Origin: an uncultured Gemmatimonadales bacterium | GTDB taxonomy: Bacteria; Gemmatimonadota; Gemmatimonadetes; Longimicrobiales; RSA9 | NCBI GenBank assembly: GCA_963708135.1 | Contig: OY970192.1 | Location: 2,080,001 to 2,144,000 of the forward strand | Direction of reading: 5' to 3' | DNA length: 64,000 bases | Part shown: positions 1-64,000 of the stretch, piece after piece | How positions within the stretch are numbered: the first letter of the stretch is position 1 | Layout of the letters: the number at the start of each line of letters is the position of its first letter | Notes under the pieces: model-generated | The model's input: the letters and a program-made list of their open reading frames with translations, nothing else | What the model was told of the DNA's origin: nothing | The model's database searches: none | Translations under genes and position numbers: made by a program

Positions 1-379
1 TCGTCTTGCCGTTCGTCCCGGTCACACCCGCCAGCCGGAGCGCGTCCTGCGGATCGCCGTATACCAGCGCCGCGGCCGCCGCCGCGGCCCGGCGGCCGTC
101 GCGCACCTCGATCTGGGGGATCGACAGATCCTGCATCCGGCGCTCGACCAGTGCTGCCACGGCGCCGGCCGCGGCGGCCTGGCCGAGGAACGCGTGCGCG
201 TCCACCGCCGTACCGGCCCACGCACAGAACAGGTCGCCCGGACGCACATCGCGGCTGTCGGCCGTGATCCCCGTGAGACGAGCGTCCCCGGGGGAAGCCG
301 AGAGCAGGAGCGCCTCGTTGCGCAGGCGCTCGGCGAGCCGGTGCAGCGAGACCGGCGGCCGCGGGGCGCGCGGCTTCAT
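1..379 (-). CDS. murE: UDP-N-acetylmuramoyl-tripeptide synthetase MurE, N-terminal part (runs off window)
   Basis: Manual translation from ATG 379 (ATGA overlap with ftsI stop): MKPRAP...GITADSRDVRPGDLFCAW...DAHAF...AGVTGTNGKT; Mur ligase motifs and dcw position. Confidence 0.93.
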   Translation of the reverse strand, partial: MKPRAPRPPVSLHRLAERLRNEALLLSASPGDARLTGITADSRDVRPGDLFCAWAGTAVDAHAFLGQAAAAGAVAALVERRMQDLSIPQIEVRDGRRAAAAAAALVYGDPQDALRLAGVTGTNGKT

Positions 380-2382
380 TCGTCCCCCCCGCCGGCGCCC
401 CGCAGGTGGACCAGCGTACCGGACGTCGCGACCGTTCCCGCCTCCGGGTCGCTGGCCTCCACCGCTCCGGTGCCGTCCACCTGTACGCGGAACCCGTCCG
501 CGAGCAGCCGACGGGCCGCATCCCGCAGTGGCAGCCCCGTGACCGCGGGAACCGTCCGCGAGGAGGGCGCGGCCGCTCCCGCCCGACGGGCACGGCCGCC
601 GTTCAGCGCGAACACGTAGGGCCCCCCGGCCGGGGCCGCCGCGGCGGCCGCGGGTCCCGGCGCCGTCGCGGCGTCGGCGCCGCCCCGGTCGCCAGCGCGC
701 GCCGGCGTGGCGGAGCGTGCCACGGCCGCGCGGTCGAGCGGGGTGTGCCAGGCGGCGAGCGCGGCGGCCAGCGTCGCCCGCGTCACGGGCGCCGCGGCCA
801 GCCCGCCGTAGATGGCGTGCTGCGGACGATCGATCTTCACGAGAAAAACCAGTTGCGGATCCTGCACCGGGAAGAAGCCCGCGAAGGAGGCCGTGTATGC
901 ACCACGTTCGTAGTGTCCGGCGCGGAAGACCCGGGCCGTGCCGGTCTTCCCGGCCACGGGGAACGGCCCCAACCCCGCACGCGTGCCGGTGCCGTCCTCC
1001 ACGACCTCCGCCAGCACCTCGCGCAGCGATGCGGCGATGCGCGCGGGAATCACCCGCCGCACCTCGCGCGCCCCGAAGGCCTCGATGGTGCGCCCGTCCC
1101 GGGAGCGCACTTCGCGTACCAGCCGCGGCTCCATCAGCATCCCGCCGTTGGCGATGGCGCCATAGGCCAGCGCCATCTGGAGCGGCGTGACGCCCACCTC
1201 GTAGCCGATCGCAAGGCTTCCCTGCGAGTAGCGGGACCAGCGCGACGGCGGCCGCAGCGTGCCGGTGGACTCGGAGGGGTAGCGTACGCCCGTGGGAGAA
1301 CCGAAGCCGAAGTCTCGCAGGTAGCGGTACTGCTGCTCCGGGTCGAGGCGGCTCGACATCTTCACCATCGAGATGTTCGACGAGACCCGGAGCGCGTCGC
1401 GCAGCGTCAGCCAGCCGTTCGGCTCGACGTCCGACACCGTGCGGCCTGCATAGGTGTAGCGTCCCTCCTCGGCGTACACACGATCCGCGAGGGTCGCCCG
1501 GTGCGTCGCGAGCAGCGTCGCCACCAGGAACGGCTTGAACGTCGAGCCAGGCTCGTACGTGTCGGTGGCCGCGCGCCAGTGCGTGGCCCCGGCGCTCCGC
1601 AGGCTGACTGCCGCCAGGATCTCGCCCGTGTACGGGTCCGCCATGATCAGGTCGCCGCCCGCCGCGCCGGTGCTGTCCACCGCCTGCGCCAGCGCCTCCC
1701 GCGCAATGTCCTGGAGGCCCGCGTCGATCGTGAGATAGAGGTCGTTGCCGGGGACCGGCTGTACGGCGCTCAGCATCGCGCCCGGGATCGTCCGCCCGTG
1801 CGCGTCGCGGCGCACCACGGCGTAGCCCGGCGTGCCCGAGAGCAGCGAGTCGAACTCGAGCTCCAGCCCGCCGAGCGCCTTCCCGTCCGCCGTGACGGGC
1901 CCGATCAGGTCCCGCGCCAGCGGGCCGTGCGGGTAGAAGCGCCGGACCACGCCCTCGAAGTAGACGCCCCTCAGCCCTTCCAGCCGCCCTTTCGCCGCGG
2001 CGTCGTAGAGGCCGGGCAGCACCACCCAGCGGGGCCGCCGGTCGATCGCGCGCCGGACCTCCGCCACGCCCAGATTCAGCGCCGCCCGCAGCCGCGCCTC
2101 CGCCGACGCGCGGTCCCTCAGCTCCCGCGGCGCCACGGCCACCCGGAACGCCTCCGCGCTCGCCGCCAGCGGCACGCCGTTGCGGTCGTACACCGTGCCG
2201 CGCGGCGCCGGAAGCACCATGCGGTCCGCGTGCTCGTCCTCTGCACGGCCGCGCCACAGCGTGGAATCGAGCGCCTGGAGCTGGAAGGAACGCACCAGCA
2301 CGGCCACGCCCGCCAGCAGGACTCCCGCCAGCAGCAGGCGCCGCCGCGCTCCGTGCCTCGGCCCCTTCGGCGCCTTCCTCAC
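376..2382 (-). CDS. ftsI: Penicillin-binding protein 3 (septal transpeptidase) with C-terminal PASTA domain
   Basis: EPGSTFKP (SxxK), SSN, GKTGTA motifs; RGTVYDRNG; C-terminal VPAVTGLPLRDA PASTA-like. Confidence 0.96.
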   Translation of the reverse strand: MRKAPKGPRHGARRRLLLAGVLLAGVAVLVRSFQLQALDSTLWRGRAEDEHADRMVLPAPRGTVYDRNGVPLAASAEAFRVAVAPRELRDRASAEARLRAALNLGVAEVRRAIDRRPRWVVLPGLYDAAAKGRLEGLRGVYFEGVVRRFYPHGPLARDLIGPVTADGKALGGLELEFDSLLSGTPGYAVVRRDAHGRTIPGAMLSAVQPVPGNDLYLTIDAGLQDIAREALAQAVDSTGAAGGDLIMADPYTGEILAAVSLRSAGATHWRAATDTYEPGSTFKPFLVATLLATHRATLADRVYAEEGRYTYAGRTVSDVEPNGWLTLRDALRVSSNISMVKMSSRLDPEQQYRYLRDFGFGSPTGVRYPSESTGTLRPPSRWSRYSQGSLAIGYEVGVTPLQMALAYGAIANGGMLMEPRLVREVRSRDGRTIEAFGAREVRRVIPARIAASLREVLAEVVEDGTGTRAGLGPFPVAGKTGTARVFRAGHYERGAYTASFAGFFPVQDPQLVFLVKIDRPQHAIYGGLAAAPVTRATLAAALAAWHTPLDRAAVARSATPARAGDRGGADAATAPGPAAAAAAPAGGPYVFALNGGRARRAGAAAPSSRTVPAVTGLPLRDAARRLLADGFRVQVDGTGAVEASDPEAGTVATSGTLVHLRGAGGGDE

Positions 2383-2666
2383 CGCGCACCCGAGTCCGGC
2401 AGGATCACGATCTCGGCGCCGGACGGAACTCGCATTCCCATGCGCGTGCCCGCTACCGCCACGACCCGCTCGCGGCCTTCCAGCCGCTGGATCCGCTGCT
2501 GCTGCTCCGCCCGCTCCGCCTCCACCACCGCCACGGCCGTCCGCGCGCGGTCCAGCGCCCGAAGCGCGACCAGCGCCCGGCTCTGGCGGTACACCACCAG
2601 GCTCAGCGCCAGGAGCAGCACCGCGAACGCCATCGCGAGACGGATCACGCCCGAGCCCCGTCGCAT
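2379..2666 (-). CDS. ftsL: Cell division protein FtsL-like
   Basis: Short single-TM plus coiled-coil protein between rsmH and ftsI; start ATG 2666 or GTG 2669. Confidence 0.8.
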   Translation of the reverse strand: MRRGSGVIRLAMAFAVLLLALSLVVYRQSRALVALRALDRARTAVAVVEAERAEQQQRIQRLEGRERVVAVAGTRMGMRVPSGAEIVILPDSGAR

Positions 2667-3601
2667 CACGCGGCCCTCCGCCAGGCGCGCAACCGGACGC
2701 TCCGCGCCCGCGGGTTCGCCGCGACCTCGGCCTCCGACGCGAAAACCGGCTTTCGCGTCAGCGTCGTGCCCAGAGGAACCCCCCTGCACCGACACACGGG
2801 CAGCTCCGGCGGACAGACGCAGGCGCGACTCCACTCCCGGAACGCCTCCTTGACGCGCCGGTCCTCCAGAGAATGGTAGGAGAGCACCACGAGGACGCCC
2901 GCTCCCGGCGTCAGGAGGTCCCGCAAGGCCGGCAGCGCACGCTCCAGCGCATCCAGCTCTCCATTGACTGCGATACGGAGAGCCTGGAAGATCCGGGCGC
3001 GGTCCTGCGCGTCCAGCCGCGGCCCCAGCGCCCGCGCCATTGCGGACACCAGGTCGTCACTCGTGGTAAAGCGAGAGATCTCACGCCGGCGAACCACCTC
3101 TCGCGCAAGGCGACGCGAGCGCCGCTCCTCGCCATAGCGGTAGAAGAGGTCCGCCAGCTCCGATTCCGGTAACTCGTTCAGCAGATCGGCGGCCGTCGCA
3201 GCCCCGCCCGCCTCGCCGCCCATCCGCATGTCCAGAGGCGTGCCGGGCCGGAAGGAGAAGCCACGCCCCGCCTCATCGATCTGATGCGACGAGATCCCGA
3301 GATCCAGCAACGCCCCGGCCAGAGGCTCGCCTGGCGACGCCGCTCCGTCCGCGAAATTCGCGCGCACCAGCCGCACACGATCCCCGTATCCCGCTAGCCG
3401 CCGCTTCGCCACCTCGAGCGCCTCCGGATCCTGGTCCACACCGATCACGCGAGCCGCCGACCCCGCCTCGAGAATCGCCGCGCTGTGCCCTCCCCCGCCC
3501 ACCGTACCGTCGAAGTACAGCCCGCCCCGCTCCGGCTCGAGGTACTCCAGAACCTCCCGTGTCAGCACGGGAACGTGGTAGGTCCCGTCCTCGTCTTCCA
3601 C
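2666..3601 (-). CDS. rsmH: 16S rRNA m4C1402 methyltransferase RsmH (MraW)
   Basis: HVPVL, DGTVGGGGHS, DLGISSHQID, PLDMRM, SYHSLEDR, NPRARS motifs. Confidence 0.97.
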   Translation of the reverse strand: MEDEDGTYHVPVLTREVLEYLEPERGGLYFDGTVGGGGHSAAILEAGSAARVIGVDQDPEALEVAKRRLAGYGDRVRLVRANFADGAASPGEPLAGALLDLGISSHQIDEAGRGFSFRPGTPLDMRMGGEAGGAATAADLLNELPESELADLFYRYGEERRSRRLAREVVRRREISRFTTSDDLVSAMARALGPRLDAQDRARIFQALRIAVNGELDALERALPALRDLLTPGAGVLVVLSYHSLEDRRVKEAFREWSRACVCPPELPVCRCRGVPLGTTLTRKPVFASEAEVAANPRARSVRLRAWRRAA

Positions 3602-3603
3602 GC

Positions 3604-4095
3604 TCAGCGGAAGATTTGCGGCGCGAACTGGGAGAACCGCTCCGCTTCCTTCCGGACCGAGTCCTCGAACCGCGCCGGGTTCCAGATCTCGATCTTGTCG
3701 ATCGCGCCCACCAGCATCGCCTGCCCGTCCAGCCCGGCCGCCTCCTGCAGCTTCGTCGGAATCAGAATCCGACCCTGCCCATCAGGCGTCACCTCCACCG
3801 CGTTCGCCATCATCGATAGCACGAACAGCCGCGCCTCGGGCTGATGCCGGACCAACTCCGTCATCCGCTCTTCCACACCGGCCCATTCCGACGCCGGATA
3901 CAGCGCCAGCGACGGCGAGTACGCCTGGATCAGCACGAACCGCGGCGCGGCCGTCCCACGACGAAAGGCGGCCGGAAGACTCACCCGCCCCTTCTCATCG
4001 AGCTGGAACAGGTAGCTGCCCAGGAACCGCAGCGCCGTCCCGGCGGCTTCCGCCGCCTGCTCAGCGTCTATGCTGGATCCGGTCTTCTTCGGCAT
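3604..4095 (-). CDS. mraZ: Division/cell wall cluster repressor MraZ
   Basis: LDEKGRVSLPA and DGQGRILIP repeats, IEIW; ATG 4095 preferred because the longer ORF start lies within the MraZ boxes. Confidence 0.95.
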   Translation of the reverse strand: MPKKTGSSIDAEQAAEAAGTALRFLGSYLFQLDEKGRVSLPAAFRRGTAAPRFVLIQAYSPSLALYPASEWAGVEERMTELVRHQPEARLFVLSMMANAVEVTPDGQGRILIPTKLQEAAGLDGQAMLVGAIDKIEIWNPARFEDSVRKEAERFSQFAPQIFR

Positions 4096-4115
4096 GGGCT
4101 CGGACTGGATGGTGT

Positions 4116-4151
4116 CCCCACTGCCCCCCACTTCTCCCCACTTGCCGCCAC
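4116..4151 (-). promoter_or_regulatory. MraZ binding boxes (GTGGG-type repeats at 10-bp period)
   Basis: Plus strand CCCCAC at 4116, 4126, 4136 and CGCCAC at 4146; matches known TGGGN direct-repeat MraZ operator. Confidence 0.85.
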
Positions 4152-4152
4152 C

Positions 4153-4181
4153 AACCTACCCCGGGCACCAGAGGACGTCAA
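4153..4181 (-). promoter_or_regulatory. sigma70-type dcw promoter
   Basis: Minus strand TTGACG-N17-TAGGTT immediately upstream of the MraZ boxes. Confidence 0.7.
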
Positions 4182-4336
4182 GAGTTTCCTGCGCCCACGC
4201 GTGAACCGCACATCCGGCGCCGCTCCGAAGCCATCTCAGCGGAAGCGAGGCAAGCGGGTGCGGGTCAGGAACTTGCACGGCGGAGCGGAAGCCAGGCTTC
4301 AGGTCTGCTGGGGATTTCCGTCGAGAGGAGAGTGCT

Positions 4337-5221
4337 GTGGGGCTGAGGATCGGTCTGATCATCCGGCCGCGGGAGGAGGACCCGCGCATGGCCGGGGCGC
4401 GCGAGGCCGTGGCGCAGCTGCGCGCGGCGGGGCACGACGTGCGGCCGCGGCTGACGTTCGAGAGGGAGGATGCGGTGAGGTTCGCGCGCGAGGCGGCGCG
4501 GGCCCGCTGCGACCTCGTGATCGCGGCGGGCGGCGACGGGACGGTCAACGAGGTCGTGAACGGGATTGCGGCGTCACACTGGCAGCCGCGGCTGGGGATC
4601 ATCCCGCTCGGGACGGCGAACGACTTCGCGGCCGGGGTCGCTCTTCCGAGCGCCATTCCCGACGCGGTCGCCATCGCGCTGGAGGGCAGGGCGGTCGCCG
4701 TGGACGTGGCCCGTGTGAATCGCCGCTACTTCATCAATGTCTCGACGGGCGGCTTCGGCGCGGAGGCGACGGAGCAGGCGCCGGCGGACGCCAAGCGGCG
4801 CCTGGGCGCGCTGGCCTATCTGGTCTCGGGCGCGAAGCAGTTCCTCGGGCTGCGCCCGACCAAGGGCCGGTTCGTGGTGGACGGCCGGGAGCTGCACTCC
4901 GGCCGCTTCCTGCTGTTCGCCGTCGGCAACGCCCGGCGCACGGGAGGCGGCACGCTGCTGACCCCGCGGGCGCAGCTCGGAGATGGGGAGCTGGACGTCG
5001 TGGTGGTGCCGGGCCTGTCCCGGCTGGAGTTCCTGTCCCTGCTGCCCGACCTGCGCGCGGGGACCCACCTGGCCAGCCCGGACGTCCTGTACGTGCGGAC
5101 GTCCGACCTGCTCGTCGAATGCGAGGAGTCGATCCGCGTGAACGCGGACGGCGAGTCGGTCCCGGGGAATCGGTTCCGGTACCGGGTCGCCCGGCGGCCC
5201 CTTTCCGTGATGCTCCCGTAG
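4337..5221 (+). CDS. YegS/diacylglycerol kinase family lipid kinase
   Basis: AAGGDGTVNEV, PLGTANDFA, GNARRTGGG, NADGE motifs. Confidence 0.92.
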   Translation: MGLRIGLIIRPREEDPRMAGAREAVAQLRAAGHDVRPRLTFEREDAVRFAREAARARCDLVIAAGGDGTVNEVVNGIAASHWQPRLGIIPLGTANDFAAGVALPSAIPDAVAIALEGRAVAVDVARVNRRYFINVSTGGFGAEATEQAPADAKRRLGALAYLVSGAKQFLGLRPTKGRFVVDGRELHSGRFLLFAVGNARRTGGGTLLTPRAQLGDGELDVVVVPGLSRLEFLSLLPDLRAGTHLASPDVLYVRTSDLLVECEESIRVNADGESVPGNRFRYRVARRPLSVMLP

Positions 5222-5317
5222 CCCGCGCCGACGGGCAGGCCACGGGAGGCGCCCGATGCACGACGGCCGCCCTCCCCTTCCCCGGGGACGGCGGCCGTCG
5301 AACGAAAGCGCCGGCGC

Positions 5318-7093
5318 TCAGTGCCGTGAGGCGGCCTTCGCCTTGTTCACGGCGTCGATGAACTTGTGGGAGTAGCCCACCATCTGGTTGAGCTGTGAGC
5401 GGATCCCCGGTTGGGCCTGGGCGTACGCGTCGGCCTGGTTGAAGTACGTGAGCGCCTTCTCGAAATCCGGCTCCGCCTTCCTGGCGGCCGCGGCGGTGCC
5501 CGGCTTGGCCAGGGCGATGCCGCGCTGGTAGTAGACGAGGCCGATCCAGAAGTTGGCCATCGCCTTGGTCTCGGGGCTCTCGGCCAGGTCGCGGGTGGCG
5601 GCGAAGTACTCGAGCGCCGCATCCTTGTCGCCCTTCTGGTACTTGTCGTTGTAGCCGATCCCGAACAGCAGGTTCGCCGCGACGTCCGCCTTCAGCTTGC
5701 CGCGGCTGATCGCCTGCTGGAACGCCGCCTTGGCCGCGCTGAGCTGTCCCCGCTGGGCCAGCCACTGCCCGCGCTTGGCGAACAACGGGTACTCGTTGTT
5801 CTTGTCGTACGCCTGCGCGGAGTCGAGCGCTGCGAGCGCCTGGTCGTACTGCCCCGTCGCGTTGAGCGCATCGGCGTAGGCGGACCAGATCAGCGGCATG
5901 CCGGGCTTCGCCTTTACGAGCTTGGCGCCGATCGTGGCGGCCTGCTGCGACTGGCCCTCCAGGTTCATGATCAGCAGCATGTTGCCGAGCACCGACGGAG
6001 CCGTTGCCGTGTCCTGCTGCTGATACAGCTGCATGTAGGCCGCGAGCGCCCTCTGATAGAGCGAGTCCACGTGCGCCGAGCGCCCGGCCGTGTCGGCCTT
6101 GGTCGTGTCCGCCTTCTGCGCCGCCTGCAGGGCCCAGTGCCCCTCGAACGTCAGCAGGTCCGGATTCACCCTGTTCAGCGAGTCGGGCTTGAGGCCCGGC
6201 GCGAGGATCGCGAGTGCGGCCTCGAAGTCTCCGGCCTTGGCCGCCTCGTTCGCGACGTTGATCCGTACGTTGGCGTCCCCCGGGTTCAGCTCCAGGTACT
6301 GGTTGAAGTACTGCAGCGACTCAGCGGAGTTGCCCAGCTTGGCCGCCACGATCCCCGCCAGCCGCAGGGCGTCCTGATGCGCCGGGTTCAGCTGGATCAC
6401 CTTCTTGAGCGCCTCCATGGACTGCTGCAGCGAGTCCATCTCCTCCAGCGCGCGGGCCTTGCCGTACAACGCAGTCGCCGACTTCGCGTTGATCTCGAGC
6501 GCCTTGTCGCACGCCTCACGCGCGTTCGACCACTGCTGGCTGCCCAGGTAGTCGCTGCAGAACGCCGTCTGCTGAAGCTGGTTCACGTAGGTCTTGAACG
6601 CCGTGAAGATCGACTGCGCCGCCTGCTCCGGCTTCGACGCCGTGAACGCCGGAACCTCGAACGTCTCGCCGTTCTTCGCACCCACGAACTGCGCCGTCAC
6701 CTGCATGACGTCGCCACCGGCTGGCTTGTACTCGCCGCACATCACGAGCTCGGCGTTGATCTGCACCGCCAGCTGGCGCGACTTGATGCAGTCGAGATCC
6801 TCTTCCTTTAGCTTGTATTTGCGCAGGTTGTCCTTCAGCTCATCCTTCGAGACCGCCTGGTGCCGCGGCATCTGCTCGATGAGCTTGCGCATGTCGTCGG
6901 CGACGTCCTTGCCGAAGCCGTCATCGACGTCCTTGGGATGGTCGAGGTTCGGAACCAGCACCCGGTAGCGCTGGCCCGACTGCTGCGCCGGCTGCTGGGC
7001 CGCCGCCGGCGAGGCCACGGTCCACGCGCCCGCGACCGCCAGCCCGAGCGTGAGGGCCATGCTCAGCCGCTGGTTCATGCGCATTCGCTGCAT
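5318..7093 (-). CDS. Exported tetratricopeptide repeat protein
   Basis: Signal peptide (..VASPAAAQQ), multiple TPR-like helical repeats; GGAG before ATG 7093. Confidence 0.85.
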   Translation of the reverse strand: MQRMRMNQRLSMALTLGLAVAGAWTVASPAAAQQPAQQSGQRYRVLVPNLDHPKDVDDGFGKDVADDMRKLIEQMPRHQAVSKDELKDNLRKYKLKEEDLDCIKSRQLAVQINAELVMCGEYKPAGGDVMQVTAQFVGAKNGETFEVPAFTASKPEQAAQSIFTAFKTYVNQLQQTAFCSDYLGSQQWSNAREACDKALEINAKSATALYGKARALEEMDSLQQSMEALKKVIQLNPAHQDALRLAGIVAAKLGNSAESLQYFNQYLELNPGDANVRINVANEAAKAGDFEAALAILAPGLKPDSLNRVNPDLLTFEGHWALQAAQKADTTKADTAGRSAHVDSLYQRALAAYMQLYQQQDTATAPSVLGNMLLIMNLEGQSQQAATIGAKLVKAKPGMPLIWSAYADALNATGQYDQALAALDSAQAYDKNNEYPLFAKRGQWLAQRGQLSAAKAAFQQAISRGKLKADVAANLLFGIGYNDKYQKGDKDAALEYFAATRDLAESPETKAMANFWIGLVYYQRGIALAKPGTAAAARKAEPDFEKALTYFNQADAYAQAQPGIRSQLNQMVGYSHKFIDAVNKAKAASRH

Positions 7094-7294
7094 CTCCGCG
7101 GTCTCCACTCGAAGAATGAACACTCCCGGCGGCTCCCGCCGCCGCTCCTGAACTGCTAACCCGAACGCACGAAAAAAGTTCGCTCCCTCGGGCCGTGCCG
7201 CAGGAACGCAACTCCGGGTCATCGGTTGACTTCGTGCGGATTCAGGGGACCGTCCCGGGAGACGGACCTGGGGGACCGTCCAAAAAGCCGGACC

Positions 7295-7323
7295 ATTGTA
7301 TCCGCTCCCGCGTACGCGCGCAA
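7295..7323 (-). promoter_or_regulatory. sigma70-type promoter for the TPR gene
   Basis: Minus strand TTGCGC-N17-TACAAT. Confidence 0.6.
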
Positions 7324-7428
7324 GCCTCACGCCACCGGCCGGCGAATCGGGAACGTCGCTTGCACATCAGGGGCCAGGGAAGAGTCCTAGGACGGCGCAG
7401 CAGCGCCGTCCCCGCCGTGGAGGCCGAG

Positions 7429-7942
7429 ATGTCTGAGCGAACCGGGAGAACGACCGGCGCGAGGGGCCGGGCTGGAGCCCTCGAGGCGCTGGAGCGATAT
7501 CGCGCAGAGGCGGGAGGCGGCGGCGCGGACTGCCTGCTGAGAAGCGCACGGGCGGTCGGGCGTGGGGCCGAGCCGCCCCGGCGCCGGGCCGAGCTCGTCG
7601 AGCGGGCCATGCGTGAGAGCGGCCTGGCGTGGCAGGCGGCGGAGGCGCTCTACGCGCTCGCGCTCGAGGAGGAAATCGAGCCGGGCTTCGCCTTCGAGCT
7701 CGTGCGCTGCGGCGTCGGCGTCCGCCCGCCGGAGGAGCCCGAGGCGGCACCGGAGCGCTCGGTCGAAGAAACGCCGGAGTGGGTGGAAAGCTCCCGTCCC
7801 CGGCCCGAGGAGGCGGCGTGGGAGAGGCGGGCGCGGGCGAGCTTTCGGCGGCTCAGGCATCTCGCTCGAGGCGCACGCCACGCCGGAGGCCGCGCTGGCC
7901 GCGTACGCGGAGGAGCCGGACCTCGAGGAGACGGGCTACTGA
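7429..7942 (+). CDS. Hypothetical acidic protein with +1 frameshift near 7864
   Basis: ATG 7429 after GGAGG; frame reads ..SFRRLRHL then continues in another frame LEAHATPEAALAAYAEEPDLEETGY-stop. Confidence 0.6.
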
Positions 7943-7956
7943 CCGCCGCTCGCCCC

Positions 7957-8730
7957 TCAGCCGTCGAGGCGGCCCAGGAGGCGCAGCAGGGCGTCGAGGA
8001 TGGTGAGCGGGTGGGGGGGAAAGCCCGGGATCCAGAGATCCACCGGCAGGATGTCGTTCACACCGCCCCAGGTCTCGCTCGACTCCCTCCACGGCCCGCC
8101 GGAGATTGCATCGGCCCCGAGCGCGATGACGAGCTTCGGCGCGGGAATCGCGGCCCAGGTCCGCTCCAGCGCGGCGCGCATGTTCCGCGGCACCGGTCCG
8201 GTGACCACCAGCCCGTCGGCATGCCGCGGCGAGGCGACGATCTGGATGCCGAAACGGCCGAGATCGTAGACGATCGTGGAGAGCACGTTCACCTCGGCCT
8301 GATCGGCGCCCGCGTCACCGGCGGACACGTGCCGCAGGCGGAGCGAGCGGCCGAAGAGGCGGCGTGCCCGCGTTTCCAGCGCCGCCGCGCGCCGGTACGG
8401 CTCCCCTTCCACCACCACCAGGTCCTCCCCTCTCCCCGCCGCGAGGCGGTGGTCGCGCGTGAAGCGCACGGCGCCTCCGGGGCACGCTTCCTCGCAGGCT
8501 CCGCAGAACAGGCAGCGACCCAGGTCGAGGCGGAGCTTCCCCCCGCTCTGATCGAGTGCCTCCGTCGGGCAGGCCTCAATGCACGAGCTGCAGTCGTCAC
8601 CGCAGCGCGAGCCATCGAGAACGGGAAGTCCCCGGAACCGCCCCGGCAGCCCGGGCGCGTCGGGCCGGTCCACGGGCGGATCGATCGTGGGAGTACCCTG
8701 CCTCACCCGGTTCCTCAGGATCTCCAGCAT
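7957..8730 (-). CDS. Ehr small subunit: 2x[4Fe-4S] ferredoxin fused to NuoB/HycG-like domain lacking its cluster cysteines
   Basis: CGDDCSSCIEACP and CLFCGACEEACP; ASPRHADGLVVTGPV, VDLWIPGFPPHP. Confidence 0.88.
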   Translation of the reverse strand: MLEILRNRVRQGTPTIDPPVDRPDAPGLPGRFRGLPVLDGSRCGDDCSSCIEACPTEALDQSGGKLRLDLGRCLFCGACEEACPGGAVRFTRDHRLAAGRGEDLVVVEGEPYRRAAALETRARRLFGRSLRLRHVSAGDAGADQAEVNVLSTIVYDLGRFGIQIVASPRHADGLVVTGPVPRNMRAALERTWAAIPAPKLVIALGADAISGGPWRESSETWGGVNDILPVDLWIPGFPPHPLTILDALLRLLGRLDG

Positions 8731-8737
8731 CCCCGCC

Positions 8738-10252
8738 TCACAGGTCGTGTCCGCCGTAGGAAAGATTGAAGCTCTTGTTGCAGAGGGGAAAATCCGAGAT
8801 CGCCTGGCCGCGCAGCGCCAGCTCGAGCGCGGGCCAGTTGTGGAACGAGGGGTCGGTCACCTTGTAGCGGCGGAACCTTCCGCTGCTCCCGCTCAGCGCG
8901 ACGTGGGCAGCCTCGCCGCGCCACGCCTCCACGAGCGAGACGACTCCCGCACCCGCGTCCAGCGCGCCGCACTCGACCCGGACGGCTCCCGCCGGCAGCT
9001 CCTCGAGCAGCGCCCGGGCGAAGGAGAGCGAGCGCTGCGCCTCGAGCCAGCGGATGCTCGCGCGCGCGAACACATCTCCCTCGGCCGTTGTGACGGGCGG
9101 CACGTGCGCCAGGCGGTACATCCCGAACGGATGGTCGTGGCGCACGTCGCGCGCGAGACCGGAGGCGCGCGCCGCGGGTCCGACCATTCCAAGCGCGCGA
9201 GCTTGCGTTTCCGCGACGATCCCGGTCCCCTCCATGCGGTCCTGCACGCCCGCGTTCGACAGGAGCATCCCGGCCGCGGCCGTCAGCTCCCGCTCGGCCT
9301 CCGCCAGCGCGGTCGCCAGCAACCGGATCTGCTCCGTGGCCGGATCGACGCTCACTCCCCCGGGCCGCAGGAAGCAGCGCCCGAACCGGCTGCCGCAGAG
9401 GCTCGCGGTCATGTTCAGGAACGCGCCGCGCAGCCGCCCGCAGGAGGCCGCCGTCGGCTGGAATGCCACATCGCCCGCCAGCGCGCCGAGGTCTCCCGTG
9501 TGGTTCGCGAGACGCTCGAGCTCGAGCGCCAGTGCACGCAACGCGTGGGCGCGCGCCGGCACCGCGCAGCCGGCCAGCGCCTCGACGGCCTGCACGTAGG
9601 CCAGCGCATGGCCGATCGTGGTGTCCCCCGCGAGGTCCTCCATCCGGAAGACGGTCACCCGGTCCGGTCCCCCCACGAGCAGCGCCTCCAATCCTCGGTG
9701 CTGGAATCCCAGCATGATCTCGAGGTGGTAGACCGTCTCACCATGGCACTGGAAGCGGAAGTGGCCCGGTTCGATCACGCCCGCATGCACGGGCCCGACC
9801 GCGACCTCGTGAACCTCGAGGCCGTCCATGTGGAAGAAGGGGTAGTCCGCGCCGATCGGGAGCGTCGCGTCGTGCAGTCGATGCGACCCGGGCGGCGCCG
9901 CTGCGGGGCTGCGCAGCGGCTTGAGCCACGGATGTCCCTCCGGCACGATGCCGAGCTGTTCCGCGATCTCGCGCTCGAACCGGCTGGCGGCCACGCAGGC
10001 ATCCGAGAACGCGGGATAGCGCTCTCCCACCTCGGTCCGCATCACCGCGAGCCGTGCCGAGGCGTCGTCCGCGAGCACCGCCCACAGGCCGGAGCGCCCG
10101 CCTCCGAGCGGCTCCCCGAACAGCGTTACGAGACGCCAGCCGTCGCGCAGCCGCTCCAGGGCCAGCCGGCGGAAGCCGACGGGGTCGGCGGCGGCTACCC
10201 CGCCCGGCTGGAAGCGCTCGGCGTTGCGCACGAGAAGCGCAGGGGCGCTCAT
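8738..10252 (-). CDS. Ehr large subunit (HycE/NuoCD-like, no NiFe CxxC motifs)
   Basis: GPVHAGVIEPGHFRF, LAGDTTIGH, DPSFHNW, DFPLCNKSFNLSYGGHDL; ATG 10252 overlaps upstream stop. Confidence 0.9.
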   Translation of the reverse strand: MSAPALLVRNAERFQPGGVAAADPVGFRRLALERLRDGWRLVTLFGEPLGGGRSGLWAVLADDASARLAVMRTEVGERYPAFSDACVAASRFEREIAEQLGIVPEGHPWLKPLRSPAAAPPGSHRLHDATLPIGADYPFFHMDGLEVHEVAVGPVHAGVIEPGHFRFQCHGETVYHLEIMLGFQHRGLEALLVGGPDRVTVFRMEDLAGDTTIGHALAYVQAVEALAGCAVPARAHALRALALELERLANHTGDLGALAGDVAFQPTAASCGRLRGAFLNMTASLCGSRFGRCFLRPGGVSVDPATEQIRLLATALAEAERELTAAAGMLLSNAGVQDRMEGTGIVAETQARALGMVGPAARASGLARDVRHDHPFGMYRLAHVPPVTTAEGDVFARASIRWLEAQRSLSFARALLEELPAGAVRVECGALDAGAGVVSLVEAWRGEAAHVALSGSSGRFRRYKVTDPSFHNWPALELALRGQAISDFPLCNKSFNLSYGGHDL

Positions 10253-11683
10253 CCGCCTCCCCCTCCCACCAGCCGCGCCGCGGCCGTGAGTAGCTCGCGC
10301 AATGGAGCCGGAATCCACACGCCGAGCACCAGCACGGCCACGCCCAGCGCCAATGGCGGTAGCACGGCGGACGCACGTTCCACCGTCCCGGCGCGCAGCT
10401 CATCGGTCGGGGACTGGCCGAGGGCCATCCGGAGCACCACGCCGGCCATTCCCGCGAACACGGCGGCCAGCGCGCCAAGGTAGAGCGCCGCCACGACCCA
10501 GCGTCCGGCATCCAGAATGCCCTTCAGGATCGTCAGCTCGCTCAGGAACAGGCCAAAAGGGGGTGCTCCCGCGATGGCCAGGAAGCCGGCCACCCAGAGC
10601 GGCCCCGAGATCGGCAGGCGCCGGATGGCGCCGCGCACATCCGCCACGGCCTTGCTGCCATAGGCGGCCAGGAGGTTGCCGGCCGTGAGAAAGAGGAGGC
10701 CCTTGGCCAGGCCGTGCCCGAGCGCGTGCAGCATCGCCCCCCACGCCGCCACGCCGCCCACGCCGACGCCCAGCGCGAGGATTCCCATGTGCTCCATGCT
10801 CGAGTAGGCGAGAAGCCGCTTGAAGTCCTGCTGTCCGATAATGAACGCGGCCGACAGCGTCAGCGAGAGGAGTCCGAACGCCACGAGCACCGGCCGCACG
10901 AAGCCACCGAGCCCCGCCGCGAGGCAGACCTGCACCCCGCGAAGCAACGCCAGAAAGGCGCACGTCAGCAGTCCCCCCGACAGCAGGGCCGAGGCCGGCG
11001 CGGGCGCCTCGCTGTGGGCGTCGGGCAGCCACGCGTGCATCGGGGCGAGCCCCATCTTCGTTCCGTAGCCCGACGAGCAGGAAGATGAAGGCGGCGCGCA
11101 GCAGCTGCGGATCCAGGCCGGGCGCCGCGCGGAGAAGCGCGTCGAGGACCAGGGGCGCGCCCGCCGGCCCGCGGGTCGCGGACAGCGCGAGCAGGAACGT
11201 GCCGACGAGGGCGAGGGCGATCCCCACGGAGCAGAGGAGCAGGTACTTCCAGGCCGCCTCGAGGGCCTGCCGGGTGCGGTGGTGGTAGACCAGCGGCGCG
11301 CTGGCCAGCGTGGTGGACTCGACGGCCACCCAGAGGAGCCCCAGATGTCGGCTCACCGCCACCAGCGTCATCGCGGCCAGGAACCAGAGGAAACAGGCGA
11401 CGAAGGCGCGATCCTCCGCCCCTTCCCCCGCCAGGCTCCCCTGCACGGACGACGCCGTGGCCAGGAAAAGGAGCGTCACGAGGGCGAGCACGAGCCGGCC
11501 GAGGGCATCGAGGCCGATCCACGCCCCCGGGTGCGCGGGCGCGGGATGGAGGATCACCCAGGTGGCGATCCCGCTGTGGAGCAGCGCGCCGAGCACGAGA
11601 AGCGTCCTGCGCGTGGCGACCCTGCCCGAGGCGAAGGCGAGCGCACCGAGCAGCGCGGGGACGAGGACCAGGAGAACGAGCAC
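10249..11683 (-). CDS. hyfF: Hydrogenase-4 component F-like antiporter subunit; +1 frameshift near 11070
   Basis: EAAWKYLLLCSVG before and GTKMGLAPMHAWLPDAHSEAP, KRLLAYSSMEHMG after; GTC GGG C TAC has one extra base. Confidence 0.85.
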
Positions 11684-11687
11684 GCGG

Positions 11688-12341
11688 TCAGTCCCGGAGC
11701 GAGGCGAGCTCGGGCACGCTCATGTGGTCGAACTCGCGGTTGATGTGGAAGATCGCGATCCCCATGACGAACACGCCCACCAGCACGTCGAGCAGGATGC
11801 CCATCTCGACAAGGGTGGGCAGGCGGCTGGCCAGCGTCTGCCCGAGCAGGAAGATGCCGTTCTCGAGCAGCAGATACCCGAGCACCTGCGTCACCGCCTT
11901 CTTCCGCGACACCATCACGAGCGCGCCGATCATGAAGGTGGTCAGCGCGACCGGCACGAGGAGCGGCGCGGCCGGTGGAACGGGGACCGGCAGATCGCGG
12001 GCGAGCGCGAATGCGGCGGCGGTGAGCAGGCCGCCGATGACCAGCGATGCGGTGAAGCCGATGAACGGCTCGACCTCGCGACGGACGGCGGCCTCGCGCA
12101 TCGCACGGCCGAGCAGCCACGGGATCAGGACCCCCTTCACGCCCGCGGCCGTGAGCGCGAAAGCGGCCGTATGCGCGGCCGGCACGCCGCCGTGCAGCAG
12201 CAGCGGCAGCGCCCCGAGCAGCAGCCCCTGCGCGGCCACGATGCGGATCGACGCGCTCAGGCGGCTCGAGCCCAGGATCGCGAAGTCCGTGAGTACGACG
12301 AGCACGAGCAGCAGCTCCGTCGCGGAGGCCACGACGCTCAT
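11688..12341 (-). CDS. hyfE: Hydrogenase-4 component E-like membrane subunit
   Basis: QVLGYLLLENGIF, VEMGILLDVLVGVFVMG, HINREFD; ATG 12341 overlaps upstream stop. Confidence 0.88.
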   Translation of the reverse strand: MSVVASATELLLVLVVLTDFAILGSSRLSASIRIVAAQGLLLGALPLLLHGGVPAAHTAAFALTAAGVKGVLIPWLLGRAMREAAVRREVEPFIGFTASLVIGGLLTAAAFALARDLPVPVPPAAPLLVPVALTTFMIGALVMVSRKKAVTQVLGYLLLENGIFLLGQTLASRLPTLVEMGILLDVLVGVFVMGIAIFHINREFDHMSVPELASLRD

Positions 12342-13249
12342 CGCAGGGAGAGCACCACGGCGAAGGCGGCCAGCACGGCTGCGCCGACCAGGAGCTGTGG
12401 TACGCGCGCGAGCCGGAGTCGTGCCGTGACGGACTCGAGGATGCCGACCGCGACGCCGAGCCCGAGCAGGCCGGCGCCGAATAGCGCCATGTCGCCTTGA
12501 CTGCTGCCCGTCCGGAACGGCAACAGGAGGTCGCCGAGCAGCGCGGCGTAAAGCCAGAGCTTGAGCGCGGCGGCGTACTCGAGGAGCGCGAGGTCGGGAC
12601 CACCGTGGTCGAGGATCATGACCTCGTGGATCATCGTCAACTCGAGGTGCGTTGCGGGGTCGTCGACGGGGAGCCGGGCATTCTCCGAGAGTAGCACCAC
12701 GAGGAGGGCCGCCGCCGCCAGCGCGGGCGCGGCGGCGTTGGCGGCCCAGACCGCGCGCAGATCGGGGCCGAGCAGCCCGCTGAGCGACGCGTGGCGCGTG
12801 CCCAGCGCGAGCACGAGCACGACGCCGAAGAGGGCGAGCTCGGCCAGCGCCGAGAAGAACAGCTCCCGGCTCGCCCCCATCCCTTCGAAGCTCGATCCGG
12901 TATCCAGCGCGGCCAGCGCGGTCGCGAAGCGGGCGAGGCCGAGCGCGTAGGCCACGGCGATGACGTCGCCCGGGAACGCGACTGCCGCGGTCTGCCCGGC
13001 GGCGGGCACGAAGAGCAGTGCCACGGCGACGCCCGCGAGCCCGGCCACCGGGCCGAGGCGGAACAGCCAGGTGGTCGTGCGGCTGTAGACCGCGCCCTTC
13101 CCGAGCAGCCGGGCGAGGTCCCGGTACGGTTGCAGGATGGGCGCCCCCCGACGGCCCGCCATCCGCGCCTTCGTCCTGCCGATCACCCCGCTCAGGAGCG
13201 GCGCCAGGACCAGCGCCGCGAGCCACGTGGCCAGCCCCGCCCCGCTCAC
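12338..13249 (-). CDS. hyfC: HyfC/HycD (NuoH-like) membrane subunit
   Basis: GRRGAPILQPYRDL, LDTGSSFEGMGASRE, ENARLPVDDPATHLELTMIHE; GTG 13249 in GTGA overlap. Confidence 0.9.
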   Translation of the reverse strand: MSGAGLATWLAALVLAPLLSGVIGRTKARMAGRRGAPILQPYRDLARLLGKGAVYSRTTTWLFRLGPVAGLAGVAVALLFVPAAGQTAAVAFPGDVIAVAYALGLARFATALAALDTGSSFEGMGASRELFFSALAELALFGVVLVLALGTRHASLSGLLGPDLRAVWAANAAAPALAAAALLVVLLSENARLPVDDPATHLELTMIHEVMILDHGGPDLALLEYAAALKLWLYAALLGDLLLPFRTGSSQGDMALFGAGLLGLGVAVGILESVTARLRLARVPQLLVGAAVLAAFAVVLSLR

Positions 13250-15240
13250 CGAAGCCACCCCACGGCGAGCACGAGCAGCACGATCAACGCCGCGAAGATG
13301 TAGAGCAGGTAGAGGTGTGTGCCGCCCCGCTGCAGCCCGCGCGCACGGCCGAGCCATCCCTCGATCCGCTCGAACAGCGGCTGATAGAGCCGGCTGCGAA
13401 ACAGGTCCGGCGTTTCCGAGGCCAGCGAGGCCGCTTCCGGATGGAAGCCCTCCGGCGCGACCACCTCGGCGCGCCGGCTGCTCAGCGTGGGCCGGAAGAA
13501 CGACAGGAGCGGGTCCAGGAGCGACGAGCCCGTGTACTGCGCTCGCGGCGCCGCCTCCCCCTCGTAGCCACACCCCCAGGTCTCGTCCTCCGTCTGCGGC
13601 CGCCCGTGCAGGAGTCCGCGCCGCAGCAGCCCCACCACACCTCCGAATACCAGCAGAGCGACGGCGATCCGCGTGGGCCACCACGCGAGCCGAAACAGCA
13701 GGGTCACAGCGTCCCCCTTGAACGCCCTGAGCGATGCCGTGAGCTCGAGCACCGGACGCACCACCACCAGCATGCCGAGCGACGGAAACACGCCGAGCAC
13801 GACACAGAGCAGCGCCAGAACGTGCATCGGGATCCGCATGGCGCGCGGCGCTTCGTGAGCCGATGCTGCGGCGGCGCCGCGCGGCCGTCCCAGGAAGGCC
13901 ACCCCGAACGCCTTGGCGTACACGGCCGCCGCCACCGCGCCGGTCAGCGCCAGAACGCCGACGAGGAGGAGCCCGGGCCACGCATAGGGAGCCCGGATCG
14001 TCGTCACCAGCGCGAGCCCCGCCGAATAGAGGAAAAACTCGCTGGCGAAGCCGTTCAGCGGCGGTAGCGCGACCCCGGCCAGGGCCCCGATCAGGAAGGT
14101 CGTGCCGGTGTCCCCCATCCGGCGGAGGAGCCCACCGAGGCGGTCCAGCTCGAGTGTGCCCGCCCCGTGCCGGATCGATCCCGCGCCGAGAAAGAGCAGC
14201 CCCTTGAAGAGCGTGTGGTTTACCGCGTGGAAGAGCGCCGCCGCGAAACCGAGCACCGCGGTCACGGCGCTGCCCGTGCTCATTCCGAGGAGCCCGACGC
14301 CGATCGCCAGCGCGAGCACGCCGACGTTCTCGATGCTCGAGTAGGCCAGCAGGCGCTTCAGGTCCTGCTGCGCCCCGGCCGCCAGGATGCCTCCGAGCGC
14401 GCTGACCCCGCCGACGAGCACCAGGAGAGCGCCCCACCACCACGCCGGCGCACCGAGCAGGAGCAGCACCCTGAGGAGCCCGTAGATCCCGGTCTCGATC
14501 ATGACACCGGACAGCACCGCCGAGACGTGGCTGGGCGCTGCCGGATGCGCCTCGGGCAACCAGATGTGGGCAGGCACCAGTCCCGCCTTCGTGCCGAAGC
14601 CGACGAGGCCGAGCAGGAACATCGCGCCGGAGGAAACCCCGCCGGCCGCGACGTACGGCGCGCGGAAGTCCGGAGCACCGCCATGCCCCAGGAGCAGGAA
14701 GAGGACGAGCAGGAACGCCGTGCCGATATGGGTCGCGACGAGGTACGTCCACCCCGCGCGGCGCACCTCCGCCCGCTCGTCCTCGAAGACCACCAGGAAA
14801 TAAGAGGTGAGCGACATCACCTCCCACGCCACCAGGAACAACACCCCGTTCCGGGCCGACAGCACCAGCACTATGGCGGCCATGAGCAGATCGAAGAACA
14901 GCCACGACCACGCCGCTCGCCGCTCGCCCGTCCACGCCTCCAGGTATCGCGCGCCGTAGAGTGCCGCCGCGGCGAAGAGCACGTAGGCCGGCAACAGGAA
15001 GACGGCGCTGAGCCCGTCCGCCTGCAGCGTGAAGGCACCCAGGGGAACGGCCCACGGCAGAGACAACGCGATCGGCCCGGCGCCGAACAGGACGCCGGCG
15101 GCTGCAAGCACGCCCGCTGTCGAGCCTGCGATGCACGCGCCCGCACCGAGCACTCCGGCGCGACGCGTGTTCCGTCCCGCGAACGGAGCGAGGAGCCCGC
15201 CAACGACGGGCAGCAGCAGAGACAGGAGAAGCAGCGTCAC
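13246..15240 (-). CDS. hyfB: Hydrogenase-4 component B-like antiporter subunit
   Basis: FLVAWEVMSL, GTKAGLVPAHIWLPEAHPAAPS, KRLLAYSSIEN, PPLNGFASEF, TWGCGY. Confidence 0.92.
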   Translation of the reverse strand: MTLLLLSLLLPVVGGLLAPFAGRNTRRAGVLGAGACIAGSTAGVLAAAGVLFGAGPIALSLPWAVPLGAFTLQADGLSAVFLLPAYVLFAAAALYGARYLEAWTGERRAAWSWLFFDLLMAAIVLVLSARNGVLFLVAWEVMSLTSYFLVVFEDERAEVRRAGWTYLVATHIGTAFLLVLFLLLGHGGAPDFRAPYVAAGGVSSGAMFLLGLVGFGTKAGLVPAHIWLPEAHPAAPSHVSAVLSGVMIETGIYGLLRVLLLLGAPAWWWGALLVLVGGVSALGGILAAGAQQDLKRLLAYSSIENVGVLALAIGVGLLGMSTGSAVTAVLGFAAALFHAVNHTLFKGLLFLGAGSIRHGAGTLELDRLGGLLRRMGDTGTTFLIGALAGVALPPLNGFASEFFLYSAGLALVTTIRAPYAWPGLLLVGVLALTGAVAAAVYAKAFGVAFLGRPRGAAAASAHEAPRAMRIPMHVLALLCVVLGVFPSLGMLVVVRPVLELTASLRAFKGDAVTLLFRLAWWPTRIAVALLVFGGVVGLLRRGLLHGRPQTEDETWGCGYEGEAAPRAQYTGSSLLDPLLSFFRPTLSSRRAEVVAPEGFHPEAASLASETPDLFRSRLYQPLFERIEGWLGRARGLQRGGTHLYLLYIFAALIVLLVLAVGWLR

Positions 15241-15935
15241 GGGCGCGCTTCGATTCCGGCTCCGCGAGGCGGCGCGCTTCGCTCCAGGCGACGGACCGCC
15301 TCGATGATCTCCACGCCCGGACCGGCGGCGTCCACCAGCGCCCTCACGCCGCCGTCCCGGAGCGCGAACGCCAGCCGCGCGAGCAGGTGGAGGTGCGTTC
15401 GCACGGTCGGGCTGACGATCACGAAGAGCGTACGAACGCCGAGGCCGTCGGGCGAGGCGAGATCAAGCGGGCACCGGAGAAATGCCAGCGTGACGGTGGG
15501 GGCGGCCACATCGAGCACGATCGGCCGGCGAACGTGCGGCACGGCGACCCCGCCGCCTATGGCCGTGGAGCCGAACGTCTCGCGGGCGAGAAGCGCCTCG
15601 AGCAGGAAGGCGCGCTCGCCTTCCGCGGGAAGCGGCAGCCGCGCGACCACCTCGCCGAGAACGCCGGGCAGATCCTGTCCCGGCAGGTCGTGGTGGATTC
15701 CGCCGGCCGCGAGGGCTTCGGCGAGCGAGTCGGCGGGCGAGTCCCCCCACGCGAGCAGGGCGTCGGATCCCAGGTCGATTCCGCGCGCGCCGGCCCACTC
15801 GAGCAGCTCGTCGCGGCTCAGCATCCAGCGCTCACGCGCGTTGTGCGCGGGCAGGCTGCCGTCGCGGATGCCGCGCAGGATCAGCCGTTCCGGAACGTGC
15901 AGCAGGGTCGCGGCGTCGCGAACCGTGAGTCGCAT
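15237..15935 (-). CDS. HTH (excisionase-like) plus PTS EIIA (PtsN-like) fusion protein
   Basis: N-terminal LTVRDAATLLHV..GSLPA; C-terminal RETFGSTAIGGGVAVPH with phospho-His, HLHLLARL. Confidence 0.88.
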   Translation of the reverse strand: MRLTVRDAATLLHVPERLILRGIRDGSLPAHNARERWMLSRDELLEWAGARGIDLGSDALLAWGDSPADSLAEALAAGGIHHDLPGQDLPGVLGEVVARLPLPAEGERAFLLEALLARETFGSTAIGGGVAVPHVRRPIVLDVAAPTVTLAFLRCPLDLASPDGLGVRTLFVIVSPTVRTHLHLLARLAFALRDGGVRALVDAAGPGVEIIEAVRRLERSAPPRGAGIEARP

Positions 15936-16010
15936 TCAGCGCGGACTCGGTCTGGGGTTTGTGCGTCGGGAACTGCAGCCGGGAAGGTGGTCGCGCCCGA
16001 TCTCGTGAAA

Positions 16011-16039
16011 AGGATAGCGACGGCCGGGGGGCCCGACAA
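16011..16039 (-). promoter_or_regulatory. sigma70-type promoter for the Ehr operon
   Basis: Minus strand TTGTCG-N17-TATCCT about 75 nt above the start codon. Confidence 0.55.
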
Positions 16040-16177
16040 GACATGCCGGGCAGCGGCCCACCCTTCGCCGTTTCCGCTTGCCCGTGGCGTGAACGGCAGC
16101 CAGTATGGAGCCGTCTCTCCGCCGACCCGCGCCGCTGCGGGAGCAGGCGCGGGAGCGACCTGCGTACGGAGCATCGA

Positions 16178-17149
16178 ATGAAGCGAATTCTCGTGACCGG
16201 AGCGGCCGGGCAGATCGGCTCCGAGCTGGTCCCGGCGCTGCGCGCCCGCTACGGCACGGACGCGGTTCTGGCCACCGACTTGCGCGTCCCGGAGGACAGC
16301 GCGGGCGGTCCGTTCCTGCGCCTCGACTGCACGGATCGCAAGGCCCTGGCGGCCGCCGTCCGGGAGCACGGCGCGAACGGGATCTACCACCTTGCCGCCA
16401 TCCTCTCGGCGACCGCGGAGAAGGACCCCCAGCGCGCGCTGGAGTTGAACCTCGGCACCCAGATGAACGCCCTCGAGGTGGCGCGCGCGGCCAGCTGCGC
16501 GCTGTTCACGCCCAGCTCCATCGGCGCGTTCGGCCCCACCACCCCACGCGATCCCGCTCCCCAGGACACCATCCAGCGGCCGACCACCATGTACGGCATC
16601 ACCAAGGTGGCCGGCGAGCTTCTCTGTGACTACTACCACGCCCGCTACGGCGTGGATGCGCGCGGCGTCCGCTACCCTGGCCTCATCTCCTACGTCTCGC
16701 CGCCCGGCGGCGGGACCACGGACTACGCCGTCGACATCTTCTACGCCGCGGTCGAGGGGCGAGCGTACGAGTGCTTCCTCGCCGAGGACACGCAGCTCGA
16801 CATGATGTACATGCCGGATGCCGTGAACGCCGCGATCGCCCTGATGGAAGCCGACCCCGCCCGCCTCCAGCACCGCAACGCCTTCAACGTCGCCGCCATG
16901 CAGCTCACCCCCGCCCGCCTCGCCGAGGCCATCCGGCGCTACGTGCCCGACTTCCGCGTGACATACCGCGTCGACCCGGCGCGCCAGGCCATCGCCGCAT
17001 CATGGCCGCGGCGCATCGATGACACCGCGGCGCGCCAGGAATGGGGCTGGGCCCCGGAATACGGCCTCGATGCCATGGTGGTCGACATGCTGGAACACCT
17101 GTCCCTCAAGCTGGGACGGGCGCTCCCCGCGCTGGAGCGCCGTTCCTGA
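16178..17149 (+). CDS. tdh: L-threonine 3-dehydrogenase (SDR/epimerase type)
   Basis: TGAAGQIGSEL, PSSIGAFGP, YGITK, PGGGTTDYAV; adjacent to kbl. Confidence 0.9.
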   Translation: MKRILVTGAAGQIGSELVPALRARYGTDAVLATDLRVPEDSAGGPFLRLDCTDRKALAAAVREHGANGIYHLAAILSATAEKDPQRALELNLGTQMNALEVARAASCALFTPSSIGAFGPTTPRDPAPQDTIQRPTTMYGITKVAGELLCDYYHARYGVDARGVRYPGLISYVSPPGGGTTDYAVDIFYAAVEGRAYECFLAEDTQLDMMYMPDAVNAAIALMEADPARLQHRNAFNVAAMQLTPARLAEAIRRYVPDFRVTYRVDPARQAIAASWPRRIDDTAARQEWGWAPEYGLDAMVVDMLEHLSLKLGRALPALERRS

Positions 17150-17172
17150 CCCCTTGCCGAGGAGATGCTGGA

Positions 17173-18399
17173 ATGCCGCTCGATCGAGTCGGACCCGTGC
17201 TGCAGCGCCACGTGGGCGAGCTGGAGGAGAAGGGCACCGCGAAGGGGCGCGAGTCGGTCGTCGCCGGCGTGCTCGCCGCCGAGGGGAGTCGCGGCCCCCG
17301 GTTCCTGCTGGAGGGCCACGGCGACAGACGGTTCCTGCGCATGAACTCCAACTCCTACCTCGGCATGGGGCTCCGTCCGGAGATCGTCAAGGCGGAGGAG
17401 GAGGGAACCGGGCGCTACGGCGCCGGACCGGGAGCGGTCCGCTTCATCAGCGGCACCTACGCCCCGCACGTGCAGCTCGAGCGGCGGCTCGCCGCCTTCC
17501 ACGGCCGCGAGTCCGCCATGATCTTCAGCTCCGCGTACGCCGCCATGATCGGCGTGCTGGCCCCGCTCCTGAGCGCCGATACGGTGGTCGTGAGCGACGA
17601 GCTCAATCACAACTGCATCATCAACGCGATCCGCCTTTCCCGTCCGCTGGACAAGGCCGTCTACCCGCATCTCGACATGGCCGGGCTGGAGGCCGCCCTG
17701 GAGAAGGCCGCAGGCACCGGACGGCGCGCCGTCGTCGTCACGGACGGCATCTTCAGCATGCGCGGAGACCACGCCCCGCTCGATCGCATCATGGAGATCG
17801 CGCGCCGCTTCGACGCCCGCTTCGAGGAAGGGGTGGTGGTGGTGGTGGACGACTCGCACGGCGTGGGCGCGTTCGGCGCCACCGGCCGCGGCACCGAGGA
17901 GCACACCGGGGCGCCTCCGGCCGACCTGCTCGTCGCCACCCTCGGCAAGGCGCTGGGAGTGAACGGCGGCTACGTCGCCTCCTCGGCCGCCGTCATCCGC
18001 TACCTGCGCGAAACGGCACCGATGTACATCTACTCGAACCCGATCACGCCGGGGGAAGCGGAGGCCGCCATCGCCGCGCTGGAGATCCTGGACAGCCCGG
18101 CCGGCGTGAAGCTGGTCGAGCGGCTGCGTGCCCTGACGCGGCGCTTCGAGGCGGGACTGGTCGAGCTCGGCTACGAGGTGATCCCGGGCGAGCACCCGGT
18201 CGTCCCCCTCATGGTGCGCGACACCACGCGTACCCGCGCCCTCGTGAAGCACCTCTTCGAGAACGGCGTGCTGGCCACGGGCCTCGCCTTCCCGGTCGTC
18301 CCCCGCGGCGATGAAGAGATCCGCTTCCAGGTGAACGCCGACCACACGGAGGCGGACATCGACTACGCGCTGGGCGTGCTCGCGGCGGCTCGAAGATAG
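17173..18399 (+). CDS. kbl: Glycine C-acetyltransferase (2-amino-3-ketobutyrate CoA ligase)
   Basis: NSYLG, VRFISGT, DELNHNCII, TDGIFSMRGD, DDSHG, TLGKALG. Confidence 0.9.
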   Translation: MPLDRVGPVLQRHVGELEEKGTAKGRESVVAGVLAAEGSRGPRFLLEGHGDRRFLRMNSNSYLGMGLRPEIVKAEEEGTGRYGAGPGAVRFISGTYAPHVQLERRLAAFHGRESAMIFSSAYAAMIGVLAPLLSADTVVVSDELNHNCIINAIRLSRPLDKAVYPHLDMAGLEAALEKAAGTGRRAVVVTDGIFSMRGDHAPLDRIMEIARRFDARFEEGVVVVVDDSHGVGAFGATGRGTEEHTGAPPADLLVATLGKALGVNGGYVASSAAVIRYLRETAPMYIYSNPITPGEAEAAIAALEILDSPAGVKLVERLRALTRRFEAGLVELGYEVIPGEHPVVPLMVRDTTRTRALVKHLFENGVLATGLAFPVVPRGDEEIRFQVNADHTEADIDYALGVLAAARR

Positions 18400-18511
18400 C
18401 CGCGGGGCGGGCCGACAGACTCGGGCCGACCCTGGGCACGGCGACGACCCTGCGAGCCTGCCTCCCGGCTTCGCCGGGAAGCGAGCCCGCCAGGGCCTCA
18501 CCGATGACGGC

Positions 18512-19450
18512 TTATTTCAGCGCTGCGGTCACGTAGATCTGGGCCGTCGCCGTCAAGCCGTTGAGGCTCGCCCTGATGGTGGCCGATCCGGCGGAGAGCG
18601 CCTTGATGACTCCCGTCGCGCTGACCTTCGCCACGGCCGAGTTGGAGCTGCTCCACGTGGGGGTCGCGGTGGTGTAGACATAGTGACCCGAGGAGTCCAG
18701 CTCGATGGCCGATGCCTGACGGTACTGGCCGATCGCCAGAGTGGCGCTCGACGGGAAGACCGTCAGCGTGTACGAAGAGGATGACGTCGGGGCGGACGCG
18801 GTGATCGTGACCGCCGCCTTCGCCAACTTGCCGCCGGCCGCGGCCGTGATCGTGGCGCTGCCCGCCGCGATCCCCTTGACGACTCCGTTCGAGTAGACCC
18901 GGGCAACCGCCGAATTGGAGCTCGTCCAGGTGATGGTGTACCCGCTGAGCGGTGTGCCGGATGCATCCAGCGGGACGGCGGCGATCTGCTTCGACTGACC
19001 CACCGCCTCGCTCAACGAGGTCGGCGTGAGCTTGATCGACGCGACCGGCGCGGACGCCAGGACCGTCAGGGTCCCGTGCCCGCTATGGCCTCCCGCGGTG
19101 GCCGTGATCGTCGTCGTCCCGCTGCCCCGTCCGTACGCCACCCCCCGGTAGTTCACGGTGGCGGCCGCCGTGTTCGAGCTCGTCCACGTGATCGGCGGCG
19201 GCGACGTCATGACCTGGCCATAGCCGTTGAGAACCAGCGCGGAGAACTGGCGGTACTGGCCCTTGTCGATCGTGGCCGACGTCGGATAGACCGCGACCGC
19301 GACCACCATCGTCAACAGGTCCGCGTGCACGCGGGGATTGGGGACCGCGGAGGATTCGACCGCCGTAGGACTCTGATCGGCGCACGCGCCGGCGCTCGCC
19401 GCCAGCACGAGAAGCGTGACTACCATCCGTCGCCGGTTAGGACTCTTCAT
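18512..19450 (-). CDS. Lipoprotein with three Big_2 (Ig-like) repeats
   Basis: Lipobox-like ASAGAC; three ITWTSSN.AVA.V...G.V.G...G.ATITA repeats. Confidence 0.85.
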   Translation of the reverse strand: MKSPNRRRMVVTLLVLAASAGACADQSPTAVESSAVPNPRVHADLLTMVVAVAVYPTSATIDKGQYRQFSALVLNGYGQVMTSPPPITWTSSNTAAATVNYRGVAYGRGSGTTTITATAGGHSGHGTLTVLASAPVASIKLTPTSLSEAVGQSKQIAAVPLDASGTPLSGYTITWTSSNSAVARVYSNGVVKGIAAGSATITAAAGGKLAKAAVTITASAPTSSSSYTLTVFPSSATLAIGQYRQASAIELDSSGHYVYTTATPTWSSSNSAVAKVSATGVIKALSAGSATIRASLNGLTATAQIYVTAALK

Positions 19451-19906
19451 TTCGATTCTCCTGCTGGTGATCCGCGTCAATCGGGCGGACACGTCGGCTC
19501 GTCCGCCGCTGCCAGGCTGCCAGTGTGTCCCTGCTGCGCGAGATCCCGGCGACCGGGTGGATCCCACCCGCACGCCTTCGGCATTGGTCCGTCGGGTGCG
19601 CTGGACCGTTGCCGCCGCTGTCCGGAACGTAGGACTCTCACCTCGCGGGCAGGATCCGCCCGCGTTCCGGGGCCGTCGGCGGCTCTTGCCTGTACAGTCA
19701 CAATGTGGTGTGGCTCACCACCGCGGAACGATGGGTTGGACTGCGAGGCGCTGCTCGAATCCTGTGCTGCAGGGACGCCCTACTTTACCTGGCAGGATCC
19801 GGATGCGCAACCCCCGGACGGGAGCGCCGCGATGGCGCCCCCCCCCGGGGGGCTTGTCCCACCGGCTACGCGGCCCTCGGGCCGCGTGGCCGGCCATCTC
19901 GCGCCG

Positions 19907-20578
19907 TTACGCCGCGTCCTGGTTCCTCCGGCGCCGCCCGGCGAATCCCAGCAGACCGCTGAGACCGGTAGCGAGGAGGATCACCGACGCGGGTTCCGGG
20001 GTCGTCGTCGTCGCAGTAAAGAACCCCGTGATCTGCGTGGTGTTGTCCGGCGGCAGCGAGGTGTTGTTGGCGAGCACCGTCAGCGTCCCGCTTCCGCCCC
20101 CCGGGACCGCGCCCGTGAACGAACGGGTGAGGGTTCCCGTCGAGAATGCCAACTCGACCCCGCCCGTGGTCGGATCGGTCGAAGCCGTCCCATGGATGAG
20201 CGCATAGAACGTCACATCCGGTGAGGACACCGTGGGTGTGAGGAAGGTGAGCAGGAGCGTGAACGGCTCGTTCACCGCGAGTCCGCTCGCCGCGTTCAGC
20301 GTGATCTCCCCGAAGTCGCCGGTCGTTCCATTGATCGCCAGGTCGCCGTTCGAGGTCGTACCATTGAAGTCGACCGGGCTCAGACTCGTGTACTCGAGAG
20401 TCGCCCCGCTCGTGGTGGTGAAGACACCCGTGTTCTCCACCGGCGTGCAGCCAAGGGAGAAGCAGGCCAGGGCGTTCCCGACGATCAGGATGTCCTGCGC
20501 TCGGGCCGCGGTCGCGCTCGCGACTAGCGCGATCACCCCGAGCGCTACGGGTCTGGCGGTTCGTAAGAGTCCCCTCAT
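19907..20578 (-). CDS. PEP-CTERM sorting domain protein 1
   Basis: Signal peptide ..ATAARAQ; C-terminal TTTTPEPASVILLATGLSGLLGFAGRRRR. Confidence 0.93.
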   Translation of the reverse strand: MRGLLRTARPVALGVIALVASATAARAQDILIVGNALACFSLGCTPVENTGVFTTTSGATLEYTSLSPVDFNGTTSNGDLAINGTTGDFGEITLNAASGLAVNEPFTLLLTFLTPTVSSPDVTFYALIHGTASTDPTTGGVELAFSTGTLTRSFTGAVPGGGSGTLTVLANNTSLPPDNTTQITGFFTATTTTPEPASVILLATGLSGLLGFAGRRRRNQDAA

Positions 20579-21228
20579 ACCGTTCCTCCCTCCGCTGTAA
20601 ATTCGGGGCGGCGCTCCTGCCTCTCCCCGTGCTGTGCCTGCGGCGCGGCCAGAGGCGCAGGCTCCCTCTCGGTGTTCGCCGTCGGCGGTGCCGACGACGC
20701 CCGGCCGGTCTTGTGGATCAGCAACGTCTGCTGCCGGTCGCGCGCTCGCTGGCGCGTCCTCGCCCACCGGCGCGCCCAGCGGAACCCGACCACCGCTGTC
20801 GCGGTCGTCATGACGATATACGCCGCCAGAGCTCCGGCCGCTCTGAGGACGGAGAGATCGTAGGTGTGTCGCGCCCTCGGCACGACGCTCCGCCGCAGCT
20901 GTACCGCGTCCAGCGCGAAGCCGCCGGCGACTACGATCAGGGCGAGCGCGGCGATGGCCGACACGAGGACCAGCAGCTGGAAGCCGCGCCGATGCTCGAG
21001 CGTCAGCGTCAGGAACATCGCCAGCACCACGGCGAACACCGGCATTGCCAGATCGCCGCTCAGCAACCCGACCATGCCGACTCGCCACTGCACGCTGCCC
21101 AGGTGGACGGACAGGCCGGTGGAGAGCGCAAATTCCCAGAGCGGCACGACCATCAGAACCGCGCAGAGCAGGTACAGCGGCAGCGCGAGCACTCTGACGG
21201 GCCTGGGATCGCTGGCGAAGCTGGTCAC
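20575..21228 (-). CDS. Four-TM membrane protein, HpsJ-like (tentative)
   Basis: Four hydrophobic segments, LGSVQWRVG and FALDA motifs; stop overlaps PEP-CTERM start (ATGA). Confidence 0.7.
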   Translation of the reverse strand: MTSFASDPRPVRVLALPLYLLCAVLMVVPLWEFALSTGLSVHLGSVQWRVGMVGLLSGDLAMPVFAVVLAMFLTLTLEHRRGFQLLVLVSAIAALALIVVAGGFALDAVQLRRSVVPRARHTYDLSVLRAAGALAAYIVMTTATAVVGFRWARRWARTRQRARDRQQTLLIHKTGRASSAPPTANTEREPAPLAAPQAQHGERQERRPEFTAEGGTV

Positions 21229-21328
21229 TCGACACTCCCGACAAATAGAAACCCCGGCACCCCGCCGGCTTCGTCCGTGGGCGCCCGGACACGGGCCGTC
21301 TGTTCACGCGTACGCGTTGCCTCGCTCA

Positions 21329-21344
21329 AGCAACAGCCGTGCCT
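21329..21344 (-). promoter_or_regulatory. sigma54 (-24/-12) promoter
   Basis: Minus strand AGGCACGGCTGTTGCT (GG-N10-GC). Confidence 0.8.
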
Positions 21345-21497
21345 TGGCAGGCCCGGAATCGGAGCCTTGCTGGATGCACACGCGGCCAATGCCTTGCGTC
21401 GCGCCCCCGTCCGCTCGGGGGACCGCTCGGCCGTGGAGGTCTGGCCACGTGTGTTGTACCGGACCTACAGCAGAAATCGGCGTGCGCTGCTTCGTCG

Positions 21498-22127
<630 letters not shown>

Positions 22128-22131
<4 letters not shown>

Positions 22132-23144
22132 GGTCGGAGCAGCACCTTTCCGAAGTTCTTCCGGTCCTGGATGTAGAGGTGCGCATCCGCCGCGCGCTCG
22201 AACGGGAAGACCCGGTCGACCACCGGCCGGAAGACGCCGTCGCCGGCGAGATCGATGATCCGGGCGAGCTCCTCGCGGAGCACCTCGGCCCGGTCCCACA
22301 GGCGGCCGACGTTCAGGCCGATCACGCCGCGATTCTCGTTCATGAGCCGGACCGGCCGGAACGCCGGCATGCGCACGAGCCCGGAGACTGCGGCGAGCAG
22401 GCTGCGCCGCTTGCCCGGCGCCAGCGCGGAGACCCCGTACAGGAAGAGCCGGCCGAGCGGCGCCAGGCACGCGTAGCTGGTCCGAGGCGAGGCCCCGCCG
22501 ATGCCGTCCAGGGCGAGGTCCACGCCGTGCCCGCCGGTCTCGCGGCGCACCGCGGCGAGCACATCGCCGCCGCGGGAATCGATGCAGCAGGCGACGCCGA
22601 GCGCGCGTAGCCGCTCGTGCTTTTCCGGCCCCGCGGTGCCGATCACGCTCGCGCCCCGCCAGAGGCAGATCTGGAGCGCCGCCTGCCCGACACCTCCGGC
22701 GGCCGAGTGCACCAGCACGCGGTCGCCGGCACGAACGCAGCCGAGCCGCACGAGCATCAGCCAGGCGGTCAGGTAGTTGACGGGGAGCGCGGCCGCTTCC
22801 TCGGTGGAGAGCGCGTCCGGAATCGGGAAGGCGAGCTGCACGGGGATGACCACGGCGTCGGAGTAGCCGCCAAAGCGCGTGAACGCGGCCGCGCGCTGCC
22901 CCGGGACCAGCCCCTGCACGCCCGGACCGGTTGCCTCGACGGTCCCCGCCACCTCGTAGCCGACGACGGCAGGCAGGCGCGGCGCATCGGGGTAGAGACC
23001 CATGCGGGCCATGATGTCGGCGAAATTGACCCCGGCGGCGGCCACTCGGATGCGGACCTCGCCCGGACCCGGATCCGGGTCCGGCGCCTCCCGCACCTCC
23101 AGGACCTCGGGGCCGCCCCGGCGGCGGATCCAGACCTGCCTCAC
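22128..23144 (-). CDS. MDR-family NADPH:quinone oxidoreductase (VAT-1-like)
   Basis: GVNFADIMARMGLYP, GYEVAG, HSAAGGVG, RKNFGKVLL; GTG 23144. Confidence 0.9.
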
Positions 23145-23193
23145 GCCCGGATCGCGCCCGGTCGCGGCGGGACGGCCGGGTGCGTGGACGCCA

Positions 23194-23601
23194 TCAGCCG
23201 ACGGGCCACGGCTGCTGCTCCAGCTCCGCCACGAGCTCCTCGTTGGTGCGCCCGGCATAGAAGGTCATGTGGTCCACCGCCTCGAGCATGGCCGCGCGCA
23301 CCTGCTCGACTCTGCGCCGGGCGGCTTCCGGGTCGTGGCGGCGCTCCAGCGCGGCCGCGTTGAGCTGCCGGACCAGCACGACGAACTCCTCGACCGCGGC
23401 GCGGAGGCCCACGTAGCGCCGCTCATCGCGGAAGAGCGGGTCCGCGAGCTTCCAGACCCCTGCCTCGATGATCAGCAGCCCGATGACGACCACGGTGACC
23501 TGCAGCGGCAGGTCCCCCGCCAGTCCCAGCACGGCGGCCAGGACGACCACGATCCCGGCAATGGGCAGCCCGATGTCGAGCAGCTTCCGGATGCGTCTCA
23601 T
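23194..23601 (-). CDS. Hypothetical two-TM membrane protein
   Basis: Two hydrophobic helices then charged tail; GAGAGG RBS. Confidence 0.7.
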   Translation of the reverse strand: MRRIRKLLDIGLPIAGIVVVLAAVLGLAGDLPLQVTVVVIGLLIIEAGVWKLADPLFRDERRYVGLRAAVEEFVVLVRQLNAAALERRHDPEAARRRVEQVRAAMLEAVDHMTFYAGRTNEELVAELEQQPWPVG

Positions 23602-23708
23602 CGTCCTCTCCCGGCTGGCGATCGCAAGAGTTGCCGCCCCGGGTGACGGCCGTGGGCGGATGCGGTAAGATGGTGCGCCGGGTCGTGCGGCGGAAGGCCA
23701 ACGCCGCC

Positions 23709-25856
23709 TCAGCGCGTGGCAAGCGCCGCGATCAGGTCCGCCAGCGCCCGCACGTCCCCGAGATCCGCGACCTCCACCGGCGAGTGCGAGTACCGGCCGG
23801 GCCAGGACAGCGGGATGTCCACCGCGCCGCCGGCCAGCCAGACCGCCCCGTCGTTGCCGCCGTTCGTCATTCCGGCCTGGATCGGGATCCCTGCCGAGTG
23901 CGCGAGCCCCAGGACTCGGTCGGCATCCGCCTCGGGCGCCACGTTGGAGCTGTCGATCACCCGAACCACCGCGCCGGCGCCGAGCGGCTGGTCCGCGAAC
24001 CGCGGCGATTCCAATGGAGCGTCGGCGGAAACGAAGGTGTCGACCGCGTACACCCGGCTCACATCCGGCATCTCCGCCGCGAGCGCGCGCGAGCCGAACA
24101 GGCCGATCTCCTCCTCGACTACCCAGGCGAACGTCTCGGTCCCCTTCACCGCCGCGGGATCGAGCGCCCGGATGGCGAGAAGCTGCGCCGTGTCACCGAC
24201 CCGGTCATCGAAGGCGCGCGCGAGCACCCGGTGCGGCCCGATCCGGAACATCCGCTTGGGCATGGTCACCTGCTGGCCCACGCGCACGCCCAGGGTCTCC
24301 GTGGCGGAGGCGCTGGTCGTCCCCACATCCACCGTGAGAGGCGACTCCGGTTCCCGCCGCTCCGCGTCCCTCCAGCCTTCGCGGGGCTCGAAGACGCCGG
24401 GCACGGCCCCGCTCGGCGTCTGCACCAGCGCCGCCTGCGCCTCCCACAGCGAGGGATAGAAGCCGCCACGCCGGCCGAGCACCAGCCGGCCGTCCGGGCG
24501 GATGGAGTCGACCACGAAGCCGACCTCGTCCATGTGCGCGACGAACACCGTATGCGGAGGGCCGCTCCCCACAGTCACGTAGAGGTTGCCCTTCGCGTCC
24601 ACCTGCGGGTGGGCCCACGCCGGCAGCCGCGAGCGGATAGCCTCCCGCACCTGCGTCTCGTGGCCGCTCACGCCGTAGCCCTCGACGAGCGAGCCGAGGA
24701 TGCCCGCCGCCTCCGAATCCGCCGGCGCCGTGGCCGGCTCGACGAGCGCGACGGACTGCGAGAGCGGCGGGATCTTCGCCCGGGCGGAGGCCTTGCCGCC
24801 CGCAGCCATGAGAAAGACGTCCGCCAGACGTGCCACATCCGCCAGCGCGACCGTCTCGACGGGGGTATCAGCATACCTCGTGGGCAGGCCGATGTAGCCC
24901 ACGCGCGCGCCGCTCCAGGCCGGTCCGCCCGTGTACGCGGCCGGCGGCGGCGCAAGATGGGGAGCGGTCGTAACGCCCGTGAGCGTCGCCGCGGCACCGG
25001 CGGCGAGCGGGCCGCTCCCCGGCTCGGGCAGCGGGGCGGCCTTCAGGTCGCGTCCCGTGCCCGTCCAGCCGAAGCCGTCGCTCGCGAGCAGAGCCTCCTG
25101 AAACGGCCCGTGCGCGGCCACGACGTGCTCCAGCCCCTTCCGGCCCATGATCTCCCGGGTGGTCCAGGCGAACACGGCCGTCCCCCGCACGCCTCCCCCG
25201 GCCGCGCGCCGGGCGGCGTCCACGAGCGCCATGCAGGCCGCCTTCCGTGCGGCGGCGGGCGCCGCCACGAGTCCGCCTGCGAGCTCCGTCGGGCGGCGGA
25301 GCAGCGCCACCGGGTCGAGGATCCGGATCCCGAGCGCGCGGACGTCGGCGGCGCTACCCGCGCCCACATCCACATACGCGTCGTCGAGCGTGAAGGGTGG
25401 ATCGCCGCCCGCCCGGCTGCGGTGCAGATGGGTCGAGCGCACCCCCACCGCCGCGGGGACCGGCCCACGCCGTGTCACGATCTCGGCCGTCTGACCCTCC
25501 ACGAATTGATCAACGAGCGCCCCCCGCGGAGGGCGCCCGACGCGATCGAGGCGTAGATAGCCATCGTCCTGGATCCCAGAGACCACGTACCCGGCCTCGT
25601 CCATGGGGCAGGCCAGCAGCCGCCGCGGCATCCCGCTGCCGACGGTCAGCGTCAGGTCGCCAAGCGCATCGGTCCGTACGGGCAGCGCGCCCAGCCGCGC
25701 CCGCACGTAGCGCATCGCCCACCCCTCGCGGCCCGACACGGCAATCGTCCGGAGCAGTCCGTCCAGCTCCGCGGAGAGGCTCGGCGGCGCCGGGCGCGGC
25801 GGCAGGGGTGCGGCAGCGCCGAGCGCGACCAGAAGCAGCAGGCGGGCGAGATCCAT
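23709..25856 (-). CDS. Exported M42-family metallopeptidase with duplicated domain
   Basis: C-terminal copy AHMDEVG, FDDRVG, EEEIG, VDT, RYSHSPVE; N-terminal copy degenerate; signal peptide. Confidence 0.88.
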   Translation of the reverse strand: MDLARLLLLVALGAAAPLPPRPAPPSLSAELDGLLRTIAVSGREGWAMRYVRARLGALPVRTDALGDLTLTVGSGMPRRLLACPMDEAGYVVSGIQDDGYLRLDRVGRPPRGALVDQFVEGQTAEIVTRRGPVPAAVGVRSTHLHRSRAGGDPPFTLDDAYVDVGAGSAADVRALGIRILDPVALLRRPTELAGGLVAAPAAARKAACMALVDAARRAAGGGVRGTAVFAWTTREIMGRKGLEHVVAAHGPFQEALLASDGFGWTGTGRDLKAAPLPEPGSGPLAAGAAATLTGVTTAPHLAPPPAAYTGGPAWSGARVGYIGLPTRYADTPVETVALADVARLADVFLMAAGGKASARAKIPPLSQSVALVEPATAPADSEAAGILGSLVEGYGVSGHETQVREAIRSRLPAWAHPQVDAKGNLYVTVGSGPPHTVFVAHMDEVGFVVDSIRPDGRLVLGRRGGFYPSLWEAQAALVQTPSGAVPGVFEPREGWRDAERREPESPLTVDVGTTSASATETLGVRVGQQVTMPKRMFRIGPHRVLARAFDDRVGDTAQLLAIRALDPAAVKGTETFAWVVEEEIGLFGSRALAAEMPDVSRVYAVDTFVSADAPLESPRFADQPLGAGAVVRVIDSSNVAPEADADRVLGLAHSAGIPIQAGMTNGGNDGAVWLAGGAVDIPLSWPGRYSHSPVEVADLGDVRALADLIAALATR

Positions 25857-25858
25857 GG

Positions 25859-27655
25859 TCACCGTTCGGTCGGAGAGATAAAGGGGCGCCCCGAGGCGGG
25901 TGGGGCCGGTGAGGGTGTACGGCGCACCGCGGCGGTCCGCCCATCCCGGGGACCGCGACAGCCGCAGAGCACACGGACGTAGCGCACGAGCGCGCGGATC
26001 TGCACGGAATCGAGCGTCTGCCCGAACGCCGGCATCCCCGGGCTGCGACCGATCGAGGGCCCGCCGCCCGATATCGCGGCGAACAGCTGGGCATCGGTGC
26101 GCCTCGCCATGGTAGAGGAGTCGGCTTGATCGCCGGGTGGAACCGACAAGAAAGGCGCATCGAAGCCATGCCCCCGCCCGTCGATGCCGTGACAGGGTGC
26201 GCATGCGCGCCCGTACAGCTCCCGGACCCCCGTTCTCCGCGTTGGAACGAGGATCGGATTCCGCGTGAGATCGAGGTAACCCTGCGCTGCCGGCCCCGTG
26301 CGCTGCCGCAGCAGGACATCGCCCAGCACCGCGAGCTCCGCCGAATCGAGCGGGGAGCGCGGCATGTTGGACCAGGGAGCGAGATGCCGCGGATCAGCCA
26401 ACACGGCGCGCACGTACGCGCGCTGCAGGCGCGAGCGGACGTCCGAGAGGTCGGGTCCGATTCGGCCGCCGCGGCCGCCCAGTGCATGGCAGCCGAGGCA
26501 GGCGGCCCGGCGCGACAGGAGGCTGTCGGCCCGCGTCCTCCTGGCGCCGCTGAGTGACGCGCTGCCTTCCAGCTTCTCCGCGCCCTGCGCGACGCCGCCA
26601 TCCAGCCGCATCAGATACGCGGCCAGCGAGTCCGCATCGTCCTGTGACAGCCTGAAGTCAGGCATCCGGCTGCCCGAGCCCGGATAGGCACCATAGGGCC
26701 GGATCGCCGTCGGATGGAGAAGCCAGCCGCGCAGCCACTCGGAGCGCACTCGCGCGCCCTCCCCCGCGAGGTCGGGGCCGGCCCGCCACGCCTGCTGTGG
26801 CGACCGAAGGTGGCATCCGGCGCAGTCCAGCGCGGCGAAGATGCGCCCGCCCATCGTCGCATTCACGTCGGGGTTGGCGCGACGCGCGGCGGCGAGCGCA
26901 TCCTCCTGGGCCCTCGCCGTGTCCTTCTCCAGCCGGAAGATGTAGTCGACGAGCGCGGTGATCTGACGCGCCGGCTCGGCGACGTACGCGCGAAGGCCGG
27001 CGCCCTCCGGGCGATAGAAGAACGCCGGCATCGGGGATTGCGGATCGTAGCTTCGCGGCCAGGCCAGGAAACGCTCCATCCAGTCGTGCCGCAGCCGACG
27101 CCCCTGTCGCGACAGATCGAGCGCGAACGGGCCGCCCACGCCACGAAACAGGTGGCAGCCGGTGCAGTTGTGGCGGGCGAGGACCGTGGGTCCCGATGAG
27201 GCGTCGCCGGCGCCATTCACGGCGGCCGGCCAGCGCGGCGGCGGCGGGGAGATCCGCGTCTGGCGCTCGAGGTAGAGCGTGAGAGCCAGTGCCTCGCGGC
27301 TGCTCAGATGGAAATCGGGCATCCGGCTGCGCCCGATATGGCGGCGCACCCGGCCGGGGTCTCGCAGGTAGCGGAAGAGATAGCCCGGCTGGTACTTCAG
27401 GCCGGCGTAGATCAGGTCCGGCGCCCGCGTCGCCATCGCCCCGGACCAGGGAAGCCCCGTGTGGCACGCGGCGCACCCGAAGTCCCCAGCGAGGAGGGCG
27501 CCGGACGCAGGCCCGATGGTGAGATTTCGGGCCGCCGCCGTGTTGACCACGCCCGGCGGGGCCTTCTGAAACCGCATGTGCTGCTGCGCACGAGCCGGCC
27601 CGGCCCCTGCCGCGAGGAGCGCGGCGATCGCCGCCAGACTCCGACCGGCCTTCAT
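25859..27655 (-). CDS. Periplasmic pentaheme c-type cytochrome
   Basis: Signal peptide; CAACH, CTGCH, CAGCH, CLGCH, CAPCH each followed by an MP motif. Confidence 0.88.
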   Translation of the reverse strand: MKAGRSLAAIAALLAAGAGPARAQQHMRFQKAPPGVVNTAAARNLTIGPASGALLAGDFGCAACHTGLPWSGAMATRAPDLIYAGLKYQPGYLFRYLRDPGRVRRHIGRSRMPDFHLSSREALALTLYLERQTRISPPPPRWPAAVNGAGDASSGPTVLARHNCTGCHLFRGVGGPFALDLSRQGRRLRHDWMERFLAWPRSYDPQSPMPAFFYRPEGAGLRAYVAEPARQITALVDYIFRLEKDTARAQEDALAAARRANPDVNATMGGRIFAALDCAGCHLRSPQQAWRAGPDLAGEGARVRSEWLRGWLLHPTAIRPYGAYPGSGSRMPDFRLSQDDADSLAAYLMRLDGGVAQGAEKLEGSASLSGARRTRADSLLSRRAACLGCHALGGRGGRIGPDLSDVRSRLQRAYVRAVLADPRHLAPWSNMPRSPLDSAELAVLGDVLLRQRTGPAAQGYLDLTRNPILVPTRRTGVRELYGRACAPCHGIDGRGHGFDAPFLSVPPGDQADSSTMARRTDAQLFAAISGGGPSIGRSPGMPAFGQTLDSVQIRALVRYVRVLCGCRGPRDGRTAAVRRTPSPAPPASGRPFISPTER

Positions 27656-27674
27656 GGCCCCGGCCCCCTGCTCC

Positions 27675-29228
27675 CTAGCGCCTGGCCCCGAAATCGACGT
27701 ACCCCCGGTGCTCGTCCACCTCGAGCAGCTGCACGTCCACGCGGTCGCCGACGTCCAGACCCCGTTCTCCCCGGATGACGCGGCCCTCGACCGGCGGCTG
27801 CAGCAGGCGCACCCACGTTCCCTTCGGCGATGCGCCCGTGACGATCGCAGGGAACCACTCGCCGACGTGCTCGGCCATCAGGTGCGCCGCGGCGATCTTC
27901 CGCGCAAGCCGCTCGACCCTCTGCGCCGCGTCCTCCATCGCCGTGCAGCGCTCGGCGAGGGTCCTGAGCTCCAGGTCCGTGTAGGGCATGGGCCCGCCCG
28001 CGAGCACAGCCTTGACCAGCCGCTGCGTGAGCAGGTCGGCGTAACGCCGGTTGGGCGCCGTCGAATGCGTATAGTCCTCGACCGCGAGGCCGAAATGTCC
28101 CTCCAGGTCCTCGCCACGGCGCTCAAGCACGTACTCGCCGCGTCCCAGCAGCTTGACCACCGCGAGCGAGAGATCGGGGAACCGGAGCGGGTCCGCCCGC
28201 CGCTGCGCGCGCAGAAAGGCGGCCAGCGCCTCTCTGTCCGGCTCGGCCGGCAGATGGCCGCCGTGACCCGCCGCCAGCTCCACGATTCGCGCCCAGCGGC
28301 GCGGCTTGCGCACCATCCGCCGGATCCACGAGACATCGTGGGCCTCGAGGAACTCCGCGATGGCCGTGTTCGCGGCGATCATGAAGTCCTCGATCAGCTC
28401 GCTGGCCCGGGTCTTCGGGCGGACCTCGAGGTCGATGACGTGCCCATCGTCGAGGATCGGCCGCGCCTCGATCGTCTCGAGCTCCAGCGCGCCGCGGCTC
28501 TCGCGCTGCGCCCGCAACCGCTGCGCCGCCTCGTCCTGCAGGCGGAGCTGCTGGTCCAGCCCGGCGAGGGCAGCCGCCGCCGCGGGCAGCGGCCCCTGCC
28601 CCAGCAGCCAGGCGCCCAGACTCCCGTAATCCAGCTGTGCCCGGTTGTGCACCATCGCGCGGTACAGGCGCGCCGAGTGGCAGCTCCCGTCCTCGCAGAC
28701 CATGAATTCCGCCACCAGCCCGAGCCGATCCTCACCCGGATTCAGCAATGTGAGGCCCGTCGACAGCGCCTCCGGGAGCATGGGATAGACCGCGCCGCCG
28801 GCGTAGACCGATGTGGTGTTCGTCCCTGCGTGAACATCAATGGGAGACTCCTTCGGGACCAGCGCGTCCACGTCGGCCACGCCCACGCGAACGAGGATGT
28901 CTCCGCCCGGGCCTGCCTCCGCCACCTCGATCTGGTCCAGGTCCCGGCTCTCGCGGTTGTCGATCGATGACCACGGCAGCGCCCTCAGGTCCCGAACATC
29001 GCCCTCCCCGGCCACCGCCGGCCCCGTGCGCTCGAGCTCGGCCAGCTGCGCGCGCGCCGCCGCGCTCAGCTCGACCTCGAACCCCTTCTCCCGGAGCGCC
29101 GCGATCGTGGCCGCCTCCAGGTCCCGGCGCCCGATGAAGTGGGTAACCGGATGCCCGCTCCCCGCGTGCGCGCCAGCCGCCGAGCGCCGGCCCTTCCGGC
29201 GCCGGTGGTGGCGATCACCGCGGGGCAT
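27675..29228 (-). CDS. RNB-domain exoribonuclease (RNase II family) with C-terminal S1
   Basis: SIDNRESRDLDQ, LIEDFMIAAN, HFGLAVEDYTHSTAPNRRYADL. Confidence 0.92.
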   Translation of the reverse strand: MPRGDRHHRRRKGRRSAAGAHAGSGHPVTHFIGRRDLEAATIAALREKGFEVELSAAARAQLAELERTGPAVAGEGDVRDLRALPWSSIDNRESRDLDQIEVAEAGPGGDILVRVGVADVDALVPKESPIDVHAGTNTTSVYAGGAVYPMLPEALSTGLTLLNPGEDRLGLVAEFMVCEDGSCHSARLYRAMVHNRAQLDYGSLGAWLLGQGPLPAAAAALAGLDQQLRLQDEAAQRLRAQRESRGALELETIEARPILDDGHVIDLEVRPKTRASELIEDFMIAANTAIAEFLEAHDVSWIRRMVRKPRRWARIVELAAGHGGHLPAEPDREALAAFLRAQRRADPLRFPDLSLAVVKLLGRGEYVLERRGEDLEGHFGLAVEDYTHSTAPNRRYADLLTQRLVKAVLAGGPMPYTDLELRTLAERCTAMEDAAQRVERLARKIAAAHLMAEHVGEWFPAIVTGASPKGTWVRLLQPPVEGRVIRGERGLDVGDRVDVQLLEVDEHRGYVDFGARR

Positions 29229-29467
29229 GTGGCTCGGTCCGGCTTCGGGCGCGCATGGCTCCTCCGTACGGTGGAGATGTGGACTGACCTGCGGAGGAGC
29301 TATCCTAGGGGGTGAGCCTCGGCGCTGCAACGACCCGTGCAGGCGCCTGGAGCTCGCGAGCTCACCGGGTGGGTGGATGGCCCCCGACAAGAGAACGCCC
29401 GCGAGCCCGGCATTGCCGGACCCGCGGGCCTGGTCCCTTGTTCGGAAAACTCGGCTCTACTGCGTCG

Positions 29468-30139
29468 TCAGCCGTTCTCGACGTCTACGCCACGACGCCG
29501 ACGACGGATCGCACCGATGCCCAGCAGGCCCGTCGCCAGAAGGATGCTGGAAACCGGCTCCGGCGTCGTCGTGGTCGGCGTGCCGCAGGTCGCCGGATCC
29601 GGCGCGCTGCCGACGTTGCCCGGAGCGCCTGTCGCCAGCTTGATCGAGCAGCTGGTGTTGTTGTAGGCCTGGATGTGGCCGTTGATGAAGTACGTCCCAT
29701 TCGTCAGGTAGGCGCCCACGTCCGTGTTCGTCATGAACGTGAAGGTCAGCGTCTGGCCCGGCATGAGGCCCGTCCCCACCGGCGGCGGAGTCGAGGCCGC
29801 GCAGACCTGCGTCGTCCCCGGCAGGTCCGAACAGTGCGAATCGCTCCCCGTGTACACGAGGAAGTCGTTCGCCGCGCCGGAGCCACTCGCGGTCCCCGCC
29901 GTGAAGAACGAGCCGCCGCCGTAGATCCCGACAGCGGTCAGGACGCCGGCGGCCGACGCTGCGTCGTAGGTGACCGTCATCGTCCATGTGCCCCCCGAGC
30001 CGGTGAGGCCGAAGTCGAAGCACAGGGAGAACCCGGACACGCACACGTCACTCGCGGACCAGTCGGTCGCCCGCGCGCTGGCAGGCACGAGGGCAAGGGC
30101 CGCCGCGACGGCCATTACCGGCAAGAATCGTTTCGTCAT
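29468..30139 (-). CDS. PEP-CTERM sorting domain protein 2
   Basis: Signal peptide ..PASARA; C-terminal TTTTPEPVSSILLATGLLGIGAIRRRRR. Confidence 0.93.
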   Translation of the reverse strand: MTKRFLPVMAVAAALALVPASARATDWSASDVCVSGFSLCFDFGLTGSGGTWTMTVTYDAASAAGVLTAVGIYGGGSFFTAGTASGSGAANDFLVYTGSDSHCSDLPGTTQVCAASTPPPVGTGLMPGQTLTFTFMTNTDVGAYLTNGTYFINGHIQAYNNTSCSIKLATGAPGNVGSAPDPATCGTPTTTTPEPVSSILLATGLLGIGAIRRRRRGVDVENG

Positions 30140-30636
30140 GTCCTAGCCCTCCTCTTAAGGGACCTCAGTGAAAACAGTGCGGCAGCCAGATAGCCGCCTC
30201 CGAACGCCACTCCCATCAGGCTCGTCCGCGCAATGCCTCGCCGAACTCCAACCGCCACCGCCGTCCGGGCACTCGCCCGCAGCGCCAGCGGCACGTCCAG
30301 CAGGAAGACCACGTAGACCCCGAGCACCGCGACCGCCGCGAGGATCAGCACCACGGTCATTGTGACGATCCCCCAGCGGACCCCGCGGGCCAGGAACGAC
30401 CCGAGCATCGCCGCCAATCCCACCGTGAGGACCGGCAACAGCGCGAAGCTTGCCCCGATCGTCGCGAACTCCCACTCCGGCGAACCCAGCCCCAGCGGGT
30501 ACCAGTTCACCAGAATGTCGCCCAAGCCCACCAGCGCGAGCAGAAGACCGAACCAGCCGATGGCCTTCCACGCGGTGTCGGCCGACGGCCGAACGTCAGG
30601 CCGCTTTGCCTGCGGCTCCGGGAGGGTGACTCTCAT
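30136..30636 (-). CDS. Four-TM membrane protein, HpsJ-like (tentative)
   Basis: YPLGLGSPEWEFATIG, FLLDVP; stop overlaps PEP-CTERM start (ATGA); alternative start GTG 30663. Confidence 0.72.
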   Translation of the reverse strand: MRVTLPEPQAKRPDVRPSADTAWKAIGWFGLLLALVGLGDILVNWYPLGLGSPEWEFATIGASFALLPVLTVGLAAMLGSFLARGVRWGIVTMTVVLILAAVAVLGVYVVFLLDVPLALRASARTAVAVGVRRGIARTSLMGVAFGGGYLAAALFSLRSLKRRART

Positions 30637-30743
30637 ACCAGGTCTCTCATCTCCGGCGGGCACGACCGCCGTAGCACAAGCTCTTCCTGGCGCTCATCGA
30701 TTCCGGAGCACGACCGGACCGACGGAACTCGGGAAAGCCTGGG

Positions 30744-30759
30744 TGCAAGGCGCATGCCC
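30744..30759 (-). promoter_or_regulatory. sigma54 (-24/-12) promoter
   Basis: Minus strand GGGCATGCGCCTTGCA. Confidence 0.75.
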
Positions 30760-30842
30760 TGCCAAGTGGTCGGGTGAATGGGACAAACTCCTTGCGGCTC
30801 AATGACAATGACCTTCAACGCAACGCTCCGAGAGACGACACC

Positions 30843-30860
30843 TGTGGCGAGACCGCAACA
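30843..30860. promoter_or_regulatory. Candidate enhancer palindrome
   Basis: TGTGGCGAGACCGCAACA. Confidence 0.7.
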
Positions 30861-30991
30861 ACCCGCCACCACGCCTGGATGTCTCCTCTTTGCTCGGAAG
30901 CCGGCGGATGGGGCCTGCCCGACGCCGGCCGGACCTCCTGTGGACCGCCTACGCTCCGCTCCAGCGGCGCGACATCCTGGTCGCGGCCAGC

Positions 30992-31816
30992 CTAGTGACG
31001 AGCCAGCAAGGCGACGAGGGCAATCACCGGACCGGCAAGGTACGTGAGCACCCGGACCGTCTGCCACCCGTTCTTCGGCTCCGGCACGACGATGCGATCG
31101 CCGGCGCGGAGGCTGAGCTCATCGAGCGTGCGGCCCTCGGTGATCATCTGCTGCAGCGCGTCGCCCTGCCAGATGCTGCGGCCGGCCCGCTCGATCTTGA
31201 TGTCCGAGATCCTGGCTCCTGGCGCGGGCCCACCGGCAGCCATCAGCGCGTCGGTGAGCAGGGATTCCGATGGAAGCACGTAGAACCCGGGCTGCTTGAT
31301 CGCGCCGACGATGGACACGCGCAGCAGGGAGCGCGCGTGCACCACCGGATCGCGCACGTAGCGGGCGATCTCCTTTGTCAGGTATGGCTCGAGCTCGGAG
31401 CGGAGCACCCCCTTCAGCTGCACGCCGCCGACCATGGGGAGCGTGAGCACCCTGCCGGTCCCCACGGTGAAGGTGTCGGTGAGCGCCTGCTGGCCCTCGA
31501 CCACGAGCTGGACGCGGTCTCCGACCTGGAGATCCCCCTCGGCGAGCCGGGCGCGGATCAGTGTGGCCTCCTCGCCGGCGCGCGCGCGGAAAGCGGCGCT
31601 GTAGCCCTTCGATTCGCCCACCTGGGTGTACTCGGTGAGGAGCTTCTGGAGCTCCGCCCGGCTGACCTGGGTCTTCGCGGGGTCGGGCGCCGCGGGGGCC
31701 GCCGTGGCCTGCGCGCGCGCCTCGCCCGCCGCGAGCGCGAGGGAGAGCGCGGCTAGAACGGCCGCGCGCCTGCGGAGCCTCGTACCAGCTCCTGCGTTGT
31801 GCTGCATCCAGTCCAC
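30992..31816 (-). CDS. wza: Polysaccharide export protein (Wza/SLBB family)
   Basis: LQVGDRVQLVV, LTLPMVG, VSIVGAIKQPGFY, LRAGDRIVVP. Confidence 0.85.
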   Translation of the reverse strand: MDWMQHNAGAGTRLRRRAAVLAALSLALAAGEARAQATAAPAAPDPAKTQVSRAELQKLLTEYTQVGESKGYSAAFRARAGEEATLIRARLAEGDLQVGDRVQLVVEGQQALTDTFTVGTGRVLTLPMVGGVQLKGVLRSELEPYLTKEIARYVRDPVVHARSLLRVSIVGAIKQPGFYVLPSESLLTDALMAAGGPAPGARISDIKIERAGRSIWQGDALQQMITEGRTLDELSLRAGDRIVVPEPKNGWQTVRVLTYLAGPVIALVALLARH

Positions 31817-31845
31817 TCTTTCCAGTGACTGCGTGGTCTGCGGGG

Positions 31846-34260
31846 CTACGCCGGCAGCTCGTCCGGAATGATTGCTTCGGACCGCTCCGGGAGTCCGGCC
31901 AGCACCGCTTCCTCCTCGACCTCATAGCCGGAGATATAGGAGTAGTACCGGTAGACGCCGGCGTCGTCCGCGCCGTTCATCACCGCACCGAGGACGCGGA
32001 CCGGCATCCGGTGGAGGGCGCTCAGCTTCATCTCGGCCATGGCACGGTCCGTCTTCCCCGCTCTCAGGACCATGAGCAAGTTACCGGTCAGGACACCCCA
32101 CAGGAACGGGTCCACACCCGCGCCGAGGGGAGGGCTGTCCACGAGAATCACGCTGTAGCTCGCGCGCAGATGGGCCATGAGCTCGCGCGCAGTCCGGGAG
32201 GCGAGCAGCTCGGGGCCGTTCTGCAGCCGGGTGCCGGAGCCGATCAGGTCCAGCAGCGGCGTGCGAGTGTGCTGGAGGATCTCCTCGCGCGAGGCGCGCC
32301 CCGCGAGATAGTCCGTGAGCCCCGGCTTGCGACTCCCGCCAAGCAGCCGGTGCAGCGCCCCGCGGCGGATGTCGCCATCCACGACGAGCGTGCGCCGCCC
32401 GAGATCCGCGAAGGCGAGTGCCAGGTTCGCCACCAGGAAGGACTTGCCGTCCCCCGCGCCCGGGCTCGAGACCGTCACGACCATCGGACCCGCCGAGCCG
32501 TACGCCTGCGCGAGACTGAGCCGGACGCCTCGCAGCGCCTCCAGCACCTGCGCCACGTCGGCGGACCCGACCACGCCGTCGCGCAGCTTCACGCCCGGGA
32601 CGACGCCCAGCAGAGGCAGACCCATGCGTTGCGAGATCTCCTCGGGGTAGCGCACGCGCGTGTCGGCCCGATCGAGCGCCACCGCCAGGCCGACGCCGAG
32701 CCCGAGGCTGCCGAGGAGCGCCAGCAGCGCCACCTCGATGCGCCGGTCGCTCGCCGGATCCTCCGGCACGGTGGCCCGGTCCAGGATCCGCACATCCGGC
32801 ACGCTGGTCTCCGCCGCCAACCGCGCTTCCTCGAAGCGCCGGCGCAGGGTCTTGTAGAGATCCTCCGCCACCGACACCCGCCGCTCGAGGCGCGACTCGT
32901 CGATGGCGCGCGGCGGGATCGCCTCGAGCTGCTGGGAGGCCGAGCCGACCAGCCGGTCCAGCTCCCTCTCTCGCGCCGCCAGGTTGGCCATGACGGCGCG
33001 GGCGAGGCGCGGAATCGTCTGCTGCTGCAACGAGTCAATGCCCGCAACCGCCTTCCGCACGACCGGGTTCTGATCTGTGTACTGCTGGCGGAGCGCGCGC
33101 AGCGACGCCCGCTTGCTCGTCAGGTCGTCGAGCGCCTGCTTCAGCTCCGGCGACTTCTCCACCGCGTCGATCATCGCGAGCGCGTCCACCGAAACCGTGG
33201 GGTTCGATGACAGCGCCTCGTCGATCGCGTCCTGCTCGCGCGCCAGCGTCTCCCTGTCCACCTTCATGTTGAAGTACCGGGACAGCACCGGGTTCTCCGT
33301 GACGTCGAGCCCGGGCGTCACCGGTGTGGAGCGGTCGGAGGGCAGCGTGATGGTGTGGACGCGGAACCCCTCCAGCTCGCCTTCGGCGGACTTCAGGTTC
33401 GCTTCCGCACTCGAGAGCTGGTCCCCCAGGATGTCGGCCACTTCCCGCATCTTGCTCGCCTTGAGCTCGGCGGCCACGGCGATGTAGCGGTCGGCCACCG
33501 CGTTCACGACGGCCGCGACCCGCGACGGGTCGGGATCGCTGTAGGAGAGGCGCAGGAAGTTGCCCTTGTCCGGCAGGCGCGCGTCGAACTTCTTGTTCAG
33601 CTCGCGCGCCGCGTCGCGCGGAGGCACGATCTTGAAACGGATCTCCCGCCCCGCCTTGAGCAGGCCCCGCGGCGGCTGCCACAGAAAGCCCAGGGAACGT
33701 CCCACCGAGTCTCCTGCCGCACCGTGGTCCAACGTCCGCCCATCGCCGCGCAGCTCGTATTCGCGGCCGGAATCCGACACCTCCAGCGTGTAGCTCCCGG
33801 GCCGGAACCGCTTTCCCACGGAGAAGCTGTGCATCGCCGGCGCCGCATCCGGGGGATACGTGAGGTACAGCCGCTGCTCCTGAACGACGTAGTCGAGCAC
33901 CGCGTAGGACCGCAGCAGATCGACCCATGCCGTCTGCTGGAGCAGCTCTCCAGGCTGCAGCGGGCCCTGCGCCACTTCCGCGCGATCCGGCGTGTCGATC
34001 CAGATCGTCGCCTCGGCCACGTACTGCGGGTGGACCAGACGCAATCCGATCAGGCCGCCCGCCGCACCGAGGACCGTCAAGCCCGCGATCATCCACTTGT
34101 AGCGGCGCACCGCCGCGAGCATCCGCGTCAGCCCGGCGGAGCCCGGCTCCTCCGGATTCAGTCCGTCCGTGAACGGCTGGGCGGCCGGCTGGAGCCCGGC
34201 CTCCGCGGGCAGCTCTCCCGGAAGAGAGGCACCCATCGACGTTGGCAGATCACTCGACAT
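31846..34260 (-). CDS. wzc: Polysaccharide co-polymerase/tyrosine autokinase
   Basis: Two TMs, coiled coil, SSPGAGDGKS Walker A, DGDIRRG, DSPP, C-terminal YRYYSY cluster; ATG 34260. Confidence 0.92.
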   Translation of the reverse strand: MSSDLPTSMGASLPGELPAEAGLQPAAQPFTDGLNPEEPGSAGLTRMLAAVRRYKWMIAGLTVLGAAGGLIGLRLVHPQYVAEATIWIDTPDRAEVAQGPLQPGELLQQTAWVDLLRSYAVLDYVVQEQRLYLTYPPDAAPAMHSFSVGKRFRPGSYTLEVSDSGREYELRGDGRTLDHGAAGDSVGRSLGFLWQPPRGLLKAGREIRFKIVPPRDAARELNKKFDARLPDKGNFLRLSYSDPDPSRVAAVVNAVADRYIAVAAELKASKMREVADILGDQLSSAEANLKSAEGELEGFRVHTITLPSDRSTPVTPGLDVTENPVLSRYFNMKVDRETLAREQDAIDEALSSNPTVSVDALAMIDAVEKSPELKQALDDLTSKRASLRALRQQYTDQNPVVRKAVAGIDSLQQQTIPRLARAVMANLAARERELDRLVGSASQQLEAIPPRAIDESRLERRVSVAEDLYKTLRRRFEEARLAAETSVPDVRILDRATVPEDPASDRRIEVALLALLGSLGLGVGLAVALDRADTRVRYPEEISQRMGLPLLGVVPGVKLRDGVVGSADVAQVLEALRGVRLSLAQAYGSAGPMVVTVSSPGAGDGKSFLVANLALAFADLGRRTLVVDGDIRRGALHRLLGGSRKPGLTDYLAGRASREEILQHTRTPLLDLIGSGTRLQNGPELLASRTARELMAHLRASYSVILVDSPPLGAGVDPFLWGVLTGNLLMVLRAGKTDRAMAEMKLSALHRMPVRVLGAVMNGADDAGVYRYYSYISGYEVEEEAVLAGLPERSEAIIPDELPA

Positions 34261-34343
34261 GTCGGTCCGTTGAAACGCGGTATCGCGGCGCGGGCCAGCG
34301 CCCGTTCCGGACGCGGAACCCCCGCACGGCTGCTGATCGGGCA

Positions 34344-34359
34344 AGCAAGGCTGGTACCA
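34344..34359 (-). promoter_or_regulatory. sigma54 promoter for wzc-wza
   Basis: Minus strand TGGTACCAGCCTTGCT. Confidence 0.75.
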
Positions 34360-34457
34360 CCGTGCTCGACTGCGCGCCGGAAGATCCGGAAGCTCAGGCG
34401 CCGCCGTGGCTCGCGCCACGCGCCTGCGGCTCTGGCGCGTGGCGCGGCAGCCAAGGG

Positions 34458-34475
34458 TGTGGCAGCCGCGCAACA
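34458..34475. promoter_or_regulatory. Candidate enhancer palindrome between divergent sigma54 promoters
   Basis: TGTGGCAGCCGCGCAACA. Confidence 0.7.
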
Positions 34476-34589
34476 GTCGCGCCCGCCGCCCGTTCGCCCT
34501 CCGCGATCGGCCGCGCAACCCGCTCCTGCCTGCGCTCAGCGGCACCTGATAGGCGCCCGGCGGAACCGCCAAGGGCATCGCCCCGGCGA

Positions 34590-34605
34590 CGGCACCCGCG
34601 TTGCG
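34590..34605 (+). promoter_or_regulatory. sigma54 promoter for the activator gene
   Basis: CGGCACCCGCGTTGCG. Confidence 0.7.
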
Positions 34606-34672
34606 TTCGATGACGGGACCGCCAGTCGACGGGCCGGCGGCCCGTGCTCCTCTCCTCGAAAGACCGGAAGTG

Positions 34673-36208
34673 ATGTCGCTTCACGCAAGCAGCGACAGCG
34701 ACAACCGGGATCCGGGGCTCGCCGGCGGCGGTGACGCCGCTCGGACCGTCCCCGCGGTCCTCGATGCGGGGACCCGTTCGAGCGTGAAGGTCCTCGTGGC
34801 GGGCGACGATGCCGGCGTCCGAAGCCTCTGCGACGAAACGCTCCGATCGCTGGGATACGCGGTCACGGTATCCGGGCGGGCGGAGGAGGCGGCCGATCTG
34901 CTTCGCCGCCGCCGCTTCGACGTCGCGGTGGTGGATGGGGACCTGAACCGGGGCGAGTCCCCCGCCCTCATGCACAGCCTCGCGGCGGTCGCCTCCGAGA
35001 CATTCGTCGCGGTGATCACCGGGGCGGTTCCCGTCCAGTCGGTGCTCGATGCCCCTCCGTTCGCGCGGGCGTTCCTGGCCAAGCCGTTCACCGCGCGACA
35101 TCTCGAGCTGGTCGTGGAGCGGCTCGCGCACGGCGTGCTCGCCGCGCGGCGTGTCCGCTCGCTCCGGCACGACATGGCCGGAGGCGGGCCCGGGGAGGCG
35201 ATCTCGGTCATCGGGCAGTCGGCCGCGCTGAGGCAGGCGGTCGAGCTCGCGCGCCGCGTGGCGCCCACGGAGGCGCCGGTCTTCATCACGGGCGAGAGCG
35301 GCAGCGGCAAGGAGCAGATCGCCCAGTTCATCCATCTGCACAGCAGGCGCGCCGCCCGGCCGATGCTCGCGCTGAACTGCGCGGCGCTGCCGGAGGCGCT
35401 CCTCGAGTCGGAGATGTTCGGGCACCGTCGAGGCGCGTTCACGGGTGCCGTGGGGGAGCGACCGGGTCTGCTCGAGGCCGCTCATCGAAGCAGCCTCTTC
35501 CTGGACGAGCTCACCGAGATGCCCGTGACGCTCCAGGCCAAGCTTCTGCGCGTGATCCAGGACGGTCACGTGCGCCGCGTCGGCAGCAACTCGACGGACG
35601 CGGTGGTGGACGTCCGCTTCATCGCGGCCACGAACCGCCCCCCGCAGGAGGCGATCACGGAAGGGCGGCTGCGGCGCGACCTCTTCTACCGGCTGCGCGT
35701 CATCCCGATCCACATCCCGCCGCTGCGCGAGCGGACCGAGGACATCCCGGCGCTGGCGTCGTACTTCCTCGAGGACTTCTGGTCGCGGCACCGCCTGGGG
35801 GAGATTCCAATGCCGGTGCTGGGCGCCGACGCCATCGCCGACCTGCAGGCGCGGCCCTGGCCAGGCAACGTGCGCGAGCTGCAGAACACGATCGAGTACG
35901 CCGTGGTCCTGCTCGACCCCGGGCAGGTGATCACACCCGACGACCTGCCGGCCTTCGGCGAGGGCGGCGAGCGAGGAGTCGGGATCGGGCGTGCCGCGGC
36001 GGGGGAGGACTTCGCGGGCGAAAGCTACCACGAGGCGAGAGAGCGGGTGCTGGCGGAGTTCGAGCGTGGCTACCTCACCTGGCTGGTCGATCGCGCCACC
36101 GGCAACATCTCGAGGGCCGCGCGCATGGCCGGCGTGGACCGCACGACGCTCTACCGCCTCATGGACAAGTACGGCTTCCAGCGCGGCGCCAGCGTAAACG
36201 AGCGTTAG
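34673..36208 (+). CDS. sigma54-dependent activator (receiver-AAA+-Fis HTH; NtrC/PrsR-like)
   Basis: GESGSGKE, GAFTGA, FLDE, WPGNVRELQN, GNISRAARMAGVDRTTLYRL; start uncertain. Confidence 0.93.
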   Translation: MSLHASSDSDNRDPGLAGGGDAARTVPAVLDAGTRSSVKVLVAGDDAGVRSLCDETLRSLGYAVTVSGRAEEAADLLRRRRFDVAVVDGDLNRGESPALMHSLAAVASETFVAVITGAVPVQSVLDAPPFARAFLAKPFTARHLELVVERLAHGVLAARRVRSLRHDMAGGGPGEAISVIGQSAALRQAVELARRVAPTEAPVFITGESGSGKEQIAQFIHLHSRRAARPMLALNCAALPEALLESEMFGHRRGAFTGAVGERPGLLEAAHRSSLFLDELTEMPVTLQAKLLRVIQDGHVRRVGSNSTDAVVDVRFIAATNRPPQEAITEGRLRRDLFYRLRVIPIHIPPLRERTEDIPALASYFLEDFWSRHRLGEIPMPVLGADAIADLQARPWPGNVRELQNTIEYAVVLLDPGQVITPDDLPAFGEGGERGVGIGRAAAGEDFAGESYHEARERVLAEFERGYLTWLVDRATGNISRAARMAGVDRTTLYRLMDKYGFQRGASVNER

Positions 36209-36233
36209 GTCCTGCCCGCGGCGCTCCCTTTCC

Positions 36234-37415
36234 TCATCCGGCTGCGACCACATCCCGGCGCGTCGGCTCCCAGAGCGCCTGCCGCTCCTGCCGGAGCGCG
36301 TGGAAGAAGGCATGGATCGCCGCGACGTTTCCCGCGAGAACGTAGGCCGGCAGGGCCAGCATGCGGGGCAGCCGCCGCTTGCCCGCGAGCAGCCAACCGA
36401 GCCCGCCGGCGGCAGTGAGCGCGGCCGCCGGAACTGCTGCCCAGAGGGCCGCCGGCCGAACGATCGAGAGAAGCGCCAGCCCCACGGCCCCGCCCGCCGC
36501 CGCCCATGGCACCATCCAGCGGCAGATCTTGTGGCTGAACAGCATCCAGGAGAAGCGGCCGTACCGGACCGGGTCGAGGAGCGCTCGCCGGTTCCACAGC
36601 GTCTCCATGCCCCGCCCGATGGTGCGGACCTTCCGGCGGTACTCCGTCCGGAGCGAGGCCGTTCGCGGGACGAGACAGGTCGCCTCGTCCACCGACACGG
36701 CCCGGTAGCCCTTCTCCCGCGCGATCAGTGCCGCCGCGAAATCCCGGCTCAGGTGGCCCGGCAGCGGCACGCGGTGCAGCTCGCGCCGGATCGCATAGAA
36801 GCAGCCGGACGCCCCGACGATCCCCCCGGCGCCAGTCTCCAGCCGCCGCACCCACATCTCGTAGCCGACGTAGCCCGACTCGCCTCCATTCGCGGTCGCG
36901 TCCGTGGCGCCGACGCTGATGTCGCGCCCGGAGGCGAGACCGACGGCGGGATCCGCCAGTTCACGGACCAGGGGCTTCAGCGCCCCCGGCTGAATCCGGA
37001 TCGAGGCGTCCGTGTTCACCACGATGTCCCCGCGCAGGTGCGGCGCCGCCGCGCTCTCCGCCGCTCCCTTGCCCCCCCGCCGAGGCATGCGCAGCAGCTC
37101 GACGCCCGAAGCCGCGTACTCCGCGACGATGGCGTCGGTGCCATCCGTCGAAGCGTCGGAGACCACCAGGATCTGGAGCCGGTCGGACGGATAGTCGATC
37201 CGGAGGAGCGCCTCCACGGCGCCGCGGATCTGCGCGGCCTCGTTGTACGCCGGCAACGCGATGCTCACGGCGGGCCACTCCTCGAGCCCGCCTCGCGCGC
37301 CCGCCGCCGGACCATCCCGACCCCCGAGACCGAGCAGGATGAGCGGATAGCCCACGTACGCGTACACCGCCAGCGCCACGGCCCCCGTGACCAGGGCCAA
37401 CCCGATGATCGTCAT
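36234..37415 (-). CDS. Glycosyltransferase family 2
   Basis: PAYNE, SDASTDGT, TDAS, GASGCFYAIRR, SHKICRW. Confidence 0.92.
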   Translation of the reverse strand: MTIIGLALVTGAVALAVYAYVGYPLILLGLGGRDGPAAGARGGLEEWPAVSIALPAYNEAAQIRGAVEALLRIDYPSDRLQILVVSDASTDGTDAIVAEYAASGVELLRMPRRGGKGAAESAAAPHLRGDIVVNTDASIRIQPGALKPLVRELADPAVGLASGRDISVGATDATANGGESGYVGYEMWVRRLETGAGGIVGASGCFYAIRRELHRVPLPGHLSRDFAAALIAREKGYRAVSVDEATCLVPRTASLRTEYRRKVRTIGRGMETLWNRRALLDPVRYGRFSWMLFSHKICRWMVPWAAAGGAVGLALLSIVRPAALWAAVPAAALTAAGGLGWLLAGKRRLPRMLALPAYVLAGNVAAIHAFFHALRQERQALWEPTRRDVVAAG

Positions 37416-37749
37416 CCGTTACAGTTCCTGCGCGAGAGGGAAGCGCCGTCCGAGGTCCACGGTACGGCGGTGGAAGACGTGGTGGAAAGTTCCGTGCCGG
37501 CCATCGCCGCCGTCGTGCCGCCACCGCTCCCGGCCGGGTGTGGTGGGCGTCCCACAGCCGTAGTGGGAAGAGCGCAGCGCGGGGCGCCGCACGGGAAGCC
37601 GGTGATGCTGCGCAAGTCGCTGCCCTAGCAATGTTTAGGTAGCATTTGGCGGCCGTGCCGCGGGTGCGAACGCACCTTGCACCGGCACCTCGCTGCCAAT
37701 CGTCCCAACGGCGGGCTGTCTATCCCCGTTTCGCTTCTGGAGCGTCTCT

Positions 37750-38514
37750 GTGTTTCGCAACCCCGAGCAGAGCGTAGTCTCGTTCGAGCGCGCCACGCAG
37801 GACAGGTCGGCCGTCCTTTCCCGCCTCCGGCCCCTCGACTTCCGTGACCTGATCCCGTTCGATGGTGCCGCCGACCTGGCGGGCGGCAGTGTCCGCCGGC
37901 TGCTCAACGTGGCCGTCGCGGCGACGGGCCTGGTGCTTGGCGCCCCTCTCATGCTGCTGATCGCGGTGCTGATCAAGCTGCTGGACGGTGGGCCGGTGAT
38001 CTACCGCCAGACACGCGTCGGCGTCGACCGGCGCAGGCCGGGCAGCGGTGGCAATCACCGTCGCAGCGTCGATCTGGGCGGCAGGCCGTTCACCATGTAC
38101 AAGTTCCGCACGATGCGCGTGGCGCAGGATGAGCGCGCGCAGGTCTGGGCGTCCCCGGACGATCCCCGCGTCACCCGGCTCGGGCGGCTGCTGCGCAGGA
38201 GCCGCCTGGATGAGCTCCCGCAGCTCTGGAACGTGCTGCGGGGAGACATGAACATCGTGGGTCCGCGGCCGGAGCAGCCCGAGATCTTCATGGACCTGCG
38301 CACGCAGATCCGGCGCTACTCCCAGCGCCAGCGTGTTCTGCCTGGCATCACGGGTTGGGCGCAGGTGAATCTGACCTACGACCGCGATGTGGCCGACGTT
38401 CGGAGGAAGCTGGAGTACGACCTGCGCTACATCTCGCGCCAATCCGCGCTGGAGGACATGCGGATCATGGCGCGCACCATCCCGATCGTCCTTCTCCGCA
38501 GGGGGGCCTGGTAG
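37750..38514 (+). CDS. Priming sugar (polyprenyl-phosphate glycosylphospho)transferase
   Basis: YKFRTM, DDPRVT, LDELPQLWNV, GPRPE, PGITGWAQV; start uncertain. Confidence 0.92.
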   Translation: MFRNPEQSVVSFERATQDRSAVLSRLRPLDFRDLIPFDGAADLAGGSVRRLLNVAVAATGLVLGAPLMLLIAVLIKLLDGGPVIYRQTRVGVDRRRPGSGGNHRRSVDLGGRPFTMYKFRTMRVAQDERAQVWASPDDPRVTRLGRLLRRSRLDELPQLWNVLRGDMNIVGPRPEQPEIFMDLRTQIRRYSQRQRVLPGITGWAQVNLTYDRDVADVRRKLEYDLRYISRQSALEDMRIMARTIPIVLLRRGAW

Positions 38515-39422
38515 TGGATCGCCCCGCGGCTCTGCTCGATCCGCCGGGCGCGGCGGACCGAGCGGAGCCGATCGCCGCCTCCGCCCCCGGACCGACGGAG
38601 CTCCTGCCGGCCGCGGCCACCGCCGCGGCTTTCGTCGTCCTGTTCTGGACGCCCATGCGCACGCTGGTGGCGGACTGGTGGTCCGATCCGAACGCGCAGC
38701 ACGGCCTGCTTCTGGCGCCGCTCGCCGTCTACCTCGCCTGGAAGGCGGGCTGGGCCGAGGACGCGCGGCCGCGACCGCTTCTCGGCCTCGGCTTGCTGGC
38801 GTCGGCCGCGGTGCTGCGCTGGATCTCGGCCGTCGCGGCCGAGTACTTCACCATGCGATTCTCGATGCTGCTCGGGACCGTCGCCCTGGTCGTGCTGTAC
38901 CGCGGCGGCCGGCAGGTCCTCCGGTGGTGGCTCCCGCTCGGGCTGCTCCTGCTCTCGATCCCGCTCCCCAACATGGTGCTGAACACGCTGGCGCTGCCGC
39001 TCCAGTTCAAGGCGTCGCAACTGGGTGCGGGGATGCTCGAGCTGCGCCACATCCCCGTTCATCTCAGCGGCAACATCATCCAGCTGCCGGGGCGGACGCT
39101 GTTCGTGACGGAGGCGTGCAGCGGACTGCGCTCGCTGACGGCCCTTCTCGCGCTCGGGCTGCTGATCGGCGGCCTGTGGCTGCGCTCTCCCCTCACGCGC
39201 GCGCTGCTCGTCGCCCTGGCCATTCCGGTAGCCGTGCTCCTGAACGGCATCCGGGTGTTCCTGACCGGATTCCTGGTCTTCTTCGTCAACCCCGAGCTGG
39301 GCGAGGGCCTGCTGCACATGACGGAAGGCTGGGCGATCTTCGTCGTCGCGTTCGTGATCCTCGGCGCTGTCGCCTGGATGCTGGCCGGGCTCGAGGCGCT
39401 GCGCTCGCGGAGGGCGGCATGA
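38514..39422 (+). CDS. Exosortase (EpsH family)
   Basis: Multi-TM; EACSGLRS, NGIRV, LHMTEG give the Cys-Arg-His triad. Confidence 0.93.
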   Translation: MDRPAALLDPPGAADRAEPIAASAPGPTELLPAAATAAAFVVLFWTPMRTLVADWWSDPNAQHGLLLAPLAVYLAWKAGWAEDARPRPLLGLGLLASAAVLRWISAVAAEYFTMRFSMLLGTVALVVLYRGGRQVLRWWLPLGLLLLSIPLPNMVLNTLALPLQFKASQLGAGMLELRHIPVHLSGNIIQLPGRTLFVTEACSGLRSLTALLALGLLIGGLWLRSPLTRALLVALAIPVAVLLNGIRVFLTGFLVFFVNPELGEGLLHMTEGWAIFVVAFVILGAVAWMLAGLEALRSRRAA

Positions 39423-40060
39423 CGCGCGCGCGCCTCCGCTGGGCCCCCGCCGCGATTCTCGGTCTCGGCGCCGTGGCGACGCTCGGCGTTTCCGCCGAGC
39501 GGGCGCTTCCGCTCCGCGAACCGCTCGGCACGGCGGTACCCGAGCGGATCGCCGGTCTCGACGGCAGCGACCAGCCGGTTTCGGCCGCCGAGCGGCAGGT
39601 TTCCGGCGTGGGCGACTACCTGTTCAGGATCTACGACACGCCGGGCGGCCAGGGGCCTCTCTTCACCATCTACGTCGGGTACTATCCGAGTCAGCGACAG
39701 GGCAAGAGCATCCACTCACCGAAGAACTGCCTTCCCGGCGCGGGCTGGGAGCCCCTGACGTCGCGTCAGGAGATGATCGCCACGGCGGACGGTCCCGTAC
39801 CGGTCAACCAGTATCTGCTCCGCAAGGGAGACGAGTACGCACTCGTCCTCTACTGGTATCAGGGACGGGGCCGCGTGGTGGCCAACGAGTACTCGGTGAA
39901 GTGGTACCTGCTCCGCGACTCGGCCTTCCGCCACCGCAGCGACGAAGCGCTGGTGCGCGTGCTCGTGCCGGTCACGGGCTCGCAGGAGAGCGCCTCGGAG
40001 CTGGCGCGGAAAGTGGCCGCCAGGCTGGTGCCCGCCGTCAGCCAGGCCCTGCCGAGCTGA
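39419..40060 (+). CDS. epsI: Exosortase-associated EpsI family protein
   Basis: YVGYYPSQ, IHSPKNCLPGAGW, VLYWYQ, RSDEALVRV. Confidence 0.9.
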   Translation: MTRARLRWAPAAILGLGAVATLGVSAERALPLREPLGTAVPERIAGLDGSDQPVSAAERQVSGVGDYLFRIYDTPGGQGPLFTIYVGYYPSQRQGKSIHSPKNCLPGAGWEPLTSRQEMIATADGPVPVNQYLLRKGDEYALVLYWYQGRGRVVANEYSVKWYLLRDSAFRHRSDEALVRVLVPVTGSQESASELARKVAARLVPAVSQALPS

Positions 40061-40067
40061 GAGCCGC

Positions 40068-40307
40068 GTGGAGCGAGCTGCTCCCGACTCCACCGCCTCC
40101 CGGCGCGCTGGACGGCGCCACCCCGCACCGATACGTTCGGGAATGCCCCCGCCCGCCGGCCCTTCCGGACTCGTGATCATCCCCGCCGCCATCGGGGTCG
40201 TGGCTCTCGCAGCCATCGCGGGCGCAACCTGGGGCGCGAAGGCATTCGTGGGCATCTGCCTCGTCGCCTCCATTCTCGCCGGACTGCTGATCACGCGCGG
40301 GAAGTGA
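40068..40307 (+). CDS. Possible small two-TM protein
   Basis: Fills the gap after epsI, hydrophobic C-terminal half; overlaps convergent gene end by 17 nt. Confidence 0.35.
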   Translation: MERAAPDSTASRRAGRRHPAPIRSGMPPPAGPSGLVIIPAAIGVVALAAIAGATWGAKAFVGICLVASILAGLLITRGK

Positions 40308-41454
40308 CGTCGCGGTAGATCTCCTCGTAGCGCGTGAGCCAGGGCTCGACGCCGAACGCCCGGTCCAGCCGCTCGCGTGCGCGGCCTGCCCGCGCGCGCG
40401 CCGCGTCGCGATCCTCCAGCACACGAGCGATCGCGCCCGCGAGCGCAGCGGCGGAATCCGGCGGAACGAGCATCGCCTCAGTCGGCGAGAGCACGTCCGG
40501 CACACCTCCGACCGCCGTGGCCACGATCGGAACGGCCGCCGCCATCGCCTCCAGCAGCACGATCGGGGTGCCCTCCGTCCGCGAGCTGAGGGTGAACACA
40601 TCGAAGGCCGGAAGCAGATCGCCCGCACCCGCGACCGCGCCGTACCAGTGGAAGCGCTCCGCCACGCCCGCCGAGACGGCCCGCGCCTCCAGGCGACGCC
40701 GCTCCCGCCCATCTCCGAGCACGGCGAACTCCAGCGGCGGACCGGCGATTCGCGCAGCTGCGTCCACGAGCAGATCGGCGGCCTTCTCCCGGCTGAGGCG
40801 GCCGATCCAGCCGACCACCAGCAAGTCCTCGTGGAGTCCGAGCCGCGTACGCGCGTCGGTGCGCGAGAGGCCGCCGGGACGCCCGCCCCAGGCGTTCGGA
40901 ACGACATGGATCCGGCGCGAAGCCGCCCCCGCCCGCCGCAGCTCCCGCACCTGCGCCCTCGACACCGCCACCACCGCATCCATCCCGCGGTAGCTCCGCC
41001 GCTGGAGCCACTCGTATGCCCGGTTCTTCCATCCCGAGCGGGTGAAGCCGTGAACGGTGGTGACGGTCGGAATCCCCAGCCGCCGAGCCACCCCGGACGC
41101 CAGAACATCGCTCCGGTAGCCGTGCGTGTGGACGACATCCGGCCGCAGCCTAGCGCACAGCTCCCGGAGAAGCCGCCGCTCGCGCCGATACGCCCGATCG
41201 GGGACGACGACCGGATGGACCGCAGCGCCGGCGGCCCGCAGCGCCTCAAGGACCGGGTGCCCCTCTTCCCCGGGGCCGACCACCGCCGCCACGTGGACAT
41301 GGTGTCCGCGCCGGACATGCCCCGCGGCGAGCGCTTCCACCACCGCCTCCAGGCCCCCGTAGGGCGCAGGCGCCAGCACGTGCAGCACCACGAGTGGCGA
41401 CGCTATGGGCACCGCCTCCCTGCCCGCCGTCGTTTCGCCTGTCGCCATCGGCAT
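40291..41454 (-). CDS. Glycosyltransferase family 4
   Basis: VHTHGYRSD, GRLSREK, SSRTEGTPIVLLEAM. Confidence 0.92.
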   Translation of the reverse strand: MPMATGETTAGREAVPIASPLVVLHVLAPAPYGGLEAVVEALAAGHVRRGHHVHVAAVVGPGEEGHPVLEALRAAGAAVHPVVVPDRAYRRERRLLRELCARLRPDVVHTHGYRSDVLASGVARRLGIPTVTTVHGFTRSGWKNRAYEWLQRRSYRGMDAVVAVSRAQVRELRRAGAASRRIHVVPNAWGGRPGGLSRTDARTRLGLHEDLLVVGWIGRLSREKAADLLVDAAARIAGPPLEFAVLGDGRERRRLEARAVSAGVAERFHWYGAVAGAGDLLPAFDVFTLSSRTEGTPIVLLEAMAAAVPIVATAVGGVPDVLSPTEAMLVPPDSAAALAGAIARVLEDRDAARARAGRARERLDRAFGVEPWLTRYEEIYRDVTSRA

Positions 41455-41486
41455 TTCCGTCGTCCCGATCGCCGTCCGCCAGCAGG

Positions 41487-41504
41487 TGTTGCGCGCGCGC
41501 AACA
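41487..41504. promoter_or_regulatory. Candidate enhancer palindrome (perfect)
   Basis: TGTTGCGCGCGCGCAACA. Confidence 0.72.
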
Positions 41505-41669
41505 CTCGCCGCTGCGGCAGCCGTTTCTGCCGCTCCACGAGCGCGGATCACCGCCGCGCGGCCGGGCCGACACGGAGGGTCGGAAGCTCGATTGAGGGGT
41601 AAGATCGCGCGGAGCCCCGCGCCTCACCGGCGCGGCCGACTCGACGCGGCGGATCCCGGGGTGGCGGGT

Positions 41670-41685
41670 TGGCAAGATCCATGCA
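41670..41685 (+). promoter_or_regulatory. sigma54 promoter
   Basis: TGGCAAGATCCATGCA. Confidence 0.7.
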
Positions 41686-41754
41686 CTGCGCGCTTCCGCG
41701 CGCTCCCAGGGATCGGAGCGCAGATTCGTCCGTCCAGCGCCGCGGAAATTCCTA

Positions 41755-42972
41755 ATGGTTGATGGCGGTCTCGACAATCCGGGCACCCTGCTGTGTGTGG
41801 CCGCGTTCCCTGCCAACACCGGCTTCGCCTGGGACTTCATCGAGGGCCTGTTCGCGGGCCTCGCGGACAGGCTCGCGGAGCGTGGGGTGGCCACCCGGGT
41901 GGCGTACCCCGCGGTCGCCTCTTCGCCGCGCCCGCTGGCGGGGAGCGCGGCCCGGGCCGTCCTGCTGCCCTTGAGGCTTGGCTCTCCCGTGAGCTGGTGG
42001 CGCGTGCTGCGCTTCGTCCGCAGGGAGCGCGTCCGGGTCGCGTATCTCGCGGACCGTCCGGTTGCGCACCCCTTTTACGCCGCACTCCGTCTCGCGGGTG
42101 TCGGATGGATCGTGGTCCACGATCACACCTCGGGCGCCCGGACGCCGCCGGCGGGAATGAAGCGCCTCATGAAGGCAGCCTTCGTGCGGCTCCCGGGGGT
42201 GCTGGCGGATCGGGTGGTGGCGGTGAGCGATTTCGTGGCGACGAGAAAACGCGAGGTGGACCTGGTGCCCGCCGCCCGGGTGCGACGGATCTGGAACTCG
42301 GTCCCGCTGCCCGCCATGGACCCGGCGCTCTCGGCGCGCCGGCGCGAGGCGCTCGGACTGGAGATGGGGCGGCCGGTCGTCGCCTGCGCGTGCCGTGCGG
42401 CGCCGGAAAAGGGGGTCCAGCACCTGCTCCGCGCGTTCGACCGCTTGTGCGCCACCGAGATGGGGGCCACGCTCCGCCCGCAGCTGCTCTACATGGGAGA
42501 TGGGCCTCACCTGCCGGCGCTCCGCGAGCTGAGGGACGCCTTGCCGGCTCGCGATAGCATCACGCTCGCGGGCTACGTGCCGGACGCGGCGGAACTGCTG
42601 GCCGGCTGCACGCTCTGCGTGGTGCCCTCCGTCTGGGAGGAGGCGTTCGGACTGGCCGCGCTGGAGCCGATGGCGCGCGCCGTGCCGGTCGTGGCGAGCC
42701 GCGTCGGCGGGATCCCGGAGGTCCTGCTCGACGGAGAGACGGGGCTGCTCGTGCCCCCGGCGGACGAGCGAGGCCTCGCGACCGCCATGGCGCGGCTGCT
42801 CGCGGATCCGGAGCTGCGCCTCCGACTGGGCGAGGCCGGGCGGCGGCGCGCGGCGGAGCACTTCTCCCGGGAGGCGGCCCTCGACGCGCTCGGCGCGCTC
42901 ATCGAAGCGGCCTTCCCCGCTCCCGATCAGAGAGCATCGGCTCGGAACGGCGCGCTGGCGGTGCGAGGATGA
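41755..42972 (+). CDS. Glycosyltransferase family 4
   Basis: PEKG, PSVWEEAFGLAALE, GGIPE. Confidence 0.9.
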   Translation: MVDGGLDNPGTLLCVAAFPANTGFAWDFIEGLFAGLADRLAERGVATRVAYPAVASSPRPLAGSAARAVLLPLRLGSPVSWWRVLRFVRRERVRVAYLADRPVAHPFYAALRLAGVGWIVVHDHTSGARTPPAGMKRLMKAAFVRLPGVLADRVVAVSDFVATRKREVDLVPAARVRRIWNSVPLPAMDPALSARRREALGLEMGRPVVACACRAAPEKGVQHLLRAFDRLCATEMGATLRPQLLYMGDGPHLPALRELRDALPARDSITLAGYVPDAAELLAGCTLCVVPSVWEEAFGLAALEPMARAVPVVASRVGGIPEVLLDGETGLLVPPADERGLATAMARLLADPELRLRLGEAGRRRAAEHFSREAALDALGALIEAAFPAPDQRASARNGALAVRG

Positions 42973-43961
42973 GGACCGTGGCAGAGCGCGACGAAACGAA
43001 GAGCGATCCGGCGGCGCCGGTCGGCGGGCCGAAGAAGCTCTTCATCGTTGGCTGCCCGCGGAGCGGCACCACCTGGGTGCAGCTTCTGCTCTCGCAGCTG
43101 CCGACGGTCGCGACGGCGCCGGAGACCCAGATCTTCGCCTATTATCTGACCCATTTCGAGCGCCAATGGCGGCACGAGCTCGCCGGCGCGGACCGAGAGC
43201 AGGGCGCGGCCGGGCTCAGCCGGCTCCTGAGCGAGGAGGAGTTCATCGAGCTCTGCCGCCTGAACGCGAGCTTCGTGCTCGACAGGATCGGCGCGCGCAA
43301 TCCCGGCGCCGCACTCGTCGTCGAGAAGAGTCCCAAGCACGCGCTGCAGGCGGAGCTGATCCGGCGTGTGTTTCCGGACGCGTTGTTCCTCCATGTGATC
43401 CGTGACCCGCGCGACACCGCCGCGTCGCTCCTGGCCGCGGGCCGCAGCTGGGGCCGCGGCTGGGCGCCGCAGAACGCCATCACCGCGGCGCGGTGGTGGG
43501 TAGACCACGTCACGTCGGCACGGCGCCTGGCGGGCTCGACCGACGGATACAGGGAAGTGAAGTACGAGAGCCTGCGCGAGAACGCCGCCTCGGAGCTCCA
43601 GTCGATCCTCGACTGGCTCGGCATCCCGGAGCGGCGTGAGAGCTGCGAGCGCATTGCCGCCGCGTGCGACATCGACCGCCTTCGCGGAGGTGCGGCCGCG
43701 GCGGACCTCCCGATCCCGGGGGAGAAGAACCCGGCCGGATTCTTCCGCAAGGGAAAGCCGGGCGGCTGGCGCGACGATCTGACGGGTCGCGAGGTCCGGC
43801 AGATCGAGCACATCTGCGGCCCGACAATGGAAACGGCGCAGTACGCGCGGACGTCGCGCGCCTGGTCACCCGCCCTCCTCGGCATCCCCCTGCACGATGG
43901 CCTCGGCCGCATCCGCGAGAGCATCGACTGGCAGCTGGCGAGAATCATGGTGCGGTTGTGA
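42969..43961 (+). CDS. Sulfotransferase
   Basis: GCPRSGTTW, EKSP, RDPRDTAAS, FFRKGKPGGW. Confidence 0.92.
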   Translation: MRTVAERDETKSDPAAPVGGPKKLFIVGCPRSGTTWVQLLLSQLPTVATAPETQIFAYYLTHFERQWRHELAGADREQGAAGLSRLLSEEEFIELCRLNASFVLDRIGARNPGAALVVEKSPKHALQAELIRRVFPDALFLHVIRDPRDTAASLLAAGRSWGRGWAPQNAITAARWWVDHVTSARRLAGSTDGYREVKYESLRENAASELQSILDWLGIPERRESCERIAAACDIDRLRGGAAAADLPIPGEKNPAGFFRKGKPGGWRDDLTGREVRQIEHICGPTMETAQYARTSRAWSPALLGIPLHDGLGRIRESIDWQLARIMVRL

Positions 43962-45259
43962 GCGGAACGCGGGCAGGGGGGGCCCCAGCCGTCTCCGACG
44001 GCACCCGGAGCGGCGAGAACGGGCCGGGCGGACCGCACCGGCCGCGGCTGCTGTTCCTCTGTCAGACGCTGCCGTTCCCGCCGGACGGCGGGGTTCACCT
44101 GCGGTCCTACAACGTCCTGCGCCTGCTCGCGGCTCACTTCGAGGTCACGGGGCTGTTCTTCTACCGCAGGGCGACGCGTCCCACTCCAGCCGCCGTGCGC
44201 GCCGGACTGGCCGGTCTGGGCAGGCTCGGGCGCGTCGAGGCCTTCCCCATCCCGCAGGAGCACAGCCGGGCTCGGCTCCTCTGGGACCATTTCCGCAGCG
44301 TCATCACGCGACGGGCGTACGTCCACTACGCCTATGAAGCGAGGGGCTTCCGCCGCGGGCTCCGGCAGGTGCTCGAGAGGCAGACGTTCGATCTCGTCCA
44401 CATGGACAGCCTGGATCTCGCGGGCTACCTGCCGATGCTCCGCGGGCTGCCCGTCGTGTGCACGCACCACAACGTCGAATCCGATCTGCTGCGCCGCCGA
44501 GCCGCGGCCGAGTCCTCCCGGCTGCGCGGGCGTTACCTCCGACTCCAGGCGTCCCTGCTCGAGCGCTACGAGCGACTGTGGTGCCCGAAAGTGGCCCTCA
44601 ACGTGGCGGTCTCCGAGGCCGATCGCCGCGTGCTGGAGTCCCGCGCGCCCGGCGCCCGCTTCCTCGTGGTGCCGAACGGCGTGGACACCTCGGTCTTCCA
44701 GCCCGGTGAGGAGAATGGACGGGCCGCCGTGTTCGTGGGCGGCCACGGCTGGTTCCCCAACCGGGACGCAATGGAGTACTTCCGCGACGCCGTCCTGCCG
44801 CTCATCCGTGCCGAGCGCCCCGACTTCTCCCTCACCTGGGTGGGGCGCCTGCCGGAATCGGAACGCGCGCGCTTCGCGGCGGCGGGGGTCGAGCCGACCG
44901 GCTACGTCGAGGATATCCGGCCCTACGTCACCGGGGCACGCTGTTTCGTCGTCCCGATCCGGGCGGGGGGAGGCACGCGCCTCAAGATCCTGGACGCGTG
45001 GGCAATGGGGAAGGCGGTGGTGAGCACGACGATCGGCTGCGAGGGCCTCGACGCGCGGGACGGCGAGAACATCCTCATCCGCGACACGCCGGAGCAATTC
45101 GCCGCGGCGGTGCTGGCAGTGCTGGGTGACGAGACGCTGCGCCGCCGCCTGGGCTGCGCCGCCCGCGCGACGGCGGAGCGCAGCTACGACTGGCGGCGGA
45201 TCGGAGAGCCCATGACCCGCGAGTACCTGGAGCTGGCGGCGCGCGGGAGGAACGCATGA
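43958..45259 (+). CDS. Glycosyltransferase family 4
   Basis: PFPPDGG, HNVES, PNGVD, GGGTRLKILDAWAMG; GTG 43958. Confidence 0.9.
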   Translation: MSGTRAGGAPAVSDGTRSGENGPGGPHRPRLLFLCQTLPFPPDGGVHLRSYNVLRLLAAHFEVTGLFFYRRATRPTPAAVRAGLAGLGRLGRVEAFPIPQEHSRARLLWDHFRSVITRRAYVHYAYEARGFRRGLRQVLERQTFDLVHMDSLDLAGYLPMLRGLPVVCTHHNVESDLLRRRAAAESSRLRGRYLRLQASLLERYERLWCPKVALNVAVSEADRRVLESRAPGARFLVVPNGVDTSVFQPGEENGRAAVFVGGHGWFPNRDAMEYFRDAVLPLIRAERPDFSLTWVGRLPESERARFAAAGVEPTGYVEDIRPYVTGARCFVVPIRAGGGTRLKILDAWAMGKAVVSTTIGCEGLDARDGENILIRDTPEQFAAAVLAVLGDETLRRRLGCAARATAERSYDWRRIGEPMTREYLELAARGRNA

Positions 45260-46653
45260 GCCTCTCACTCGCCGCGGCCCGGCGGGCGCTTCGCCGGGCA
45301 TCGCGGGGTTCCGGCCTCGGCTCCGACCCGCTGTTCCGCCTCGAGTTCGGCGCGCTGTGGGCGTGGATGCGCCGGCAGCCGCTCTCGTTCTGGCTGGTCT
45401 CGCTCTACCTGTTCCTGGAGTACGTGCGCCCCCAGCAGATCTACGCTCCAATCTCCGGATGGCCGATCCCCTTCTGGACCATCATTCTCTGCGGGGTCGT
45501 CTTCATCCTCGAGGGGGCGAAGCTCCGTGCCTGGCACCTGGGCGACACGCTCATGGCCGCGGCGACGCTCGTCGTCCTCCTCTCGACCGTGACAGCCTAC
45601 GATCCGTCGGCGGCGACGGAGCAGTACAACGTCTTCTTCGGCTGGCTCATCGTCTACTTCCTCATCACGAGCATCGTCAGCACGCGGCACCGCGTCTATG
45701 TGTTTCTGCTGCTCTACCTTCTGTACTGCACGAAGATGACGCAGCACGGCGTGCGCAGCTGGGCCGCATCGGGTTTCGGCTTCATCCGGATCGGCGTCGG
45801 CTGCGCACCGGGGTGGTTCCAGAATTCGGGAGAATGCGGCGCGCAGATGGCCATGCTGTTCCCGGTGTCACTCTTCCTCTTCCTCACCCTCTGGACCTTC
45901 TGGCCGAAGTGGAAGCGGTGGGCGTACGCGGTCCTGCTGCCACTCGGGTCGCTGCTCACCATCCTCGGCTCCTCGTCCCGTGGGGCCCTGATGGGTCTCG
46001 CAGCCACGGCGCTCTGGTTCGTGGCCAAGAGCCGCAAGCGCCTGAAGGTGCTCGTCCCCGTGGTGGCCGTGGCAGCGCTCGCGTGGCTCGTTCTGCCGCA
46101 GGGATTCAAGACCCGGTTCCAGACCATCGGCCAGGATCCGAGCTCCCTCGACCGTCTCGCCTACTGGCGCGGCGGCCTCAAGATCATGAACGCCTTTCCC
46201 GTTACGGGCGTGGGATACCAGAACTGGCTCCCGTACTACCGGCGGTTCTATGACGCCGCCGGCCAGGTCCCGCACAACATCTTCATCGAGGCGGGGGCCC
46301 AGACCGGATACCTGGGCCTGCTCGTCTTCGTTGCGTGTATCCTGGGTACCTTCGTGATCAACGCCTCGACGCGCCGGCTCGCGGTGGAGATCCCCGATGC
46401 GGCCTCCTGGTACCGGAACATGGCGCACGGGTTCGACGCGGCGCTTGTCGGCTACCTCGTCGCCGGGTCGTTCGTCACGATCCTCTACTACCCGTTCTTC
46501 TGGATCAACCTGGCGATGGTGGTGTCGCTGAACGTGGCGGCGCTGGACGACGCGCGCAGGGCGTCACGCGCCGGGCGCACGGCGGCCCTCCAGCGTCACC
46601 CGCCGCGCGTCGTGGCACCCGACCTCCTGCTCTCGCCCATGGAGCCTACGTGA
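45256..46653 (+). CDS. O-antigen ligase/polymerase-like membrane protein (Wzy-like)
   Basis: About 10 TMs; YVRPQ, SRGA, R..YW, PVTGVG, PHN motifs. Confidence 0.85.
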   Translation: MSLSLAAARRALRRASRGSGLGSDPLFRLEFGALWAWMRRQPLSFWLVSLYLFLEYVRPQQIYAPISGWPIPFWTIILCGVVFILEGAKLRAWHLGDTLMAAATLVVLLSTVTAYDPSAATEQYNVFFGWLIVYFLITSIVSTRHRVYVFLLLYLLYCTKMTQHGVRSWAASGFGFIRIGVGCAPGWFQNSGECGAQMAMLFPVSLFLFLTLWTFWPKWKRWAYAVLLPLGSLLTILGSSSRGALMGLAATALWFVAKSRKRLKVLVPVVAVAALAWLVLPQGFKTRFQTIGQDPSSLDRLAYWRGGLKIMNAFPVTGVGYQNWLPYYRRFYDAAGQVPHNIFIEAGAQTGYLGLLVFVACILGTFVINASTRRLAVEIPDAASWYRNMAHGFDAALVGYLVAGSFVTILYYPFFWINLAMVVSLNVAALDDARRASRAGRTAALQRHPPRVVAPDLLLSPMEPT

Positions 46654-47873
46654 GCCGGGGCTCCGGCCGCGGCGTATCCGCCCGGAGCCCGGAGCCGCGA
46701 CGCGTCCTGCATCTGATCGACACGGGCGGACCCGGCGGCGCCGAGACGATCTTCCTGGAGCTGCTCCGGCGCCTCGACCCGAGCCGGTGGGCCTCTGTGG
46801 GTGCCGTGCCCTACCGGGACTGGCTGGCGGGAGCAATGGAGGAACACGGGCTCGAGCCCGTCGTGCTGCCCAGCCGCGGCTCCTTCGACTTCCGCTACCT
46901 GGCTGCAATCGTGCGCCTCGTGCGCAAGTGCCGTGCGGATCTCATCCAGACGCACCTGCTGGGTTCGGCCGTCTACGGCACCCTTGCGGGCAGACTGACG
47001 GGGGTCCCCGTCGTCTGCACGTTCCACGGCCCCGCGGACATCGGAGCGGCCGAACGCTTCGGCAGACCGAAGCTCCGGATCGTGTCCCGCTGGGCGGCCC
47101 GAACCGTCTTCGTGTCCGATTCGCTGCGCGCGCACTTCGAGGGTCTGGCGCCGTTCCGCGAGGGCAGCGCCGCGGTGGTGCCCAACGGGATCGACGTGGA
47201 GAGCTTCGCCGCGCCGCGAGACGGTGCATTTCGCGCCGAGCTGGGCATCGCTCCGGACGCGGTTCTCATCGGCGCGCTCGGCAACATCCGGCCGTCGAAG
47301 GCCTATCCCGTTCTGCTGCGCGCGGCCGCTGCGCTCCGCGCCCGGTCGAGCGAGCTCCGGTTCGTCATCGTCGGGGAGACGCGGGGTGGCCCGTTCGATG
47401 AGCTGCTCCGCCTCAGGGCGGAGCTCGGGCTCGCGGAGGTGGTGACCTTCGCGGGGTTCCGCGAGGATGTGCCGCGCGTGCTCGCGAGCCTCGATCTCTT
47501 CGTCGTCAGCTCGAGCCACGAGGGCTTCTCCCTCTCGACCGTACAGGCGCTCGCGGCACGGCTTCCGGTCGTGGCCACACGGTGCGGCGGCCCGGAGGAG
47601 ATCCTGGAGCACGGGGTGACGGGAATCCTGGTGGAACGGGACGACCCGGAGGCGCTGGCGGCCGGCATCGAGCGCGTCGCCCTCGATCGGGCGGGCGCAG
47701 CGCACCTCGCCGAGGCCGGGCTGGCAATGGTCCGGCGGCGCTTCAGCGCGGCGGCCATGATCGGGAGGTACGAGGCCATCTACGAGGCGTGTCTGGACGG
47801 GACCCGGCATCCCGTCTCCCCCCGCGCCGCGACGGCACTCGCCTCGGGCTCCGGCACAGCGCGCCAGGGATGA
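46650..47873 (+). CDS. Glycosyltransferase family 4
   Basis: GPGGAE, PNGID, SSSHEGFS, CGGPEEI; GTG 46650. Confidence 0.9.
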   Translation: MSRGSGRGVSARSPEPRRVLHLIDTGGPGGAETIFLELLRRLDPSRWASVGAVPYRDWLAGAMEEHGLEPVVLPSRGSFDFRYLAAIVRLVRKCRADLIQTHLLGSAVYGTLAGRLTGVPVVCTFHGPADIGAAERFGRPKLRIVSRWAARTVFVSDSLRAHFEGLAPFREGSAAVVPNGIDVESFAAPRDGAFRAELGIAPDAVLIGALGNIRPSKAYPVLLRAAAALRARSSELRFVIVGETRGGPFDELLRLRAELGLAEVVTFAGFREDVPRVLASLDLFVVSSSHEGFSLSTVQALAARLPVVATRCGGPEEILEHGVTGILVERDDPEALAAGIERVALDRAGAAHLAEAGLAMVRRRFSAAAMIGRYEAIYEACLDGTRHPVSPRAATALASGSGTARQG

Positions 47874-49081
47874 CCCGCTTTACGCAGGCGGAGACGCAGG
47901 CGCGGGCCGCCACCGTTCTCGTCACCGACGGGGAGCAGCGTTCCGCGCTGGCCGTGGTCCGCTCCCTCGGGCACGCGGGCCACCGCGTCCACGTCTGCTC
48001 CGCGCGCCGCCGCTGCCTCGCCGGAGCCTCCCGGTTCGCGCGCAGCCAGGCGGGCGTGCCGGACCCGCTGCGTGAGCCGGCAGCCTTCGCCGAAGCGGTG
48101 GAGCGGCTCGCCGGAGCTTGCGGGGCCGAGGTCGTCCTCCCGGTCTCCGAGCCCGCGCTCCTCGCCCTGCTCCCCGTCCGCGACCGCCTCGTTGCCAGGA
48201 TTCCCTTCGTCAATGCCATCTCTTTCCTGCGCGTGTGTGACAAGGCGACGGTTCTCGAGGAGGCGCAGCGGATCGGCGTCCGGGTTCCCCGGCAGACGGT
48301 GCTCACCGCGCCCGCCGCCCTTCCGATCCGGGATCTCGATCTCGGCTTTCCACTGGTCGTGAAGCCCTCCCGCTCGGTAGTGGACGCGGGAGGGGCCCGG
48401 GCCAAGGCCGGCGTCGGCTACGCCGCCGGCCCGGAGTCGCTTCACCGGATCCTCGCGGAGCTCGCGGCCGGGGCGTACCCGGTCCTCCTCCAGGAGCGGA
48501 TCGTCGGGCCCGGGATCGGCGTGTTCGTGCTGATCTGGGAGGGCGAGGTGGTGGCGAGCTTCTTCCACCGGCGGATCCGCGAGAAGCCGCCCTCCGGGGG
48601 CGTCAGCGTGTGCGCCGAGAGCGTGGCGCCCGATCCGGCGCTCCTCGAGCGCTCCGTCGCCCTGCTTCGCCGCTTCGACTGGAAGGGTGTGGCAATGGTC
48701 GAGTTCAAGCTCGATGCGGCCACCGGCGAGCCGGTCCTCATGGAGGTGAACGGCCGGTTCTGGGGATCGCTGCAGCTCGCCGTCAACGCCGGCGTCGACT
48801 TCCCTGCCCTGCTCGTCGCGCTGGCGCTCGGCGCGCGGCCGCCGGCGCCGGCCGGCTACCGGGTCGGCCGCCGGCTGCGGTGGGAATGGGGCGAAGTGGA
48901 CCACCTGCTCGCCCGGCTGCGCCGCTCGGGCAGGACGCTCGCGTTGCCGCCCGGCTCGCCCGGCCGCGTTCGCGCAACGCTCGACTTCCTGAGCGCTCCA
49001 CTGCGTGCGAGAGGAGAGGTGTTCCGCCTCTCGGACCCGCTGCCGGCCGCGCGCGAGAGCATCGATTGGTTCCACGGGTGA
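47870..49081 (+). CDS. ATP-grasp carboxylate-amine ligase
   Basis: FPLVVKP, LQERIVG, REKPPSGG, MEVNGRFWGS. Confidence 0.88.
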   Translation: MTRFTQAETQARAATVLVTDGEQRSALAVVRSLGHAGHRVHVCSARRRCLAGASRFARSQAGVPDPLREPAAFAEAVERLAGACGAEVVLPVSEPALLALLPVRDRLVARIPFVNAISFLRVCDKATVLEEAQRIGVRVPRQTVLTAPAALPIRDLDLGFPLVVKPSRSVVDAGGARAKAGVGYAAGPESLHRILAELAAGAYPVLLQERIVGPGIGVFVLIWEGEVVASFFHRRIREKPPSGGVSVCAESVAPDPALLERSVALLRRFDWKGVAMVEFKLDAATGEPVLMEVNGRFWGSLQLAVNAGVDFPALLVALALGARPPAPAGYRVGRRLRWEWGEVDHLLARLRRSGRTLALPPGSPGRVRATLDFLSAPLRARGEVFRLSDPLPAARESIDWFHG

Positions 49082-49150
49082 GGCGCCGCGGTCGCCACGG
49101 GCGCGAGCCGCCCGTTGCGGGCCGATTGACGGGGGCGTCGGCCCCGCTCT

Positions 49151-50077
49151 TTAGCCCGGCGCCGCCACCGCCCGCTCGGCGGCCGAGCCCAGCAGCGGAT
49201 AGCCGAAGTGCGTGAGCATCGGCCGTGCCTCGACCGTAACCCGCGCGCGCTCTTCCTCGCTCAGCCGGGCAATACTGCCAGCGTTCATGTTCCGGATCGG
49301 CTCGATCCTCTCGTGCACGCTCCACGAGCCGCGCAGATCGATGCTGCCGCTCCCCCACGCCTCGAGGCCAAGGAAACCGAGGATCCGAGCCAGCTCGTCC
49401 CCGGGCGATTCCGCCAGATCCTCGTAGCGCACCCACAGCACCTTCTTCAACCGAGCGGCATCCTCCACCAGCACCTCGTTCGAACGGTTCCACTGCCTGG
49501 CACACAGCTCGATCGGCCACCCCTCCTTCAGGTGGAACGGCTCCGCCTTCCGCCGGATTCCCTCCGCCACCGCGTAGCCGTTGCGCACGATCGCAATGAA
49601 ATGGGCGTTCTCGAAGTGCCGCTCGAGCCAGAGCGTACGCGCCGCATTCGGCGGCGACTTCTCCAGGAACACCGGCCGCTTCCGGTCCAACCGCATCAGC
49701 CACTCCCGCTTCAGCCGGGCGGGATCCGGCCCGCCGTCGTCGGGGCCGAGCCGGAAAAGGTCCTCCCGGAGCACCCACATTCTCGGCAGCCCCAGCTCGT
49801 AGTCGCAGACCAGCTGATCCGTCAGGAACTGACCTTCGTCGGGCAGGGGCGCGATCGCCGGATGTGCCCCGAGCAGCGACATCAGCAGCTCCGTACCCGA
49901 GTTGTAGCAGCCGACCACGAAGACCCACTTCTCCGGCACGACCATCGGCGTGAGGCTGATCCGGAGCTCACGGTGCAGCCGGCCCAGGCACTCCCGTCCG
50001 ATCTCTCTCCAGCGCGTGCCACCAGAGAGGCGGAGTTCGCGGTCCTTCCGCTGCCGGCCGCCGGCTCTTGCTTCCAT
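49151..50077 (-). CDS. Sulfotransferase
   Basis: GCYNSGTEL, EKSPPN, RNGYAV, RYEDL; ATG 50077. Confidence 0.85.
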   Translation of the reverse strand: MEARAGGRQRKDRELRLSGGTRWREIGRECLGRLHRELRISLTPMVVPEKWVFVVGCYNSGTELLMSLLGAHPAIAPLPDEGQFLTDQLVCDYELGLPRMWVLREDLFRLGPDDGGPDPARLKREWLMRLDRKRPVFLEKSPPNAARTLWLERHFENAHFIAIVRNGYAVAEGIRRKAEPFHLKEGWPIELCARQWNRSNEVLVEDAARLKKVLWVRYEDLAESPGDELARILGFLGLEAWGSGSIDLRGSWSVHERIEPIRNMNAGSIARLSEEERARVTVEARPMLTHFGYPLLGSAAERAVAAPG

Positions 50078-50144
50078 TTCGCAGGTCCCCCGTCTGCTGG
50101 CTCTCGCCCGGTATCCCGAGCGGGCGGTTTCGCCCGGCAACACG

Positions 50145-50162
50145 TGTTGCGTGCGCGCAACG
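50145..50162. promoter_or_regulatory. Candidate enhancer palindrome with adjacent half-site
   Basis: TGTTGCGTGCGCGCAACG, preceded by GCAACA at 50137-50142. Confidence 0.65.
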
Positions 50163-50213
50163 GCGCGCGCCGCGCACCTGCGCGGGAGAATGCCCGGAGC
50201 GAGGCGCTCGCTG

Positions 50214-50229
50214 CGGCAAGATCCATGCG
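50214..50229 (+). promoter_or_regulatory. sigma54 promoter
   Basis: CGGCAAGATCCATGCG; 14-nt core identical to 41671-41684. Confidence 0.65.
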
Positions 50230-50337
50230 CTGAGGCGGCCGCGCCCCCGGCGCTCGGCCGTGCGGGTCTATCCGGAAAGCGACGGGAACCGAGGGGACGA
50301 ACGTGGCGGAACCAGCGTGTCGTGGGGGCGGGGCCGG

Positions 50338-51740
50338 ATGAGCACGCGGTCCACCCAACTGAAGGAGCTCGCGGGTAGCTCCACTCTGCTGGTGCACGGC
50401 TACGCCGGCATGATGTCGGCGCGCGCCGCCTGGGGCGCCGTTCGAGGGCGTCCGCTCGAGGCGACGCACCACCTGCTCCGGGCCCTGCGCGCGGTGGGCA
50501 GCGAGGGTTTCGGCCGCTGGCGCCACGAGCGTCTACGGCGGCTGGTGGCGGGCTTCTGCGCCGAGGCGGATGGTCGGCTCGCGCCGGTGGCCGGGAACCG
50601 GCTCCTTTCGGCGTTTCAGCAGGGCGATCGTGCGCGCGCGATCCGGGCTCGGTTCACGCGGCTCTCGCTCGACCATCGTGTCCGGCTGCGGTTCCCGCGC
50701 GAACCGGAGGACCCCGAGCGGCAGGGAGACCTGATCGTGCTCAAGCCGTTCGATCGAGACACCGGAGAGCGGGGCGTGCTCCTGGTGAACTACACGGAGG
50801 GGATCGACCGCTTCGCGGCCGTCTTCGACGTGTCGGCGCTGGCCGGGCGCTACCAGATCGTGCTGGAGCCCAGCTCGTGGGGTTATGAGGACCTCACGTT
50901 CCTGCGCTACCTCGGACGCGATCTGGACGTGATCGTGCAGGCACCGTGGCGGCGCGACTTCGAGTTCATCCGGGACCTGCGCTCGAATCTGCGGCCGACG
51001 CGGATCGGGGCCGGGGACTGGACGGATCCGGGTGTATTCAGGCCGAAGCAGGGGGGGAGCGACGCTTCGACCTCGCCATGGTATCGAGCTGGAATCCGCT
51101 CAAGCGGCACGCGGAGCTGTTCCGGACGCTGGCGGAGATCAAGCGGCGCCACGGGCGTACCCTGAGCGCCGTGCTCATCGGCTATCCCTCCGGCTGGACG
51201 CGGGACCGGATCGAGCGGCTCGCCCGTGAGCACGGCGTGGCGGAATCCTGCGCGATCTACGAGAGCATCCCACAGAGCCAGGTGGCGGAGCTGGTGGCCG
51301 ACTCACGGGCCTACATCCTGCTCTCGCGGCGCGAGGGCGCCAATCGGGCGCTCTACGAGGCGCTCTTCTGCGACACGCCGGTGATCGTCCCGCGCGATCA
51401 CAGGGGCGTGAACACCGATCAGGTCGTGCCCGAGGTGGGCGTGCTGTTCCGGGACGGCGAGCTTCCCGAAGCCATTCTTTCCGTGGTCGATGGGCCGCGC
51501 GCGTTCCAGCCCAGGCATTGGGCACTACGCAACACCGGGTTCGAGAACGCGGCGCGCGCGCTCAACACCGTGCTCCGGGAGGGCGCCCTCCAGCGCGGAT
51601 GGCCATGGACGAAGGACATCGTGCCGAAGAAGAACGTGCCCAACCTGCGCTACGCCCACCCGGGCAGGTACGCGGCGTTCGAGCCGGAGTACCGGTCTCT
51701 GGGCGGCTTTCTGCTTCCGCCGGAGCCGGCCGAGGCATGA
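50338..51740 (+). CDS. Glycosyltransferase (GT4-like), frameshifted at G7 tract 51051-51057
   Basis: N-half LEPSSWGY..GAGDWTDP joins C-half KRH..SRREGANRALYEA in a different frame. Confidence 0.8.
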
Positions 51741-53245
51741 GCGGCGCGAACGCTCCGTCCAAGCCCGGCGAGATGAGCGAGATCAGGAGACTGGGGAAGC
51801 ATACGGCGATCTACGCCACGGGGACGCTGCTCGCGAAGCTCGCGAGCTTCCTCATGCTGCCGATCTACACGCACTTCCTCACCCCGTCCGACTACGGCGT
51901 CCTCGAGCTTCTGTCGATGACGATCAATGTGGTCGGCATGCTGGCGGGGATCGGGATCGGCGTGAGCGTCTTCCGTTTCCGGGCCGAGTACGCCGAGGAG
52001 CGGGACAAGGCGGCCGTGATGAGCACCGCCGCGATCGCCATGACGGTGACCGCCCTCGCCACCGCAGGGCTCGGGATCTTCTTCTCCCCGGCGCTGAGCC
52101 ACGTGATCCTCAAGGGCGCCGGGCGCGCCATCTACTTCCGCGTGTTCTTCCTGACCTATCTGGCGCAGACGCTGGAAACGATCCCGCTGCTGCAGGTTCG
52201 GGCCGAGGAGCGGTCAACGTTCTTCGTGGGTGTCAGCACGGCGAAGCTCGTCGGCATGCTGACGCTGAACATCTATCTCGTGGCCATCCGGGGAATGGGC
52301 GTGATGGGCGTGCTGGTCAGCAGCCTCGTCGTGACGAGCACCTCGGCGCTGCTGCTGGGGATCGGGATGTTCCGTCGGACGGGCATGCGCTTCGACCTCG
52401 AGAAGCTCGGAAGGATGGTCGGCTACGGCTATCCCATGGTGTTCGTGTTCGTCGGCAACTTCATCCTCGTGTTCTCGGATCGTTACTTCCTGCAACAGTT
52501 CTCGAGCACGGCGCAGGTGGGCCTCTACTCCCTCGCCTACCAGTTCGCGTTCGTGCTCTCCGCGTTCGCGATGACTCCATTCCAGCAGATCTGGGCGCCG
52601 CAGCGCTTCGTGATCGCCACGCGCCCGGACGCCAGGGAGATCTTCGCCCGCGTCTTCACGTACCTCAACCTGGCGCTGGGCGCCATTGCCCTGGGCCTCG
52701 TGCTGTTCGCCGGCGACGTGCTGCGGATCATGTCGGCCCCGGCGTTCTGGCGGGCGGCTCCCATCGTGCCGATGCTCGTGGCGGCGCAGGTGCTGTGGAG
52801 CTGGTGCAACTTCGTGAACATCGGCCTGCTGGTGGAGGAGCGGACGGGAAGCCTCGCCGGGGCGTCCACGGTCGGCGTCGCCGCGACGCTGTTGCTCAAC
52901 TTCCTCCTGATCCCGCGTTACGGCATGTGGGGTGCCGCGGGCGCCACGTTCCTGGCGTACGGCGTGCGTTTCTCCGCCATCTACATGGTCGGACAGCGCA
53001 GGTACCCGATCCCGTTCGAGTGGGGCCGCCTGGGGCGGCTGTACTCGATCGTCGCGGCGGCGGCAGCCGTGCGGCTGATCGCGGGACAGATGCCACTGGC
53101 CGGCTCCGTCGGGCTGAGCGCGGCACTGGCCCTCGTCGCGGCGGGAACCGCGTACGCCTTCGTGTTGAAGCGGCCGGAGCGCGAGAGGCTCCGGGAGCTC
53201 ATTCGAAGCAGGACCCTGCTGGCGGCGGCCGCGTTGCGCGGATGA
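51737..53245 (+). CDS. wzx: Polysaccharide flippase
   Basis: LPIYTHFLTPSDYG, SDRYFL, VGLYSLAY, LIPRYGMWGAA; about 12-14 TMs. Confidence 0.9.
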   Translation: MSGANAPSKPGEMSEIRRLGKHTAIYATGTLLAKLASFLMLPIYTHFLTPSDYGVLELLSMTINVVGMLAGIGIGVSVFRFRAEYAEERDKAAVMSTAAIAMTVTALATAGLGIFFSPALSHVILKGAGRAIYFRVFFLTYLAQTLETIPLLQVRAEERSTFFVGVSTAKLVGMLTLNIYLVAIRGMGVMGVLVSSLVVTSTSALLLGIGMFRRTGMRFDLEKLGRMVGYGYPMVFVFVGNFILVFSDRYFLQQFSSTAQVGLYSLAYQFAFVLSAFAMTPFQQIWAPQRFVIATRPDAREIFARVFTYLNLALGAIALGLVLFAGDVLRIMSAPAFWRAAPIVPMLVAAQVLWSWCNFVNIGLLVEERTGSLAGASTVGVAATLLLNFLLIPRYGMWGAAGATFLAYGVRFSAIYMVGQRRYPIPFEWGRLGRLYSIVAAAAAVRLIAGQMPLAGSVGLSAALALVAAGTAYAFVLKRPERERLRELIRSRTLLAAAALRG

Positions 53246-53261
53246 CCGGAGCTCTCCTCCC

Positions 53262-54182
53262 ATGACGACGACCCGGCTGCGGGTGAAGGGCGGGATCGAG
53301 CGGCTGCTCTGCCGCAGCGGGGTGGCCCGGCTTGCCCGCGCGGCGCGACGCGAGCGCTCGTTGATCCTGGCGTACCACAACATCGTGCCGGACGGCCAGC
53401 CGGCGGGCGGGGAGATGAGCCTCCACCTCCCGCAACGCAGCTTTGCCGATCAACTCGATCTGCTTCTGGAAACGCATGACATCGTGCCGCTCGAGGCCTT
53501 GTTCTCTCCACAACGCGACTCGAGGCCGCGCGCCGTGATCACGTTCGACGATGCCTACGCGGGCGCCGTGACCGCGGGGGCGGACGAGCTTCTCCGGCGG
53601 GGGCTGCCCGCGACGTTCTTCGTCGCGCCGGCCTTCGTGGGCGGCGCCACCTTCTGGTGGGACGTGCTGGCCGGTGCGCATGGACGCGGCCTGGCACCGG
53701 CCATCCGGGCGGTGGGGCTCGACGCGCTCGAGGGCGACGACCCGGCCATCCGCGCATGGGCGGCGCGCGGCGGGCTCGAACCCTCCATCCTTCCGGCCCA
53801 CCAGCGGTGCGCCACGGAGGCGGAGCTCTCGCGCGTTGCCCGCGAGCCCGGAATCGTGCTCGCCTCACACACCTGGAGCCACCGGAACCTCCCGCGGCTG
53901 GAGGCGGGCGAGCTCCTGACCGAGCTCACGCGGCCGCTCGAATGGCTCCGCGAGCGCTTCGAGAACGTGCTTCCGTGGCTGGCCTATCCCTACGGGAGGA
54001 GCTCGCCGCCGGTCGAGGCGGCGGCGGAGCGTGCCGGCTATGCCGGCGCGGTGCTCGTGGAGGGCGGCTACCTGCACACCTCCGCTCTTGCGGCCTGCTT
54101 CAGCATCCCGCGGATCAACGTCCCGGCAGGAATCTCGATCGCCGGGTTCGAGCTGAGAGCGGCGGGCGTTCTCGGGGACTGA
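53262..54182 (+). CDS. Polysaccharide deacetylase (CE4)
   Basis: LAYH, ITFDDAY, SHTWSH, AYPYG. Confidence 0.9.
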   Translation: MTTTRLRVKGGIERLLCRSGVARLARAARRERSLILAYHNIVPDGQPAGGEMSLHLPQRSFADQLDLLLETHDIVPLEALFSPQRDSRPRAVITFDDAYAGAVTAGADELLRRGLPATFFVAPAFVGGATFWWDVLAGAHGRGLAPAIRAVGLDALEGDDPAIRAWAARGGLEPSILPAHQRCATEAELSRVAREPGIVLASHTWSHRNLPRLEAGELLTELTRPLEWLRERFENVLPWLAYPYGRSSPPVEAAAERAGYAGAVLVEGGYLHTSALAACFSIPRINVPAGISIAGFELRAAGVLGD

Positions 54183-54197
54183 CCGGAAAGGGTCTTC

Positions 54198-54806
54198 ATG
54201 GGAACCATACCCGCACGTTTGCTGGATCGCTACGCTCGCTACAAGCTCAAGTACGCGTCGGATCTCGTGTTCGTGCACATCAACAAGACGGGCGGCAGCA
54301 GCATCGAGCGGGCGCTGGGGCTGCCGTTCCAGCACAAGACCGCGCTCGAGCTCAGGCGCGAGCTGGGTGAGCGCCGTTGGGCAAGCCGCTTCACGTTCAC
54401 CTTCGTTCGCAACCCCTGGGACAAGGTCGCGTCCCACTACCACTTCCGGGTGAAGACCAATCAGACCGGCCTTGCCGAGCGTCCCCTCCCCTTCACGGCA
54501 TGGGTCCGGCTCGCCTACGGGGAGCAGGATCCGAGATACCACGACCAGCCGAAGATGTTCATGCCCCAGGTGTGCTGGATCAGCGACGAGTCCGGGCTGG
54601 TCATCGTGGACTTCGTCGGACGCTTCGAGCGCCTCTCGGACGACTTCGACGCCATCTGCCGGCGCCTCGGGCGCACCTCGACTCTGCCCCACCTGAAACG
54701 CTCGACGAACGACGATTACCGGCGCGAGTACTCGGCGGAAGCGGCCGAGATCGTCGCCGTGCGCTTCGCGGAGGACATCCGGCTGTTCGGCTACACGTTC
54801 GACTGA
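54198..54806 (+). CDS. Sulfotransferase family 2 (carbohydrate sulfotransferase-like)
   Basis: FVHINKTGGSS, FVRNPWDKVAS, GRFERL, FGYTF. Confidence 0.9.
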   Translation: MGTIPARLLDRYARYKLKYASDLVFVHINKTGGSSIERALGLPFQHKTALELRRELGERRWASRFTFTFVRNPWDKVASHYHFRVKTNQTGLAERPLPFTAWVRLAYGEQDPRYHDQPKMFMPQVCWISDESGLVIVDFVGRFERLSDDFDAICRRLGRTSTLPHLKRSTNDDYRREYSAEAAEIVAVRFAEDIRLFGYTFD

Positions 54807-54955
54807 GACCACCCTCCGGGCATCCGCCACCCGGAAATTTTGTTCGAGCCCGCCACAAGATTTCACCTCCCGCACCTGGCAAGACCCCCGGGATCCCATC
54901 CAGAGTTCCTTTCGCCACACGAGCTTAGGGACAGCCCGCCGTCTCTCCAACCAGC

Positions 54956-54971
54956 TGGCGCGTGCATTGCG
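54956..54971 (+). promoter_or_regulatory. sigma54 promoter upstream of riboswitch
   Basis: TGGCGCGTGCATTGCG. Confidence 0.7.
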
Positions 54972-55012
54972 CCCGGTCGCGCTCGCCACTCCGGTCGGGT
55001 GGCCCACAGGAA

Positions 55013-55102
55013 TGCTGCTCAGAGCAAAGCGGTCGAAAGGCCGCGGCGCAGAGCCATGGGGCTAACGCGGGTCCACCCGCCATGCTCGCCAGGCCGCCAG
55101 CA
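55013..55102 (+). ncRNA. GEMM-I (c-di-GMP-I family) riboswitch, A20 variant
   Basis: P1 TGCTG/CAGCA; GCAAA-GCGGTC-GAAA-GGCCGC-GGCGCA; GGGCTAA..ATGC tetraloop receptor; same register as the V. cholerae Vc2 aptamer. Confidence 0.9.
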
Positions 55103-55236
55103 ACTGGTTCCGCGTAGAGCGGAAGCTGTTCGCCGGCGGCCTTCTTCGTCGCCGCCCCGCATGGGGGCAGACTTCGCAGGAAATGTATCAGCCGGGTCGT
55201 TGATGAAGACGGCCGCAACTGCAGGAGGCACTGACG

Positions 55237-57630
55237 ATGGTGCGCAAGTCCAGGAAGCCGACAGGCGTTCCGGCGGCCGTGTTCGGGCTGCTCGCCACGA
55301 CGGTTCTCGTCGTGGCATCGTGTACGGGAGACAACATGTTCACGCCGGACGTGGAGCGCGCTCCCGTCTCGATCCAGCTGACCCCGTCGCAGATCACCTT
55401 CACGAGCCTTGGCGACACGGCATCGATCCGGAACGTACCCGGTGGCGCGATCACCTGGAGCGTGGCGGATCCGGGTGTGGCCACCGTCAGCAGCTCAGGA
55501 AAGGTAAGAGCCGTCTCGAGCGGCTCGACCTACGTGAGGGGGCACAACGGCAACTCGACGGACAGCGTGAAGGTGCACGTGACGCAGCAGCCCGCCACGA
55601 TCACGGTCTCGCCTGGATCCCAGACGCTGAACGGCCTCGGCGCCCAGGCACGGCTTAGCGCCGTCGTGCTGGACGAAGGCGGAAGCGTGGTAAAGAACGC
55701 CTCGGTCAGCTGGCGCGCCGACAACGCGGCGGTGATCGGTGTGAACAACAGCGGGCACGTCACGGCCGTGGGACAGGGCTCCACCTACGCGGTGGCGGTT
55801 TCTGGAGCAACCTCGGATTCGGCCGCCATCACCGTCGTGCAGGACGTCACGACCATCTCCATCCAGTCGGCCGGGGTCTCCCTCGCCGTCGGCGATTCCG
55901 TCACCCTGTCGGTGACCGTGCTCGACGCCAGCGGTGCGGTCGTGGACTCGGCGCCACTCGCCTGGAGCTCATCGAACCCCGGGGTCGCCACGGTCACCAA
56001 CGGCACGGTCAAGGGCGTTGCGGCCGGCACGGCTCAGGTCACCGCCACGAGCGGCACGGCGTCGAGCTCGGTGACCGTGACGGTCACCGCCCTGAGCACA
56101 GCGCCGGCGCCCGTGGCCTCCGTTACCGTGTCGCCCTCGTCCTCGAGCATTCAGCAGGGCGCCACGGTCCAGCTGGCGGCGACGACAAAGGACGCAAGCG
56201 GGACCGTGGTCACGGGGCGCACCATCACCTGGTCGAGCTCGGACGCCGGCATCGCGACGGTCTCCAGCACCGGGTTCGTGACTGCCGTGGCCGCCGGCTC
56301 GGCGATCATCACCGCGACCAGTGAGGGCGTGAACGGCGCGGCTGCCGTGGGGGTCACCGTGCCCGCCCAGGCGCCGGCGGCGTCGATCACCATTGCCCCG
56401 GCGGACGCGACGGCTCAGGTTGGTGGCACAGTCCAACTCACGGCCACCCTGAAGGATGCGAACGGCAACGTGCTGACCGGACGGACCATTACCTGGGCAT
56501 CGCTGGCGCCCGCGATCGCGACCGTTTCGGCCGCCGGGTTGATCACCGGCGTTTCCGCCGGCACCGCGGCGATCACCGCCTCCGCCGACGCTCAGACCGC
56601 GACGGCGCAGGTGACGATTTCGGCGCCGCCCACGTCGAGCGTGTCCGGCGGGTCGATGCACGAGCCGGCGGACATGACCACGTTTGTCGCGATGGATGGC
56701 AGCGTACGCACCCCTGCCGGCTGGACCGCGACGGACGCGTGGACAGGAGCGAACGGATGGCGTGATGCCACGACAGCCGTCGTGCCCGACGGCAGCAATC
56801 CCACCGGGAGCGGATACGCCATCGAGAAGCGCTGGTACGGCCCCGAATCGGTCACGGCCGGGAGCGGCGCCACTGCGAGCTCCGTCCCCTGCACCCTCAA
56901 ATACGGCAGCTCGAGGCCGGAGGCATACAAGGGCCGCATGCTCGTGGCCGGCGGCGACACAGTTCAGATCACCGACTACACCTCGGGCGCCCTGACCCTC
57001 GCCTCGCCCCTTTCGAGCGTCCCGGCTGCGGGAGGCGCGATCACCGTGCTGGGCTCCGGTACGGACGCGGCAAGCCACACCGGCGTTCTCGGCGTCTGGC
57101 ACTGGTTGACGCTGGACCCCGCGTTCACACCCGCAAAGACGCTCTACATTCGGATGCGTGTATGGTTCAGCTCCAACTGGCCCGATACGGACCCCAACCT
57201 AGCCGGGATGAAGTTCTTCTACTTGCGCACGAGCGAGACGACGCACAACGTCCTGTTCACGTCGAACGGCGGTTCTCGCTTCTGGCAGACCTACTGGGCC
57301 ACCTTGACCAGCAACGGCGCCGCCGGCCATATCAACTACGACACCTGGTCGCCCACGGCGAACCTGGCGCCGAAGGGGAACTGGCATACGGTCGAGTTCC
57401 TCTTCGTGACCAATTCTGCGGTGGGTGTCGCAGACGGAAGCGTGACGCTCTGGGTGGACGGCGCACTGGCGACGCAGACGACCGGCGTCGAGTTCATTGC
57501 CGCCGACGACTCCGACAAGACCAACGACTTCGACGGTCTCGAGTTCTACAACCTTCGGGGTGGGGCACACCACTATTTCGATCGCGATGACACCTTCCGG
57601 CTGGGAGAGTTATACGTCAGCGGGAAGTAG
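55237..57630 (+). CDS. Surface lipoprotein with five Big_2 repeats and a C-terminal ConA/LamG- or lyase-like domain
   Basis: Lipobox VVASC; five ITWSS..VATV..G.V..V..G repeats; C-terminal WHTVEF..DGSVTLWVDG. Confidence 0.85.
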   Translation: MVRKSRKPTGVPAAVFGLLATTVLVVASCTGDNMFTPDVERAPVSIQLTPSQITFTSLGDTASIRNVPGGAITWSVADPGVATVSSSGKVRAVSSGSTYVRGHNGNSTDSVKVHVTQQPATITVSPGSQTLNGLGAQARLSAVVLDEGGSVVKNASVSWRADNAAVIGVNNSGHVTAVGQGSTYAVAVSGATSDSAAITVVQDVTTISIQSAGVSLAVGDSVTLSVTVLDASGAVVDSAPLAWSSSNPGVATVTNGTVKGVAAGTAQVTATSGTASSSVTVTVTALSTAPAPVASVTVSPSSSSIQQGATVQLAATTKDASGTVVTGRTITWSSSDAGIATVSSTGFVTAVAAGSAIITATSEGVNGAAAVGVTVPAQAPAASITIAPADATAQVGGTVQLTATLKDANGNVLTGRTITWASLAPAIATVSAAGLITGVSAGTAAITASADAQTATAQVTISAPPTSSVSGGSMHEPADMTTFVAMDGSVRTPAGWTATDAWTGANGWRDATTAVVPDGSNPTGSGYAIEKRWYGPESVTAGSGATASSVPCTLKYGSSRPEAYKGRMLVAGGDTVQITDYTSGALTLASPLSSVPAAGGAITVLGSGTDAASHTGVLGVWHWLTLDPAFTPAKTLYIRMRVWFSSNWPDTDPNLAGMKFFYLRTSETTHNVLFTSNGGSRFWQTYWATLTSNGAAGHINYDTWSPTANLAPKGNWHTVEFLFVTNSAVGVADGSVTLWVDGALATQTTGVEFIAADDSDKTNDFDGLEFYNLRGGAHHYFDRDDTFRLGELYVSGK

Positions 57631-57651
57631 AGAGAGTGTCCGGAGCAGCCC

Positions 57652-57689
57652 TCGGGCGGGCTCGATCCCAGCTGATCGAGCCCGCCCGA
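57652..57689. terminator. Perfect 16-bp stem-loop between convergent genes
   Basis: TCGGGCGGGCTCGATC-CCAGCT-GATCGAGCCCGCCCGA; no downstream U tract on either strand. Confidence 0.6.
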
Positions 57690-57748
57690 AAACGTTGTCC
57701 AGACCCTCGAGTGCTGCGCGTAGGGAGATTGCATACTTCCTCGAGCTC

Positions 57749-59698
57749 TCAAGGGCACCAATGATCGTGCCACGCATAGAGCATGAGGATTGCCCAGAGG
57801 GCCAAAGCGAGGTCATGGTACCCGCGGTTGAAGGCGCGCCACATCCGGGCCACCTCGTCCCTCAGGATGATGTCCTCCAAGTCCGGTCGGCGGGAGAGAA
57901 GCATTTCCTCCGCCCAGGGGGCCAGTTGCCCGCGAAGCCACGCTTCGATGGGCACCGTGAAACCCACCTTGGGACGGTCAACCAATTCCGGTGGAACGTA
58001 CCGGTGCAGCAACCGCCGCAGAATCCACTTGCCCTCGCGGCCGCGTATCTTCATGGTGCCGGGTAGCCGCCACGAGAACTCCACGACCCGATGATCCAGC
58101 AAGGGAACGCGCAACTCGAGGCTCACGGCCATGCTCGCCCGGTCCACCTTGGCGAGCAGGTCATCCGGGAGATAGGTGCGCTGGTCCGTAAGCATGGCAC
58201 GGGTAAGAAAGGACGTGCCCGGCGCGCGCAGCGGTATGAGGCCACTCCCTTCCCCGCCATGCGCACCACACAGATAGACGTGCGGATTCGCGGAGACCGA
58301 CATCAAGGAGCGGTACACCTCCTCCGGGGAAGAGGCGCGAGCGAGTCGAGCCAGCTTCGTGATCTTTCGGCCGGGCAGGCGGTGCTGAAGGGTGTGCGGG
58401 ATGAAGCTTCGCGCGAGATCGTAGCCGCCTTCCCAGAAGGCCTCGGGGACGGCCAGAACGGCGGCCGCGGCCGTGCGACGGATGAGGCGAGGCACCCGAT
58501 CCAGACGCTGCATCCACCGTTCCGTCTCGATGTACCGGTTGTAGCCGCCGAACAACTCATCCCCGCCGTCTCCGGATAATGCTACAGTCACGCTCTGCCT
58601 GGCGAGACGGCATACGAGAAGCGTAGGAATCTGGGAGGGATCCGCGAACGGCTCATCGAAGATCAGCGGCAGCTCGGGTACGGTCCGCAGGGCATCATTG
58701 GCCGTAAGCACCAGCTCGGTGTGGTCCGTGCCGAGATGCGCTGCGATGCGCGCTGCGTGTGGCGCCTCGTTGTGCTTTTCCTCTTCAAAGCCGATGGAGA
58801 ACGTGCGAATGGAGCTCGAAGAAGAGCCCTGCATCAGGGCCGCGATCGTCGAGGAATCCACGCCTCCGGAAAGTAGCGCGCCCAGCGGCACATCCGCTTC
58901 CATCTCCAGTCGGACCGCGCGGTGGAGGATGGCCTCCAGCTCGTCCACAGCCTCTTCATCCGAGCCTGTGAATGGGTTCTCGACGCGCAGCCGCGCCACC
59001 TCATCCAGGTCCCAATACGGCAGCGCGGCTGGCAATGGTGCGTCTGGCCTATCCAGAGTCAGCAGATGTCCAGCGGGGAGTTTGTAAACTCCCTTGAATA
59101 TGGACCTGGGGGTTGGGACGTATAGGTATCGAAGATATGAAGCGATAGCCGATCCGTCCAGCGACCGGTCGAAACCCGGGAGGGCCATCAACGCCTTGAG
59201 CTCCGACCCGAACGTCAGCGTTCCCTTCGAACTGCAGTAGTAGAGCGGTTTCTCTCCCAGCCGGTCACGGACCAGCGTCAGTCGGCGCGCCTGTCGGTCC
59301 CAGATCGCCAGGGCAAACATCCCGACGAGTCTCGCGATGCTGCCCCGGATCCCCCAGTGATCGATCGTCGCAGCCAGGACTTCGGAATCCGAATGCCCGC
59401 GGAACGCGGTTCCAGACTGCTCGAGTTGTAATCGAAGGGCGCGGTGGTTGTACACCTCTCCATTGAAGGCGAGGACATACCTGCCGGAAGGCGAGTGCAT
59501 GGGCTGATGGCCCAGCGCGGAAAGATCGAGGATGGAGAGACGCCGGAACCCCAACCCGATTCCGTACGCCGCATCGGTCCACACGCCGTGATCGTCGGGT
59601 CCGCGATGGCGCAGGGTATCGGCCATCGTCCGGCAAGTCGAGACGAGCGAGTCCTCAGGTGCTCCAGCAGTCGTGAAAACACCGACGATGCCACACAT
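57749..59698 (-). CDS. asnB: Asparagine synthase (glutamine-hydrolysing)-like amidotransferase
   Basis: MCGIVG, HRGPD, FNGEVYN, RDRLGEKPLY, LSGGVDSS, LSGDGGDELFGGY. Confidence 0.95.
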   Translation of the reverse strand: MCGIVGVFTTAGAPEDSLVSTCRTMADTLRHRGPDDHGVWTDAAYGIGLGFRRLSILDLSALGHQPMHSPSGRYVLAFNGEVYNHRALRLQLEQSGTAFRGHSDSEVLAATIDHWGIRGSIARLVGMFALAIWDRQARRLTLVRDRLGEKPLYYCSSKGTLTFGSELKALMALPGFDRSLDGSAIASYLRYLYVPTPRSIFKGVYKLPAGHLLTLDRPDAPLPAALPYWDLDEVARLRVENPFTGSDEEAVDELEAILHRAVRLEMEADVPLGALLSGGVDSSTIAALMQGSSSSSIRTFSIGFEEEKHNEAPHAARIAAHLGTDHTELVLTANDALRTVPELPLIFDEPFADPSQIPTLLVCRLARQSVTVALSGDGGDELFGGYNRYIETERWMQRLDRVPRLIRRTAAAAVLAVPEAFWEGGYDLARSFIPHTLQHRLPGRKITKLARLARASSPEEVYRSLMSVSANPHVYLCGAHGGEGSGLIPLRAPGTSFLTRAMLTDQRTYLPDDLLAKVDRASMAVSLELRVPLLDHRVVEFSWRLPGTMKIRGREGKWILRRLLHRYVPPELVDRPKVGFTVPIEAWLRGQLAPWAEEMLLSRRPDLEDIILRDEVARMWRAFNRGYHDLALALWAILMLYAWHDHWCP

Positions 59699-59808
59699 CT
59701 GCTCACGGCTCCACAATGACCGAATTGGGTAGCAGAATCGACGCAAGCCGATCGGGTTCGAACGTCACCCGCGAGGGAGACGAATCTAACCTCGAGAAGC
59801 GTCCGACA

Positions 59809-60870
59809 TTAGAACGTCGGAATGCGGCGCGCCAGCGTGGGGCCGACGCGGTTGGCGGCGGCCAGGGGCAGGCGTCTCCAGGCGGCGGTAGCGAGGCGGA
59901 AGGCGGTGCCGCCTGGCGATCGGCCATTGGCGACGGCGCCGCGGGACCAGGCACTCCACGAGAGAGGCTCGTCGCGGCCACCCCATTGCAGCTTGAAGAG
60001 ATGGGTGCCGCCGCCGGGAGTGCACCTGCCGAAGTTGAACGTGCGGGCGCGGCGGCGGACGACCTCCTCCATGAATGCCCAGTAGAGCAGCATGTTGGCG
60101 CCGGTGCGGTTGAACTCGCGCAGCGAGGAGCCCCAGGTCATCTCGTACTCATCGCGCCAGAGGAAGCCGTATCCCGCAGCCAGCGGGATCTCATGGTCGT
60201 ACACGACGCCACAGATGATGCTGTCTCCGAACACATCAGGCAGGCGGTCGAAGAGGGCACGCGGCAGGACCGGCGTTCCCAGGTCGCGCATGTTGCGCCG
60301 GAACACCTCGTAGAAGGCATCCACCTGCTCGACCCCGAACCTGACCTCCATCCCGGCCTTCTGTGGCCGCCGGACCTTGGTTCGGAGCTTCGTCGGGAAC
60401 GCGTTCCACAGGTCGGTCGGCTCCGGCGGCAGATCGAGGAGAACGGTCACCTTGGGGCGGCCCGGGGGAAGCTCCGCCCCCTCCTGCGCCAGGTAGCGAC
60501 GCCGCAGCTCGAGGCGGTCCGCGCCCGATCGGCGCGCCTCCGCCTCTGCCTCCATCAGGAGGCGTCTGGCCGCGGCCGGGTCGCCCACGGGGCCGCCGTA
60601 GTTTAGGAACGGCATCGAGATGAGATGATGGCCGAAGAGGCGGCTGCGCATCCGGACGAGCGGAAGTATGGCGGCGATGTGGCCGTCCGGCGAGACCGCC
60701 GCGCGGAACAGCGGCTCGTGGCCGAGCACGTCGCTCATGATCTCGCGCCAGCCGGAGAGGTGGCAGAAGGTCGCGGAAGGATGGGCGAGAGCGAACTCGT
60801 CCCATGCGAGGCAGTCCGGAGGAGAGGTAACCGCCACCCCGCTCGGAACGGTCGAGCCCGTTCGGCTCAT
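59809..60870 (-). CDS. FemAB-family protein, PEP-CTERM system-associated
   Basis: SMPFLNYGG, NMRDLGTP, NMLLYW, FNFGR, FKLQWG. Confidence 0.9.
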   Translation of the reverse strand: MSRTGSTVPSGVAVTSPPDCLAWDEFALAHPSATFCHLSGWREIMSDVLGHEPLFRAAVSPDGHIAAILPLVRMRSRLFGHHLISMPFLNYGGPVGDPAAARRLLMEAEAEARRSGADRLELRRRYLAQEGAELPPGRPKVTVLLDLPPEPTDLWNAFPTKLRTKVRRPQKAGMEVRFGVEQVDAFYEVFRRNMRDLGTPVLPRALFDRLPDVFGDSIICGVVYDHEIPLAAGYGFLWRDEYEMTWGSSLREFNRTGANMLLYWAFMEEVVRRRARTFNFGRCTPGGGTHLFKLQWGGRDEPLSWSAWSRGAVANGRSPGGTAFRLATAAWRRLPLAAANRVGPTLARRIPTF

Positions 60871-61724
60871 GCGTGCTCCAGTGCGCCCAGGCTGCTGGCC
60901 ACCGTGCCGAACGGGAACGTGTCGAGCAACCGGCGCAGCCGCGCCTCGGTGCGCTCCAGCCCACCATAATGGCGGATCCGGGTGGGCCATGGCACGCGCA
61001 GGCGCGGCTGAAGCGAATCGAGCTCCCAGGGATGTGTGTAGATGGTGGCCGAAACGCCGCGCCGGCCGCTGCCGCGCAGGGCCGCATGGATCAGAGCGGG
61101 CGGGAGCAGGCGGAGATAGGCGCCGCCTCCGGCGGGAAACGTCCCCCCGAAGCGGCGAAGCGTGGCGGGGGGGAACTCGGCGAGCCGACCGGCCGGACGC
61201 TCGATCCAGTGCGGGTCCGGGCGTCCGCCCGCGTACCCGTATCCTCGCCGACGGACGGGAAAGAGGCTGGAGTCGTAGGCGTAGCCCTCCTCCACCAGGA
61301 CGTCCAGCGCCCATTCCCGCCCGCGCACGATCGAGAAGCTCGGAGCCCGAAACCCGAGGACCGGCTCACCGGTCAGGTCCTCGATCAGCACCTTGGACCG
61401 GCGGACGGAGGCGCGGAACTGATCGGCGGTCTGGTGCGTCACCCTCACGTGGTCCCAGCCGTGGGACGCGACCTCGTGTCCGGCCGCCGCCAGCCGCTTG
61501 ACGAGCGCCGGGTGCCTCTCCGCGACCCAGCCGAGGACGAAGTGCGTGGCCCGCGCGCCGCTGCCGTCCAGCAGGGCGAGGAGACGGTCCATCCCTTCAT
61601 ACAAGCGGCTGACGCGGGTCTCCCAGCTCCCGCGCTCCACGTACGGTTCGAGCGCGGACACCTGGAAGTACTCCTCGACGTCTACCGTGAAGTGGTGTCT
61701 CGTGACTCCCTTTGCGGCGTGCAT
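60867..61724 (-). CDS. Polysaccharide deacetylase, PEP-CTERM system-associated
   Basis: TVDVEEYFQV, SHGWDH, GFRAPSFSI, YDSS, GGGAYLR, HPWE. Confidence 0.92.
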   Translation of the reverse strand: MHAAKGVTRHHFTVDVEEYFQVSALEPYVERGSWETRVSRLYEGMDRLLALLDGSGARATHFVLGWVAERHPALVKRLAAAGHEVASHGWDHVRVTHQTADQFRASVRRSKVLIEDLTGEPVLGFRAPSFSIVRGREWALDVLVEEGYAYDSSLFPVRRRGYGYAGGRPDPHWIERPAGRLAEFPPATLRRFGGTFPAGGGAYLRLLPPALIHAALRGSGRRGVSATIYTHPWELDSLQPRLRVPWPTRIRHYGGLERTEARLRRLLDTFPFGTVASSLGALEHA

Positions 61725-61772
61725 GCTGATCCGGGCGTGGGTGCGCTTCTTGATGGCTCCGCCACGGGACCC

Positions 61773-61788
61773 TGCAAACTCAGCGCCG
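61773..61788 (-). promoter_or_regulatory. sigma54 promoter
   Basis: Minus strand CGGCGCTGAGTTTGCA. Confidence 0.7.
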
Positions 61789-61868
61789 TGCTGTCGGGCG
61801 CCTCAGGGGACCGGAACGGCGCGCGCCGGCGGTCAAGCCTTACGCAGGCGTAGCTGGGGGGATGCGGC

Positions 61869-61886
61869 TGTTGCGCTCCTGCAACA
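61869..61886. promoter_or_regulatory. Candidate enhancer palindrome
   Basis: TGTTGCGCTCCTGCAACA. Confidence 0.72.
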
Positions 61887-62101
61887 CTGCGCCTTCGTCC
61901 ATAGCTAGCGGTTTGCCGCGGGCCAAGCGCAGCTGGCAGGGCGTGGAGTGCCGGCTCGCTTAATGGGTCGCGCCTTTCTTTCGTAATTCGCGGGGATCGC
62001 TACTCGGACGGGCGCCGACGGCACGACGGGTCCCGGGCAAATACGCAACAGCTCCAACTAATTTTTTCACCGCACGAAGGCTCGCGAGGGAGTTTCCTGT
62101 C

Positions 62102-62917
62102 ATGCACAACGGCCTCATAGAGCGCGTCTCGGCAACCCTGGACGGGTGGCGCTACCGGCGCGTTTTTGCAGGCGTCCGCAGCTATGCGATGTTCGTCGGA
62201 TACCCGCGATCGGGACACTCGCTCGTCGGCGCGTTCCTCAATGCACATCCGCGCATGGTGATTGCTCACGAGTTGGACGCGCTGAAGTTCGTGTCGCGGG
62301 GATACACCCGGGCACAACTCTTCTCCACCATCATTGAACGCGACCGGTGGTGGCGGCGCAACGAATGGAAGTGGGAAGGTTGGGAATACGAGATCCCCGG
62401 CCAATGGCAGGGCCGATGGAACCAGTTGAGCGTCGTCGGTGACAAAGCAGGCGGGCTATCCTCGCGGCAAATCGTGGAGCAGCCGAGCCGCTTAAGCGAC
62501 CTCCAGAACACCGTATCTGTTCCAGTAATGGTTATACATCATGTCAGGAATCCGTTTGATACAATAGCAACCATGTCTCGGAAAGGCCAGCCGGGAATAT
62601 CGACCCTGGACGAGGCGATCGATCGCTATTTCGTCCACTGCCGTGGATCCGAAATCACCCTCGAATGGGCTGGCAAGCGCGCCTTTACTCTGCATCACGA
62701 GGCTCTCACGACCGACCCCCGCCGCGAGATAAGCAGGCTTTGCGGGTTCCTGGGGGAGGCCGCCGAACCTGAGTACCTGGACGCCTGTGCTGCGCGCGCC
62801 CATTCCTCGCCCCGCCGCTCGCGGGCGCTCGTGAACTGGACGCCGCTTCAACTCGAGCGCGTCCAGGAACGAATCCGTCGGCACCCCTTTCTGGCCGGCT
62901 ATCGATTTGAAAGCTGA
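62102..62917 (+). CDS. Sulfotransferase
   Basis: FVGYPRSGHSLVGAFLNAHP, VGDKAG, VRNPFDTIAT. Confidence 0.88.
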   Translation: MHNGLIERVSATLDGWRYRRVFAGVRSYAMFVGYPRSGHSLVGAFLNAHPRMVIAHELDALKFVSRGYTRAQLFSTIIERDRWWRRNEWKWEGWEYEIPGQWQGRWNQLSVVGDKAGGLSSRQIVEQPSRLSDLQNTVSVPVMVIHHVRNPFDTIATMSRKGQPGISTLDEAIDRYFVHCRGSEITLEWAGKRAFTLHHEALTTDPRREISRLCGFLGEAAEPEYLDACAARAHSSPRRSRALVNWTPLQLERVQERIRRHPFLAGYRFES

Positions 62918-63031
62918 CGCCGCTGAGAGGCGTTACTGTCACGCACGCAGTAATGCTTCCGGAGCGGTACTGACTCGTTCACGTAAGTAGACGAAGCTAT
63001 AACATACTGGTGCGGTACTTTCAGAGGTAAA

Positions 63032-64000
63032 ATGCGTATCCACCTGTTCGTCAGTCACTACCCGGTGCCGTACAAGCCATATTACGATGCGCAGTTCGCG
63101 GACCTCGTCCGGCGCGGGCACGAGATCACAATCTTCTCGGGCGGCACGCTCGACGAGGTCGTGAACGAGAAAGTGGTGCAGTTCGACCTGATGGGGCGGA
63201 CGCGCTTCTTTCCCACGACGCTCTCGAGTGCGCTGCGGCAGCTTCCGCGGATCCTGGGCGATGCGGCGGTGCGGCCGCGCGAGCTGCGCCTCGCCGCCGC
63301 CGTTGCGCGCAGCGGCCGCGGCGTGCGCCGCGGTATGGCGGACGCCGCCCGAGTGCTTGCGACGCGCGGCCCGACGCCGGACCTCTGCCTGGTTCATGGC
63401 CTGGGCACGGCGATCATGTTCCCGTGGCTCCGAGCAGTCTATCCCGGCCTCCCCATCGCGCTCTACTACCATGGCGGAGAGGTGCCGGCGACCAGCCCGC
63501 TGAACGCGCGCCTGGCCAGCGAAGCATTCGATCTGGCGGACGTGGTGTTCACGAACACGCACTTCTCCCGAGACCACGCCATCTCGCGGGGCTGTTCGGC
63601 GGAACGCTGCGTGGTGCTTCCGGTGGGCTTCGACCTCGCCGACTTCCAGCCGCCTTCTCCGCGCACGTATCGCCGCGGCGGCGTGCTGCGGTTGCTTTCG
63701 GCCGGACGGATGAGCGAAGAGAAGGGCTTCATCTACGCTCTGAGGGCACTCCAGGGGATCGTAGACGGCGGCGTGCGCGACATCGAGTACGCCCTCACAG
63801 GCGAGGGGCGCGTGCGCCCGGCACTGGAGGCGTACGTGCGCGAGAGCGGCCTCGAACGCCATGTCCGATTCCTCGGCACGCTGTTAACACGGGGCGTGCA
63901 GCAGGCGATGGCCGAGGCCGACGCGCTGCTGCTGCCGAGCATCAAGGTGGGAAACTGGGTCGAGAATCAGGCCTGCGCGGTTCAGGAGGCCATGCTCATG
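63032..64000 (+). CDS. Glycosyltransferase family 4 (WcaL-like), runs off window
   Basis: Manual translation from ATG 63032 after GAGG: MRIHLFVSHYP..YYHGGE..AGRMSEEKG..LLPS..ENQACAVQEAM. Confidence 0.85.
   Translation, partial: MRIHLFVSHYPVPYKPYYDAQFADLVRRGHEITIFSGGTLDEVVNEKVVQFDLMGRTRFFPTTLSSALRQLPRILGDAAVRPRELRLAAAVARSGRGVRRGMADAARVLATRGPTPDLCLVHGLGTAIMFPWLRAVYPGLPIALYYHGGEVPATSPLNARLASEAFDLADVVFTNTHFSRDHAISRGCSAERCVVLPVGFDLADFQPPSPRTYRRGGVLRLLSAGRMSEEKGFIYALRALQGIVDGGVRDIEYALTGEGRVRPALEAYVRESGLERHVRFLGTLLTRGVQQAMAEADALLLPSIKVGNWVENQACAVQEAMLM

Follow-up and report, generated by a model that had tools for sequence, protein, structure and literature searches.

Ehr, short for Ech/energy-converting hydrogenase-related, complexes are bacterial relatives of respiratory complex I. 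The Ehr complex encoded in the window, by which we denote the entire 64,000-nucleotide stretch of DNA that was analysed, contains a small subunit, EhrS, in which all four cysteines of the N2-type iron-sulfur cluster are replaced. Taken together with its relatives, and as judged from the sequences, this N2-less Ehr is a genuine variant, both conserved and recurrent, of a complex that is known but has yet to be characterised.

The Ehr operon and its genomic context

The gene ehrS (7957-8730, minus strand) is the last of a tightly coupled Ehr operon of seven genes, all located on the minus strand. The operon starts with an HTH_17-PTS EIIA fusion (15237-15935), a predicted regulator that is also found at 32 of the 36 four-cysteine loci with at least 9 kb of upstream sequence, and continues with genes for a HyfB-like antiporter subunit (13246-15240), a HyfC/NuoH-like membrane subunit (12338-13249), a HyfE/NuoK-like membrane subunit (11688-12341), a HyfF-like antiporter subunit (10249-11683) and the NuoC-NuoD/HycE-like large subunit EhrL (8738-10252, 504 residues). 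At five other loci (L064:1958-2665, L313:5517-6179, L314:15117-15779, L171 and L315), a second, divergent HTH-EIIA gene is located directly 3' of the small subunit. Both CxxC motifs of the NiFe site are replaced in EhrL, as had been proposed in the preliminary description of this DNA. In an alignment with HycE, AGDT is found at the place of CGIC and SFNLSYGG at the place of SLDPCYSC, at whose CY the alignment ends.

We found no sigma-70-like promoter for the operon, terminators were at chance level, and neither a fluoride riboswitch nor any other Rfam RNA was detected between positions 6500 and 20000 of the window or in eight loci; 'formate hydrogen lyase' genes are described as often riboswitch-linked in an excerpt of a review (PMC11139923). 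Elsewhere, the genome harbours a complex I that is complete and has a NuoB of its own, at 1.449-1.464 Mb, and three NiFe hydrogenase loci, and therefore should not depend on Ehr for the tasks of either system. It also contains an Mrp-like cluster, assigned by eye from the sequences, at about 5.238-5.242 Mb (G000:C1:5238203-5241784, outside the window) with a single antiporter-family match (PF00361).

Loss of the N2 ligands in EhrS

EhrS is, by translation, a protein of 257 residues that combines a HycF/NuoI-like ferredoxin part with two [4Fe-4S] motifs (residues 1 to about 105) and a HycG/NuoB domain. The ferredoxin motifs had been described as intact, and all of their eight cysteines are indeed present; the first motif reads CxxxCxxCxxxCP. 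In the HycG/NuoB domain, the sequences AGDAGADQAE, LGADAISGG and PGFPP of EhrS align with CGGCNGCEIE, GACGNSGG and PGCPP of E. coli HycG. The same cysteine motifs are found in MbhJ of Pyrococcus, to which EhrS was likewise aligned. In the first ligand loop (8302-8313, minus strand), Ala 140 (GCG, 8311-8313) and Asp 143 (GAT, 8302-8304) are found in place of the cysteines of the CxxC motif, next to the flanking changes G139D and E144Q. Asp 207 (GAT, 8110-8112, minus strand) replaces the third ligand, converting GAC to GAD, and Phe 237 (TTT, 8020-8022, minus strand) the fourth, converting PGCPP to PGFPP. The alignment with HycG and MbhJ thus confirms the proposed loss of all four NuoB/N2-type cysteines, and the codon positions given for GDAGADQ, GAD and PGFPP agree with the sequence. 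The same description had classified the replacements as in-frame multi-base substitutions, which applies to Ala 140, Asp 143 and Asp 207, each of which requires two or three base changes, but not to Phe 237, whose codon is one base away from that of cysteine.

A short-read contig from run X1, which may represent the source sample, matches positions 7892-8153 at a depth of 3.4 and with no differences and, since it spans Asp 207 and Phe 237, rules out sequencing error as the cause of both replacements. The codons of Ala 140 and Asp 143 are covered by none of the X1 pieces listed (8 of 21), and sequencing error is unlikely at these positions because relatives show the loss as well.

The changes in the domain are confined to the region of the cluster. 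Among 72 columns that are at least 95% conserved in 216 four-cysteine homologues, six are altered in EhrS of the window, namely the four ligands and G139D and E144Q of the same loop. The hypergeometric probability of such clustering is about 1.5e-5, calculated with a reference set that was partly picked by likeness to EhrS. The NuoB fold appears to be retained in an AlphaFold model based on a 45-row alignment, whose mean pLDDT of 84 drops to 60-67 around residues 141-160, in the former ligand loop, and whose top Foldseek matches are HycG, PSST and MbhJ.

Distribution, origins and replacement residues

The loss of N2 is not unique to the genome of the window. Among the best 119 protein matches, with identities of 59-68%, 59 contain all four cysteines, three contain two, 36 contain one and 21 contain none, in a set that was obtained from the best 120 of 7,998 matches and thus over-represents proteins resembling the query. 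Samples drawn by genome or by contig contain a minority of N2-less loci, namely 6 of 80 in a metagenome and 3 of 14, 0 of 28, 1 of 29 and 0 of 29 among the top-scoring loci of four phyla. The gene is found in 10 of the 73 genomes of the window's family, of which five (G000, G006, G014, G1329 and G1330) are N2-less and three encode four cysteines; one fragment carries the last two cysteines and the tenth genome falls outside the N2 count. A search of genome contigs with the single protein identified four full-length homologues, all with four cysteines, and a search of plasmids retrieved seven distant records.

To place these loci, a tree of EhrL, for which the trait was not used, was calculated from the 12 N2-less and 37 of the 176 four-cysteine loci. 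In this tree, the window is part of a five-member clade with an SH-aLRT value of 99, all of whose members are N2-less. The replacement residues at the four ligand positions differ between groups: the A/D/D/F set of the window is accompanied by S/E/S/F in its closest relatives and by S/C/E/W, D/A/C/N and D/C/D/N in others. A single origin of all 12 N2-less loci was rejected in AU tests (p = 0.001), which were carried out without one long row, L189, whereas a single clade consisting of the nine loci outside the D/C/D/N type (p = 0.38) or of eight of them (p = 0.24) was not. As far as the sequences permit this conclusion, N2 loss has thus arisen at least two times. The number of origins is possibly about four, as would follow from the EhrL tree and from a FastTree of the masked small subunit, but the AU values for the nine closer loci offer no support for splitting them, and we do not adopt a number beyond two. 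Within groups, the replacements are nearly invariant (S/E/S/F in all 27, Trp in all 53 and, for the first site, Asp in all 18), partly by construction since the groups were defined by these residues. Two unusual arrangements were encountered in other genomes: in G1052 (L277:1-13107), one cluster is made up of two sets of Ehr genes that interleave and include two large-small pairs, the second small subunit being N2-less (S/E/E/W), and in G574 (L278:6868-16859), an Ehr operon of the D/C/D/N type is located directly upstream of a complex I operon.

The residues found at the former ligand positions have a bearing on the proposal that the complex might employ another cofactor, held by two aspartates. 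In an extended form of this proposal, Asp 139, Asp 143 and Asp 207 would coordinate, in the position of N2, a cation or a cluster of unusual type and so preserve some role in electron transfer or gating. The three acidic side chains around the pocket make a cation site conceivable, and both the near-invariance of replacements within clades and the recurrence of a D-x-x-N pattern in two distant groups could be understood on this basis. However, the closest relatives contain Ser at two of the respective positions and Gly at position 139, the place of the fourth ligand is taken in two large groups by the bulky side chain of Phe or Trp, and no set of ligands is shared across clades. Since the residues differ between origins, they argue against one common substitute cofactor, and we consider the proposal weakened and its extended form improbable. 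An aromatic residue at the fourth position combined with small or acidic residues elsewhere would be more easily reconciled with a pocket that is plugged than with a new metal site shared by the groups.

Selection on the N2-less clade and integrity of the operon

A possible sign that the operon is turning into a pseudogene, with the loss of cysteines as part of that process, is found in the HyfF-like gene. Relative to three relatives, a G run near position 11070 (minus strand) is longer by a single G, resulting in a +1 frameshift. The background rate in the assembly is low, with 1 of 128 genes over 137 kb affected and about 0.06 events to be expected in 8 kb. The position is covered by none of the X1 pieces listed (8 of 21). 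However, the flagged gene among the 128 also shifts frame at a G run, as does a uridine kinase gene near its 3' end at about position 21670 of the window (minus strand), which makes an assembly error the likelier explanation, and the frameshift in the HyfF-like gene is thus probably such an error. In a second genome of the family, G014, two Ehr genes are broken by frameshifts, those of the HyfC-like and the large subunit (L162:9040-9863 and 13450-14360), and a 0.9-kb stretch separates its large and small subunits, which may reflect either noise in the assembly or decay.

These observations are opposed by the selective constraint on the coding sequences. Maximum likelihood values of omega (MG+F3X4) were estimated for the seven members of the clade after exclusion of the ligand-loop codons and compared to eight GC-matched control sets of four-cysteine loci. 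They amount to 0.061 for the NuoB domain (controls 0.019-0.094), 0.106 for EhrL (controls 0.052-0.121) and 0.133 for the ferredoxin part (controls 0.037-0.170) and are thus at control level throughout. A similar picture emerges from L313 and L314, two intact N2-less operons of one genus for which dS is unsaturated, where omega is 0.13 in the NuoB domain (three non-synonymous versus eight synonymous differences), 0.14 in EhrL and between 0.13 and 0.21 in the well-aligned membrane parts; the values for the N-terminal part of hyfF (0.64) and the regulator (1.29) originate from mismatched local matches and were not used. Pairwise dN/dS values against the window are higher for the NuoB domain (0.21-0.34), but they are inflated by GC-saturation of dS and the maximum likelihood estimates were therefore preferred. 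The NuoB domain nevertheless evolves somewhat faster in the window and in G006 than in relatives: the NuoB/EhrL ratio of dN in this pair is raised to 1.01, compared to a 5-95% range of 0.44-0.84 in controls, and 13 of 68 conserved columns are changed in the small subunit of G006.

The preliminary description had expected that the cysteine-less pattern, if functional, would be maintained in a clade at low dN/dS, and that close relatives with cysteines combined with relaxed selection would speak for decay. The first expectation is supported by the uniformly N2-less clade in the EhrL tree and its omega at control level, and the second situation was not encountered, as the closest relatives lack the cysteines and omega is low. 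In combination with the confinement of changes to the cluster site and the intact N2-less operons in L313 and L314, these sequence data lead us to conclude that the loss of N2 is not decay. We thus regard the progressive inactivation of the operon as very improbable and note that, even if the copy in the window had died recently, the loss of its cysteines would be older. In excerpts of a 2026 paper, the Ehr of G. sulfurreducens is treated as non-functional and drifting (PMC13194489), a view that would favour decay and that is contradicted for the clade of the window by the low omega values.

Iron-sulfur clusters and the conserved cavity of EhrL

The N2 site is not the only one to have been abandoned within the family. 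Ligands of all three clusters are retained in 172 of 218 loci, and in 33 N2 is retained but ligands are missing from either or both of the ferredoxin clusters, a count that is in part based on local alignments which were possibly cut at the N-terminus. Another nine loci lack N2 only, three lack N2 and one more cluster, and a single one, in G006, lacks all three. The latter (L163, G006:C93:742-1503) belongs to the same family as the window, with EhrL and the C-terminal part of the HyfF-like subunit being 66% and 74% identical to their counterparts, and is a candidate for a cofactor-free Ehr. In families f4, f5 and f1 of the same phylum (L138-L161, L168-L171 and L315), the N2 cysteines are kept and the ferredoxin clusters progressively lost, with CCCACSEC giving way to SAEF-type sequences.

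The fate of the ferredoxin clusters is of relevance for an alternative in which electrons pass between the remaining clusters and a partner in solution without involvement of EhrL, so that the complex might, for instance, sense redox state and gate the membrane arm accordingly. All of the 119 best matches, including the 60 N2-deficient proteins, keep the eight ferredoxin cysteines, and the omega of the ferredoxin part in the clade reflects constraint on this region. Conversely, G006 has lost these cysteines too, many relatives of the same phylum have lost them and retained N2, and the operon contains no gene for an electron donor. We thus assign a low probability to a rerouted redox function.

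In contrast to the clusters, 49 polar residues of EhrL, among them His 156, Glu 161, His 164, Asp 210, His 251, Asn 492, Lys 493 and Asp 503, reach 97% conservation or more across 188 loci irrespective of the state of N2. A co-variation of the C-terminal cysteine of EhrL (SYCGHDL), which is replaced by Gly, Ala or Ser in certain loci, with N2 loss was considered and dismissed, as it is also absent in 57 of 174 four-cysteine loci and retained in 7 of 11 N2-less ones; no other EhrL column tracked the loss.

The conserved cavity is at the centre of the main competing explanation, where the cavity of EhrL would bind a substrate or a non-redox metal and catalyse chemistry that drives the membrane arm or is driven by it, making N2 unnecessary. 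Vectorial CO2 hydration or the handling of weak acids would be examples, for which the DAB and NDH-1 Cup complexes offer an analogy. Apart from the cavity itself, this proposal would account for the NuoH-like subunit, whose acidic loop is unchanged, and it would be consistent with the abundance of Ehr subunits in formate-grown G. sulfurreducens, as described in excerpts of PMC7894505. Genes of SulP transporters or beta-carbonic anhydrases adjoin a minority of Ehr operons (L054:1875-3539, L062:1867-3159, L085, L069, L097 and L121), including two N2-less ones. However, only 4 of 172 four-cysteine and 1 of 8 N2-less loci have a SulP gene whose start lies no more than 1.4 kb downstream, the respective numbers for carbonic anhydrase are 0 of 172 and 1 of 8, and neither is found beside the operon of the window. 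The association is thus present but rare, and we have discarded it as not specific. Moreover, candidate C-terminal ligands vary, with residue 500 being Ala, Gly or Ser instead of Cys in the same 57 four-cysteine loci and His 502 being replaced by Phe in 26. By analogy, a gradient-coupled non-redox reaction would be possible but in our estimate rather unlikely.

Possible remodelling of the membrane arm

A further change concerns the membrane arm, where Glu 249 of the HyfB-like subunit (codon 14494-14496, minus strand) aligns with Lys 265 of NuoM and Lys 239 of HycC, a central lysine on TM8. The codon is covered by an X1 contig that matches positions 14470-14713 with no differences. Lysine is found at this position in 41 of 43 four-cysteine loci and in 108 of 112 top homologues, the four exceptions among the latter all being part of the seven-member clade of the window, whose other three members keep the residue. 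It is absent in all four N2-less operons of the clade for which the gene was at hand, with Glu in the window and Ala in L162, L313 and L314, but it is kept in three D/C/D/N operons and missing in two four-cysteine loci. Its loss is thus, on the evidence of these alignments, the trait of one clade and not a rule. In complex I of E. coli, Lys 265 has been proposed to act as the central donor of protons according to excerpts of PMC9271201, and in those of PMC5061711 it is called essential for pumping, whereas the HycC mutant K239A keeps most of its FHL activity. Translocation through the HyfB-like subunit may thus be altered or lost. The pattern suggests that the pumping axis was remodelled alongside the electron-conducting path. 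In the NuoH- and NuoK-like subunits, none of the 73 and 38 conserved columns, respectively, is changed.

Proposed mechanism of an N2-less Ehr

The cysteines missing in EhrS ligate the proximal cluster in group 4 hydrogenases, Ehr and complex I, and electron tunnelling is limited to about 14 Å per hop. The proximal or N2 cluster acts as last relay to quinone or the NiFe site (excerpts of PMC4758237 and PMC5061711). In its absence, the two ferredoxin clusters would be too far from the cavity of EhrL to feed it at a useful rate and may serve a structural or sensory role, and the complex would therefore not carry out its usual redox step. Since the loss recurs in related lineages under purifying selection, these machines likely work without delivering electrons to the old active site. 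We thus favour, with about as much belief as doubt, an Ehr that likely does not transfer electrons to its NiFe-less EhrL and that likely acts as a redox-uncoupled translocator of protons or other cations. Of the options raised in the preliminary description, an uncoupled ion pump would thus be the best supported. In such a protein, the pocket would be plugged, with Phe filling the space of the cluster and Asp, Glu or Ser taking over the backbone hydrogen bonds that once held its sulfides. EhrS would persist as scaffold for EhrL, and the cytoplasmic arm as scaffold or gate. The membrane arm consisting of the HyfB-, HyfF-, HyfC- and HyfE-like subunits would draw on a gradient already in place to move ions. 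It would be controlled by the HTH-EIIA regulator and might serve the homeostasis of pH or ions.

The translocator would account for the restriction of changes to the cluster site, the low omega across the operon, the predicted preservation of the fold, the origins in at least two lineages, the loss of other clusters elsewhere and the unaltered NuoH- and NuoK-like subunits. It is challenged by the fact that most Ehr keep all three clusters, indicating that the wire usually matters for something, and by the absent TM8 lysine in the clade of the window. Equally, the very high conservation of the EhrL cavity seems to go beyond the requirements of a mere scaffold, the genome contains an Mrp-like cluster, Ehr genes are disrupted in the window and in G014, and the dN ratio is raised in the pair of window and G006.

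A broader interpretation, which we advance tentatively and which in our view is somewhat more likely to fail than to hold, concerns the family as a whole. Every one of the three clusters is dispensed with in one lineage or another, and a single lineage has given up all of them, with the cavity and the NuoH-like subunit remaining fixed. Ehr may be built like complex I yet require no transfer of electrons at all, their conserved cavity hosting a non-redox reaction or a gate coupled to ion flow. If so, the N2-less clade that also lacks the TM8 lysine would be a natural experiment, which separates the ion-moving machinery of complex I from its redox chemistry.

Excerpts of the full-text literature, a scope outside of which the defining papers Coppi 2005 and Marreiros 2013 fall, contained no statement on the loss of N2 cysteines in Ehr small subunits. 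Ehr are widespread, and the proposals in the published excerpts assume that electrons pass to quinone or another acceptor, an assumption that becomes directly testable with conserved forms lacking N2. Should N2-less and four-cysteine Ehr share a phenotype, Ehr would not be oxidoreductases in the usual sense. N2-less Ehr would also provide natural complex I-like arms that are uncoupled from redox input, useful for understanding how the membrane arm is driven from the site of N2 and quinone. In addition, they would be a living counterpart to the evolutionary series relating Mrp, hydrogenases and complex I.

Relationship to known systems

The closest counterparts are other Ehr such as GSU0739-0745 of G. 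sulfurreducens, which share the HyfB-, HyfC-, HyfE- and HyfF-like subunits, the NiFe-less NuoCD-like subunit and the fused NuoI-NuoB subunit, a composition detailed in the available part of PMC6349859 (Supplementary Note 4). In excerpts of PMC10284858, PMC12342949, PMC4378227, PMC7304191 and 10.1101/765248, Ehr are defined by the loss of NiFe ligands and their function is called unknown. The complex of the window conforms to this definition with a group 4-like large subunit devoid of both NiFe CxxC motifs, two antiporter-like subunits (with the HyfF-like gene frameshifted in the assembly) together with NuoH- and HyfE-like subunits, and a NuoB-like small subunit fused to NuoI. Its EhrL nests among Ehr-type loci at 55-66% identity, in a tree without a named reference such as GSU EhrL. 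It differs from typical Ehr by the missing TM8 lysine of its HyfB-like subunit and by the absence of the four proximal-cluster cysteines, which are found in 205 of 218 loci and are not part of the published definitions in these excerpts. Electron flow in Ehr has been proposed to lead to quinone or to originate from formate dehydrogenase (PMC6349859, PMC8691401 and 10.1101/765248), which the form lacking N2 ligands could not support by the usual path, and one paper suggests a role in pH homeostasis (excerpt of PMC6688271).

The gene order of regulator, B, C, E, F, large and small subunit is shared with hyqRBCEFGI of Azorhizobium caulinodans, proposed in excerpts of PMC2650096 to encode an H2-oxidising hydrogenase whose HyqI contains the N2 cluster, in contrast to the window, where NiFe and N2 ligands are both missing. 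Likewise, the best matches in sequence and fold are found in group 4 [NiFe] hydrogenases, among them E. coli Hyc and Hyf and Pyrococcus Mbh (HycG, 7z0s_G; MbhJ, 6cfw_J; HycE; HycC), which hold a NiFe site and a proximal [4Fe-4S] cluster, whereas the window encodes the ligands of neither. With complex I, it shares the homologous core (NuoB, NuoI, NuoCD, NuoH, NuoK and NuoLMN) and charged residues along the membrane axis, but it lacks N2, the direct electron donor to quinone (excerpt of PMC4758237), along with the tandem CC of its ligands, the Tyr beside the first motif (in the AGDT region), the NADH module and the NuoA/J/L/M/N set, and all Nuo models score below their cut-offs. Finally, Mrp cation/proton antiporters operate antiporter-like subunits without redox input and would thus be the functional analogue of the translocator that we favour, although Mrp models score below the cut-off and genes of the MrpB, C, E, F and G type are absent from the operon. 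Conversely, Mrp is not known to contain homologues of NuoH, NuoB or NuoD. By published definitions, the complex of the window is thus an Ehr and not a group 4 hydrogenase, complex I or Mrp, but, by analogy with the latter, it may work like a secondary ion translocator.
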